In this document: piece after piece, positions 1 through 32,000 of the stretch
Position numbering within the stretch: the first letter of the stretch is position 1
Layout: every line of letters starts with the position of its first letter
Assembly: GCF_000008565.1 (NCBI RefSeq)
Contig: NC_001263.1
Coordinates: 645,776-677,775 of the forward strand
Direction: 5' to 3'
Length of the DNA stretch: 32,000 nucleotides
From: Deinococcus radiodurans R1 = ATCC 13939 = DSM 20539
GTDB lineage: Bacteria; Deinococcota; Deinococci; Deinococcales; Deinococcaceae
Program-made: the position numbers and the translations under genes
Notes under the pieces: generated by a model
Seen by the model: the letters and a program-made list of their open reading frames with translations, nothing else
Told to the model about the DNA's origin: nothing
The model's database searches: none

Positions 1-501
1 CCCCGCGGCATTCACGGCCTGAGCGACATCGTGGGCGACCCGGCGCACGCCTGTAGCGTGGGCATGGTGCTCTACGGCATCACCCAGGACGGGCGGGTGC
101 CGAGCGGTCTCGACGACGGCGGCGACCCTGCCGGTTATACCGAGTACGCGGGCCGCCACGACCAGGGCTACCCGCAGGGCGGCTACCCGGCGCCGGGCTA
201 CCTCACCGCGCCGACCGGCGGAACCCACGTCGCGCCGCAGGGCACCCCCGGCTCGTACCCGGGGCCCGGCTACGTGGTGTCGGGGGGCCAATCCCAGGGC
301 CAGCCGTATCCGCCCATGCCGAACACGGGCAGCCACAGCGCAGGCGTCCCCAGCATGAGCGGGCCGGTCATCGGCGGCCAGGTGGTCGGCGTGGACCCGC
401 ACGCCCAGGTGCTGGTGGACGGTCAGCCGCAACGGCCCCCGAGTGGCCCCAAAGTCAGTTTGATGGACCGGGTCAGGTCCCTGTTCCGCGACTGGTTCTG
501 A
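1..501 (+). CDS. ftsA: Cell division protein FtsA, C-terminal part (5' end outside the window)
   Basis: Frame 1 is open from nt 1 (PRGIHGLSDIVGDPAHACSVGMVLYG...), with stop TGA at 499-501. It lies directly upstream of ftsZ. It ends in an amphipathic helix (LMDRVRSLFRDWF) like the FtsA membrane-targeting sequence. A long P/G/Y/Q-rich linker precedes that helix. Confidence 0.75.
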   Translation, partial: PRGIHGLSDIVGDPAHACSVGMVLYGITQDGRVPSGLDDGGDPAGYTEYAGRHDQGYPQGGYPAPGYLTAPTGGTHVAPQGTPGSYPGPGYVVSGGQSQGQPYPPMPNTGSHSAGVPSMSGPVIGGQVVGVDPHAQVLVDGQPQRPPSGPKVSLMDRVRSLFRDWF

Positions 502-585
502 GCCGTTTTTTACCCTACTGAGACCACCCCCGCAGGCGACCCCACAGGGCGGGCGGGCGAAGACCAAAAGACTAAGGAGAACACC

Positions 586-1701
<1,116 letters not shown>

Positions 1702-1736
1702 CAGTCAGATCTGTAAAAAGTCAGCAGTTGAGCAAG

Positions 1737-1762
1737 CCGGGGCCACAGCGTCCCGGTTTTTT
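1737..1762 (+). terminator. Intrinsic terminator hairpin after ftsZ
   Basis: CCGGG(1737-1741)/CCCGG(1752-1756) stem followed by TTTTTT (1757-1762). It abuts the stop of the convergent gene. Confidence 0.5.
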
Positions 1763-2751
1763 CATCGCCAGGAAGACAGGCGCACCAGCAGTGCCCGGTG
1801 GTCGCTCAGGCGGTCCGGCAGGGCGCGGGCCTCGTCCACCTGGAGGCCGCTTTCCCACACATAGTCGATGCGCGAGTGACCGAGCTGTGCGGCGTGCGTA
1901 AAGCCGAAGCCTGACCCAGCTACAGCAAAAGCGTCTTGCAAGCCCAATACTCGCAAGCGGGCCGCGAGTTCGCCGCGTGGGGGCGCATTGAAGTCACCGA
2001 CGAACAGCGCCGGGCCGGGGCGCCGCAGTTGTCCGGCCACCAGGGAAAGGAAATCCCGCTTCACTTGCAGGCGTCGGCTGACCCGCTGCGGCAGCGTGCG
2101 CCCCAGCCGGGTATCGCTGCGGCTCGGCAGCAGGCCGTTGGTGGTGAGGTGGACGTTGTAGATGTTCAGGACTTGCCCGTCCCACCTCACCCGCATCCAC
2201 AGCAGGGCATGCGGCGAGTGGGGAAACGTGACCGGCCCCGCTTCCAGTAGGGGCAAACGCGAAAACGACAGCAACTCGTCGTGCTGCGCGAAGTGCCAGC
2301 CGGGGAGCGCCCGGCGCAGCGCCGCCGCGTAGGTCACCGTGTCGCGTTGCCGGGTCAGGCCTTCCTGAATCAGCAGCAGGTCGGCGCCTTCCCGCCGGGC
2401 GAGCGCGGCCACCTGCGCGGCGGGCGCCGAAGCGAAATCGGCGTTCAGGCTGAGGATTGTCAGTGGGCGGGCGTCGCTGGTCTGCACCGGGTGCCAGGTC
2501 CAGCCCGCCTGCCCCAGCAACGCAGCGAGCGCGAGCAGCGACAGGTTCAGCTCCCAGTTCTTATGGCGCCGGGCGGCCTGCACCGCCCACCACAGCGGCA
2601 GCGGCGCCCACACCTGCGGCGGCAGCAGGTCGAGGACGGACACCCACCACCAGGTCTCCGAGCGGGCGCGGACCAGGGCGCCCCAGCTGAGGGTCAGCAG
2701 CGTCAAGCCCAGCGGCCAGAGCAGGGAACGCCAGCGCGGCGCGGAAGACAT
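1762..2751 (-). CDS. Endonuclease/exonuclease/phosphatase (EEP) family protein with N-terminal membrane anchor
   Basis: 329-aa ORF. Hydrophobic N-terminal segments. EEP-type motifs ILSLNADF, DLLLIQE, GDFNAPP and a C-terminal SDHRALLV. Confidence 0.8.
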   Translation of the reverse strand: MSSAPRWRSLLWPLGLTLLTLSWGALVRARSETWWWVSVLDLLPPQVWAPLPLWWAVQAARRHKNWELNLSLLALAALLGQAGWTWHPVQTSDARPLTILSLNADFASAPAAQVAALARREGADLLLIQEGLTRQRDTVTYAAALRRALPGWHFAQHDELLSFSRLPLLEAGPVTFPHSPHALLWMRVRWDGQVLNIYNVHLTTNGLLPSRSDTRLGRTLPQRVSRRLQVKRDFLSLVAGQLRRPGPALFVGDFNAPPRGELAARLRVLGLQDAFAVAGSGFGFTHAAQLGHSRIDYVWESGLQVDEARALPDRLSDHRALLVRLSSWR

Positions 2752-2860
2752 GTCGCCAGGATAGAGAGCGGCGCGGCTCCGGGCGTCCGTCCAAAGGTGG
2801 ACTCACTTCGTCAGACCTCTCTCGCTCTCTCCCCTCGCCAGCCTCTACCTTGAGGAGCAG

Positions 2861-3568
2861 ATGAACTTCTCCACTTCCTTCTGGCAGGGCTTCCGGGCGC
2901 TGGTGCCGCTGTGGCTGGGCACGGTGCCCTTTGCGCTGGCCTACGCCGTGACGGCCCGGGCGGCGGGTCTGAGCGTGGGGGACACCTGCCTGATGAGCCT
3001 GACCACCTTCGCCGGGGCCTCGCAGTTCGCGGCGGCGGGGCTGTTCGGCGCCCACGCGGGCGGGCTGAGCATCGTCCTGACCACCTTTTTGCTCAACGCC
3101 CGGCATCTGCTCTACGGCCTGAGCCTGGCGCGGGAGCTGCGGCTGACCCTGCCCCAGCGCGTGGTTGCCGCGCAGTTTCTGACCGATGAGGCGTATGGCG
3201 TGGCGGTGGTCAGCGGCGCCCGGTTGCCCGGCGGCCTGACCTTCGCCTTTCTGCTCGGCGCCGAACTCAGCCTGTACCTGTCGTGGAATGTCAGCACCCT
3301 GCTCGGCGCCCTTGCCGGGTCGGTGCTGCCCCCGCCCGAGCAGCTCGGGGTGGGCGTGGTCTTTCCGCTCGCTTTCCTCGGGCTGCTGGTGCCGCTGGTC
3401 GTGGACCGCCTCAGCCTGCTGGTGGCGCTGGCCGCTGGCCTGGGCGGGTGGGCGCTCTCGCGGGTGCTGCCGGGCGGGCTGGTCATCCTGCTCGCCGGGG
3501 TCGGCGGGGCGCTGCTGGGGGCGGCCCTGCTCACGCGGCGGGAACAGCGGGCGGGAGTGCGGGCATGA
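2861..3568 (+). CDS. azlC: AzlC family branched-chain amino acid exporter subunit
   Basis: 235-aa polytopic membrane ORF with AzlC-like FALAYAV...LMSLTTFAGASQFAA. Stop overlaps the next start (ATGA at 3565-3568). Confidence 0.85.
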   Translation: MNFSTSFWQGFRALVPLWLGTVPFALAYAVTARAAGLSVGDTCLMSLTTFAGASQFAAAGLFGAHAGGLSIVLTTFLLNARHLLYGLSLARELRLTLPQRVVAAQFLTDEAYGVAVVSGARLPGGLTFAFLLGAELSLYLSWNVSTLLGALAGSVLPPPEQLGVGVVFPLAFLGLLVPLVVDRLSLLVALAAGLGGWALSRVLPGGLVILLAGVGGALLGAALLTRREQRAGVRA

Positions 3569-3861
3569 GCGTTCTCGCCGTGCTCTTGCTGATGTGGGCG
3601 GTCACCTATCCCATGCGTTTCCTTGGGCTGTCGCTCGGCGGCGTACGGCTGCCGCCCTTCTGGCTCAATTTCCTGAAGTTTGTGCCGGTCAGCGTCTTCG
3701 CCGCGCTGGTCGTGCCGGACGTGCTCGGCAGCCCGGAATGGACCTGGCGCCTGCCCGCCGCCCTGGTCGCGGGCCTGCTCATCTGGCGCACGAAGAACCT
3801 CGGCGCCGGCATCATCGCGGGCTTCGCGGCGTACTGGCTGGCGCGGGTGGCGGGGTTGTAG
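3565..3861 (+). CDS. azlD: AzlD family small membrane protein
   Basis: ATG at 3565 lies in frame within track ORF 3283..3861 (MSVLAVLLLMWAVTYPMRFLG...). About 98 aa and hydrophobic. Translationally coupled to azlC. Confidence 0.75.
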   Translation: MSVLAVLLLMWAVTYPMRFLGLSLGGVRLPPFWLNFLKFVPVSVFAALVVPDVLGSPEWTWRLPAALVAGLLIWRTKNLGAGIIAGFAAYWLARVAGL

Positions 3862-3917
3862 CACTGCAAAGCTGCGCTTCCAACTCGGGAGGCGCAGCCC
3901 ATGTCCTGCTCGTGGAA

Positions 3918-4918
<1,001 letters not shown>

Positions 4919-4922
<4 letters not shown>

Positions 4923-5878
4923 GAGGGGTCCTCGCCTGACATGGTAGCTGCGTCTGGTAGGGGGGTCGGGGAGGCGACCGGCCCGCCCGCTTGCAGCGCC
5001 AGGGCGTAAGCCTCGTTCTTGCGCATTCCCGCCGCCATCAGCCGGGCACGCAGGTCACGCACGCTCAGGCCCTCGGCGGCGAGCTGCGCGGCCAGAGCGG
5101 AGAAATCGGGCGCTCCCGCTTGGGCTTCCTCGTCACTGCGGCCTCCCACCACCACTACGATTTCGCCGCGTACACCCTCGGCAAAATGGGGCGCCAGCTC
5201 GCTCAGCGGGCCGCGCCGCGTTTCCTCGAAGCGCTTGGAGAGTTCGCGGGTCACGCTCGCCGGGCGCCCCTCGCCGCAACTCGCCGCGAGGTCGAGCAGC
5301 GTGGCGTGCAGGCGGTGCGGGCTCTCGTACAGGATGGTCGTCTCCGCCCGCGCCGCGAGGGCCGCGAGCCGTTCCTTGCGCTCACGTCCACTGCGGGGCA
5401 AAAAGCCTTCGAAGGTAAAGCGAGCGGTGGGCAGCCCCGAGAGCACCAGCGCGGGCACGAAGGCCGTCGCGCCGGGCAGCACCTCCACCGGAATGTCCTG
5501 AGCCACGGCAGCCTGCACCAGTTCGGCGCCGGGGTCGCTGATGCCGGGCGTGCCCGCGTCGGATACGTAGGCGAGCCGGGGATACTTTTCCAGCACCTGC
5601 GCGGCGCGGTGCATGGTGTGGGCGTCCAGACGTACCAGCGGGCGGCGAATATCGAGGTGCGAGAGCAGCGCCCCGGTGCGGCGGGTGTCCTCGCACGCCA
5701 CCGCGTCGGCCCCGCGCAGCACCTCCAGCGCCCGCAGCGTCAGGTCGCCGAGGTTGCCGACGGGGGTGGGGACCAACCAGACGCGGCTGCCATCCGTACT
5801 CTCCAGCGTGCCAGCGGTGTCCCAGTCGAACTCGGCCTCAGCGTCGGCAGCCTCCAGCGGCACTTCTTCAGTCCTCAT
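4919..5878 (-). CDS. rsmI: 16S rRNA (cytidine1402-2'-O)-methyltransferase RsmI
   Basis: [35 protein letters not shown] and [12 protein letters not shown] motifs. There is an N-terminal extension of about 35 aa, so the true start is uncertain. Confidence 0.88.
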
Positions 5879-6101
5879 CCGGCTCCGGGGGACACTTTTC
5901 CAGCGCCAGGCGCGGGCTTTGCGGCTTGAGGCGAATTCTGACTTTGGGGGCGCGGCGAATCACGTTGCTGATGCGGGCGCGCAGCAGTTCGGTTTCGCCG
6001 ACGGTCACGGTGACGGCGGTGCCTTCGGGCAGTCGGGCGCCAATCACCACGACCACGCCGTTTTCCACGATGCCCGGATAAGCTCTCACGCGGCGCTCCA
6101 C
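5868..6101 (-). CDS. Small hypothetical protein (DUF104/AF2212-like antitoxin-type N-terminus?)
   Basis: 77-aa ORF overlapping the rsmI start by 11 nt. N-terminus AYPGIVENGVVVVIGARLPEGTAVTVTV resembles the YENGVxxP...LPEGxxVxV pattern of DUF104 proteins. The coding status itself is uncertain. Confidence 0.35.
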   Translation of the reverse strand: MERRVRAYPGIVENGVVVVIGARLPEGTAVTVTVGETELLRARISNVIRRAPKVRIRLKPQSPRLALEKCPPEPDED

Positions 6102-6183
6102 AGGGGAAGTCGGCGCAGGGGGGAAAGGTCGGTCATGGTGCTGCTATTGTGGCGCTTCCGGGCCGGGGCGACACGGAGGCGGC

Positions 6184-6612
6184 TCACGCTTGCTCCCTTT
6201 GTGCCCGGCGCTGACGCCGCTCGGCCTGGCTGAGCGCCTCGCGCAGCGCCACGATTTCCGACTCGCGGGCGCCTCCCAGGCGTGAGTAACGGTCAATCAC
6301 CTCGGCGGCCTCACGGCGACGCCCCAGCGCGAGCAGCATCTGCCCGAGGTGCTCCCCCTCTAAGAAGTAGGAGCGCGAGTCGTCGGGGTCGGCGGCGACC
6401 TGGGCGCGGGCCTCTTCCAGCCGCGAGAGCCGCAGCGAGTGCCGCGCTACCTGCCAGCGCACCAGATACGCCGTGATGCCGAACACCAGCACCGCCCCCA
6501 GCACCGCCGCGCCCAGCGCCTCGGGAATCCCCAGCGCCGCGCCCAGCCGCACCGTGATGGGAAAACAGAACGCCAGCACCACCAGCACGGCCAACGTGGC
6601 GGCGTAGTTCAC
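6184..6612 (-). CDS. Hypothetical membrane protein (two TM helices plus helical Arg/Glu-rich tail)
   Basis: 142-aa ORF with two clear hydrophobic helices and no recognisable family motif. Confidence 0.5.
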   Translation of the reverse strand: MNYAATLAVLVVLAFCFPITVRLGAALGIPEALGAAVLGAVLVFGITAYLVRWQVARHSLRLSRLEEARAQVAADPDDSRSYFLEGEHLGQMLLALGRRREAAEVIDRYSRLGGARESEIVALREALSQAERRQRRAQREQA

Positions 6613-6818
6613 AGGGGGTGACCTCGCAAAAGCATTGAGGTCAGTTTAGAGCATTTGACAAAAAGATGGCACAGCTTTTTGGCGAGCGGAGCGAGAACAA
6701 AACACAGAGCAGGACGGACTTGCAAAGCTGCGAAGCAGAGAATGGAGCGGGTGGCGGTGCTGTTCCGACGCACGCGTAATTCGGAGAACTGCTCTAGCGG
6801 CCCAGCGTGCGGGTGCGA

Positions 6819-6850
6819 GAAAAATAAAAAAACTCCCCCGCAGAGGAGGA
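6819..6850 (-). terminator. Intrinsic terminator downstream of the tRNA pair
   Basis: The minus strand reads CTCCTC-TGCG-GGGGAG, followed by TTTTTTTATTTTT. Confidence 0.55.
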
Positions 6851-6858
6851 GCTCAACT

Positions 6859-6935
<77 letters not shown>

Positions 6936-6949
6936 TTGCACGCAAAATC

Positions 6950-7026
6950 TGGTCGGGAAGACAGGATTCGAACCTGCGACCCCCTGGTCCCAAACCAGGT
7001 GCGCTACCGGCCTGCGCTACTTCCCG
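6950..7026 (-). tRNA. tRNA-Pro (anticodon UGG)
   Basis: Minus strand: CGGGAAGTAGCGCAGGCCGGTAGCGCACCTGGTTTGGGACCAGGGGGTCGCAGGTTCGAATCCTGTCTTCCCGACCA. It is 77 nt, with a perfect anticodon stem CCTGG/CCAGG, loop TTTGGGA and encoded CCA. Confidence 0.92.
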
Positions 7027-7042
7027 GACGCGTGCACAAAAA

Positions 7043-7072
7043 AGTATACCGGAAGGAGACAGACCCCGGCAA
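7043..7072 (-). promoter_or_regulatory. Candidate sigma-70-type promoter for the tRNA-Pro/tRNA-Gly unit
   Basis: The minus strand reads TTGCCG-N18-TATACT, ending about 16 nt upstream of the tRNA-Pro 5' end. This is a pattern match only. Confidence 0.35.
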
Positions 7073-7223
7073 GGGGGCCCGGCAAAGCGTCCCTTTTTTT
7101 GCTTCCCCGGCTGCGCCATACTGTCCGTGCTGCCCGCTGTGGCACGCGGCGACGGGGAACCGACGGGCGACATCCCTCTCCAGGCCGTTCTGCGAGACGC
7201 TGCCCCGCGCCCAAGGAGAATCT

Positions 7224-8450
<1,227 letters not shown>

Positions 8451-8471
8451 GCCGCCAGAGAATGAGCTGAG

Positions 8472-8512
8472 AAAAAAGGGCCGGAGGGGGTAAACCTTCC
8501 GGCCCCTTTCTC
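8472..8512. terminator. Bidirectional intrinsic terminator between metK and the convergent lipoprotein gene
   Basis: AAAAAA-GGGCCGGAGG...CCTTCCGGCCC-TTTCTC. The GC-rich hairpin is flanked by an A-run and a T-rich tract. Confidence 0.55.
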
Positions 8513-8532
8513 GTTCCAGCCTCGTTCTGTCT

Positions 8533-9279
8533 TCAGGGCGTGATAGTCACGGGGATGTCGAACACCCCGAAATCCAATTTCTGCCTTTCAAAGTCCAGGT
8601 CCTTGAGGCGAACGCGCAGGGTGTACTCCCCGGCGGGAAGGGGCAGCCGCTCGTTCATGCGGTTCAGCGGGACACGGAAGGGAAAAAAAGGGCACTCACT
8701 CTTGGCTGGGCATTTGACGGTGTAGGCGCTCGGGGTAAATATGTTGATGCCTCGGTAACTTACTGTCTGGCCGGTAGTATTCAGCAACTCATAATCGTAG
8801 TTGCTTTCTCCGCCTGTAAGATCGCTTGCCGCACCGGTATTGAAAAATGCGAGGGGCACTACCAGTTGTGCGCCATGCCGCGCGGTCAGACGCGCCGGCA
8901 AGCGCAGTTGCAACGGCCCTGGCGCGGACGGCGCGGCGAGTTGAAGCTGAGGTGGGGGAATGATTTTGACCGTCGCTTGAAGGTCCGCCTTGCTCAGCTT
9001 GGCTGCCACCTCTGCCGGAGTCACGAACCCGGCCACCGTGACGAAAAGATCGCTGCAATCGGCCTTGCTGTATCCACTGCTGCGGAAAGCCATCGGCAGG
9101 TCGCTGCCCTGAACCACATGCATGACCTGTTCCATCCGATTCTTGCAGGCGAGTTCCTGCGCCAGCGAAGGCCGCTGAACGACGAGCTGAGGCCTACTCG
9201 TCGCCTCCATCCCGCACCCGCTCAGCGACAGCAAGCCACATAGTGTGAGGGCCAGCCGCCCGCCTGCCCTTCTGTTCAT
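8533..9279 (-). CDS. Hypothetical lipoprotein
   Basis: 248-aa ORF with signal peptide and lipobox (LLSLSGC). No recognised domain. Confidence 0.6.
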   Translation of the reverse strand: MNRRAGGRLALTLCGLLSLSGCGMEATSRPQLVVQRPSLAQELACKNRMEQVMHVVQGSDLPMAFRSSGYSKADCSDLFVTVAGFVTPAEVAAKLSKADLQATVKIIPPPQLQLAAPSAPGPLQLRLPARLTARHGAQLVVPLAFFNTGAASDLTGGESNYDYELLNTTGQTVSYRGINIFTPSAYTVKCPAKSECPFFPFRVPLNRMNERLPLPAGEYTLRVRLKDLDFERQKLDFGVFDIPVTITP

Positions 9280-9288
9280 CCCGTCAGT

Positions 9289-9798
<510 letters not shown>

Positions 9799-9821
9799 TC
9801 ACCTTATCCCGGCGTGGCCTG

Positions 9822-10382
9822 TTAGGGCTCGTCGCCGGACGCCGCGTCGCGCCAGTAAAATGTCAGCACGTTGCTGCCCTGACGCCGCACGTCGCGCAGG
9901 TAGCCGGGATGCTCGGGCAGCGTCACCTGGGTGGGGTGCTGGCAGATGACCACGCCGCCGGGCCGCACCGCGCCGCTGCTGAGCACCGCCCGCGCCACGG
10001 CGGGAATATCGGCCTGATACGGCGGGTCGCTGAAGATGATGTCGGCCTGTCCGGCGCGCGGCAGTTGCCCGAGCGCGTCGCCCTTGAAGACCCGCGCGTT
10101 CAGCCCCAGGCCGCGGGCGTTGCGTTCCAGGGCGCCCACCGCCCGGCTGTCTTTTTCGATCAGGGTGACGCGGTAGCCCCGGCTCGCCGCTTCGAGGCCG
10201 ATGGCGCCGCTGCCGCCGTGCAGGTCCACGAAGTGGGGAAAGCGCCCGGCAGGTGCGCGGGCGGCGAGCAGGTCGAACAGGCTTTTGCGAATGCGGGCGC
10301 CGCTGGGGCGCGCCGACTCGGGCACCCGCAGTTCGCGGCCTTTGGCGACGCCGCCGAGAATCCGAATGCTCAAGGGGAACAC
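9822..10382 (-). CDS. rsmD: 16S rRNA (guanine966-N2)-methyltransferase RsmD
   Basis: IRILGGVAKGRELRVP N-terminus, DLHGGSGAIGLEAASRG SAM-binding loop, and FSDPPY catalytic motif. GTG start. Confidence 0.85.
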   Translation of the reverse strand: MFPLSIRILGGVAKGRELRVPESARPSGARIRKSLFDLLAARAPAGRFPHFVDLHGGSGAIGLEAASRGYRVTLIEKDSRAVGALERNARGLGLNARVFKGDALGQLPRAGQADIIFSDPPYQADIPAVARAVLSSGAVRPGGVVICQHPTQVTLPEHPGYLRDVRRQGSNVLTFYWRDAASGDEP

Positions 10383-10426
10383 CTCATCCTGCGAGGATAG
10401 CCGCTGCGCCCTCCCTGGGCACAGGC

Positions 10427-10458
10427 AAAGAAAAACCGCCCCCGGTGTGGAGGCGGTT
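10427..10458 (-). terminator. Intrinsic terminator after the 10475..11095 lipoprotein gene
   Basis: The minus strand reads AACCGCC-N11-GGCGGTT, followed by TTTTCTTT. Confidence 0.55.
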
Positions 10459-10474
10459 CTGGATAGAGGAATGC

Positions 10475-11095
10475 TCAGCGCATCGTCATCGTGATCGGGG
10501 TGCAGATCACGCCGCTGTCGGCCAGCGCGCCGCTGAAGTCGCGCCCGTGGTGCACGTTGATGTACGCCGCGTCGCGGATCAGCGCGGTGGGCACGATGCC
10601 CGTCAGCGTGACCTTGCCGTCGGCGCTCGCCTGGGCGATCATGCGGCTTTCCATGATGGCGGGGCCGTCACTGTTACAGGGGTTGGGTGCCGCCGTGACC
10701 GGGGCCATGGTGACGGTGGTGGTCATGTCGGTGCTCGCCGCGACCGTGGTGTCGGTGCTCGTCGTGCTAGTCGAAGCGGTGGTGGTCGCCGTCGCGTCGG
10801 TCGAGGACATCGCCATGTTGGTGTTGGTGGCGGGCGCGCTGCCCATGGGGGCGGCGGTGCCCATCTTGTGGTAGTGCGCCACGTAGATCGCGTAGGGGGC
10901 CATCCCGGTCAGGGTGATGGTCGTGCGGGTCACGCCGAGCGTCTCACTGATCTTGGCGGTGCCCGCCGGAGCGTACACGGGGCCTGCCGGTTTCACGACG
11001 GCCTGGGGGGCGAGGGTATAGGTGCCTTCGGTGGGGCCGGCCATGGTGCAAGACGCGAGGACCAGTGGCAGAGCGATCAGAGCCAGTTTCTTCAT
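10475..11095 (-). CDS. Lipoprotein with two related (CHRD-like?) half-domains joined by a T/S/A-rich linker
   Basis: Lipobox LVLASC. Internal duplication: TITLTGMAPYAIYVAHYHKMG versus VTLTGIVPTALIRDAAYINVHHG. Low-complexity stretch SSTDATATTTASTSTTSTDTT between the halves. Confidence 0.6.
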   Translation of the reverse strand: MKKLALIALPLVLASCTMAGPTEGTYTLAPQAVVKPAGPVYAPAGTAKISETLGVTRTTITLTGMAPYAIYVAHYHKMGTAAPMGSAPATNTNMAMSSTDATATTTASTSTTSTDTTVAASTDMTTTVTMAPVTAAPNPCNSDGPAIMESRMIAQASADGKVTLTGIVPTALIRDAAYINVHHGRDFSGALADSGVICTPITMTMR

Positions 11096-11236
11096 GAGCT
11101 TTCCTCCTTGGAGTTGAACAAGTGATGGTCTCCGCTGGCCCCACGATCAAGCGTGACCTGCAACACAGTATGAGAAGGGGATAAAAGGGAAGGGCGGAGG
11201 CTGGCACGCTGGCCCTGCGGCCCGCACAATGGCGAC

Positions 11237-11818
11237 GTGCTGCCTCTCACCGCTGCCATCACCGCCGGGGGGGCGTCGAGCCGCTTCGGAAGCGACAAGG
11301 CGCTGGCGCTGTGGCAGGGGCGCCCGCTGCTGGACCAGGTGGCGGCGGGCCTGGCTGCGTGCGAGCGGCGGCTCCTCATCGCCCCCCCGGGCAAATACGC
11401 GCTGCCCGGCTGGGAGACGTGGCCCGATACTCGCCCCGGCGAAGGTCCACTGGCCGGCCTGGAAGTGGCCCTGACGCACGCGGCGCCGGGCTGGGTGGCG
11501 TTCACCGGCGTGGATAACCCAGCGCTGACTTCCGACTACTGGCTCACCTTGCTCGCCGCCTGCCGCCCCGGCATGTCGAGCGTGCAGGCCCTCCACCCGG
11601 AGCGCGGCCCCCAGCCGCTCGGGGCGCTGTACCACACGGCTCTGCTTCCCCGCGTCACCGGGCTGCTCGCTGCGGGCGAACGCCGCCTACGCCTTACCGC
11701 TCCCGCCGAACAGACCGTCCTCGTCACCGGCTTAGGTGCGCACTTTTTCCAGAATGTGAACCGCCCAGCCGACCTCGCGGAGCTGAGCGGTAGGGGAGAG
11801 GAGAGCTTGGAAGTCTAA
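11237..11818 (+). CDS. mobA: Molybdenum cofactor guanylyltransferase
   Basis: AAITAGGASSRFGSDKALALWQGRPLLD, plus VAFTGVDNP (MobA signature). GTG start. Confidence 0.8.
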   Translation: MLPLTAAITAGGASSRFGSDKALALWQGRPLLDQVAAGLAACERRLLIAPPGKYALPGWETWPDTRPGEGPLAGLEVALTHAAPGWVAFTGVDNPALTSDYWLTLLAACRPGMSSVQALHPERGPQPLGALYHTALLPRVTGLLAAGERRLRLTAPAEQTVLVTGLGAHFFQNVNRPADLAELSGRGEESLEV

Positions 11819-11821
11819 GTT

Positions 11822-12757
11822 TTACTCGTAGCCGAGTTCGCGCAGGGCTTCTTCGTCTTCGCGCCAGCCGGGAATCACGATGACTTCGAGGCCGAGATAG
11901 ACCTTGTGGTTCAGGAAGACTTCGAGCTGCTTGCGGGCCGCCTGCCCGATTTCGCGGAGTTGCTTGCCGCCCGCGCCGATGACCATGCCCTTGTGGGCGT
12001 TTTTCTCGACGATGATTTCGCCTTCGATGCGTTGCAGGCCGTCTTCGCGCTCGGTCCAGCGGTTCACGCGGGTGGCGACGGCGTAGGGGAGCTCGTCGCG
12101 CAGCTTTTTCATCGCTTCCTCGCGGATGATTTCGGCGGCCCACATCTCGCGGCTCTGGTCGCTGGCGGCGCCCTGCGGGAAGAAGAAGGGGTTTTCGGGC
12201 AGCACTTCGAGCAGTTGCTCGCGCAGGGTGGCGACCGCGTTCACGCTGTTTTGCGCCGAGAGCATCGTCTCGCTGACGGGCAGGTCACTGCCCCGGCCTT
12301 CGAGCAGCGCGCCGTAGAGCTTCATCGCCTCCTCGGGGTACTTGGCGGCGTCGGTCTTGTTGCCGACCAGAAACAGCGGCTTGGGCAGGTCACGCACCGA
12401 GTTGGCGACCAGCCGGTCCTCGTCGGTGGGCGGGTGGCGCAGGTCCACGACCCACACCACGGCGTCCACGTCCGAGAGCGCCGAGTGGACTTCGCTGTTC
12501 ATGTACTTGCCGAGCGCGTCCTTGGGTTTGTGCAGCCCCGGCGTGTCCACGAAAATCAGTTGGCGGTTGTCGAGCGTGTAGATCCCGCGCACGCCCCGGC
12601 GGGTGGTCTGGGGCCGGGGGCTGGTTGGGGCCACCTTGGTGCCCAGGAAGGCATTGAGCAGCGTGGATTTGCCCACGTTGGGCTTGCCGACGATGGCGAC
12701 GAATCCGGCGTGGGTCGTCGGGTCTTGCAGGTCAGGAGACGCGGAAAAATCGGTCAT
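11822..12757 (-). CDS. era: GTPase Era
   Basis: ATG at 12757 (MTDFSAS...). G1 [13 protein letters not shown]2 PQTTR, G3 DTPG, G4 NKTD, and a C-terminal KH domain ([22 protein letters not shown]). The 596-aa track ORF upstream of this ATG is R/G/A-rich shadow sequence. Confidence 0.95.
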
Positions 12758-12817
12758 CGTTCCGTATTGTCTCACGGCCTGTGCGCCCGGCGCGCCCCGA
12801 CCCTCTACACTCCGTTC

Positions 12818-14107
12818 ATGTCGGACTCCGTTCTCCGGGCGCTTACGGCGGCGCTGGAAGCCGACCCCGCTGACACCGGGGTGCGCGAACATCTGGTGCG
12901 TCTGCTGCTCGACGCCGGTCAGGGCGAGCAGGCGCTGGCGCTCGTGCGGGTCTGGCTGGCGGCGGACCCCACCCGGCAAGTTGCCCTGGGCCTCGCGGTG
13001 CGGGCGGCGGACCTCGCGGGCGACTCGCAGGCGGCGGCCTCGTACCAGACGATGCTCAACGCGCTCTACCAGCTCGAACAGGGCCAGTCGGCGCCCGCAC
13101 CGGCGCGGCAGCCCGTGCCCACCGTCAGCGAAAACGGCCCCCCACCACGCAACGACGCTCCCGAATACTGGGTGGACCCGGACGAGGCGCCCGCCCAACA
13201 GCAGCCGTATCCCACCGGCACCGACTTTTCCTCGCGCTGGCAGCCCCTCGCGGGCGACGTGTCGCTGAAAGACGTGGTGGGCATGACCGACCTCAAAGAG
13301 CGGCTGGAACGCTCGCTGCTCGGCCCGCTGCGTCACCCCGAACTCGCCCAGCTGTACGGCAAGAAGTCGGGCGGCGGCATGCTGCTCTACGGCCCGCCGG
13401 GGTGCGGCAAAACCTTTCTGGCGCGGGCGGTGGCAGGCGAACTCGGGGCCAGCTTTCTGGAAGTCACGGTGGCCGACGTGCTCGACATGTGGCTGGGCAA
13501 CGCCGAGCGCAACGTGCGCGACCTGTTCGCCTCGGCGCGGGCACACGCTCCCTGCGTGGTGTTTTTCGACGAGGTGGACGCGCTGGGGCGCGGGCGGCAG
13601 CTCACCCGGCATTCCTCACACTCGGTCACGCAGACCTTGCTGCGCGAACTCGACGGTCTGGGCGGGCGCGAAGGCGTGTTCGTGCTGGCGGCGACCAACG
13701 CCCCCTGGGACGTGGACACCGCGCTCAAGCGCCCCGGACGGCTGGGGGCCACGCTGCTGGTGCCGCCACCCGACCTCGCCGCCCGCGAGGCGATGTTCAC
13801 CGAGTTCATGCGTGGGCGCCCTGCCGAACGGCTCGACCCCGCGTGGCTCGCGCGGCAGACCGACAACTTCAGCGGCGCCGACATCCGGCAACTGTGCGAG
13901 GAGGCCTCCGAGCGCGCGCTGGCGGTGGCCCTCAAGCGCGGCGGGATGCAGCCGGTGCGGATGCAGGACTTCAAAGACGCCCTGAAAACGGCGGCCCCCT
14001 CCACCCGCGAGTGGCTGATGCAGGCGAGAAACCACGTGGTGTACGCCAACGAGGGCGGCAGTTACGACGAACTCGCCGCGCTGCTCAAGGAAAAGAGGTT
14101 GCTGTGA
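12818..14107 (+). CDS. AAA+ ATPase (classical clade) with N-terminal TPR-like helical region and proline-rich linker
   Basis: ATG at 12818 lies in frame within track ORF 11906..14107. Walker A GPPGCGKT, Walker [11 protein letters not shown], and an SRH-like [18 protein letters not shown]. Confidence 0.85.
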
Positions 14108-14865
14108 CGGGGGAAGTGCCGGGCGCCGCCGCGCAGGTTTTTGCCCGCGCCGAGGCCCTGCGTGACCTGGGCCGCCCCGCCGAGGCGCTCGGGCTGGTGC
14201 GCCAGGGGCTCGCCAGCGACCCGCACGACGTGACCCTGCTCGTCCTGGCGACCACGCTGTCGCTCGCGCTGGAAGATTACGCTCAGGCCGCCGACTTCGC
14301 CACGCAGGCGGCGGCGCAGGCGCCGGGGTGGGCGCTGCCACTGGCGCTGCTGGCTCAGGCCCGGCGGCTGGCAGACGACCCAGCCGGTGGCAAACAAGCG
14401 GCGCAGGCGGCGCTCCACCTCGACCCCGACGAGGCGCTGGCCCACTTCGAGGTGGGCCTGGCGACGGCGCTGGAGGCCGAACAGGCGCCGCTCTGGCACC
14501 GCCGCCGACTGCTGACCGAGGCGCGCGCCGCTGCCAGCCGGGTCGAGGCGCTGTGGCCCGGTCAGGCGGACGGACCGGCGCTGCAGGCCCTGATTGACAT
14601 CGTCGCGGGGCACTGGCCCCAGCACGAGGCCAACATTGCCCGCGCACTGGAACGCGAGCCGGACGACTCTTTTGCCCACAATGTCCGGCTGCTCGGCTTG
14701 CAGGCCCGGCACAGCGGCGAAACGGTGCCGCAGCTCTACGAACGCCTGCGCTCCCGACCCGACGACGTTTTTGCCCGCAGTCAATGCGTACCCACTTTTC
14801 CTTCGCGGGCTGGATGCGGCAGTATTGGGGGCGCTGGTGGTGGATTTTTCCATTGCTGGTGGTGA
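14104..14865 (+). CDS. TPR-like helical repeat protein
   Basis: GTG at 14104 overlaps the AAA+ stop (GTGA). The sequence is Ala/Leu-rich helical repeats (AEALGLVRQGLASDPHD..., AQAALHLDPDEALAHFEVGLA). The last ~25 codons overlap the next ORF, so the 3' end is uncertain. Confidence 0.55.
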   Translation: MTGEVPGAAAQVFARAEALRDLGRPAEALGLVRQGLASDPHDVTLLVLATTLSLALEDYAQAADFATQAAAQAPGWALPLALLAQARRLADDPAGGKQAAQAALHLDPDEALAHFEVGLATALEAEQAPLWHRRRLLTEARAAASRVEALWPGQADGPALQALIDIVAGHWPQHEANIARALEREPDDSFAHNVRLLGLQARHSGETVPQLYERLRSRPDDVFARSQCVPTFPSRAGCGSIGGAGGGFFHCWW

Positions 14866-15539
14866 CCCGGCTCATCGGCCTGTTTTTGCTGTCGCTGCCG
14901 CTGTATTTCCTGTGGCACCTGCGGCGTGTGCGGCAGTATCCGGAAATCTACGCGGCGGTCTTTTCGCCCGCCGAGCGCCGGCGCACGCGCCAGGCCCACC
15001 TGGTGCTGGCCGGGCCGCTGCTCGCTTTCGGGGTGCTGCTGGTGGCCAATGCCGTGGCGCCGGCTCTGTTCGTGAATAAGGCGGCGGCCTACGGCCCGGT
15101 GGCGCTGCTCAGCGGCGCGGCGGTGCTCGCCCTGACGGTGCCGGCGGCCCTGACCGGACGCGGCGGCTTTTTCGGGCGGTCGCCCGACGACCTGCGGCGC
15201 GCGCCTTTGCCCCCGGCGCGGCGCTGGACCCTGCGGAGCCTCGCGTGGCCGCTATTTCTGGCGGTGCCGAGCCTGCTGCTGCTTATGGGAGACGCGGGGC
15301 TGCTGTGGGTCTTTATCAGCGACCCCAAGGAACGCAGCGACGGCCTGGACAGCGCGGCGCTGATGCTGCTGCTGACGGTCATGATGGTCATGGTACTGGC
15401 GCTCTCGGTTCACCGCGCCCGATACGGCAACGACGTGCCGCCGCGCTTCTCGCTGACCGACGGCCTCGTGGCCGCGCTCGTCGCGACCATGATGCTCGCG
15501 TTCAGCCCGGAGGTTTTCCGGGCGCTGGGACTGTCCTAA
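14784..15539 (+). CDS. Polytopic membrane protein, unknown function
   Basis: 251-aa ORF with about 6 hydrophobic helices. The ATG at 14784 overlaps the upstream ORF by 82 nt. An in-frame GTG at 14862 would give a GTGA overlap instead, so the start is uncertain. Confidence 0.55.
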   Translation: MRTHFSFAGWMRQYWGRWWWIFPLLVVTRLIGLFLLSLPLYFLWHLRRVRQYPEIYAAVFSPAERRRTRQAHLVLAGPLLAFGVLLVANAVAPALFVNKAAAYGPVALLSGAAVLALTVPAALTGRGGFFGRSPDDLRRAPLPPARRWTLRSLAWPLFLAVPSLLLLMGDAGLLWVFISDPKERSDGLDSAALMLLLTVMMVMVLALSVHRARYGNDVPPRFSLTDGLVAALVATMMLAFSPEVFRALGLS

Positions 15540-15580
15540 CCCGCTGCCCGCCCGGACCCGGGGTCTGTCATAACTGGGGT

Positions 15581-15865
15581 ATGCCTGAATCTGCTCTTTC
15601 CTGGCGTGCCCTCGAAACCCGCGTGGGCCTCGACGCCCTGCCCGACTTTCACCGCGCGTTCCTGCACTGGCGCGGCGTGGAGGGTGTAGACGCCATGCCC
15701 CTGCGCCGCGTGCAGCAACGCGTCGAAGCCGAACTCAACCGCATGGTGCAAGGTGACCTCGCGGCCCGTGAGGGCGACGACTGGCGGCTGATTCCCGGCG
15801 CGCTGGAAGGCTTCGAGGCGGCGGCGCCGTATTTGCCGGAGGCGCCGGACAGCCTGCCGCTGTGA
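15581..15865 (+). CDS. Small acidic hypothetical protein
   Basis: ATG at 15581 within track ORF 15245..15865 (MPESALSWRALETRVG...). 94 aa with no recognised motif. Confidence 0.4.
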   Translation: MPESALSWRALETRVGLDALPDFHRAFLHWRGVEGVDAMPLRRVQQRVEAELNRMVQGDLAAREGDDWRLIPGALEGFEAAAPYLPEAPDSLPL

Positions 15866-15893
15866 GGGAAGCCGGGAGGATGAGCGCTGCCCC

Positions 15894-16799
<906 letters not shown>

Positions 16800-16890
16800 A
16801 CAGGCAGACTAAAGGCCAAACCGGGCTATGCCTTACGGCTGCAAGGTTATGCGGGGGCGGGCGTTCCAGGCAGGTGACAGAGCTGAATAT

Positions 16891-18231
16891 TCATACGCTG
16901 GCTCCCGGCACGCTTCCCTGTGCCTCCGCCGCTTTGGCTGCTGCCGCCGCCTTGCGCCCCAGAATCGGCACGGTCAGCCCCTGCACCAGCAGGCTGAAGA
17001 TGACCACCACGTAGGTCAGAAACAGCAGGGTGTCGCGCAACTCGCCGGGCGGCAGGCTGAAGGCGAGGGCGAGCGCCACCGTGCCGCGCAGCCCCGCCCA
17101 GGTCATCAGGCGCCGGGTGTAGGGCGTGAAGGGCTGAAGCTCGGGGCGACGGCGCGCTCGCCACTGGTAGAGCGTGAGCGGCACCCCGACGGCGATACCG
17201 CGCGCCACGATTGCCAGCATTGCCACCACGATGCCCGCGAGCAGCAGGCCGGGCCGGGGACGCAGCACCAGCACTTCCAGCGCGAGCAGCACGAACAGCA
17301 CCGCGTTGAGCACCTGGTCGGTGACTTCCCAGAAGGAGCGAATCTGGAGCGACGCTCGCCGCGCCTCGGCGGAGAGGGTGGGGAACCCACTTGCCGCCCG
17401 GCGCCGCCGCGCGAGTTGTCCGAGCAGCATCAGCGTGACGCCCGCCGCCGCCACAGTCACCGGGGCCGAGACGTGCAGCGCCTCGCCGAGCGCGTACCCG
17501 CCCGTGACCAGCGCCAGCGAGAGCAGCACGGCGGTGTCCTGCGAGCGTGCGGAGGTGGTCAGCCGGGCGGTCAGCCAGCCGAGCGCCGCGCCCAGCGCCA
17601 TGCCGCCGAGCATTTCGCGCAGCAGCAGGCCGCCGAGTTCGCCGAGCCGCACCGCCGAGCCCTGCAACGCCGCCGAGGACAGGACCGTGAAGGCCGCCAC
17701 GCCCACGCCGTCGTTGAACAGGCTCTCGCCGGCAATCAGGGCGCGCAGCCGCTCGGGCACCCGCGCGCGCTCCAGCAGCGGCGTGACCGCCACCGGGTCG
17801 GTCGGCGCCACGATGGCCCCGAACAGCAGCGCCTGCGTCCAGGTCAGCGGCGAGCCGAAGAGCTGCATCACCACGTACAGCCCTGCCCCCAGCAGCAGCA
17901 TCGTCAGCAGCGTGGTCACCACGGCGAGGGCGAGCACCACCCCCCGCTCGCGCAGCAGGGCGCGCACGTCGGTCTGAATGGCGCTGGCGAACAGCAGGAA
18001 ACTCAGCAGCCCCGCAATCACCACCTGGTCGAAGGGCAGCGCGGCGATGTGGCGCGGCAGGTCCTGAGCGCCCTGCACCCCCAGCCGCCCCAGCACGGCG
18101 ACCCCGGCGGCCAGAAACAGCCCCCCCAGCAGCACGCCGATGGTGGGTGGTAGGCGCAGAAAGCGGGCGTTGAGGTAACTCAGCAGCGCCGTCAGGGTAA
18201 ACAGCGCCGCCAGAATGGTGGGAAAGGCCAT
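16891..18231 (-). CDS. Cation:proton antiporter (CPA1/NhaP-type Na+/H+ exchanger)
   Basis: 446-aa polytopic protein with GAIVAPTDPVAV and ESLFNDGVGVAAF motifs typical of Na+/H+ exchangers. Confidence 0.85.
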   Translation of the reverse strand: MAFPTILAALFTLTALLSYLNARFLRLPPTIGVLLGGLFLAAGVAVLGRLGVQGAQDLPRHIAALPFDQVVIAGLLSFLLFASAIQTDVRALLRERGVVLALAVVTTLLTMLLLGAGLYVVMQLFGSPLTWTQALLFGAIVAPTDPVAVTPLLERARVPERLRALIAGESLFNDGVGVAAFTVLSSAALQGSAVRLGELGGLLLREMLGGMALGAALGWLTARLTTSARSQDTAVLLSLALVTGGYALGEALHVSAPVTVAAAGVTLMLLGQLARRRRAASGFPTLSAEARRASLQIRSFWEVTDQVLNAVLFVLLALEVLVLRPRPGLLLAGIVVAMLAIVARGIAVGVPLTLYQWRARRRPELQPFTPYTRRLMTWAGLRGTVALALAFSLPPGELRDTLLFLTYVVVIFSLLVQGLTVPILGRKAAAAAKAAEAQGSVPGASV

Positions 18232-18267
18232 ACGTCAAAGGTAGGCGGTTCGGGCGGGCCGCTGGCC

Positions 18268-18798
18268 TCAGCCGCCCACCGCCCAGAGGGTCAGCGCCCC
18301 TTCCTCGTCGTCCCAGCGGCGGTCGGTGCGGGCAAAACCGATTTTTTCCAGCACCCTCTCGCTGGCGCGGTTGCCCAGTGCCGTTTGCGCCGTCACCGTC
18401 TGCACACGCGGTTGCCCGAGCAGATGCACCGTCAGCGCGTGCACGGCCTCGGTCGCGTAGCCCTGGTTCCAGGCGCTGGGGATGAAGCCGTACCCGATTT
18501 CGAGTTCACCGCCCACGCTCACGCTGCCCTTGCTCCCGAGCAGCCCGACGGCGGTGCGGTCCTCACGGGTCACGGCCACGAAGCTGCCTTCCTTCTCGTC
18601 GCCGATGAGCGCGGCGAGCCACAGCGGGAAAAGCGGCAGCGGGTCGCCCGGCCACTCGGCGGGAAAGTGCACGTCCTGCGGCGCTTCCTCGCCCGGCCAG
18701 GGCAGCGCGAGGGTGAACGAATCGTCCTCGCTGCGGCGCTCCAGCACGGCGCGGGAGAGCGGCAGCAAAACCAGGCGGGCAGTTTCGAGCGTCGGCAT
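18268..18798 (-). CDS. GNAT family N-acetyltransferase (RimJ/RimL-like)
   Basis: 176 aa. LETARLVLLPL N-terminus and IGYGFIPSAWNQGYATEAVHAL acetyl-CoA binding region. Confidence 0.8.
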   Translation of the reverse strand: MPTLETARLVLLPLSRAVLERRSEDDSFTLALPWPGEEAPQDVHFPAEWPGDPLPLFPLWLAALIGDEKEGSFVAVTREDRTAVGLLGSKGSVSVGGELEIGYGFIPSAWNQGYATEAVHALTVHLLGQPRVQTVTAQTALGNRASERVLEKIGFARTDRRWDDEEGALTLWAVGG

Positions 18799-18883
18799 CG
18801 CCCCGTACCTTAACGGGAAAGGCCTGAATGGGAAAAGTGCGGCGCTGGCGTGAGCCGCTGCCGCTTGCTGGACTCGCCCACCC

Positions 18884-19840
18884 TCAGCGCGTCAGGGCTT
18901 CTTCCAGCGCCTCCATAAACGCGTCCTCGTCGTCGAGCCAGGGGTAGTGCCCGGCGTCGAGCACCGTCAGGTCCCCCCCGGCAAGGTCCACCACCCAGTC
19001 GGTCTGCTCGGGGTAACTCGTGCGGTCGTGGACCCCGGCGATGACGAACACCGGGCGGCGGATCTCGCTCATGAACGCCGGGTACTCGAATTCCCACATC
19101 CCCTGGTTGACGAGCGCCTGCTGCATTTCGCCGCCGCCGAGCAGCTGGCTTTCCACATCCAGAAATTCCAGACGCATCCGGCTCGGCGCGTCCACGAATT
19201 GCAGCGCGTTGAGCAGGTCGCGGGCGTTGAGCAGCCCGAACGCCGCCTCCACCCGCGCCGCGCCGATGGGCGGGTGCTGGCCCTCGGGCGTGCGGGCGCG
19301 CAGGCCGGGAGCCGGGTCCTCGAAGGTCTTGCCGGTGATGGCCGCCGCCTCGCGCAGCAGCGTGAGCGCCAGTGCCGGGTAGTGCACCCAGGGACTCACG
19401 ACAATGGCGCGGGCGGTGCGCGCGGGATAACGCCGGGCGTACTCCAGCGCCATCAGGGCGCCGAAGCCGTGGCCGAGCGGCACGATCTGCTCGGCGCCCA
19501 GAAACTCGCGCAGCTCCTCCACATCCGCCACCAGCGTGTCGAGGTCGAGGGTGTCGGCGTGCCCGGCCTGCTGCGCCTGCTCGGTGTCTTCCAGCGCTCC
19601 CGAGCGCCCCGACCCGCGCTGGTCGAGGTAGACCACCCGGCGCCCGAGGTCTTCCAGCCGGTCCCCGAGCAGCTCCCGAAAGGAGTACGCGTTGTACCCC
19701 GGCCCCCCGTGCAGGTAAACGATGGGCGGCACGTCCGGGTCAGCGTCGCCCACCACCTCGAAATACAGGTCGGCCCCGTTCAGGTGCGCCTCGTAGATGC
19801 CGGCGGGCAGGGGTTCGGAAGAAGCGGTCATGGCACGCAT
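18884..19840 (-). CDS. Alpha/beta hydrolase fold protein (prolyl aminopeptidase-like), nucleophile elbow reads GHGFG
   Basis: VYLHGGPGYNAYSF oxyanion motif and YLDQRGSGRS. The elbow PLGHGFGALMALEY has Gly where Ser is expected. Confidence 0.8.
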   Translation of the reverse strand: MRAMTASSEPLPAGIYEAHLNGADLYFEVVGDADPDVPPIVYLHGGPGYNAYSFRELLGDRLEDLGRRVVYLDQRGSGRSGALEDTEQAQQAGHADTLDLDTLVADVEELREFLGAEQIVPLGHGFGALMALEYARRYPARTARAIVVSPWVHYPALALTLLREAAAITGKTFEDPAPGLRARTPEGQHPPIGAARVEAAFGLLNARDLLNALQFVDAPSRMRLEFLDVESQLLGGGEMQQALVNQGMWEFEYPAFMSEIRRPVFVIAGVHDRTSYPEQTDWVVDLAGGDLTVLDAGHYPWLDDEDAFMEALEEALTR

Positions 19841-19893
19841 TGTAGGGGCGGCCCGGCGGCGGGCTGACAGCCGGCTGATTTTCTGTGGGCACC

Positions 19894-21342
19894 ATGAGGC
19901 AGATGAAGAAATTGCTGTTGCCCCTCACCGCCGCCCTCGCCCTGACGGCCTGCAACCAGCCGGCGACCCAGACCCCCACTGCTGAAGCTGAAAACGTCGT
20001 TGCCCCTTTCCTCGACACCAACCACGTGGCCCGCGCGATGGGCGGCACCCTGGAATGGAACAAGATGGAGGGCCTCGCCTACGACGCGGGCAGCCGCACC
20101 CTCTACATCGCCGTGACCGCGTTCTCGGGTGGCATGAGCGATGGCCAGGGCGACATCCAGCTCGCCAAAAACCCCTGTGGCGGCATCATGGCCGCGCAAC
20201 TCGACGAGAAGCTGAACGCCACCCGGCTGACCACCATCCTGGCCGGCAAGCCGAGCGCCGACGGCAAGACCTGCGACGTGGGCGGCCTCAACAGCCCCGA
20301 CAACCTCTTCCTCGACAAGAAGGGCCGGTTGTGGATCGGCGAGGACGGCGACGACACCCGCAACACGCTGTGGGTTTACGACCTGAAGACGAAGGCCCTC
20401 AAGCGCTTCGCCGTCGTGCCCAACGGCGCCGAGGTTACGGGCCTGCGGATCAGCGAGCAGGGCGACCTGTTCATGAACGTGCAGCACCCCGAACCCGACA
20501 ACGCGGCCCCCTACCACCTCGGCACGGTGGGCGTGTTCATCGGCTTCAACGCCAACACCGACGACTTCACCGAGCTGCCCTACGACGGCAGCCCCCTCAA
20601 GACCTTCAAGTTCGCCGCCGGGCAGTACCAAATCCTCGCCCAGAGCGGCGTGAAGGGCGCGGGCGTGATTGCCAACGCCGACGGCACCGCCAGCACCAGC
20701 ACCAACCCCGACGCCAACATGCTGCTGAGCACCGGCAGCGACGCGGCGGTGCTGTACAGCAACTGGGAAAACCGCCCCGGCGGGGTCAGCCGTCTGGACC
20801 TCAAGCGCGTGGGCGGCGTGTGGACCGCGCAGGGCGACCCCAGCATGGTGGATTTTGCGGGCGTCAACGGCACCTGGAACAACTGCAACGGCAGCGTGAC
20901 ACGCTGGGGCACCGCGCTCACCAGCGAGGAATACCCCACCGAGGACGATGCGGGCTGGGCCAAGGCCGAACCTGCCATGACCAAGCACCTCGGCAAGAAG
21001 GCGAACCGCTACGACTACGGCTACATCACCGAAATCACCCCCAGGGCGGGCGGCCAGAGCGTCGCCAAGCACTACGCGATGGGCCGCAACAGCTACGAGA
21101 TGGCGCTCGTCCTCCCCGACAACAAGACCGTCTACTTCGGCGACGACGGCAACATGCGCGGCATGTACAAGTTCGTGGCCGACAAGGCCGAAGACCTCAG
21201 CGCGGGCACCCTGTACGTCGCCAAGCTGGCGCAGGTGGACGACAGCGCGAGCGTCACCGGCAAGAGCTGGAACGTAAGCTGGATCAAGCTGGGGCACGGC
21301 GTGGACAGCGAAATCGGTCAGGCCATCCGCCGCCTCGACTGA
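19894..21342 (+). CDS. Secreted lipoprotein of the PhoX/DUF839 beta-propeller family
   Basis: MRQMKKLLLPLTAALALTAC lipobox. NNCNGSVTRWGTALTSEEYP resembles the PhoX CAGGxTPWGTxLTCEE motif. Also SPDNLFLDKKGRLWIGEDG and GMYKFV...GTLYVAKL. Confidence 0.7.
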   Translation: MRQMKKLLLPLTAALALTACNQPATQTPTAEAENVVAPFLDTNHVARAMGGTLEWNKMEGLAYDAGSRTLYIAVTAFSGGMSDGQGDIQLAKNPCGGIMAAQLDEKLNATRLTTILAGKPSADGKTCDVGGLNSPDNLFLDKKGRLWIGEDGDDTRNTLWVYDLKTKALKRFAVVPNGAEVTGLRISEQGDLFMNVQHPEPDNAAPYHLGTVGVFIGFNANTDDFTELPYDGSPLKTFKFAAGQYQILAQSGVKGAGVIANADGTASTSTNPDANMLLSTGSDAAVLYSNWENRPGGVSRLDLKRVGGVWTAQGDPSMVDFAGVNGTWNNCNGSVTRWGTALTSEEYPTEDDAGWAKAEPAMTKHLGKKANRYDYGYITEITPRAGGQSVAKHYAMGRNSYEMALVLPDNKTVYFGDDGNMRGMYKFVADKAEDLSAGTLYVAKLAQVDDSASVTGKSWNVSWIKLGHGVDSEIGQAIRRLD

Positions 21343-21357
21343 GCTGCGAGAAGAACC

Positions 21358-21386
21358 GGGGCCGCCTACGGGACAGAGGGCGGCCC
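21358..21386 (+). terminator. Terminator hairpin after the PhoX-like gene
   Basis: GGGCCGCC-N12-GGCGGCCC followed by TTTCTG. Confidence 0.45.
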
Positions 21387-21407
21387 TTTCTGCTGTCAGG
21401 ACGAAAT

Positions 21408-21438
21408 GAAAAAAGCCGGAGGTGTTCGCCCCCGGCTT
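21408..21438 (-). terminator. Intrinsic terminator after the symporter gene
   Basis: The minus strand reads AGCCGG-N12-CCGGCT, followed by TTTTTT. Confidence 0.55.
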
Positions 21439-21455
21439 TCGTCGTTCCTTGCGGC

Positions 21456-22751
<1,296 letters not shown>

Positions 22752-22926
22752 AGTTCCTCCCCTTTCCTTGCTGCGGGTCGCCGCCCGCTCTGAAAGCCCC
22801 GCTCTCAAAAGACTGAAGAACTGTACAAGATGCCCAGGGTTGCGGCGTGTTTTCCACCGTCAACGCGCGGCCAGCCCAAGAGAAACTCAAGAGACAACCC
22901 CCAGCCCCAGCGCGGACAATGCCGCC

Positions 22927-23607
22927 ATGACCCCCGACGCTGCCCGCCTGAGCGCCCGCCCCGACCCCACGCTGCCCCCGCCGGGCGAGTGCGGCCTGCT
23001 GCCGCTGAACCTGGGCAGCTCGCGCGACGGCCTGCTGTACGTGCCAGAAAAGCACCCGCTGGATGGCCCGCGCCCCCTGCTGGTCGCCTGTCACGGCGCG
23101 GGCAGCCAGGCCAGTCACTCTATCCGGCCTTTCGTGGACGCCGCCGAGCGTTATGGGCTGATTCTGCTCGCCTGCGACTCGCGCGGCGGCACCTGGGACG
23201 TGATTCGCGGGGGCTACGGCCCAGACGTGCAGTTTATTGACCGGGCGCTGGAACTGGTGTTCAGCCGCTGCGCCATTGACCCGCAAAAACTCGCCCTCGA
23301 CGGCTTTTCCGACGGGGCGAGCTATGCGCTTTCGTTGGGGTTGAACAACGGCGACCTGTTCTCGCATCTGCTGGGATTCTCGCCAGGCTTTCTTGCTCCC
23401 GCCGGGCAAGTGGGCATGCCGCGCATCTTCGTGTCACACGGCACCGCCGACCGGGTGCTGCCGATTGACCGCTGCGGGCGGGTCATTCGTGACCAGCTCA
23501 CGCGGGCGGGCTACGACCTGCACTACACCGAGTTCGAGGGCGGTCACACCGTTCCGCCTGAGGTGCAGGAGGAGGCGCTGGGGTGGTGGGGGGTGACGGG
23601 GGGGTAG
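22927..23607 (+). CDS. Phospholipase/carboxylesterase-type alpha/beta hydrolase
   Basis: ATG at 22927 within track ORF 22768..23607. HGAG oxyanion region, nucleophile elbow GFSDGA, and C-terminal SHGTADRVLP...GGHTVP. Confidence 0.7.
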   Translation: MTPDAARLSARPDPTLPPPGECGLLPLNLGSSRDGLLYVPEKHPLDGPRPLLVACHGAGSQASHSIRPFVDAAERYGLILLACDSRGGTWDVIRGGYGPDVQFIDRALELVFSRCAIDPQKLALDGFSDGASYALSLGLNNGDLFSHLLGFSPGFLAPAGQVGMPRIFVSHGTADRVLPIDRCGRVIRDQLTRAGYDLHYTEFEGGHTVPPEVQEEALGWWGVTGG

Positions 23608-23639
23608 GGGGAAGCTGGGAGAAAAACATCTGGTCGGGA

Positions 23640-23760
23640 GGCCCCCTCTGCAAGCAGCTCTGCGAGTCCCGCAAGGAGAGAGGGTCAAAACTGCTTTTTT
23701 ATCCCTCTCCCCTCGTGGGAGAGGGCCTTGCGTAGCAAGGGGTGAGGGGGCGTCCACCTG
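23640..23760. repeat. Small non-coding repeat (REP/SNR-like), copy A plus an upstream half-copy
   Basis: CCCTCTCCCCTCGTGGGAGAGGGCCTTGCGTAGCAAGGGGTGAGGGGGCGTCCA (23703-23756) contains two adjacent hairpins. A related CCCTCTGCAAGCAG...CGCAAGGAGAGAGGGTC lies at 23643-23686. Confidence 0.65.
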
Positions 23761-23779
23761 ACGTTTCCTAAGAGCCGCT

Positions 23780-24718
23780 TTACCGGCGCCGCCTGCCCAG
23801 CAGCCACAGTGCCCCCGCTGCGCCCAGGGCTCCGAGAAATAGAGTCCGCATGGGATCGGGCTCACCAGGACGGGGCTTTTGCATCGGCGCCGGGTGGCCC
23901 AGATACCAGCCGTGGGCCGGGCGCCCGTTGGGGTCGTGGTCGAAGTCGTCGGCCAGGCGCGTGAGGGCGTCGCCCAGACTGTCGTCGGTCAGTGGATGCC
24001 CGTGGCCGGTGGCGACCAGGGCAGGGCGCAGGGCTGCCAGCGTTCGCACCGAGTCGCGCGTCGCGTTCCAGTTGGGCGTGTAGTAGGCGGGCGGGCGGCG
24101 CAGCACGGTGGGCGTGGACGCCAGCGCCCCCGGCACCGTTTCCTGCGGGGTGGTTACCACGGCGTCGCCCGCGATGAGTAGGCGGTCGGCCTCGCGCCAC
24201 AGCGATACGTGCCCCTCGGTGTGGCCCGGCGTGTGCACCCAGCGCCAGCCCGGCAGCTCCGGCACCGTGCCGTCTTCCGGGAGCGTCCGCACCTGGGGCC
24301 GGAAATCATACGGCCCCGGCAGGAACAGCGGCGAAGTCAGGCTCATCAGGCCGCCCACGGTGGGGTCGGGGAAGCGGTAGGGCACCTCGCCGGTCAGGTG
24401 CGGCAGCTCGTCGGGGTGGGCGTAGACGGGCACGTTCCACTCGGCCAGCAGCGCGTGCAGCGCCCCGATGTGGTCAAAGTGCCCGTGCGTCAGTACGATG
24501 GCCTGTGGAGCGCGAGCACCGTATACCTGCGCCGCCGCCTGCCGAATCAGGCCCGCTGTGCCGGGCATCCCAGTGTCCACCAGCACCCAGTCGCCGCCGG
24601 GCACCCCCATCAGAAAGATGTTCACCAGCGGCAGGCGCACCCGGAACACATCGGGCCGCAACTGCTGCACGCCGCCGAAGACGGAAGGAAAAGGAGCCAC
24701 CGGCACGGGTTCAGTCAT
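23780..24718 (-). CDS. MBL-fold metallo-hydrolase with C-terminal TM helix
   Basis: ATG at 24718 (MTEPVPV...). THGHFDHIGAL metal-binding motif and a later HTPGHTEGH. The upstream 52 codons of the track ORF run through repeat copy B and are rejected. Confidence 0.85.
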   Translation of the reverse strand: MTEPVPVAPFPSVFGGVQQLRPDVFRVRLPLVNIFLMGVPGGDWVLVDTGMPGTAGLIRQAAAQVYGARAPQAIVLTHGHFDHIGALHALLAEWNVPVYAHPDELPHLTGEVPYRFPDPTVGGLMSLTSPLFLPGPYDFRPQVRTLPEDGTVPELPGWRWVHTPGHTEGHVSLWREADRLLIAGDAVVTTPQETVPGALASTPTVLRRPPAYYTPNWNATRDSVRTLAALRPALVATGHGHPLTDDSLGDALTRLADDFDHDPNGRPAHGWYLGHPAPMQKPRPGEPDPMRTLFLGALGAAGALWLLGRRRR

Positions 24719-24813
24719 GCCCCACGCTAGCGGCCCCCGCCCCGCGCCCGGATGTTGGCCAGCTGAAGTGGGCTTGAGACGGGAACTGGAGTGGGATTTC
24801 GTTAGAACTGGTC

Positions 24814-24869
24814 TGGACGCCCCCTCACCCCTTGCTGCGCAAGGCCCTCTCCCGCAAGGGGCGAGGGTC
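24814..24869. repeat. Small non-coding repeat, copy B (inverted relative to copy A)
   Basis: The reverse complement reads GACCCTCGCCCCTTGCGGGAGAGGGCCTTGCGCAGCAAGGGGTGAGGGGGCGTCCA. The last 40 nt match copy A with one mismatch. Confidence 0.65.
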
Positions 24870-24922
24870 AACATAAGAAAAAGCCGCCCTAGCTTTCGCC
24901 AGAGCAGCCTCGTTCTCTCCCC

Positions 24923-25681
<759 letters not shown>

Positions 25682-25688
25682 GCCTATA

Positions 25689-25706
25689 TTCTAAATCAGT
25701 TTAGAA
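25689..25706. promoter_or_regulatory. Palindromic operator candidate overlapping the frnE promoter
   Basis: TTCTAAA-TCAG-TTTAGAA has perfect 7-nt arms. It lies 7 nt upstream of the frnE ATG on the minus strand and overlaps a TAGAAT -10-like hexamer. Confidence 0.4.
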
Positions 25707-25717
25707 AATAAATCAAA

Positions 25718-25792
25718 GGACGGCGCGAACGCCCCCGCAGCTCTGCCCGCTTCCCCGCCCCGCTTTTCCCCGCCAAAGCAGAGGCTTCGAGC
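25718..25792 (+). repeat. Cassette-boundary repeat, copy 1
   Basis: Hairpin GGCGCGAACGCC, then core CCGCCCCGCTTTTCCCCGCCAAAGCAGAGGCTTCGAGC (25755-25792). Confidence 0.6.
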
Positions 25793-25849
25793 TTCCAAGG
25801 TCTTGTTGATTCCCTTTGAGCGAAATAGAATAACTACCGGAGGTAATCA

Positions 25850-26230
25850 ATGACTGCACAGATGCAGATTGGCCTCGCTGGACTTCTCAGGCAACACAAC
25901 ATCACCCAGAAGCAACTGGCCCAGGCCGCCCGGATGCGCCCCGCCACGGTGAACGCCATTTACAACGCCCGCATTGAAAGAGTGGAAATCAGGACCCTCG
26001 TTGATCTTGTTGCTGGCCTGCGAAAGCTTGGCATTGAGGCCGATGTAGGCGACATCCTGCAAGTCGTTGATGTCCCCGACCAAGCAGAACAAGCCGCCCG
26101 TGAACGCGCCCTGCGCCTGCTGGGTGGCGAACCGTGGGGGCTGAAACCCGCTGGCCTGAACCCGCCCGTTCCTGTAAAAGGCCCACCCATAGAAGAAATT
26201 CTGAAGGAACACCGGGGGCCGGAACTTTGA
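25850..26230 (+). CDS. XRE-family HTH antitoxin (VapB-position)
   Basis: LLRQHNITQKQLAQAARMRPATVNAIYN helix-turn-helix. RBS GGAGGT. Stop overlaps the start of the PIN gene (TTGA). Confidence 0.7.
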   Translation: MTAQMQIGLAGLLRQHNITQKQLAQAARMRPATVNAIYNARIERVEIRTLVDLVAGLRKLGIEADVGDILQVVDVPDQAEQAARERALRLLGGEPWGLKPAGLNPPVPVKGPPIEEILKEHRGPEL

Positions 26231-26652
26231 CGCTGCTGTATCTGGACACCAGCGCCCTGATTCGCATTTACACCCAGGAACCCGACTATCAGCACGTCAT
26301 TCAGGAGAAACAACAGTCCAGCGGTGTGATCTGCCATGAAATCACTTACGTGGAAGCTCTTGCCGCACTGGCAGGCAGGCGAGCGCGGAGGCTCCTGAGC
26401 GTCAGGCAACACCAACTGGCAGTCACGGCCTTCCAGAACGACTGGCCCACCTTCAGGCACGTTTCTATTGACCAGCAACTCTTGCAGGACGCCGCCGCGC
26501 TCGCGCAGGCACACACTCTGCGGGCCTACGACGCCGTTCATCTGGCCGCCGCGCAAGCTGTCTCTCCACTTGGACTTCAGTTCATGACCTTCGACACGCA
26601 CTTGAGAACTGTGGCCGAGCAGGTGTTACCGGGACAGGTATGGACGCCGTAA
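26227..26652 (+). CDS. vapC: PIN-domain ribonuclease toxin (VapC family)
   Basis: TTG at 26227 in frame ((M)TLLYLDTSALIRIY...). Acidic PIN residues in YLDTS, HEITYVEA, AYDAVHLAAA and FMTFD. Confidence 0.8.
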   Translation: MTLLYLDTSALIRIYTQEPDYQHVIQEKQQSSGVICHEITYVEALAALAGRRARRLLSVRQHQLAVTAFQNDWPTFRHVSIDQQLLQDAAALAQAHTLRAYDAVHLAAAQAVSPLGLQFMTFDTHLRTVAEQVLPGQVWTP

Positions 26653-26660
26653 AAGGAACA

Positions 26661-26718
26661 GGGACGAGCTACCCCGTCCCCCCGCCCCGCTTTTCCCTGC
26701 CAAAGCAGAAGCCTGAGC
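26661..26718 (+). repeat. Cassette-boundary repeat, copy 2
   Basis: Hairpin GGGACG-AGCTACC-CCGTCCC, then core CCGCCCCGCTTTTCCCTGCCAAAGCAGAAGCCTGAGC. Confidence 0.65.
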
Positions 26719-26767
26719 CAGAATTCAATTCTCGTAAGCCAGAACGTATGAATGCTAGTATGAAGGC

Positions 26768-27022
26768 ATGACTTACCAGAACGCCGAACGCATGACCATC
26801 AGCCTGCCGCCCGATATCGCCCGTTACATCAAGGACTACCAGCAAACGCACGGACTGGAAAGCCGCAGCGAAGCCTTCGTGAAAGCCGTTCAAGCCCTCA
26901 GAGAACAGGAACTGGCCGAGCAATACACCGCACTCGCCCGTGAGAACGACCCCGAACGCGCCCTCTTTCTGGAAGGCAACACCGACGGACTGGAACCCAG
27001 CGACGGTAGCGAATGGCTGTAG
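26768..27022 (+). CDS. Ribbon-helix-helix (CopG/MazE-like) antitoxin
   Basis: 84 aa. N-terminal beta-strand-type MTISLPPDIARYIKDY, then an acidic tail. Overlaps the toxin start by 10 nt. Confidence 0.7.
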   Translation: MTYQNAERMTISLPPDIARYIKDYQQTHGLESRSEAFVKAVQALREQELAEQYTALARENDPERALFLEGNTDGLEPSDGSEWL

Positions 27023-27360
27023 GACTCATCCGGCGCGGCGACATTTTTCTGACCCATTTCGGCCCCGCCCGCGCAGGCGAACCGGACTTCAAACGCCCCG
27101 CTGTGGTCATCACCAACAATGTCGCCAACGCCAAAGCGGATGCCGTGACCGTCATTCCGCTCACCAGCAACCTGGAAACCCTCTACGATTTTCAACTGCT
27201 GCTCCCCACCGAGCGAACCGGGCTGAACTTGGACAGCAAAGCGCAGACGGAATTGATCTCGTGTATTGCCATCAGCCGCATCGGGAAGCACCTGGGGCAA
27301 GTGCCAGCCGACCTCATGGCTGAACTGGACGCCAGAATCCGCCTTCACCTTGCCCTGTAA
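27013..27360 (+). CDS. mazF: MazF/PemK family endoribonuclease toxin
   Basis: RRGDIFLTHFGPARAGEPDFKRPAVVITNN...VTVIPLTS...LDSKAQTELISCIAISRI. Canonical PemK/MazF pattern, 115 aa. Confidence 0.88.
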   Translation: MAVGLIRRGDIFLTHFGPARAGEPDFKRPAVVITNNVANAKADAVTVIPLTSNLETLYDFQLLLPTERTGLNLDSKAQTELISCIAISRIGKHLGQVPADLMAELDARIRLHLAL

Positions 27361-27369
27361 ACAGTCGAA

Positions 27370-27435
27370 GGGGACGAGCCACCCCGTCCCCCATTCCCGC
27401 CCCGGAACCGCCCAAGCCAAAGCAGAGGCTTGAGC
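27370..27435 (+). repeat. Cassette-boundary repeat, copy 3
   Basis: Hairpin GGGGACG-AGCCACC-CCGTCCCC, then CCGCCCCGGAACCGCCCAAGCCAAAGCAGAGGCTTGAGC. Confidence 0.65.
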
Positions 27436-27463
27436 TAAACTGTCAACAAGGTAGGAGGACTCA

Positions 27464-27940
27464 TTGCGACTCGGACGACATGGAATACGGGAAGTCATAA
27501 ACTTCTTACAAACATGCAACACTAACGGTAATTTGCCTGATAAGATATTCATTGTTAGCCCATACTATACCCATGCCGCCGGAAATAAGCTTTTGGTCTC
27601 TCTGATTAATAAGGGTGTTAAGGTTTCAGTATTAATACAAAGTGAAGCTTGGGACAATGGAAGCCCGTCGATAAACCAAAAACTAATTATTGATCTAAAC
27701 AATGCTGTCGGCAAAAGCATCGTGAAAAAGTGCGATGATCTTCACGCTAAGATTTTTATCTTCTCGTATCCAGACGGTAGCAGGGAAACTTGGATAGGAT
27801 CATCAAATTTTACATTTAAGGCTGATGGGAAGATTTACTATAATAGTCGCAAAAATATAGAGACAATTGAAAAAATAGTTATTGATTCTCAAATTGAAGC
27901 AGAACTACGTCAAATGTGGAAAAGTGGAGTATTCGTATGA
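27464..27940 (+). CDS. Single-HKD phospholipase D superfamily protein (Nuc-like nuclease candidate)
   Basis: TTG start 5 nt after the GGAGG core of AGGAGGA. HKD motif LHAKIFIFSYPDGSRETWIGSSNFT (His codon 27743-27745, Asn codon 27806-27808). 158 aa. AT-rich codon usage unlike the host. Confidence 0.75.
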   Translation: MRLGRHGIREVINFLQTCNTNGNLPDKIFIVSPYYTHAAGNKLLVSLINKGVKVSVLIQSEAWDNGSPSINQKLIIDLNNAVGKSIVKKCDDLHAKIFIFSYPDGSRETWIGSSNFTFKADGKIYYNSRKNIETIEKIVIDSQIEAELRQMWKSGVFV

Positions 27941-28422
27941 AACGATATTGGGTTGTGCTGGCTAAATATAATATCCACGATTTTCACAATCAAGAATCGA
28001 ATTACATAATTGAATCATTATGGAATACGATAAATTTAGATGAAAAAGTGGAAGGTCATGCCAATTTGGAAATCCATCTTGATAGCAACACCGGAATAGT
28101 AAATGCGGGTTTTATTTTGTATTGCGAAAAAAGTTTAGCGAGAAGGATAACCACTCGCCTAAGTCGATATGTATATTTCCAAGATTATAGGGAGAAGCAG
28201 ATAATAGATACTGAGTACGGCTTATCTAAAGTAAATGCCAACGAGATAATGCTGATTGATCTTCTTAGTTACCTAAAATTTGAATCTTTACAATACTATC
28301 ACTCAGGAAAAGTTGAAATTGAGTTTATTTGGCGAAATTTCGACTTCATTATTGAGAAGGTAATACCAGAATTTGAATTAAACAGGGCAGATCGAGATTC
28401 ACAGGAAGATGAACCTTTCTAA
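27937..28422 (+). CDS. Hypothetical protein coupled to the PLD gene
   Basis: ATG at 27937 overlaps the PLD stop (ATGA). 161 aa (MKRYWVVLAKYNIHDFHNQ...). No motif I recognise. Acidic C-terminus RADRDSQEDEPF. Confidence 0.5.
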   Translation: MKRYWVVLAKYNIHDFHNQESNYIIESLWNTINLDEKVEGHANLEIHLDSNTGIVNAGFILYCEKSLARRITTRLSRYVYFQDYREKQIIDTEYGLSKVNANEIMLIDLLSYLKFESLQYYHSGKVEIEFIWRNFDFIIEKVIPEFELNRADRDSQEDEPF

Positions 28423-29150
28423 ATACCTATATAGAATGAGGAGTATATCTGATTGTCGCAAGCGACTTGCATCATTGAATTAAATTCGTCTGAATATTTT
28501 GCATTCATCTGTCGAATCTGGCAATCCCTTATTTTATCACCCAGAATCGATTTGCCCATAACCAGAAGATACTTTTTGGTTAAAGGAAAATAGAGTTCGG
28601 CGCCATCTTTTCCGATGCCTTGACTCATTGTAAGCGACATTTTACCTGTTCCACAATCTGTTATGCCAGTAATAACAGGAACATCGCTCGTTATATATGG
28701 GGAATCGGAGGGTACTTCGAGAAATTGAAATGTGAAGTTTGACAAGTGGCCTTTTATCTTGGGAAGGCTACTACTAATATTATTATCGAGCATGATTAAA
28801 TGTGTAATTTTGGCAAAATCATCCTGACTCAAGGTTGTACCGGGCTGACCGACTTCCCTTGCTGCCAAATCGAAGGTTTGCTCCCTGATCCTAGGTGTAC
28901 GAAGAAGCTGCAAGCCGACAATTTCAGCAAGCATAGATTTATGATTATGGTTCATAAATCTATGCTTGGCGTCCAAATTTAAGGTCAAATCTCTGATAAA
29001 TCGCGAGTGAATCGCTTCAAAATTATCCGAGATTTGCTTCTCAAGATAATAGGGGTCATCATGCTTTACACCCTTTATATCAACGGTATGGAAATTTCTT
29101 TCCACCGCTATGCCCTCTGGACTGGTCTTAAATGTCTTTTTCCTAGTTTT
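28419..29150 (-). pseudogene. DUF4238 family protein, 3' portion (codons 32-274 of the reconstructed ORF), separated from its 5' end by the IS
   Basis: The frame of track ORF 28419..29105 stays open upstream to the exact IS boundary at 29150 (KTRKKTFKTSPEGIA-VERNFHTVD...). It contains a YITSDVPV motif like the SDNPV motif of DUF4238. Confidence 0.8.
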
Positions 29151-29300
29151 TTGAACCTCACACGACTAAAGTCGCGTGATTCTCACTTCGCAGACCATTG
29201 CCCGCCGAAGCAGGTCTGACATAGCCTCCATGAGCGTTTAAGGTGTCTGAGATTCCCGCAGCCACCAACGCTTCACGCCGAATGTTCAGCGCAGCGTTCT
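29135..29300 (-). ncRNA. TnpB guide RNA (omegaRNA/reRNA): scaffold from the tnpB 3' end and RE, plus ~16-nt read-through guide. The 5' boundary is not determinable from sequence.
   Basis: The minus strand reads ...GTCAGACCTGCTTCGGCGGGCAATGGTCTGCGAAGTGAGAATCACGCGACTTTAGTCGTGTGAGGTTCAA, ending at the IS end (29151). Nested stems are CAGACC/GGTCTG (29191-29218) and TCACACGAC/GTCGCGTGA (29158-29179). The flanking 29150-29135 (AAAACTAGGAAAAAGA) would be the guide. This matches my memory of the published ISDra2 scaffold. Confidence 0.7.
29158..29179 (-). repeat. RE subterminal imperfect palindrome
   Basis: The minus strand reads TCACGCGAC-TTTA-GTCGTGTGA with one mismatch. It is similar to the LE hairpin. 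Confidence 0.7.
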
Positions 29301-30384
29301 CGTCTCGGTCATGGGTTTCCCCACAGTTCGGGCAAGTCCATGTACGGACGGCAAGATTCTTCACTTCGGGATTCTTGAATCCGCAGTCATGACACAACTG
29401 GCTAGATGGAAAGTAGGGGCTGACTTTAGATACCAGTCGCCCGTACCACGCTGCCTTGTATTCCAACTGCCGGATGAACTCACCCCAGCCCGCATCACTG
29501 ATGCTCAGTGCAAGGCGGCGATTTTTCCGCATGTTGTCGGGTTTAAGGTGTTCGGTTCCGATGATTTCGTACTCACGCACCAGGGAGGTGGTGAGCTTGT
29601 GAAGGAAATCCTGACGCTTATTGACAATGCGCTTGTGAATCCGAGCCAGCTTGGTTTTCGCTTTCCCGTAACGTGCGCTGCCCTTCTTCCGTCTGGACAG
29701 GGTTTGCTGAGCTTTACGAAGTCTTTTCAGGGTGGAGCGGTAATATTTCGGATTCTGTTCATGCTTAAACCTCACGCCATCGGTCACGATGGCAAAATCC
29801 TTGATGCCGACATCCACACCCGCTGCAAACTTGGGAGCCGCAGGCAGGTAGGGAATCTCGACTTCACAGAGAACGGACGCTTCGTAATGGCCTTCGTGAA
29901 TACGGCGCACAGTGACATTCAGAATCTTCCCTTGAATATCCTGCTGGCCCTTGGTTTTCACCCATCCCAGCTTAGGAAGTTTGAGCCTACCTTCCCCAAT
30001 TTGGATGTTGTTGTTGGTGAATTGAGTCCGGTAGGACTCTCCCGTGCGCTTCTTTCTGAAACGTGGGAATCCTACCTTTTTACCGGACTGCTTCACAGTC
30101 CGAAAGAAGTTCTTGTACGCGGTCTCAAGGTTTTTCAGCGAGTTCTGCAAAGCAAACTTATCTACTTCCGAGAGCCAGGAGGTTTCTTCAGCCTGCTTCA
30201 GAAGGGTCAGTTCGCTACTCGTTTGCCCGTAGGTCAGTCCCTTCCCGCTTTCCTTGTAGGCCGCAATGCGACGGGCAAGGAAGTGGTTGTAGACGAACCT
30301 TGCGCTACCCAGCGTGCGGTTAATCAGTTCAGTCTGAGCCGCATTTGGGTACAGCCTGACCACGAAAGCCTTATTCCTTATCAT
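29158..30384 (-). CDS. tnpB: TnpB, RNA-guided RuvC-type DNA endonuclease (IS605 OrfB family)
   Basis: 408 aa. [18 protein letters not shown]-terminus. RuvC motifs [17 protein letters not shown] and [11 protein letters not shown]. Zinc finger CHDCG...CPNCG. I recognise the sequence as ISDra2 TnpB. Confidence 0.95.
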
Positions 30385-30793
30385 GCTGGCTCTCTATGTA
30401 TTTCTGAATCTGAGCGCGGGTGTTTTCAGAAACAGTCAGGATGCAATACGACGGGTTCCAGAGATTGCCGCCCCACAGCTTTTCTTTCAACTGCGGGTAG
30501 GCCACGAACATCCGACGTGCGGAAGCGCCTTTCAGCGCCTTCACGAAGTCGGGGATGGCTTGCTGTGGGGTTGCGCTTAGCAGGAGGTGAACGTGGTCAG
30601 GCATGACTTCCATCGTGATGACTTCCAGCCCGTTCTGAGCGGCAATGTCACGCAGGATGTCTTTCAGTCCATCAGCAACCTCACCCACCAACACCTGATG
30701 ACGGTATTTCACGCACCAGATGAGGTGGTATTCAAGCTGATAGACGTAACCCCGGCCTTTCTTCATCTCAAGGGGAAGAATAACATATGTCAT
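30371..30793 (-). CDS. tnpA: IS200/IS605 Y1 (HUH) transposase TnpA
   Basis: 140 aa. HUH motif PDHVHLLL. Catalytic Tyr in the C-terminal helix QKYIESQ (Y132). Confidence 0.93.
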
Positions 30794-30850
30794 CTGGAAA
30801 AGCTAGAGGCTTCCGCTTTTCATCGCCCTTTTCAGGGCGAGAGGGGCTAA

Positions 30851-30870
30851 CTCATGACTGAAGTCACGAG
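30851..30870 (-). repeat. LE subterminal imperfect palindrome
   Basis: The minus strand reads CTCGTGAC-TTCA-GTCATGAG with one mismatch. A second hairpin, TCGCCC-TTTTCA-GGGCGA, lies at 30823-30840. Confidence 0.7.
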
Positions 30871-30886
30871 TGTGCGCCCCTCAAGC

Positions 30887-30978
30887 ATCAAGCACGAACA
30901 GCTTACCATCCGAATCACAGAACTCTCTCAAATAATATTGAGGAACCCAGTGGTGTCTGATTGGTTCATTATTTGCCA

Positions 30979-30979
<1 letters not shown>
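30887..30979 (-). pseudogene. DUF4238 family protein, 5' portion (codons 1-31), ending in the TTGAT insertion site
   Basis: The minus strand translates as MANNEPIRHHWVPQYYLREFCDSDGKLFVLD. HHWVPQYYLREF matches the HYVPQFYLRxF N-terminal signature of DUF4238. The ATG overlaps the carB stop (TAATG). Confidence 0.8.

Positions 30980-32000
<1,021 letters not shown>

Follow-up and report, generated by a model that had tools for sequence, protein, structure and literature searches.

Introduction

PLD nucleases recur as effectors in DISARM, Azaca, Mokosh and BfiI-type restriction, as well as in the eukaryotic piRNA pathway (Zucchini). Nuc, from pKM101 and Salmonella, is a single-HKD PLD endonuclease with a catalytic core of ~155 aa; it is secreted by means of a signal peptide, and no partner gene is dedicated to it. 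In BfiI, NgoFVII and NgoAVII the PLD domain is fused to a B3-like DNA-binding domain and there is a cognate methyltransferase, with NgoAVII and CglI also having an ATPase subunit. Nuc, BfiI and Zucchini all homodimerise, and their catalysis is metal-independent and proceeds via a phospho-histidine intermediate. In the systems known so far, control of the PLD nuclease falls to helicases/NTPases or to a DNA-binding domain fused to it.

Small two-gene modules offer a second point of comparison. Most type II antitoxins carry a DNA-binding domain, and the toxin-first gene order is found in a minority of toxin-antitoxin (TA) systems. Immunity proteins, antitoxins and sensor subunits often evolve fast. 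The PLD nucleases of defence systems typically require partner subunits (bioRxiv 10.1101/2025.07.10.664194), and in Azaca the PLD protein ZacB (about 586 aa) occurs with ZacA (DUF6361) and the helicase ZacC (bioRxiv 10.1101/2025.07.10.664194).

Here we describe an AT-rich two-gene cassette on chromosome 1 of Deinococcus radiodurans, probably DR_0663/DR_0664. It spans 27464-28422 (+) of the 32,000-nucleotide stretch of DNA that was analysed (the window), and consists of a PLD gene (ORF A) followed by ORF B. Judged from its sequence, the cassette is a credible candidate for a new toxin/immunity or anti-phage module.

The cassette and its two genes

The G+C content of the pair is 35.3%, compared with 65-74% over most of the window, and the cassette is compositionally foreign to D. 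radiodurans. In 2000 shuffles the longest stop-free stretch averaged 74 codons and reached 150 in one case (1/2000), so open frames as long as these two would not be expected in DNA so rich in A+T. Both ORFs are intact and identical across all complete D. radiodurans assemblies examined. They overlap through the sequence ATGA (27937..27940, +), in which the ATG of ORF B (27937-27939) runs into the TGA of the PLD gene (27938-27940), an arrangement of translational coupling. No mobile-element ends, attC-like sites or conserved upstream non-coding sequence were found around the cassette, and searches of the region for RNA families and terminators gave nothing significant. The literature search on the locus tags returned no mention, and that on PLD antitoxin pairs nothing relevant.

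The PLD gene (27464..27940, +) encodes a 158-aa single-HKD protein of the PLD superfamily, a candidate nuclease effector. It starts with TTG, which has a Shine-Dalgarno sequence, AGGAGG (27453..27458, +), 5 nt upstream, and which is supported by the N-terminus MRLG.HGIRE, common to both homologues described below. The protein scores 35.1 bits against Pfam PLDc_2 (PF13091; E=1.4e-8; cut-off 27) and 25.9 bits against the N-terminal PLD domain of Pfam RE_NgoFVII (PF09565; E=6.8e-6; cut-off 23.8). Its only PADLOC matches, both partial and weak, are to ZacB (7.9e-6, 23 bits) and DrmC (2.6e-5, 22 bits). At the sequence level the closest profile matches are thus nuclease clades, namely NgoFVII-type restriction enzymes, Azaca ZacB and DISARM DrmC.

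HxK (H94-A-K96) and GSxN (G112-S-S-N115) each occur exactly once in the 158 aa of the PLD protein. The single HKD motif, H94-A-K96...D104...G112-S-S-N115-F-T117, is encoded by codons at 27743..27814 (+), and the three-member alignment shows no variation (3/3) at H94, K96, D104, G112, S113, N115 or D121. The HxK-x7-D spacing is longer than the classical x4. The protein is basic (pI 9.2), and no signal peptide or membrane segment was found in it; the N-terminus (MRLGRHGIREVINFLQTCNTNGNLPDK) is hydrophilic (GRAVY -0.19) and has no hydrophobic core. A search for PDB relatives by sequence, even with a profile, gave no match, and the single-sequence AF2 model is poor (pLDDT 50).

ORF B (27937..28422, +) encodes a 161-aa acidic protein (pI 5.0) of an orphan family. 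A GGAG ribosome-binding site (27926..27929, +) lies within the end of the PLD gene, 7 nt 5' of the ATG. An alternative start, GTG at 27916, was used in an old 168-aa annotation; the ATG at 27937 is preferred because the homologues of ORF B begin at the same M..YWV. Searches against Pfam, NCBIfam, PHROG, PADLOC and PDB matched no family, and at E<=5 none of the three proteins of the ORF B family showed a DNA-binding domain (HTH/RHH/AbrB). The AF2 model (pLDDT 72, pTM 0.70) is confidently folded and indicates a real protein. It opens directly with a beta-alpha-beta-beta-alpha-beta domain, of predicted ACT/ferredoxin-like type, which is followed by helices and a disordered acidic tail. The best Foldseek matches of the model are NikR-C/ACT/PII (E about 6e-3), and no match to B3/EcoRII-N/BfiI-C or to any DNA-binding fold was returned. 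The ACT-like fold suggested by the model is generic, and would suit an inhibitor no better than a ligand sensor.

The acidic C-terminal tail of ORF B comprises residues 148-161 (28378..28419, +), ends in ...NRADRDSQEDEPF, and is predicted to be disordered (pLDDT <50). Net charge over the last 21 residues is -4. The tip is conserved as [DE]-x-P-[FI], with D158 and P160 invariant. That ORF B might be a second, degenerate PLD domain, pairing with the first in a pseudo-heterodimer, was also considered and was rejected at the sequence level (hhalign probability 0.1%).

An earlier note on this DNA had described a foreign, low-G+C pair made up of a 158-aa ORF of Nuc-type size with one complete HKD motif and, overlapping it through ATGA, a second ORF that belongs to no recognisable family and ends in an acidic tail. 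The results above bear out this description in each of its parts. The note's further proposal, that the two genes are a candidate novel defence or toxin-immunity pair, is partly supported, since whatever could be checked by computation agreed with it.

Relatives of the pair

When 1.84 billion representatives were searched exhaustively with HMMER, ORF B had only two true relatives; the family, with three known members/clusters in 1.84 billion, is extremely rare. Both relatives (at loci L001 and L002) lie directly downstream of a PLD gene of the same subfamily, with stop and start overlapping as ATGA in L001, as in D. radiodurans, and as TAATG in L002 after frameshift correction. A lack of co-conservation elsewhere had been named beforehand as grounds for abandoning the pairing; instead the PLD gene and ORF B occur together, as an overlapping and translationally coupled pair, in 3/3 loci where either is known, a figure that rests on n=3 family members and is statistically thin.

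Across the three loci the PLD proteins are 43-54% identical and the ORF B proteins 26-29%, so that the evolutionary rate of the partner is about double that of the enzyme. The charge asymmetry is retained in all three pairs, with a pI of 9.15-9.23 for the PLD protein and 4.75-5.10 for the partner. All three divergent copies of the cassette have 35-38% G+C within GC-rich genomes.

In L001 the AT-rich tract consists of these two genes only (37.5% G+C, compared with 57% upstream and 65% downstream), which suggests that the cassette is a mobile unit. The PLD homologue there scores 39.1 bits against PLDc_2 and is also above the cut-off of RE_NgoFVII (PF09565). The surroundings are TniQ-transposon cargo with a type II restriction-modification system and an SNF2/NOV_C operon; the methyltransferase, situated in GC-rich DNA, has a BglII-like enzyme of its own as partner. 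The possibility that L001 is a single five-gene operon (463-aa protein, SNF2-like, NOV_C, PLD, ORF B) was rejected, because at the PLD gene there is a gap of 155 nt and G+C falls abruptly from 57-61% to 37-42%, and because the genes for the 463-aa, SNF2-like and NOV_C proteins are absent from D. radiodurans.

In L002 the PLD gene is frameshifted and the partner is intact. This is the pattern that would be expected if the toxin decays first, although the frameshift may be an assembly error.

Further family members were sought in several ways. Word-indexed protein searches returned only self matches or the same three proteins, and degenerate peptide and custom SPYYTHxxGN DNA patterns gave only chance matches in GTDB genomes, JGI metagenomes and IMG/VR. 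No family member was found by tblastn against INPHARED phages and PLSDB plasmids. The sole PLSDB match was a 311-aa PLD protein of Pleomorphomonas (30% identity), encoded in a PAPS-reductase/helicase/HATPase operon. As a candidate PLD-ORF B fusion this protein was rejected, its C-terminal half being without similarity to the ORF B profile. A 1225-aa repeat protein (P0020), with E=1.4e-7 against ORF B, was likewise dismissed, the match covering 37 residues of a reiterated domain and its score being inflated by the repeats.

Genomic surroundings in D. radiodurans

Upstream of the pair lie two TA modules. One is a VapBC-like module (25850..26652, +) of a 126-aa HTH protein and a PIN-domain protein (Pfam HTH_26 and PIN), its genes being called in other assemblies. 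The other is the MazEF-like module dr0661-dr0662 (26768..27360, +), which encodes an 84-aa antitoxin and a 115-aa PemK-like toxin (Pfam PemK_toxin, E=1.2e-23) and is reported to be non-toxic in E. coli (PMC5526972).

On the other side is the 3' part of a DUF4238 gene (DR_0665; 28419..29150, -, with an ORF at 28419-29105), which is convergent with ORF B, overlaps it by 4 nt and is also AT-rich (39% G+C). Its match to Pfam DUF4238 (PF14022) is 81.8 bits (E=7.3e-23) and covers profile positions 43-278 only. The gene is split in this strain by a 1,736-bp IS200/IS605 element (29151..30886, -), in which tnpB (29158-30384, -) and tnpA (30371-30793, -) are recognised by Pfam as OrfB_IS605/Cas12f1-like TNB and Y1_Tnp. 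Mapping against an intact allele gave exact junctions; the element was inserted after TTGAT, with no target duplication. The 5' part of the DUF4238 gene (30887..30979, -) has 31 codons, and its ATG overlaps the carB stop as TAATG. As a single-gene anti-phage system, DUF4238 has been validated by experiment (PMC9122126). Its linkage to the PLD pair is not conserved, since the gene downstream of the L001 pair is unrelated and GC-rich. On another Deinococcus plasmid the slot adjoining a DUF4238 homologue holds an AbiEi/AbiEii pair.

No methyltransferase was found between the dsbA-like gene and carB in the window, and no DUF1998, DUF6361 or helicase/NTPase genes at the D. radiodurans locus. The earlier note had placed the cassette between two TA modules and a DUF4238 gene, as in a defence island. 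Pfam confirms these neighbours, although both TA modules are on the upstream side and the DUF4238 gene is interrupted. By gene content the surroundings are defence-like, the VapBC-like, MazEF-like and DUF4238 genes agreeing with the context proposed.

Possible functions of the pair

The explanation that we favour, while giving it slightly less than an even chance of being right, is that the cassette is a self-contained, mobile two-gene module in which a nuclease effector is restrained by its cognate partner. The 158-aa protein would be a minimal cytoplasmic PLD enzyme and, going by other members of its family, a homodimer in which two HKD motifs build one active site. The dimer would cut a nucleic-acid backbone, the presumed substrate, without metal and via a phospho-histidine intermediate. 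Translational coupling on the same mRNA, which the sequence shows, would supply ORF B in roughly equal amounts, and the acidic partner could then bind the basic nuclease and keep it inactive, acting as an immunity or antitoxin-like subunit. The ACT-like domain, the disordered acidic tail or both may occupy or occlude the DNA-binding groove. Were the partner lost, degraded or titrated, e.g. when a phage infects or the cassette is lost, the nuclease set free would damage DNA and growth would stop; such abortive-infection or addiction behaviour would account for the travel of the cassette among defence genes.

Several observations count in favour of this restraint by a partner: the nuclease-clade identity of the PLD protein, the invariance of the catalytic H, K and N together with D104 and D121 at 43-54% identity, the strict co-occurrence, the restriction of the AT-rich L001 tract to these two genes, the charge asymmetry, the faster evolution of the partner, its confidently folded model, the defence-type neighbourhoods and the decay pattern of L002. 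By analogy, the AbiEi/AbiEii pair in the DUF4238-adjacent slot elsewhere may be added to these. Counted against it are the toxin-first order, a partner without a recognisable DNA-binding domain, the generic nature of the ACT-like fold, a family of n=3, a literature silent on the locus tags, a possible assembly error behind the L002 frameshift and the poor PLD model (pLDDT 50). Caution is also called for by the extreme rarity of the family, by the reported lack of toxicity of dr0661-dr0662 next door and by the disruption of DUF4238 in this strain.

Alternatively, ORF B could be a required positive subunit of a split two-subunit nuclease, serving in target recognition or signal sensing, which we consider doubtful. 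By analogy its models would be BfiI/NgoAVII, in which PLD is joined to a DNA-binding domain, and Azaca, in which ZacB needs ZacA and ZacC. Because D. radiodurans has no methyltransferase here, such a system would be Type IV-like, acting on modified DNA, or else activated by an ACT-bound ligand. That the PLD protein is a catalytic domain only, matching the N-terminal PLD domain of NgoFVII-type enzymes, accords with this, as does the typical need of defence PLD nucleases for partners (bioRxiv 10.1101/2025.07.10.664194). The modelled N-domain of ORF B resembles ligand-binding ACT/PII/NikR-C domains, and fast evolution would suit a specificity subunit. However, DNA binding by ORF B is unfavourable because all three members are acidic, and Foldseek found no B3/EcoRII-N/BfiI-C or other DNA-binding fold. 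Nor is an NTPase/helicase conserved with the pair, since D. radiodurans has none and that of L001 stands apart in composition; no cyclase or other signal-producing gene is nearby. It is improbable, in our estimate, that the cassette is instead silent or decaying cargo, horizontally acquired and now without function in D. radiodurans. In that case the two genes would be paired only because they descend together from a small operon, which in an unsampled low-GC host or element originally had a role unrelated to defence. The extremely rare distribution, the strongly atypical and unameliorated composition and the frameshifted PLD gene of L002 would all suit such cargo, and the island tolerates decay, since dr0661-dr0662 is reportedly non-toxic (PMC5526972) and DUF4238 is IS-disrupted in this strain. 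Yet both ORFs are intact and identical in the complete D. radiodurans assemblies examined, and for the catalytic residues, the lengths of the genes, their start/stop overlap and the charge asymmetry to have persisted at 26-54% identity, long joint purifying selection on both genes is required.

Two further explanations have little probability. The tip of ORF B might mimic the C-terminal tail of SSB, making the cassette a new kind of surveillance module that guards the SSB-tail interaction hub, which we think highly improbable. The tips are QEDEPF in D. radiodurans and EDTDPPF and KKTEPI in the relatives, and the SSB C-terminal tip of D. radiodurans is EDDLPF (PMC4846377). Phage or plasmid proteins that take over the SSB interactome of the host would bind the tail as a decoy presented on the ACT-like scaffold, or the tail might instead dock the complex onto SSB-binding repair enzymes; the tail-binding event would then release or recruit the PLD nuclease. 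Least probable of all is that the PLD protein is not a nuclease; its phosphodiester substrate would then be of another kind, for instance the head-group of a phospholipid or a signal derived from a nucleotide, and ORF B would serve it as a chaperone or carry the substrate. The PLD superfamily does include lipid-modifying enzymes, the PLDc_2 match is generic and no PDB relative is detectable by sequence. Nevertheless, the best specific matches are all to nuclease clades (RE_NgoFVII above cut-off, ZacB and DrmC), a single HKD in about 158 aa with a basic pI is as in Nuc-type nucleases, the protein has no membrane segment or signal peptide, and its surroundings are nucleic-acid conflict genes.

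If a nuclease under partner control is the right explanation, control of a minimal PLD enzyme solely by a small protein, from a fold family not seen before, would be a new and very compact regulatory solution. Should the partner be an inhibitor, the two would form a new nuclease-inhibitor pair of possible value as a tool; if the SSB-tail proposal were true, this would be a defence system guarding that interaction hub. The extreme rarity of the family limits its general biological impact, and the 35-38% G+C of all three divergent copies within GC-rich genomes is an evolutionary curiosity. D. radiodurans is genetically tractable, so the prediction is directly testable.

Comparison with known systems

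Like Azaca ZacB, DISARM DrmC and Mokosh MkoB, the PLD-type protein of D. radiodurans is found in a defence-island context. It differs from Azaca in that its 23-bit match to ZacB is partial (positions 228-331) and no DUF6361 or helicase gene is adjacent, and from DISARM in that NCBIfam DISARM_DrmC_I gives 11.1 bits against a cut-off of 133 and the locus has no DUF1998, helicase or methyltransferase genes. The likeness to BfiI/NgoFVII-type enzymes lies in the score above the gathering cut-off of the PF09565 N-terminal PLD domain. Unlike them, the PLD protein ends after its catalytic domain, the model of ORF B has no B3-like match, the cassette has no methyltransferase, and ORF B is acidic.

With Nuc the PLD protein shares one HKD in a polypeptide of ~150-180 aa, carriage on mobile DNA and, by analogy, an expected metal-independent chemistry; as it has one HKD motif only, it would have to dimerise to form an active site. 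Unlike Nuc, it has no signal peptide and has an obligatorily linked partner gene. The cassette has no homology to colicin E/Im, barnase/barstar or HigBA, and ORF B carries no HTH, RHH or AbrB domain. In organisation, however, it resembles these nuclease-immunity and toxin-first TA pairs (HigBA-type order), with two small overlapping genes, the nuclease first, and with a basic enzyme and an acidic, faster-evolving partner on mobile/defence DNA. As in type II TA systems, the genes are small, overlapping (ATGA/TAATG) and co-conserved (3/3 co-occurrence).

The PLD gene and its overlapping partner

The PLD gene (27464-27940, + strand) encodes a 158-aa protein that belongs to the PLD superfamily by both profile score and motif. 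It carries exactly one HxK (H94, K96) and one GSxN (G112-N115), the single HKD motif reported in the earlier note. It scores above the Pfam gathering threshold for both PLDc_2 (35.1 bits, threshold 27) and the NgoFVII restriction-endonuclease PLD domain (25.9 bits, threshold 23.8). The TTG start, with AGGAGG 5 nt before it, is confirmed by the N-terminus MRLG.HGIRE, common to both homologues. With a pI of 9.2 the protein is basic, and it has no signal peptide. Its PADLOC matches are weak and partial, to DISARM DrmC and to ZacB, the PLD nuclease of Azaca, only (bioRxiv 10.1101/2025.07.10.664194). It falls far below the cut-off of the NCBIfam DrmC equivalog (11 vs 133 bits), and no related PDB chain was detectable by sequence search, profile included. 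AlphaFold run on the single sequence gave a model too poor (pLDDT 50) for any structural conclusion. Single-HKD PLD proteins such as Nuc, BfiI and Zucchini pair up as dimers that share a single active site, and are metal-independent with a phospho-histidine intermediate. By its size and single HKD, the protein would be expected to dimerise likewise and to use this metal-free chemistry.

The ATG of ORF B (DR_0664, 27937-28422, + strand) overlaps the PLD stop codon as ATGA (27937-27940), as had been noticed, and a separate GGAG lies 7 nt before it. Homologues start at the same M..YWV, which favours the 161-aa reading over the old 168-aa annotation. ORF B had been placed in no family, and indeed neither it alone nor its family, member by member, matched Pfam, NCBIfam, PHROGs, PADLOC or PDB sequences; a degenerate PLD domain was ruled out by hhalign. 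When 1.84 billion cluster representatives were scanned exhaustively with HMMER, just two true relatives emerged, P0019 (29% identity over a 161-aa protein, E=1.8e-18) and P0021 (168 aa, E=3e-5); a third return was rejected as a repeat-protein artefact. The AlphaFold model, built from the three-sequence alignment, is usable (pLDDT 72, pTM 0.70), with an N-terminal beta-alpha-beta-beta-alpha-beta domain, 2-3 more strands, C-terminal helices and the acidic tail seen previously, disordered over residues 148-161. Foldseek with this model found only generic ferredoxin/ACT-like domains in the PDB (NikR C-domain, ACT, PII, S6; E ~6e-3) and nothing in BFVD.

The pair is 35.3% G+C (GC3 32-35%) vs mostly 65-74% across the window, in agreement with the foreign origin proposed. 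Two successive stop-free stretches of ~160 codons far exceed what chance would give in DNA this rich in A+T: over 2000 shuffles the longest stretch averaged 74 codons, and only one shuffle reached 150. The pair is real, and the earlier note's description was correct in all checkable respects.

Co-conservation of the pair

Occurrence of both genes together elsewhere had been set beforehand as a test, for which the contigs encoding both ORF B relatives were recovered. On L001 (10.5 kb) the ORF B homologue (9702-10208) shares an ATGA with the end of a PLDc_2 gene (9220-9705) for a 161-aa protein. On L002 (1.1 kb; pair at 139-1101) the PLD gene lies directly upstream of the homologue and has a frameshift near codon 132; once corrected, it ends ...LRNMWQNGVII, with a TAATG overlap with the partner ATG. 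Since both contigs carry an overlapping PLD gene of the same subfamily upstream, the pair is co-conserved and, judging by the overlaps, translationally coupled in all three known occurrences. The three PLDs are 43-54% identical and have SPYYTHxxGN and the catalytic residues in common, and the ORF B members are mutually 26-29% identical, the partner evolving faster than the enzyme. Charge is complementary in every pair (enzyme pI 9.15-9.23, partner pI 4.75-5.10).

All three pairs have 35-38% G+C (GC3 32-38%) in surroundings of 57-70%, although they have diverged deeply from one another. The AT-rich tract of L001 holds exactly these two genes, which identifies them as the unit of transfer. No further family members were found in GTDB genomes, JGI metagenomes, IMG/VR, or phage and plasmid collections. 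No low-GC carrier appeared in any collection scanned. Selection for AT-richness, or recent transfers that recurred from a reservoir not yet sampled, might account for the composition of the pairs.

Genomic neighbourhoods

Both proteins show 100% identity to D. radiodurans proteins encoded on chromosome 1 (2.65 Mb). Gene order in all complete D. radiodurans assemblies examined is dsbA-like, HTH-PIN, mazE/F-like, PLD, ORF B, DUF4238 (convergent), carB. The cassette thus adjoins a VapBC-like pair (25850-26652, + strand), a MazEF-like pair (dr0661-dr0662, 26768-27360, + strand) that includes the upstream PemK-like gene, and downstream the DUF4238 gene DR_0665, the defence-type context described before. 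The MazEF-like pair is reported to be non-toxic in E. coli (PMC5526972), and DUF4238 proteins have been validated as an anti-phage system of one gene (PMC9122126). Linkage of DUF4238 to the pair is not conserved, as the gene downstream on L001 is unrelated.

A 1,736-bp IS200/IS605 element (tnpA and tnpB, 29151-30886), very likely ISDra2, lies inside the DUF4238 gene, precisely after a TTGAT and without target duplication, separating fragments at 28419-29150 and 30887-30979 (- strand). Other D. radiodurans assemblies have an intact 274-aa gene, its ATG overlapping the carB stop (TAATG). ORF B and the DUF4238 gene are convergent with a 4-nt overlap (28419-28422), and there is no terminator-like hairpin anywhere in 26700-29200 of the window; where DUF4238 is intact, transcripts from carB that pass through it would therefore continue across ORF B and the PLD gene in antisense. 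A ~65-nt repeat with hairpin GGGGACGAGCYACCCCGTCCCC and motif CCAAAGCAGARGCYTGAGC occurs at 26661-26682 and 27371-27392 (extended ~26655-26720 and 27365-27437), just past the PIN and mazF-like stops, bracketing dr0661-dr0662 (2 matches vs 0.01 expected). Cassette insertion or duplication may have left it as a footprint, or it may be a terminator-like element.

The L001 cassette is preceded by a TniQ gene, downstream of which come a methyltransferase and BglII-like endonuclease (type II restriction-modification) and, next to these, a three-gene operon (4975-9064, 4-nt overlaps) encoding a 463-aa protein without assigned family, a 634-aa SNF2-like helicase (partial ZorD/BrxH/DrmD matches) and a 266-aa NOV_C/DUF3883 protein (partial PADLOC matches to PDC-S36, PD-T4-1 and TmtA). 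Given these partial matches, the surroundings are typical transposon-borne defence cargo, and the operon may be a separate, uncharacterised defence system on a Tn7/Tn5053-like transposon. On a Deinococcus sp. AB2017081 plasmid (L046, 3986-6772), an AbiEi-like/AbiEii pair, convergent to a DUF4238 homologue (30% identity), and a tyrosine recombinase come after that homologue, so that a different two-gene Abi/TA module fills the PLD/ORF B position. Pleomorphomonas sp. SM30 plasmid pSM30-2 (L003) has an operon (1638-6912), adjoined by Prim-Pol replication genes, of PAPS-reductase-like, DEAD/ResIII helicase, HATPase_c_3 (MORC-like) and PLD genes; the 311-aa PLD protein has a C-terminal half without assigned family, and the operon as a whole seems to be another candidate defence system with a PLD, separate from this one.

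Possible function

PLD/ORF B is a credible two-gene module of putative function. Under the best-supported model, which we favour tentatively, the PLD protein would be an effector cleaving nucleic acid, bound and inhibited by its co-translated, cognate acidic partner acting as an immunity or antitoxin-like protein until some trigger releases it, and the two genes together would act in addiction or abortive infection. The main rival, in which a split nuclease needs ORF B as its specificity or sensor subunit, is rather unlikely, as ORF B is acidic and without any DNA-binding fold. Silent, decaying cargo is improbable, both ORFs having been kept across 26-54% identity, and a non-nuclease activity of the PLD is the most doubtful reading of all.

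The conserved tips of the ORF B tails (QEDEPF, EDTDPPF, KKTEPI) resemble the SSB C-terminal tail, EDDLPF in D. radiodurans (PMC4846377), but the third member deviates. That the tail might act as an SSB-tail decoy is a lead, not a finding, and a very improbable one.

Comparison with known systems

The pair is extremely rare, and one of a large class of uncharacterised nuclease-plus-partner candidates; in its favour are the orphan family of the partner, a prediction that can be tested cleanly and a host that is easy to work with. Defining features of DISARM, Azaca, BfiI/NgoAVII-type restriction systems and the described TA families were tested for and found lacking, so the pair is a member of none of them. 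To our knowledge, no named system consists of a minimal PLD with an ORF B-type partner, and PADLOC and literature searches returned none, as the earlier note had supposed. In its logic the module comes closest to a minimal PLD nuclease of Nuc type set in a nuclease-immunity or toxin-first TA arrangement.

Follow-up and report, generated by a model that had tools for sequence, protein, structure and literature searches.

An ISDra2 copy splits a DUF4238 gene of probable anti-phage function between carB and mazEF in Deinococcus radiodurans ATCC BAA-816

Background

In Deinococcus radiodurans ATCC BAA-816, the gene DR_0665 lies beside the insertion sequence genes DR_0666 and DR_0667, and the question is which gene it was before the insertion, how it was broken and what function may have been lost with it. 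Jeong et al. 2024 tabulate DR_0665 with 228 aa in BAA-816 versus 274 aa in ATCC 13939, so the strain difference as such is already known, and the DR_0666/DR_0667 element is among the ISDra2 copies that BAA-816 has and ATCC 13939 lacks. As the target gene of this copy, PMC11276467 gives 'None' and the supplement of PMC11219805 gives 'hypothetical protein'; its identity was previously undiscussed. Other BAA-816 genes split by ISDra2, an alpha/beta-hydrolase (DR_1931/DR_1934) and a serine protease (DR_2322/DR_2325), are likewise interrupted seamlessly and restored in ATCC 13939, and these were treated in the main text of the papers whereas DR_0665 is only a row in a supplementary table.

ISDra2 is 1,736 bp long and its subterminal structures serve as binding sites for the transposase TnpA (Pasternak 2010). 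This enzyme cuts out a single strand in circular form and integrates it into single-stranded DNA 3' of TTGAT (Pasternak 2010, Karvelis 2021). Since TnpA makes no target duplication, the element both enters and leaves a site seamlessly. TnpB, together with an RNA composed of the right end and 16 nt of flanking sequence, cuts TTGAT-flanked donor joints (Karvelis 2021). Considering all the evidence below, we think it likely that the locus holds a null allele, made by ISDra2, of a probable stand-alone anti-phage DUF4238 gene at the slot between carB and mazEF.

Results and discussion

Removal of the insert restores a 274-codon DUF4238 gene

All positions are those of the window, the whole stretch of 32,000 nt of chromosome I of D. 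radiodurans ATCC BAA-816 that was analysed, in which each coordinate equals the genome coordinate minus 645,775; the features are listed in Table 1. On the minus strand, 30979..30887 translates as MANNEPIRHHWVPQYYLREFCDSDGKLFVLD and its last bases are TTGAT (ATCAA at 30887..30891 on the plus strand), and the frame stays open from 29150 downward (KTRKKTFKTSPEGIAVERNFHTVD...) as far as the stop at 28419. In-silico deletion of 29151..30886 (1,736 bp) joins 30979..30887 to 29150..28419 in one ORF of 825 nt or 274 codons, the ATG of which overlaps the stop codon of carB (TAATG) and which is interrupted between codons 31 and 32 (D31|K32). A preliminary description of this DNA had proposed the same repair, with both flanks in one frame, the first piece ending at TTGAT and a single ORF after deletion. 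Translation confirms this, and the repaired gene equals that of IS-free D. radiodurans chromosomes, in which the junction is exactly as predicted: there are 0 mismatches to CP150840.1 and CP031500.1 over the 7,846 bp compared, a 40-mer spanning the junction is found in four independent IS-free loci, and the intact 274-aa protein is recorded, 100% identical, on 321 contigs. Among the IS-free D. radiodurans loci compared, no allele with another junction sequence was found.

The two signatures from which the family had been recognised, HxVPQxYL and TSDxPV, are present as H10-W-V-P-Q-Y-Y-L and T185-S-D-V-P-V, where conservation within the family is highest, and the assignment agrees with the Pfam model PF14022, which the repaired protein matches with 135.1 bits (cut-off 27) over residues 8-269 and profile positions 1-278 of 281. 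Profile positions 1-25 are matched by the N-terminal fragment (27.6 bits) and positions 43-278 by the 228-aa ORF (81.8 bits); the repaired ORF scores more than both together, as expected if they are parts of one interrupted gene. The split is not a chance pattern, and the gene is supported as a DUF4238 gene cleanly split by an IS.

Table 1. Features of the DR_0663 to DR_0668 locus, with window coordinates and the basis of each assignment
Feature	Position	Strand	Basis or remark
mazE-like	26768..27022	+	conserved far border of slot; synteny
mazF	27013..27360	+	PemK_toxin 83.9 bits; far border of slot
DR_0663, single-HKD PLD-family, 158 aa	27464..27940	+	PLDc_2 35.1 bits; RE_NgoFVII 25.9 bits
DR_0664, orphan, 161 aa	27937..28422	+	gene calls; seen only in D. 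radiodurans
GTG ORF, 228 aa, DR_0665/DR_RS03465	28419..29105	-	its GTG is codon V47 of the intact protein
DUF4238 C-terminal 243 codons + stop (K32-I274)	28419..29150	-	translation; IS-free loci
reRNA/omega-RNA, predicted	29135..29285	-	by analogy with Karvelis et al. 2021; extent approximate
ISDra2 (IS200/IS605 family), intact, 1,736 bp, DR_0666/DR_0667	29151..30886	-	length, ends, exact empty site
Right-end subterminal hairpin TCACGCGAC-TTTA-GTCGTGTGA	29158..29179	-	DNA fold of 29140-29240; overlaps tnpB stop codon
tnpB, RNA-guided DNA endonuclease, 408 aa, DR_0666	29158..30384	-	HTH_OrfB_IS605, OrfB_IS605, Cas12f1-like_TNB
tnpA, Y1 (HUH) single-strand transposase, 140 aa, DR_0667	30371..30793	-	Pfam Y1_Tnp 147.6 bits
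Left-end subterminal hairpin ACTCGTGAC-TTCA-GTCATGAGT	30850..30871	-	DNA fold of 30800-30900, z = -4.3
DUF4238 N-terminal 31 codons (M1-D31)	30887..30979	-	translation; Pfam; identical in IS-free loci
carB 3' part, DR_0668	30979..31998	-	CPSase domains; core gene anchoring slot

The insert is a catalogued copy of ISDra2

The insert stands 3' of TTGAT (minus strand 30891..30887) without target duplication, its right end reads ...GGTTCAA and its removal leaves no extra bases. TnpA matches PDB entries 2XM3, 2XMA and 2XO6 over its full length (314 bits); these entries are titled only 'TRANSPOSASE' and we take them to be structures of ISDra2 TnpA. TnpB is identical to PDB 8BF8/8EX9/8EXA at 408 of 408 residues and possesses the catalytic RuvC triad D191/E278/D361. 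With a Y1 transposase, the TnpB triad, the TTGAT target, the length of 1,736 bp, subterminal hairpins and neither target duplication nor terminal inverted repeats, the insert has the features of the element, and compared with ISDra2 (IS8301) of D. radiodurans it is identical in every tested respect, including the overlapping tnpA and tnpB genes. It shows 0 mismatches to three other genomic copies (L089-L093), each preceded by TTGAT, and both the target and the start of the extra DNA at 674926 (29151 in the window) agree with the literature. The insert is thus a member and a catalogued copy of ISDra2 from which nothing differs. By analogy with the structures described by Pasternak 2010, the left-end hairpin is the presumed TnpA binding site.

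A predicted reRNA would consist of some 135 nt from the 3' end of tnpB and the right end, followed by a 16-nt guide taken from the flank, AAAACTAGGAAAAAGA (29150..29135); no Rfam family matches it. For the guide together with a TTGAT TAM, the only match is the intact DUF4238 allele.

The interruption lies between two conserved residues of a single-domain protein

In an alignment of 82 DUF4238 sequences, L17, D187 and P189 are invariant and H10, V12, P13, F20, K32, F51, E68, E76, Q112, R115, S186, P220 and N255 reach 90% conservation or more; all are present in the repaired protein. Its predicted structure is a confident single domain (pLDDT 92.9), in which residues 1-46 contribute the strands E8-10, E27-31 and E36-40. 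The insertion separates the near-invariant N-terminal motif (H10, V12, P13, L17, F20 and D31|K32) and these three strands from the remainder of one compact domain, as expected for a null allele. That the insert is ISDra2, that it splits the DUF4238 gene and that the allele is null we hold, as a joint claim, to be close to certain.

Conserved polar residues (H10, E68, E76, Q112, R115, R120, S186-D187 and N255) suggest that the protein might be an enzyme. A fold comparison with solved structures gave no relative, so any biochemical mechanism is a guess. The predicted model matches, end to end, a protein from phage Smp131, which is P2-like (TM 0.64).

A role in anti-phage defence is probable

The preliminary description had placed DUF4238 among the single-gene anti-phage systems, and this agrees with the literature: in Rousset et al. 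2022 one DUF4238 protein of a P2 hotspot suffices for strong T7 resistance, the name Rst_DUF4238 is in use, and the literature gives no mechanism for it. On that condition, it proposed that the IS has inactivated a defence gene. The inactivation stands, given the split; the defence role is only inferred, for a distant relative of the validated protein that lies in no prophage or satellite.

Like Rst_DUF4238, DR_0665 encodes in its repaired form a single-domain protein at a hotspot where the accessory genes vary, matches the same Pfam domain over its full length, has the N-terminal HxVPQxYL motif and is of similar size (274 aa versus 309 aa in gp11 of phage pro483). The latter also scores 135.1 bits on PF14022, with different matched ranges, an equality that is taken as coincidence. 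As a difference from the known system, the validated type shares only 31% identity with the repaired protein, confined to residues 9-122 (114 residues). On the PADLOC model DUF4238-Pers, which is built on the validated P2-hotspot protein, the match is not full-length: the repaired protein scores 38.8 bits with residues 8-122 against profile positions 6-114 of 309 (109 positions, the N-terminal third only), compared to 725.5 bits over positions 1-309 for the reference type, pro483 gp11. Moreover, pro483 gp11 sits in the gpA-gpQ hotspot and Rst_DUF4238 belongs to prophages of E. coli, whereas DR_0665 lies neither in a P2-like prophage hotspot nor in a phage or satellite but in a chromosomal, 1.85-kb low-GC islet between carB and mazEF of a Deinococcus host with 67% GC. 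No phage or satellite genes were found in this islet.

The islet occupies a position at which other species carry other DNA. In a convenience sample of 34 Deinococcus loci, to which no formal enrichment test was applied, about 20 of the 34 genomes have differing low-GC cassettes directly after carB, the low-GC tract starting at most 600 nt from the carB stop in about 18 loci and slightly further away in 3 more; in many species it starts within the final 1-3 carB codons. An empty state exists as well, with mazEF about 40 nt from carB in two loci (L043 and L042). Between species the cargo is almost all unrelated and consists mostly of recognisable defence genes (NsnABC, PDC-M38AB, AbiTii-TIR, type II RM pairs of REase and MTase, GmrSD-like and Mrr-STAND). 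As in the defence islands of the E. coli pan-genome (PMC10121019) and the P2/P4 hotspots (PMC9122126), a fixed slot flanked by core genes thus takes up unrelated foreign cassettes; as in the core-flanked E. coli hotspots, these are mostly known defence systems and the slot can be empty. Unlike there, the slot is seen at the level of a genus and the junction lies inside the last 1-3 carB codons. Neither an integrase nor flanking repeats were detected at the D. radiodurans carB slot, and no report of a hotspot at this slot was found in the searchable literature. Other cargo is not obviously defensive, such as a 5'-nucleotidase in one locus (L035) and several uncharacterised proteins.

As a core-flanked defence hotspot across the genus, the carB slot independently favours a defence role of the DUF4238 gene, by an argument of guilt by association. 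The relatives of the gene, with no more than 36% identity in the nearest one outside D. radiodurans, adjoin integrases, adjoin GmrSD or sit inside a prophage, and no conserved partner gene stands beside those examined. We incline to the view that the DUF4238 gene has a defence function, and its product would most likely be a stand-alone anti-phage protein.

Alternatively, the gene might be horizontally acquired cargo without a defence function, and the insertion a neutral event of a laboratory lineage with no phenotype. The match to the defence model in the N-terminal third only and the 31% identity over 114 residues would fit this, as would the absence of phage genes nearby, the cargo of the slot that is not all recognisably defensive and the normal laboratory growth of both lineages, each with one DUF4238 paralogue broken. 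We consider it rather unlikely in view of the full-length Pfam match, equal in strength to that of the phage reference protein, the end-to-end match of the modelled fold to a P2-like phage protein, the dominance of bona fide defence systems in the slot of other species and the location of relatives in prophages or beside restriction genes and integrases.

Gain of ISDra2 in BAA-816 or loss in ATCC 13939

Coordinates and gene sizes agree with the published comparison tables of BAA-816 and ATCC 13939, and the intact allele of ATCC 13939 strains is KDR_0665 (WP_081816007.1). Sequence alone fits either a gain of ISDra2 in BAA-816 or a seamless loss in ATCC 13939. In the latter case the ancestral site was filled and TnpA excised the element: excision of IS200/IS605 elements is precise and restores the target, that of ISDra2 occurs at measurable frequency (Pasternak 2010), and both comparison papers call the event a 'loss' or leave its direction open. 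Such a history is nevertheless improbable. It needs six independent seamless losses versus six gains in a lineage, an expansion of ISDra2 from 1 to 21 copies between KR1 and KD8301 and its stimulation by irradiation are documented (Pasternak 2010), all copies are identical in sequence, consistent with a recent burst, and TnpB is proposed to counter loss (Karvelis 2021).

With a gain in BAA-816, a recently transposed intact copy would have entered the DUF4238 gene 3' of TTGAT. The TnpB target at this locus would be the intact allele (TTGAT followed by AAAACTAGGAAAAAGA), and after a cut in the polyploid cell recombination would be expected to restore the IS and keep the gene broken.

A second DUF4238 paralogue, DR_1721, is disrupted by ISDra3 in ATCC 13939 strains. 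A bolder reading, for which we see little likelihood, is that species throughout the genus exchange low-GC defence cassettes at the 3' end of carB, that DR_0665 is a functional, divergent, stand-alone DUF4238 immunity gene at this place and that the losses of the paralogues are not coincidental. If true, each laboratory lineage lost a different paralogue to a different IS (DR_0665 to ISDra2, DR_1721 to ISDra3), which might reflect a cost or incompatibility of two active DUF4238 copies or stress-induced IS bursts that erode AT-rich defence cargo, and homing by TnpB would lock the ISDra2 knock-out into the polyploid cell.

Neighbouring genes and the truncated ORF

Within the same low-GC islet, DR_0663 and DR_0664 are convergent with the DUF4238 gene. 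The start of DR_0664 overlaps the stop of the PLD gene DR_0663 (ATGA), which makes co-translation of the pair probable, and the 3' end of DR_0664 and the DUF4238 stop have an overlap of 4 nt. A family search for DR_0664 returned no family; DR_0663 has weak ZacB and DrmC matches. All three might form one system, acquired together and with one component disabled by the IS: they share a low GC content (0.32-0.43), fill the islet completely and overlap each other, PLD nucleases occur in defence systems, and DR_0663 has the weak matches just named. This, too, is quite unlikely, since the convergent orientation of the DUF4238 gene rules out a common operon, the DUF4238 protein of the phage acts alone (Rousset 2022) and neither a PLD gene nor a DR_0664-like gene adjoins any of the DUF4238 relatives examined; for an orphan such as DR_0664, co-occurrence cannot be shown.

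The DUF4238 gene of BAA-816 most probably being null, it remains to consider the truncated GTG-initiated product that the preliminary description thought might still be made. The 228-aa ORF exists and is annotated; that its product matters is doubtful, as the N-terminal motif (H10, V12, P13, L17, F20 and also K32) and the three leading predicted beta-strands are missing from it. It is very improbable that read-through from tnpB and the reRNA yields a product that keeps or gains activity, making the allele altered instead of null, even though the ORF is open with GAGG 7 nt upstream of its GTG, is listed by RefSeq as a CDS and not a pseudogene, retains its Pfam match and lies downstream of tnpB and the reRNA, which are transcribed towards it across a minus strand that holds no terminator-like site: a PADLOC search of the 228-aa ORF gave no match, and the modelled single compact domain would be unlikely to fold because the six conserved residues and the first three strands are missing.

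Results and discussion

Structure of the split DUF4238 gene

The N-terminal piece of the DUF4238 gene translates as MANNEPIRHHWVPQYYLREFCDSDGKLFVLD and its final five bases are TTGAT, with the insert supplying a stop two codons further on; beyond the insert the DUF4238 frame resumes as KTRKKTFKTSPEGIAVERNFHTVD... and stays open down to its stop. Taking out the 1,736-bp insert in silico yields an 825-nt ORF of 274 codons, and an intact protein of 274 aa that matches it at 100% identity is present on 321 contigs (protein collection, 'DUF4238 domain-containing protein [Deinococcus radiodurans]'). The IS-deleted window shows 0 mismatches over 7,846 bases to the IS-free chromosomes CP150840.1 and CP031500.1, and a 40-mer spanning the predicted junction was found in all four IS-free loci fetched. 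Given this identity with IS-free D. radiodurans loci, the boundaries deduced in the preliminary description are exact, and its proposals that the IS splits a DUF4238 gene and that deleting it restores a 274-codon ORF are both borne out.

Coordinates of the features in the window and in the compared loci
Feature	Window or locus position (strand)	Genome position (PMC11219805 supplement)	Description
tRNA genes	6862..7026 (-)		two, adjacent
HTH gene	25850..26230 (+)		toxin-antitoxin-like pair with PIN gene
PIN gene	26134..26652 (+)		PIN-domain protein
mazE-like gene	26768..27022 (+)		toxin-antitoxin-like pair with mazF
mazF	27013..27360 (+)		
DR_0663		673239-673715	PLD-like, 158 aa
DR_0664		673691-674197	168 aa (RefSeq 161 aa)
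DR_0663 and DR_0664	27464..28422 (+)		gene pair
DR_0665 (DR_RS03465)	28419..29105 (-)	674194-674880	228 aa; RefSeq 'DUF4238 domain-containing protein'
DUF4238, resumed frame	29150..28419 (-)		stop at 28419
Guide of the window ISDra2	29150..29135		TnpB guide, putative
ISDra2	29151..30886		insert
DR_0666		674933-676159	tnpB
DR_0667		676146-676568	tnpA
DUF4238, N-terminal piece	30979..30887 (-)		31 codons
DR_0668		676754-679828	carB
L006 ORF	10248..12233		661 aa
L007 ORF	8695..10680		661 aa
L013 ORF	10347..11411		carB slot, unmatched
L020 ORF	8039..8611		carB slot, unmatched
L022 ORF	8025..9263		carB slot, unmatched
L025 ORF	9085..11530		carB slot, unmatched
L030 ORF	8967..9881		carB slot, unmatched

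Two proteins are encoded by the insert, a Y1 transposase of 140 aa and a TnpB of 408 aa (Pfam). This TnpB is identical at 408/408 positions to the ISDra2 TnpB of PDB entries 8BF8, 8EX9 and 8EXA, with the catalytic residues D191, E278 and D361 all in place, and the TnpA matches 2XM3, 2XMA and 2XO6 over its full length. The insert has the published ISDra2 length, sits 3' of the published target TTGAT without duplication and carries related subterminal hairpins at both ends. Three further genomic copies, of which one is the resident copy, one is inserted in pilT and one is rearranged, each measure 1,736 bp, are preceded by TTGAT and show 0 mismatches to the window copy. The insert is an intact, recently transposed ISDra2. 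No Rfam family matched its reRNA region, and at the gathering threshold Rfam detected nothing in the window besides the two tRNA genes. The GC skew of the window is approximately zero (-0.007) and gives no indication of the replication-strand orientation of the insertion. In one locus (L092; GCA_965136095.1, CBCRWM010000001.1, from position 4235) the resident ISDra2 has its usual left flank and a different right flank, consisting of a SNF2/LAGLIDADG-type 1,154-aa ORF with guide flank GTTTTGTGCCTCGTCG, which suggests that the source strain underwent a rearrangement or deletion next to the IS.

Strain genotype and published comparisons

ISDra2 is among the best-studied transposons. Since, moreover, this IS copy, its position and the 228-aa and 274-aa gene lengths were already known from published strain comparisons, the discovery value of the insertion as such is small. 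The ORFs of the window agree with the BAA-816 gene table (Jeong et al. 2024, supplement; PMC11219805), all being shifted by 645,775; that paper also gives KDR_0665 of ATCC 13939K as 274 aa, a difference of 46 aa from DR_0665, and enters DR_0666/DR_0667 as 'deletion' for that strain. A second comparison (PMC11276467) records 'ISDra2/IS8301, genome-1999, extra DNA starts at 674926', which corresponds to window position 29151, and gives the affected gene for that copy as 'None'. Neither DR_0665 nor any defence link is mentioned in the main text of these two papers, and a literature search found no other main-text mention.

According to the strain-comparison papers, a second DUF4238 paralogue, DR_1721 (334 aa, ~1.747 Mb on chromosome I), is intact in BAA-816 and interrupted by ISDra3 in ATCC 13939 lineages (KDR_1721n; E5E91_08855); the ten ~330-aa cluster representatives checked for DR_1721 included no D. 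radiodurans protein. The two laboratory lineages each carry a different broken DUF4238 gene, disrupted by a different IS, the DR_1721 half of this statement being taken solely from the two papers. These reciprocal knock-outs matter to the choice of strain for phage, transformation or defence work in BAA-816 or ATCC 13939.

Probable gain and proposed retention of the insertion

ISDra2 is moved by TnpA as a single-strand circle that is inserted 3' of TTGAT, and its excision is seamless; seven copies are present in the sequenced strain compared to one in ATCC 13939 (Pasternak et al. 2010). Loss from the other strain would leave no scar, and the sequence by itself is compatible with either direction; gain in BAA-816 is more parsimonious than six seamless losses, and bursts of ISDra2 are documented (Pasternak et al. 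2010). When bound to an RNA of ~150 nt that comprises the right end and ~16 nt of flanking sequence, TnpB cleaves DNA in which TTGAT precedes the guide sequence, and it was proposed that TnpB cuts the donor joint, whereupon recombination restores the element (Karvelis et al. 2021). At the window copy the guide would be AAAACTAGGAAAAAGA; as its sole matching target would be the intact DUF4238 allele, the knock-out should be self-maintaining in a polyploid, recombination-proficient cell. For the transposon-retention model, the intact allele (TTGAT plus the 16-nt flank) would provide a natural ISDra2 TnpB target in the native polyploid host.

Per kb, TTGAT is 5-6 times denser in the low-GC islet between carB and mazEF, which holds the DUF4238 gene, than in host DNA. 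This is a modest per-kb density bias and no rule; a 'low-GC sink' rule for ISDra2 was rejected, because the DNA around the two further independent sites examined is of normal GC (0.64-0.68).

The 228-aa remnant

The 228-aa ORF begins at V47 of the repaired protein, and so is without the most conserved motif of the family and part of the core, and it gave no PADLOC match. With GAGG 7 nt upstream of its start, and tnpB transcribed toward it without any terminator-like site in between, a useless product could still arise. The preliminary description had allowed for a truncated GTG-initiated product; an active form of it is unlikely, and judging from the sequence we consider the IS-split allele a presumptive null. 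RefSeq lists the ORF as a plain CDS, neither pseudogene nor disrupted gene, and the N-terminal piece has no separate entry in the BAA-816 gene tables. The annotation DR_0665/DR_RS03465 is best taken as a disrupted-gene remnant.

Family, conservation and predicted fold

The repaired protein scores 135.1 bits against Pfam DUF4238 (cut-off 27), end to end over profile positions 1-278 of 281, as the initial assignment had predicted; of the fragments, the N-terminal piece reaches 27.6 bits (positions 1-25) and the 228-aa ORF 81.8 bits (positions 43-278). HMMER, run exhaustively against 1.84 billion representatives, returned 1,780 relatives at E <= 0.001, the closest being 36% identical, and DR_0665 is a divergent branch that, at >50% identity, is confined to D. 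radiodurans. An alignment of 82 sequences shows L17, D187 and P189 to be invariant, with at least 90% conservation at H10, V12, P13, F20, K32, F51, E68, E76, Q112, R115, S186, P220 and N255; the IS insertion point is exactly D31|K32. An AlphaFold2 model built from the DUF4238 alignment is, with high confidence, a single compact domain (pLDDT 92.9, pTM 0.90), in which residues 1-46 give the strands E8-10, E27-31 and E36-40 and the helix 14-20. A fold search with this model found no related solved structure, and its sole significant viral match was a protein of the P2-like phage Smp131 (full-length, TM 0.64). PHROGs returned one function-unassigned family, matching the N-terminus only, NCBIfam gave no match and the literature search yielded no mechanistic paper on DUF4238. 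From the conserved His, Glu, Glu, Arg, Arg, Ser-Asp and Asn one may speculate that DUF4238 is an enzyme.

A possible role in defence

The single-gene anti-phage system named in the preliminary description is real: one DUF4238 protein without an assigned function, encoded in the P2 hotspot that lies between gpA and gpQ, confers strong T7 resistance (Rousset et al. 2022). The system, currently named Rst_DUF4238, is without an assigned domain family. Phage pro483 gp11, of the Rst_DUF4238 type and from the same P2-hotspot slot, matches the PADLOC model DUF4238-Pers full-length with 725 bits, whereas the Deinococcus protein reaches 38.8 bits over residues 8-122 only and is 31% identical to gp11 in that same N-terminal stretch only. 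Pfam DUF4238 fits both proteins alike (135.1 bits and an E-value of 4.2e-39 each; range 8-269 in the Deinococcus protein, 7-291 in gp11), an equality that we take as coincidence. On these matches, the Deinococcus protein is a true DUF4238 protein outside the validated Rst_DUF4238 subfamily.

Among the closest DUF4238 relatives with usable contigs, one in a Deinococcus species (L006) adjoins an integrase, one on a metagenome contig (L007) adjoins GmrSD and an integrase, and one (L008) belongs to a prophage, with replication genes on one side and packaging genes on the other. The first two loci also each have a 661-aa protein without Pfam domain, with a tyrosine integrase within a few kb, and may represent a common mobile island type.

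The D. radiodurans islet starts at the stop codon of carB, measures 1.85 kb and has a GC content of 0.32-0.43 compared to ~0.68 for the genome. Its borders show neither direct nor inverted repeats of at least 8 nt, so no att-like site was identified. Besides the DUF4238 gene it holds DR_0663, a small single-HKD PLD-family gene, and DR_0664, which overlap by ATGA and are predicted to be translationally coupled. DR_0664 has no homologues outside D. radiodurans and no family match, and for the pair, which may be a separate two-gene nuclease module, PADLOC gave no more than weak ZacB and DrmC matches. Two toxin-antitoxin-like pairs lie beside the islet in DNA of slightly depressed GC (0.53-0.62 over 25850..27360), both variable in their presence among Deinococcus species.

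The carB 3' region was taken from 80 genomes, and DUF4238, the PLD gene and DR_0664 are each absent from it in all of them (0/80). A low-GC tract starts at most 600 nt from the carB stop in ~18 of the 34 usable Deinococcus loci and a little further off in another three; tracts in ~20 of the 34 span 0.4-3.4 kb at GC 0.35-0.45. Two loci (L043 and L042) have mazEF ~40 nt from carB and represent the empty state, and in many species the compositional break lies in the final 1-3 codons of carB. The cargo is almost all unrelated between species, and a good part of it can be recognised as defence: a complete NsnA/B/C set (455, 357 and 80 bits), PDC-M38A/B, an AbiTii-TIR fusion, methylases paired with BsoBI, CfrBI or REase_II (type II RM), large N6-methylase fusions, GmrSD-like proteins, of which one has a HEPN partner, a Mrr-STAND protein and SMC-like ATPases. 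Several low-GC ORFs of 190-412 aa in L013, L020, L022, L025 and L030 gave no Pfam or PADLOC match and are, by position, candidate undescribed defence genes.

The slot 3' of carB appears to be a compact, variable low-GC defence hotspot across Deinococcus; no report of a Deinococcus defence hotspot was found in the searchable literature. In the window this slot covers 27400..30979 with the IS excluded, and for the other genomes it was read directly past the carB match in loci L009-L046 and L055. This location, guilt by location and not proof, raised our estimate for DR_0665, which we now regard as somewhat more probably defensive than otherwise, and it is the best indirect support for a defensive role of this divergent DUF4238 branch. 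Of the earlier proposal that the IS inactivated a defence gene, the split and the family are right, and the defence part is plausible as something we infer. In this naturally transformable, radiation-resistant genus, the carB slot also offers a cheap place to seek new systems.

Follow-up and report, generated by a model that had tools for sequence, protein, structure and literature searches.

An intact ISDra2 copy and its TnpB-omegaRNA module in the chromosome of Deinococcus radiodurans R1

The element, its ends and its genes

We analysed a window of 32,000 nucleotides from the chromosome of Deinococcus radiodurans R1 (NC_001263.1, positions 645,776 to 677,775); all coordinates below refer to this window. 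On its minus strand, a DUF4238 gene is interrupted by an insertion sequence (IS) encoding a TnpA transposase, a TnpB nuclease and, at its right end (RE), the scaffold of a guide RNA known as omegaRNA or reRNA (Table 1). TnpB-omegaRNA is the form from which Cas12 arose, as well as a compact genome editor.

Table 1. Coordinates of the element, its coding and RNA features, and the flanking gene in the window.
Feature	Position	Strand	Details
Complete ISDra2 element	29151..30886	-	1736 bp; IS200/IS605; order LE-tnpA-tnpB-RE
TTGAT	30887..30891	-	TnpA target site and TnpB TAM; abuts left end on 5' side
Left end (LE)	30794..30886	-	Subterminal hairpin ACTCGTGAC-TTCA-GTCATGAGT, ~30871..30850
tnpA	30371..30793	-	140-aa Y1/HUH transposase; Pfam Y1_Tnp, E = 2e-43
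tnpB	29158..30384	-	408-aa RNA-guided nuclease; Pfam OrfB_IS605 + Cas12f1-like_TNB
5' extension of primary omegaRNA	29267..29381	-	-231 to -117; within tnpB coding sequence
Core omegaRNA/reRNA scaffold	29151..29266	-	-116 to -1; single covariance model match here, 128 bits
Stem 1	29242..29266	-	-116..-92; loop GGAAU (29252-29256) is pseudoknot 5' strand
Stem 2	29181..29235	-	-85..-80 (29230-29235) with -36..-31 (29181-29186); encloses stems 3a, 3b
Stem 3a	29192..29227	-	AGGCUAU (29221-29227) with AUGGUCU (29192-29198); encloses stem 3b
Stem 3b	29199-29220		UUCG loop; within stem 3a
Stem 4	29158..29179	-	UCACGCGAC-UUUA-GUCGUGUGA; conserved G.U
Pseudoknot	29252-29256 / within 29151..29157	-	GGAAU (-106..-102) with GUUCA (-6..-2), as published
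GGUUCAA, final 7 nt of IS	29151..29157	-	Includes TTCAA, the RE cleavage motif (TEM)
Guide of this copy	29135..29150	-	AAAACTAGGAAAAAGA; flanking DNA, codons 32-37 of interrupted DUF4238 gene
Predicted reRNA 3' end of this copy			AAAACTAGG...
DUF4238 gene, 5' part	30979..30887	-	31 codons
DUF4238 gene, 3' part	28419..29150	-	Interrupted by the IS

The size of the element, 1736 bp, is the length reported for ISDra2 (Pasternak 2010), and alignment with five ISDra2 copies at other chromosomal sites revealed 0 mismatches. Each of those copies is also preceded by TTGAT, the sequence that serves both TnpA and TnpB (Karvelis 2021, PMC8612924; Pasternak 2010), and is followed by a different stretch of 16 nt.

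Both boundaries were fixed to the base. On the left, TTGAT abuts LE on its 5' side. On the right, similarity among approximately 100 related elements is lost just past GGTTCAA, the IS end that had already been recognized from sequence in the earlier note (29157..29151, minus strand). The vacant site in other D. radiodurans assemblies provided a third fix of both ends. At these vacant loci (L144/L145) the flanks are exactly contiguous, showing that the IS inserted 3' of TTGAT without duplicating its target site. The ends are subterminal hairpins on the same (minus) strand and not terminal inverted repeats. A G.T mismatch is common to the LE hairpin and the RE hairpin (TCACGCGAC/GTCGTGTGA), and it may be a feature that TnpA recognizes. 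The DNA fold of LE gave z = -5.5. At the other end, the 31-nt motif of stem 4 plus TTCA occurred once in the window (0 expected by chance), and the cleavage motif TTCAA (TEM) differs from TTGAT (TAM) at positions 3 and 5.

Both proteins matched solved structures. TnpA aligned over its full 140 aa with the TnpA of PDB 2XM3 (314 bits), and all 408 aa of TnpB were identical (100%) to those of ISDra2 TnpB in PDB 8BF8/8EX9/8EXA/8H1J. The best match in a protein scan of genome contigs, with D. radiodurans itself not among the matches, was 85% identical. The RuvC triad and the CxxC...CxxC zinc finger perceived in the first reading were located at D191, E278 and D361, and at CHDC from residue 331 and CPNC from 351 (C331/C334/C351/C354), respectively. 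RNA-guided, TAM-dependent cleavage of dsDNA has been demonstrated experimentally for the identical protein (PMC8612924), and TnpB is dispensable for transposition (Pasternak 2010).

Our data thus identify 29151-30886 as an intact, base-perfect copy of ISDra2 in D. radiodurans, carrying the guide-RNA/TnpB module of the published system, with a probability of approximately 0.96. This is the element on which TnpB-omegaRNA biology was worked out. The module was correctly called in the earlier note and is already fully described, as that note had itself acknowledged. As the window holds the type element of a published system, it reveals nothing new about the system itself.

A copy that is intact in sequence may nevertheless be a silent or decaying relic, unexpressed and inactive at its locus. 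A consensus scan, uninformative for Deinococcus, found no sigma-70-like promoter on the minus strand of LE (30886-30794), and the nearest minus-strand match lay upstream of LE at 30959..30932. A scan for terminator-like sites on the minus strand downstream of the guide, likewise uninformative for Deinococcus, found none. A relic is very unlikely, however, given a sequence without mismatches to the other copies. Furthermore, other assemblies of the species lack the insertion at this site, indicating recent transposition, and copy number differs between laboratory strains.

Fold of the omegaRNA scaffold

We numbered the omegaRNA such that position -n corresponds to window coordinate 29150+n (-1 is 29151; -231 is the G at 29381). 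Under this numbering, all nucleotides named by Nakagawa 2023 (PMC10097598) agreed with the window. The scaffold shares sequence with the 3' end of tnpB and runs up to the right boundary of the IS, and the guide comes from the flank, which differs among identical copies. Positions -116 to -10 coincide with codons of the TnpB C-terminal tail, which is disordered and dispensable, and the first base of the stop codon. The 5' extension is processed off and cleavage works without it (both from Nakagawa 2023, PMC10097598). Production of the omegaRNA and its binding by TnpB have been published under heterologous expression of the same sequence (PMC8612924, PMC10097598). An Rfam 15 search of 28500-31200 (E <= 1) returned no matching family, so there is no curated family under which to file this RNA.

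The minimum free energy (MFE) fold of -116..-1 contained stems 1, 2, 3a, 3b and 4. An extension of stem 4 (-32..-30/-5..-3) in the MFE fold of the long RNA was rejected, as the pseudoknot occupies its place in the solved structure.

A covariance analysis of the 3' region, proposed in the earlier note, was run on two alignments and revealed compensatory changes in stems 1-4. In the first (A1, 11 sequences), pairing was 95% and 13 pairs showed double (compensatory) changes, compared to 30-43% pairing in slid controls. In the second (A2, 91 distinct relatives), which was aligned to the nested structure of the covariance model and is thereby biased towards it, 92.4% of cells were paired and 32 of 39 pairs had compensatory changes (slid controls, 35-44%). 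Stem 1 (helices 1-2) was 91-93% paired, with all 9 of its 9 pairs covarying on A2. Stem 2 was paired throughout A1 (100%) and in 95.7% of A2, with compensatory changes in 4 of 5 pairs. Stems 3a and 3b covaried in both alignments, and stem 3b is naturally deleted in two relatives (L006 and L126). Stem 4 was 99-100% paired, again with compensatory changes. The pseudoknot was 92-100% paired (92% on A2), although it had been left out of the covariance model. As it is mostly invariant, with double changes in 1 of 4 pairs (A2), its covariation is thin. The model also matched just 3' of tnpB in three distant loci (L009, L010 and L016) that had been retrieved by protein search alone. On these comparative grounds, the published fold, including the pseudoknot, appears well supported by covariation across approximately 90 relatives. 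This support, and an RNA that has no Rfam family, are small additions to the published work.

Folding energy was a poor guide to the same region, which had been described as unusually rich in nested stems. In thermodynamic terms that description is weak: the 247-nt 3' stretch gave z = -2.67 (3 of 200 shuffles fold as well), and the 116-nt functional core is of unremarkable stability (z = -1.9), compared to -6.2 for the first 116 nt of the element (LE) folded as RNA and about -4 to -5 for a stretch internal to tnpB (30140-29901). The hairpins of this internal stretch are not kept in Deinococcus homologues, and it was judged incidental. Since a z-score scan along the IS does not pick out the omegaRNA core, stability is unusable as evidence for the RNA.

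The secondary structure drawn in the first reading was half right. Of its two stems, the inverted repeat at 29158-29179 (TCACACGAC/GTCGCGTGA) is stem 4 of the omegaRNA, while CAGACC/GGTCTG was mis-assigned, and stems 1-3 and the pseudoknot were missed. Nor do the stems stop exactly at the IS end. The last base of the hairpin is 29158, which leaves 7 nt before the IS end, and 5 of these (GUUCA) form the pseudoknot's 3' strand. CAGACC/GGTCTG is a real and perfect 6-bp inverted repeat (29191-29196/29213-29218), but not a functional pairing. In RNA form the pairing has no mismatch in ISDra2, is lacking in its relatives, and cannot coexist with stems 3a and 3b.

We therefore weighed a functional fold consisting of CAGACC/GGUCUG (29191-29218) and the terminal hairpin in place of stems 3a/3b. 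The repeat does exist, and the cryo-EM map does not resolve stem 3b, such that part of the region is not directly seen. Even so, this fold is very unlikely. Both the cryo-EM structure (PMC10097598) and the MFE fold pair GGUCU with AGGCUAU as stem 3a, and CAGACC/GGUCUG (-68..-63/-46..-41) is locally less stable by 6.1 kcal/mol. In the alignments that show covariation of stems 3a and 3b, it reached 60% and 57% pairing, and its covariation was no higher than in shuffles. That one stem which looks plausible in the sequence is not the real one is a small addition as well. We also strongly doubt that CAGACC/GGUCUG is an ISDra2-specific alternative conformer by which the transcript toggles its 3' end between mRNA and omegaRNA states; the mRNA-mediated cis-inhibition reported for AmaTnpB would be consistent with such a switch.

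It is also very unlikely that the right-end structure reflects a TnpA DNA hairpin and coding constraint on the TnpB tail only, with no guide RNA function in this copy: stem 4 bases do fold as a subterminal DNA hairpin of the TnpA-bound kind, LE has this hairpin too, G.T mismatch included, and transposition does not need TnpB, but covariation reaches stems 1, 2, 3a and 3b, ~90 nt upstream of the hairpin, conservation there exceeds that of the encoded protein tail, and an RNP structure containing this identical sequence has been solved.

The native guide and its vacant target

The interrupted gene allowed the guide of this copy to be matched to a target. When its two parts were rejoined, the DUF4238 protein matched Pfam DUF4238 over positions 1-278 of 281 (135 bits, versus 82 bits for the fragment), and an uninterrupted 274-aa protein of 100% identity is present in D. 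radiodurans. The insertion lies beside carB. In the other D. radiodurans assemblies, the vacant site lies within the intact DUF4238 gene and reads CTTGAT followed directly by AAAACTAGGAAAAAGA. [quoted passage not shown] The other chromosomal ISDra2 copies have GAGTCCCTTGGCGCCC, GTGGTCGATCATCGAG or GTTTTGTGCCTCGTCG as native guides. That the natural target of this guide is the vacant allele in other D. radiodurans strains is a further small addition.

Transcription of the region as reRNA/omegaRNA, a guide of ~16 nt and a TTGAT TAM, all stated in the earlier note, agree with Karvelis 2021 (PMC8612924). At this locus, the tnpB mRNA would read through the right end into the flank, as shown heterologously. 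TnpB would bind the final ~116-130 nt of its own transcript, folded into stems 1-4 and the pseudoknot GGAAU/GUUCA, in agreement with cryo-EM of the exact sequence and with covariation. Its RuvC site may trim the 5' end, as shown for a relative (several processing sites occur in ISDra2), and host RNases presumably trim the 3' end to ~16 nt of flank. The RNP would then seek 5'-TTGAT followed by AAAACTAGGAAAAAGA and cut both strands 15-21 bp from the TAM, which has been shown for ISDra2 TnpB with other guides.

This combination of TAM and target should arise only once TnpA excises the element and reseals the donor joint. Because the target would exist only after excision, TnpB would cut the vacated site, leading to recombination with a sister copy that restores the IS. 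The occupied site would be safe, as TTCAA instead of TTGAT stands beside the guide-matching DNA. Such an IS-restoring (homing) role has been proposed for ISDra2, and was shown in Geobacillus relatives (Meers preprint). Stem 4 appears to have a double duty, since its RNA binds the WED domain of TnpB and its top-strand DNA has the form of a TnpA-recognised hairpin.

Comparison with known systems

The published ISDra2 TnpB-reRNA/omegaRNA system (Karvelis 2021; Nakagawa 2023; PDB 8BF8, 8EXA, 8H1J) has the same protein (100%), TnpA, length of 1736 bp, TTGAT TAM, scaffold and numbering as this copy. Only the insertion site differs, and with it the native 16-nt guide (AAAACTAGGAAAAAGA here).

Metagenomic elements (L019-L138) have in common with ISDra2 the last ~32 nt (stem 4 and GGTTCAA), the pseudoknot loop GGAAY, stems 1 and 2, and an abrupt loss of similarity past TTCAA. 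Unlike in ISDra2, their stem 3 is variable or absent, their scaffolds span ~87-128 nt, and some have no adjacent tnpB. As far as we checked, no experimental characterisation of these elements was found.

AmaTnpB, Geobacillus ISGst TnpB and IS608 likewise pair TnpA with TnpB, have an omegaRNA whose sequence overlaps that of the tnpB 3' end, and use related TAM/TEM motifs that also differ at positions 3 and 5 (PMC10278001, Meers preprint). Their TAMs are different from that of ISDra2 (e.g. TTAC for IS608, PMC8612924), as are their scaffold sequences. Homing has been directly shown for ISGst (Meers preprint), in contrast to ISDra2.

Cas12f with its sgRNA (type V-F CRISPR) resembles TnpB in its core of RuvC and zinc finger (TNB; Pfam Cas12f1-like_TNB). 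The sgRNA resembles the omegaRNA in its guide-pseudoknot-stem layout (PMC10097598), and both systems need a 5' motif beside the target. The Cas12f guide comes from a CRISPR array, whereas that of TnpB comes from the DNA flanking the transposon. Unlike Cas12f, TnpB is monomeric and works with a single continuous RNA, in the service of transposon retention and not immunity (PMC8612924).

Proteins and boundaries of ISDra2

The earlier note was right to identify a TnpB–omegaRNA module in this IS200/IS605 element. The 408-aa protein carries the Pfam domains HTH_OrfB_IS605, OrfB_IS605, and Cas12f1-like_TNB and shows 100% identity, along its entire sequence, with TnpB in PDB 8BF8/8EX9/8EXA and 8H1J. 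The 140-aa protein matched the TnpA structure 2XM3 over its full length (314 bits). The TnpB motifs given in the earlier note correspond to D191, E278, and D361 and to a zinc finger of C331/C334/C351/C354, the residues named as catalytic and zinc-binding in the cryo-EM paper (PMC10097598).

Features of ISDra2 and its omegaRNA. Negative positions follow omegaRNA numbering (-1 = 29151; -n = 29150+n); all are published (PMC10097598) and match the window.
Feature	Position	Strand	Description
tnpA	30793..30371	minus	140-aa Y1 transposase (Pfam); overlaps tnpB
tnpB	30384..29158	minus	408 aa; overlaps tnpA
Pseudoknot	-5U..-3C with -103A..-105G		
Non-canonical pseudoknot pairs	-6G/-102U and -2A/-106G		
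Stem 2	-35U..-32G with -81A..-84C		
Stem 3a	-77A..-71U with -42U..-48A		
Tetraloop	-20..-17		UUUA
Stop codon	-10U		first base
Primary RNA 5' end	-231G		

The ends of ISDra2 are fixed to the base by three independent checks. TTGAT, the target-adjacent motif (TAM), abuts the 5' side of the element (30891..30887, minus strand) and the right terminus is GGTTCAA (29157..29151, minus strand), for a total of 1736 bp, the published length (PMC2806898). The same 1736 bp recurred with 0 mismatches at five other sites encoding identical TnpB, always directly 3' of TTGAT, and the DNA beyond the right end was different at each site. In alignments of Deinococcus homologues and ~100 metagenomic relatives, similarity ended right after TTCAA. 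Joined in frame, the flanks gave a DUF4238 gene whose 274-aa product matched positions 1-278 of 281 in Pfam DUF4238 (135 bits; 82 bits for the fragment alone) and is 100% identical to an intact "DUF4238 domain-containing protein" of Deinococcus radiodurans. The loci of this intact protein (L144 and L145) contain the vacant site, CTTGAT followed directly by AAAACTAGGAAAAAGA, and match the joined flanks exactly over 1100 nt. This identifies the host as Deinococcus radiodurans; the insertion varies between strains and lacks a target duplication. A laboratory-strain comparison places ISDra2 at chromosome I 674926 in the 1999 genome and reports it missing from the 2021 genome (PMC11276467). CP150840.1 has the vacant site at about 672-675 kb, and we think that the window copy is the one listed at 674926.

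An AT-rich island surrounds the element (27000-29150 and 30887-30979), with 37-48% GC versus 65-71% in the rest of the window. The 3' end of carB (carbamoyl-phosphate synthase large subunit) lies within 30979-31998 (minus) and reaches the DUF4238 start codon; at L144, the carB stop codon overlaps the DUF4238 start codon by one base. The interrupted gene partially matches the PADLOC model "DUF4238-Pers" (E = 2e-10), a neighbouring 158-aa PLD-family ORF (27464-27940, +) weakly matches ZacB and DrmC, and a PemK-toxin gene comes next in the vacant-site locus. Based on these matches and this neighbour, insertion of ISDra2 may have inactivated a candidate anti-phage gene.

Fold and covariation of the omegaRNA

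With -1 set at 29151, all nucleotides named by Nakagawa et al. (PMC10097598) agree with the window, and stems 1, 2, 3a, 3b, and 4 were all recovered in the MFE structure of -116..-1. Of two stems proposed earlier, the one at 29158-29179 is stem 4. The other, CAGACC (-68..-63)/GGUCUG (-46..-41), exists as an inverted repeat but is not the functional pairing. It competes with stems 3a (AGGCUAU/AUGGUCU) and 3b (CCUGC-UUCG-GCGGG), contributing -7.0 kcal/mol locally versus -13.1 for the two together. The earlier note also had the stems stop at the IS end (GGTTCAA); these last 7 nt themselves belong to the structure, holding the 3' strand of the pseudoknot.

Covariance analysis, as the earlier note had proposed, supported the published fold. 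In A1, an alignment of 11 Deinococcus-type sequences whose protein-found loci have TnpBs 55-85% identical to the query, the structure including the pseudoknot was 95% paired, with 13 pairs changed on both sides, against 30-43% when, as a control, the 3' partner was slid 1-3 columns along the alignment. A covariance model made from A1, with the pseudoknot left out, gave a single window match (29151-29266, minus) and 101 matches in other loci. Some were immediately 3' to tnpB in loci of Sphaerochaeta, Selenomonadaceae, and Levilactobacillus that had been retrieved solely through protein similarity. A2, comprising 91 distinct sequences from these matches, was 92.4% paired versus 35-44% in slid controls, a figure to be read with the caveat that A2 was aligned to the model's nested structure. 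Compensatory changes occurred in 32 of 39 pairs, and observed values were reached by 0 of 500 shuffles. The pseudoknot, absent from the model, was 92% paired in A2, though largely invariant. The CAGACC/GGUCUG stem was 60% (A1) and 57% (A2) paired, indistinguishable from shuffles. Two loci (L006 and L126) lack stem 3b, in agreement with the improved editing published for its deletion (PMC10097598).

Evidence for the omegaRNA is the solved structure and covariation, not stability. The supposedly "unusual" richness of the 3' end in stems was only mild and found no thermodynamic support (z = -2.67 for the 247-nt RNA; z = -1.9 for the 116-nt core). Stability was higher elsewhere in the element, at the left end (LE; z = -6.2) and in an internal tnpB stretch (-4 to -5). 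For the latter (29901-30140, minus), z was -4.1, with 116-nt windows down to -5.3; its main hairpins were not kept in Deinococcus homologues, and the stretch is therefore probably incidental. A search of the element region found no family for the omegaRNA in Rfam 15.

Proposed guide and target, and proposed dual use of stem 4

TnpB of the exact ISDra2 sequence co-purifies with a ~150-nt RNA from the tnpB 3' end and right end (RE), the last ~16 nt being flank-derived. The RNP cuts dsDNA beside 5'-TTGAT, 15-21 bp from the TAM, and D191A TnpB does not cut (PMC8612924). In relatives, the RuvC site trims the enzyme's own mRNA at the 5' end, not the 3' end; Dra2TnpB gave several 5' processing sites (PMC10278001). 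At the window locus, transcription would read through from tnpB into the DUF4238 fragment. Because a minus-strand scan found no terminator-like site 3' of the guide, the 3' end is likely trimmed by host nucleases.

The resulting RNP would carry the guide AAAACTAGGAAAAAGA, and its only natural target would be the vacant allele, TTGAT followed by AAAACTAGG, which is present in Deinococcus radiodurans. In the window, guide-matching DNA is preceded by TTCAA, with mismatches to the TAM at positions 3 and 5, so TnpB presumably leaves the occupied site intact. Geobacillus elements have the same relation between the TAM and the right-end motif, and in relatives TnpA-excision donor joints are cut and transposon retention is better with TnpB (Meers preprint).

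The G.U of stem 4 was kept in 85 of 91 A2 sequences, and the LE hairpin has G.T at the equivalent place on the same strand. This suggests a double constraint on a single 22-nt segment, as a TnpA DNA hairpin and as a TnpB RNA stem.

Related elements and known systems

The last ~32 nt of the right end (stem 4 and GGTTCAA) are common to >100 distinct elements on digester, gut, and fermentation metagenome contigs (L019-L138). Their scaffolds span ~87-128 nt, some without any stem 3, and are putative natural "trimmed" omegaRNAs. One contig (L097:10619-10860, +) has two tandem omegaRNA-like scaffolds, 47 nt apart and without adjacent tnpB, downstream of a 582-aa ORF; several others (L039, L085, L068, L121) have 2-3 copies. 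Such contigs may reflect nested insertions or derivatives without genes (PATE-like elements). The ISDra2 copy at L142 (GCA_965136095.1) shares its left flank, GGCGTCTGAATGGCCTTGAT, with the L139 copy; its right flank and guide differ, beside an SNF2-related gene. The pattern points to two IS copies having recombined or to a deletion from the RE, the latter resembling the ~6-kb loss described in PMC11276467.

The label "already described" given to the module was apt: the window element is the type specimen of the TnpB–omegaRNA system, not a new member or variant.

Follow-up and report, generated by a model that had tools for sequence, protein, structure and literature searches.

The DNA analysed here, hereafter the window, is a stretch of 32,000 nucleotides from Deinococcus radiodurans R1 (NC_001263.1, positions 645,776 to 677,775). 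On its minus strand lies a complete copy of the insertion sequence ISDra2, which interrupts a gene for a DUF4238 protein just downstream of carB (Table 1). The 1736 bp enclosed between TTGAT and the guide flank agree with the length given for ISDra2 in the literature (Pasternak et al., 2010; PMC2806898), with no mismatch to the copies in CP150840.1, CP050116.1 and CP050120.1. Read along the minus strand, the locus runs from GTGC TTGAT into the left end (GCTTGAGGGG), through tnpA and tnpB to the right end (GTGTGAGGTTCAA), and then into the host flank AAAACTAGGAAAAAGA followed by CATT. Subterminal imperfect hairpins are found at both ends, without terminal inverted repeats. All of the features by which membership of the IS605 group is recognised were found, and the element is ISDra2.

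Table 1. Features of the ISDra2 locus (window coordinates).
Feature	Position	Strand	Remarks
Complete ISDra2 (IS200/IS605 family)	29151..30886	-	1736 bp; ends fixed by the empty-site alleles
tnpA, Y1 HUH transposase, 140 aa	30371..30793	-	100% identical to PDB 2XM3; Pfam Y1_Tnp, E 2e-43
tnpB, RNA-guided RuvC nuclease, 408 aa	29158..30384	-	100% identical to PDB 8BF8/8EX9/8EXA/8H1J; Pfam matches
TTGAT, TnpA target/left cleavage site and TnpB TAM	30887..30891	-	Host flank, outside the IS; TAM identity from PMC8612924
Left end (LE), subterminal imperfect hairpin	30841..30886	-	Inner stem-loop 30850-30871, outer stem 30841-30882
Right end (RE), subterminal imperfect hairpin, TnpA binding site and omegaRNA stem	29158..29179	-	ssDNA fold
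TTCAA, final 5 nt of the IS, right cleavage motif ('TEM')	29151..29155	-	Fills the TAM position beside the guide match in the occupied allele
omegaRNA (reRNA) scaffold, positions -116 to -1	29151..29266	-	Overlaps the tnpB 3' end; from published numbering
Predicted 16-nt omegaRNA guide (+1 to +16), AAAACTAGGAAAAAGA	29135..29150	-	Host flank; also the protospacer of the empty allele
DUF4238 gene, 5' fragment, 31 codons	30887..30979	-	ATG overlaps the carB stop codon
DUF4238 gene, 3' fragment	28419..29150	-	Alone starts at Pfam model position 43

The identity of TnpA and TnpB with the ISDra2 proteins in the PDB extends over the full length of both. In TnpA the catalytic residues are in place, namely the HUH motif (H67-V-H69) and Y132, while TnpB retains its RuvC triad (D191, E278 and D361) together with all of the residues that read the TAM (Y52, S56, K76, F77, Q80, T123 and N124). 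The tnpB gene lies downstream of tnpA, with an overlap of 14 nt. The possibility of a decayed copy was rejected on this identity and on the lack of any mismatch to other copies.

As had been proposed in a preliminary description of this DNA, TTGAT lies directly 5' of the left end, with AAAACTAGGAAAAAGA, equal to omegaRNA position +1 onward in the published numbering, directly 3' of the right end. When folded as single-stranded DNA, the left end gave -13.4 kcal/mol (z = -3.1), and the 20-mer of the right-end hairpin occurs once in the window. The element closes with TTCAA, which is mismatched to TTGAT at positions 3 and 5, corresponding to TAM positions -3 and -1. The left junction of the occupied allele reads TTGAT-GCTTGAGG and its right junction TTCAA-AAAACTAGG.

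To recover an allele free of the element, the 28-nt donor joint was used in an exact scan of genome contigs; this set gave no match, with the D. radiodurans representative seemingly absent from it or masked. The empty allele was therefore sought through the joined protein. Joining of the two flanks produced an uninterrupted ORF of 274 amino acids covering positions 1-278 of the 281 of the Pfam DUF4238 model. This ORF corresponds to a D. radiodurans protein (P0001) with 100% identity over 100% of its length, which was present on several hundred contigs. In the index of the collection, the protein of the empty allele was found in 358 blocks and the truncated protein of the occupied allele in 40; the occupied allele is also present in public assemblies, on short contigs. 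DNA of the empty allele was taken from three complete chromosomes (CP150840.1, CP031500.1 and CP015081.1) and two Logan read assemblies. All five D. radiodurans sequences matched the 100-nt joint exactly (gtgcTTGAT-AAAACTAGGAAAAAGACATT). Their flanks were free of mismatches over 1114 nt to the left and 2000 nt to the right (approximately 3.1 kb), and no ISDra2 end was detected near the joint in any of them. As the match is exact on both sides, the insertion has neither a target duplication nor a scar. Where the element ends, the lack of a duplicated target and the sequence of the IS-free site are thus matters of observation rather than prediction, and the joint TTGAT-AAAACTAGGAAAAAGA that excision had been expected to create is carried by natural IS-free alleles.

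These alleles also bear on the possibility that the juxtaposition is accidental or the ends wrongly drawn, in which case excision would not yield TTGAT-AAAACTAGG. TTGAT is a frequent motif, with 30 occurrences in the window against 27 expected, which speaks for an accident. Against this, the empty alleles have the exact joint between perfect flanks, every other copy recovered has the same ends and the same TTGAT, and the end given by the published numbering of the omegaRNA is at the same base. The accident is refuted by these three lines of evidence and is almost certainly wrong, and misplaced ends were likewise rejected, since the empty alleles and the other copies give the same boundaries. 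The placement of TTGAT beside the left end is not due to chance, as it stands directly 5' of an identical left end in every other recovered ISDra2 copy.

A search against Rfam at a permissive threshold (28900-31100) returned nothing, there being no curated family for the ISDra2 omegaRNA. For this reason the scaffold was checked against the published numbering, by counting the bases named by Nakagawa et al. (2023; PMC10097598) back from 29151. All 22 positions checked matched the window at the same offset. The named bases were -231G, -117T, -116G, -106G, -105G to -103A, -102U, -85G, -84C, -81A, -80U, -36G, -35U, -32G, -31A, -6G, -5U to -3C and -2A. As the numbering fits base for base, 29151 corresponds to position -1, and the guide begins with +1 at 29150. 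The tnpB stop codon occupies omegaRNA positions -10 to -8, and the precursor expressed for the structural work extends to -231, which is 29381 here (Nakagawa et al., 2023). A guide of approximately 16 nt derived from the flank has been seen by small-RNA sequencing (Karvelis et al., 2021; PMC8612924). The predicted guide of this copy, AAAACTAGGAAAAAGA, is unique in the window even when 3 mismatches are allowed.

The preliminary description had further claimed that TAM and guide match do not occur together while the element is present, and this was borne out. With the element in place, TTCAA stands before the guide match, and the sequence after TTGAT belongs to the left end and agrees with the guide at 4 of 16 positions. 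Elsewhere in the window, the TTGAT site most similar to the guide matched it at 8 of 16 positions with a seed of 1 nt. TAM and target are therefore found together at the empty site only. In the cryo-EM structure, K76 reads the G at -3 through a bidentate hydrogen bond, the T at -1 is read by Y52 and S56, and the mutations K76A and Y52A abolish cleavage. Structure and mutagenesis together provide good grounds to regard TTCAA as non-permissive as a TAM for ISDra2 TnpB. No paper came up in a literature search for a direct assay of TTCAA in the TAM role, nor any containing both motifs.

Further D. radiodurans copies were found through contigs encoding an identical TnpB. All are 1736 bp with 0 mismatches to the window copy and a TTGAT immediately preceding the left end, and the 16-mer following the right end was GAGTCCCTTGGCGCCC, GTGGTCGATCATCGAG or GTTTTGTGCCTCGTCG, with one per site. 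Including the window, three distinct left and four distinct right flanks were obtained. The chromosome CP150840.1 has two ISDra2 copies as well as an empty carB/DUF4238 site, and the guide of neither copy matches that site, which illustrates the locus-specific nature of protection.

The layout of this locus and the mechanism associated with it are already known for the same element, organism and model; only the 16-nt guide and flank are particular to this locus. ISDra2 TnpB carries an RNA of approximately 150 nt with its final ~16 nt derived from the flank, TTGAT is both the TAM and the TnpA target, and the donor joint of another ISDra2 copy is cut by TnpB in vitro and in E. coli (Karvelis et al., 2021). 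In that work the target of pGB72 was TTGAT-GAGTCCCTTGGCGCCC, with the same target placed behind AACTA in pGB73 (supplementary table of Karvelis et al., 2021). This pGB72 target is the donor joint of the ISDra2 copy in L016/L020, and it is built like the joint of the window; AAAACTAGGAAAAAGA itself was sought in the supplement and is absent from it. The preliminary description had credited the homing model to Meers et al. (2023). The model fits the locus, but the credit belongs to Karvelis et al. (2021; Fig. 3c), who first proposed it, for ISDra2 itself, with the break repaired from a sister copy in the manner of intron homing. In the later study Geobacillus elements were shown to excise without a scar, their native donor joints to be cleaved and their retention to rise with TnpB, the retention being measured for ISGst elements in E. 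coli, and DraTnpB was again found active on its native donor joint (Meers et al., 2023; bioRxiv 10.1101/2023.03.14.532601). The layout is therefore the founding example of the TnpB donor-joint model, set out for ISDra2 in 2021 and tested in relatives in 2023. The value of the present result is one of confirmation: the scarless empty site, with TAM and guide match, can be verified purely from public genomes, and this is possible because sister strains carry the exact IS-free allele.

When the model is applied to this copy, TnpA would excise the top strand, which is the minus strand of the window, with the left cut following TTGAT and the right cut following TTCAA, and would reseal the flanks without a scar. 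The active strand of ISDra2, as the lagging-strand template, was not confirmed by GC skew, which in the window was too weak for a leading or lagging call. Transcription through tnpB and the right end would continue into the flank, and TnpB would retain the last ~116-150 nt along with ~16 nt of flank as an omegaRNA, the guide of this copy being AAAACTAGGAAAAAGA. TnpB would require TTGAT directly 5' of the guide match. The occupied allele would thus be immune, since TTCAA fills the place of the TAM and the TTGAT, 1.7 kb away, precedes left-end sequence. Following excision, or on a naive chromosome copy, the site would be TTGAT-AAAACTAGGAAAAAGA, which TnpB would be expected to cut ~15-21 bp into the target, and recombination with an IS-bearing sister or other genome copy would restore the element. 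The formation of the omegaRNA, the TAM dependence, the cleavage of the joint of the other copy and the retention in relatives are taken from the literature, and from these and the geometry of the locus we infer cleavage and repair at the TTGAT-AAAACTAGGAAAAAGA joint in D. radiodurans. A search of the literature for TnpB-driven retention of ISDra2 in D. radiodurans found no demonstration; donor-joint PCR following gamma-irradiation has been described for an engineered ISDra2 derivative at a site in the tetA gene (Pasternak et al., 2010). Taken whole, the explanation is judged to be very probably correct: a fully intact copy of ISDra2, recently inserted 3' of TTGAT within the DUF4238 gene just downstream of carB, is kept at its site by retention/homing through the donor joint.

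In a different reading, TnpB is mainly a regulator which damps the excision and insertion carried out by TnpA. The layout with the TAM on the left and the guide on the right would then be a by-product of TnpA target choice and read-through transcription, with no role in homing. Earlier D. radiodurans genetics, as cited by Karvelis et al. (2021; ref. 5 therein), had found that TnpB inhibits both excision and integration of ISDra2, and transposition proceeds without TnpB (Pasternak et al., 2010). However, a damping role sits poorly with the cutting of the donor joint by TnpB in vitro and in E. coli and with the dependence of retention in related elements on the nuclease and a matching guide (Meers et al., 2023). 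Cleavage of the restored site would, moreover, itself lower the recovery of excisants, and Karvelis et al. (2021) call for the old result to be revisited. The older report of inhibition is best explained by donor-joint cleavage, and a purely regulatory TnpB is considered highly improbable.

The outcome of the cut may also be viewed in another way, in which the chromosome copy lacking the IS is mostly lost once its empty site is cleaved, and the element is kept through elimination of the losers, much as in addiction, rather than by copying back. This would suit the geometry just as well, and both outcomes are equally consistent with the window sequence. D. radiodurans has several genome copies per cell, so that the loss of one would be bearable, but it also has an exceptional capacity for homologous repair. 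Double-strand breaks are typically lethal without repair, yet it is recombination with the sister copy of the chromosome that is credited with retention (Meers et al., 2023). Elimination is considered very unlikely, and copy-back from an occupied copy is preferred. With regard to experimental work, D. radiodurans would be a suitable host for a homing test, being polyploid and naturally transformable, and the carB/DUF4238 polymorphism offers a natural pair of occupied and empty alleles with identical flanks in a candidate defence gene of the native host.

It should also be noted that the guide AAAACTAGGAAAAAGA is A-rich and purine-rich with 25% G+C (4 G/C in 16 nt), in comparison to 75% for the guide tested by Karvelis et al. 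(2021). Because of this difference, cutting efficiency at the AAAACTAGGAAAAAGA joint could be much lower than at the joint tested. Taken further, the copy in the window may be a naturally weak link, its A-rich guide forming an unstable RNA-DNA hybrid and giving poor protection against loss. This would fit the absence of the copy from most sequenced D. radiodurans R1 lineages, as seen in the block counts above, and would mean that guide composition sets the persistence of TnpB elements copy by copy; it is nevertheless thought unlikely.

Among known systems, the closest is ISDra2F (DR1651-DR1652), the copy studied by Pasternak et al. (2010), presumably the same locus as that in L016/L020. The 1736 bp, TTGAT, TnpA, TnpB, omegaRNA scaffold and donor-joint logic are identical to those of the window copy. 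The L016/L020 copy lies at a DctM-adjacent site instead of in the DUF4238 gene beside carB, and because of this difference in insertion site the two guides differ. The TnpB and IscB elements ISGst1-5 of Geobacillus stearothermophilus similarly have a TAM outside the left end, a guide from the right-end flank, a TEM differing from the TAM at positions 3 and 5, and a scarless donor joint which is cut by the nuclease, and empty homologous sites in sister strains served as evidence there also. They differ in their TAM (TTTAT and similar) and TEM (TTCAC), in their proteins and host, and in that retention has been measured for them (Meers et al., 2023). IS608 of Helicobacter pylori shares the peel-and-paste mode of the IS200/IS605 family, has subterminal hairpins and likewise inserts 3' of a short motif with no duplication; however, its motif is the tetranucleotide TTAC, and HpyTnpB was inactive in the interference assay of Meers et al. 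(2023).

Similarity is also seen with the homing endonucleases of group I introns, where the element interrupts its own recognition site, so that cutting is confined to the empty allele, which is afterwards repaired from the occupied one, an analogy already drawn by Karvelis et al. (2021). With CRISPR-Cas12, the resemblance is that the motif needed for cutting is missing beside the guide-encoding DNA, as the PAM is missing from the CRISPR array. In contrast to both, recognition by TnpB is through an RNA guide copied from the flank at the landing site, so that specificity is reset with each insertion, and unlike CRISPR-Cas12 the TnpB system has no adaptive spacer acquisition.

With regard to related elements, a scan of genome contigs with the 28-mer of the right end retrieved other species only, and a plasmid search for more D. 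radiodurans copies gave only relatives at 78-79% identity and short Clostridium matches. Other Deinococcus genomes and a Nostoc bin contain relatives at 75-80% identity. These have the last 28 nt of the right end in common, and of the four with a visible left end, three have TTGAT at that end.

The island of three genes that hosts ISDra2 has a G+C content of 33–41%, as against approximately 67% in its surroundings, and is adjoined by PemK and PIN toxin-antitoxin pairs. Its DUF4238 gene follows directly on the core metabolic gene carB, with no spacer between this low-GC gene and carB, since the carB stop codon overlaps the DUF4238 start codon as TAATG (window 30979–30981). As the insertion sequence interrupts the DUF4238 gene, a candidate defence gene has been inactivated by ISDra2 in this strain. 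The members of the island are listed with the other features located in this part of the analysis in the table below.

Features located in the window and in the fetched public sequences
Feature	Location	Strand	Remarks
Low-GC island	window 27464–29150 and 30887–30979		three genes, hosting ISDra2
DUF4238 gene, IS-interrupted	low-GC island		matched by PADLOC model DUF4238-Pers with E 1.8e-10, over no more than the N-terminal part
ORF of 161–168 aa	low-GC island		unknown
Small PLDc_2 protein	low-GC island		weak matches to ZacB and DrmC
Right-end 33-nt match	L021 3001–3033		Clostridium sporogenes plasmid NZ_CP013700.1
Further right-end module occurrences	hits H4–H10 of the plasmid search; L014 (Nostoc MAG)		
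Tandem tRNA-Gly(TCC) and tRNA-Pro(TGG)	window 6859–7026	minus	

Both alleles of the insertion site are represented in public assemblies. The intact DUF4238 protein of the empty allele was present in 358 blocks of the indexed collection, at least three complete chromosomes among them. The product of the occupied allele, truncated to 228 aa, was found in 40 blocks, all on contigs of less than 10 kb, with several of these blocks being metagenome assemblies of project PRJEB12287. The genome_contigs collection returned no D. radiodurans records when searched with the donor joint and with a 28-mer of the ISDra2 right end; D. radiodurans is well sequenced, yet its species representative seems to be absent from, or masked in, that collection.

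A further ISDra2 copy with mixed flanks was found in L018 (GCA_965136095.1, CBCRWM010000001.1; positions 1999–3734). Its left flank is that of the DctM-adjacent locus, while the right flank is a different one, an SNF2-like gene, and the guide is GTTTTGTGCCTCGTCG. Such a combination of flanks suggests either that two IS copies have recombined or that the assembly was joined across the repeat. Were the arrangement real, the joint made by excision would be one without any earlier native site.

Among relatives in other genomes, that of Deinococcus sp. Arct2-2 (L007) is 76–81% identical to ISDra2. Its inferred left boundary (approximately 3392–3400) has CCGTTTGA followed by C instead of TTGAT, which could represent a TTGAC-type motif or a boundary shifted by one base. 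Two shorter relatives, in L006 (2762–4190) and in L014 (approximately 1387 bp), are without tnpA, whereas TTGAT and the left hairpin are retained, as is the right end in identical form. Both thus resemble non-autonomous derivatives, which would need TnpA in trans.

The 33 nt with which the right end of ISDra2 terminates, comprising the hairpin and TTCAA, were matched with 100% identity in plasmids of Clostridium botulinum and C. sporogenes. In C. sporogenes this sequence lies directly 3' of a tnpB, the product of which is approximately 20% identical to ISDra2 TnpB. Set against each other, these identities indicate that the end module is far better conserved than the nuclease, across phyla of very different G+C content.

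It should also be noted that the tandem tRNA genes of the window have no relation to the ISDra2 finding.
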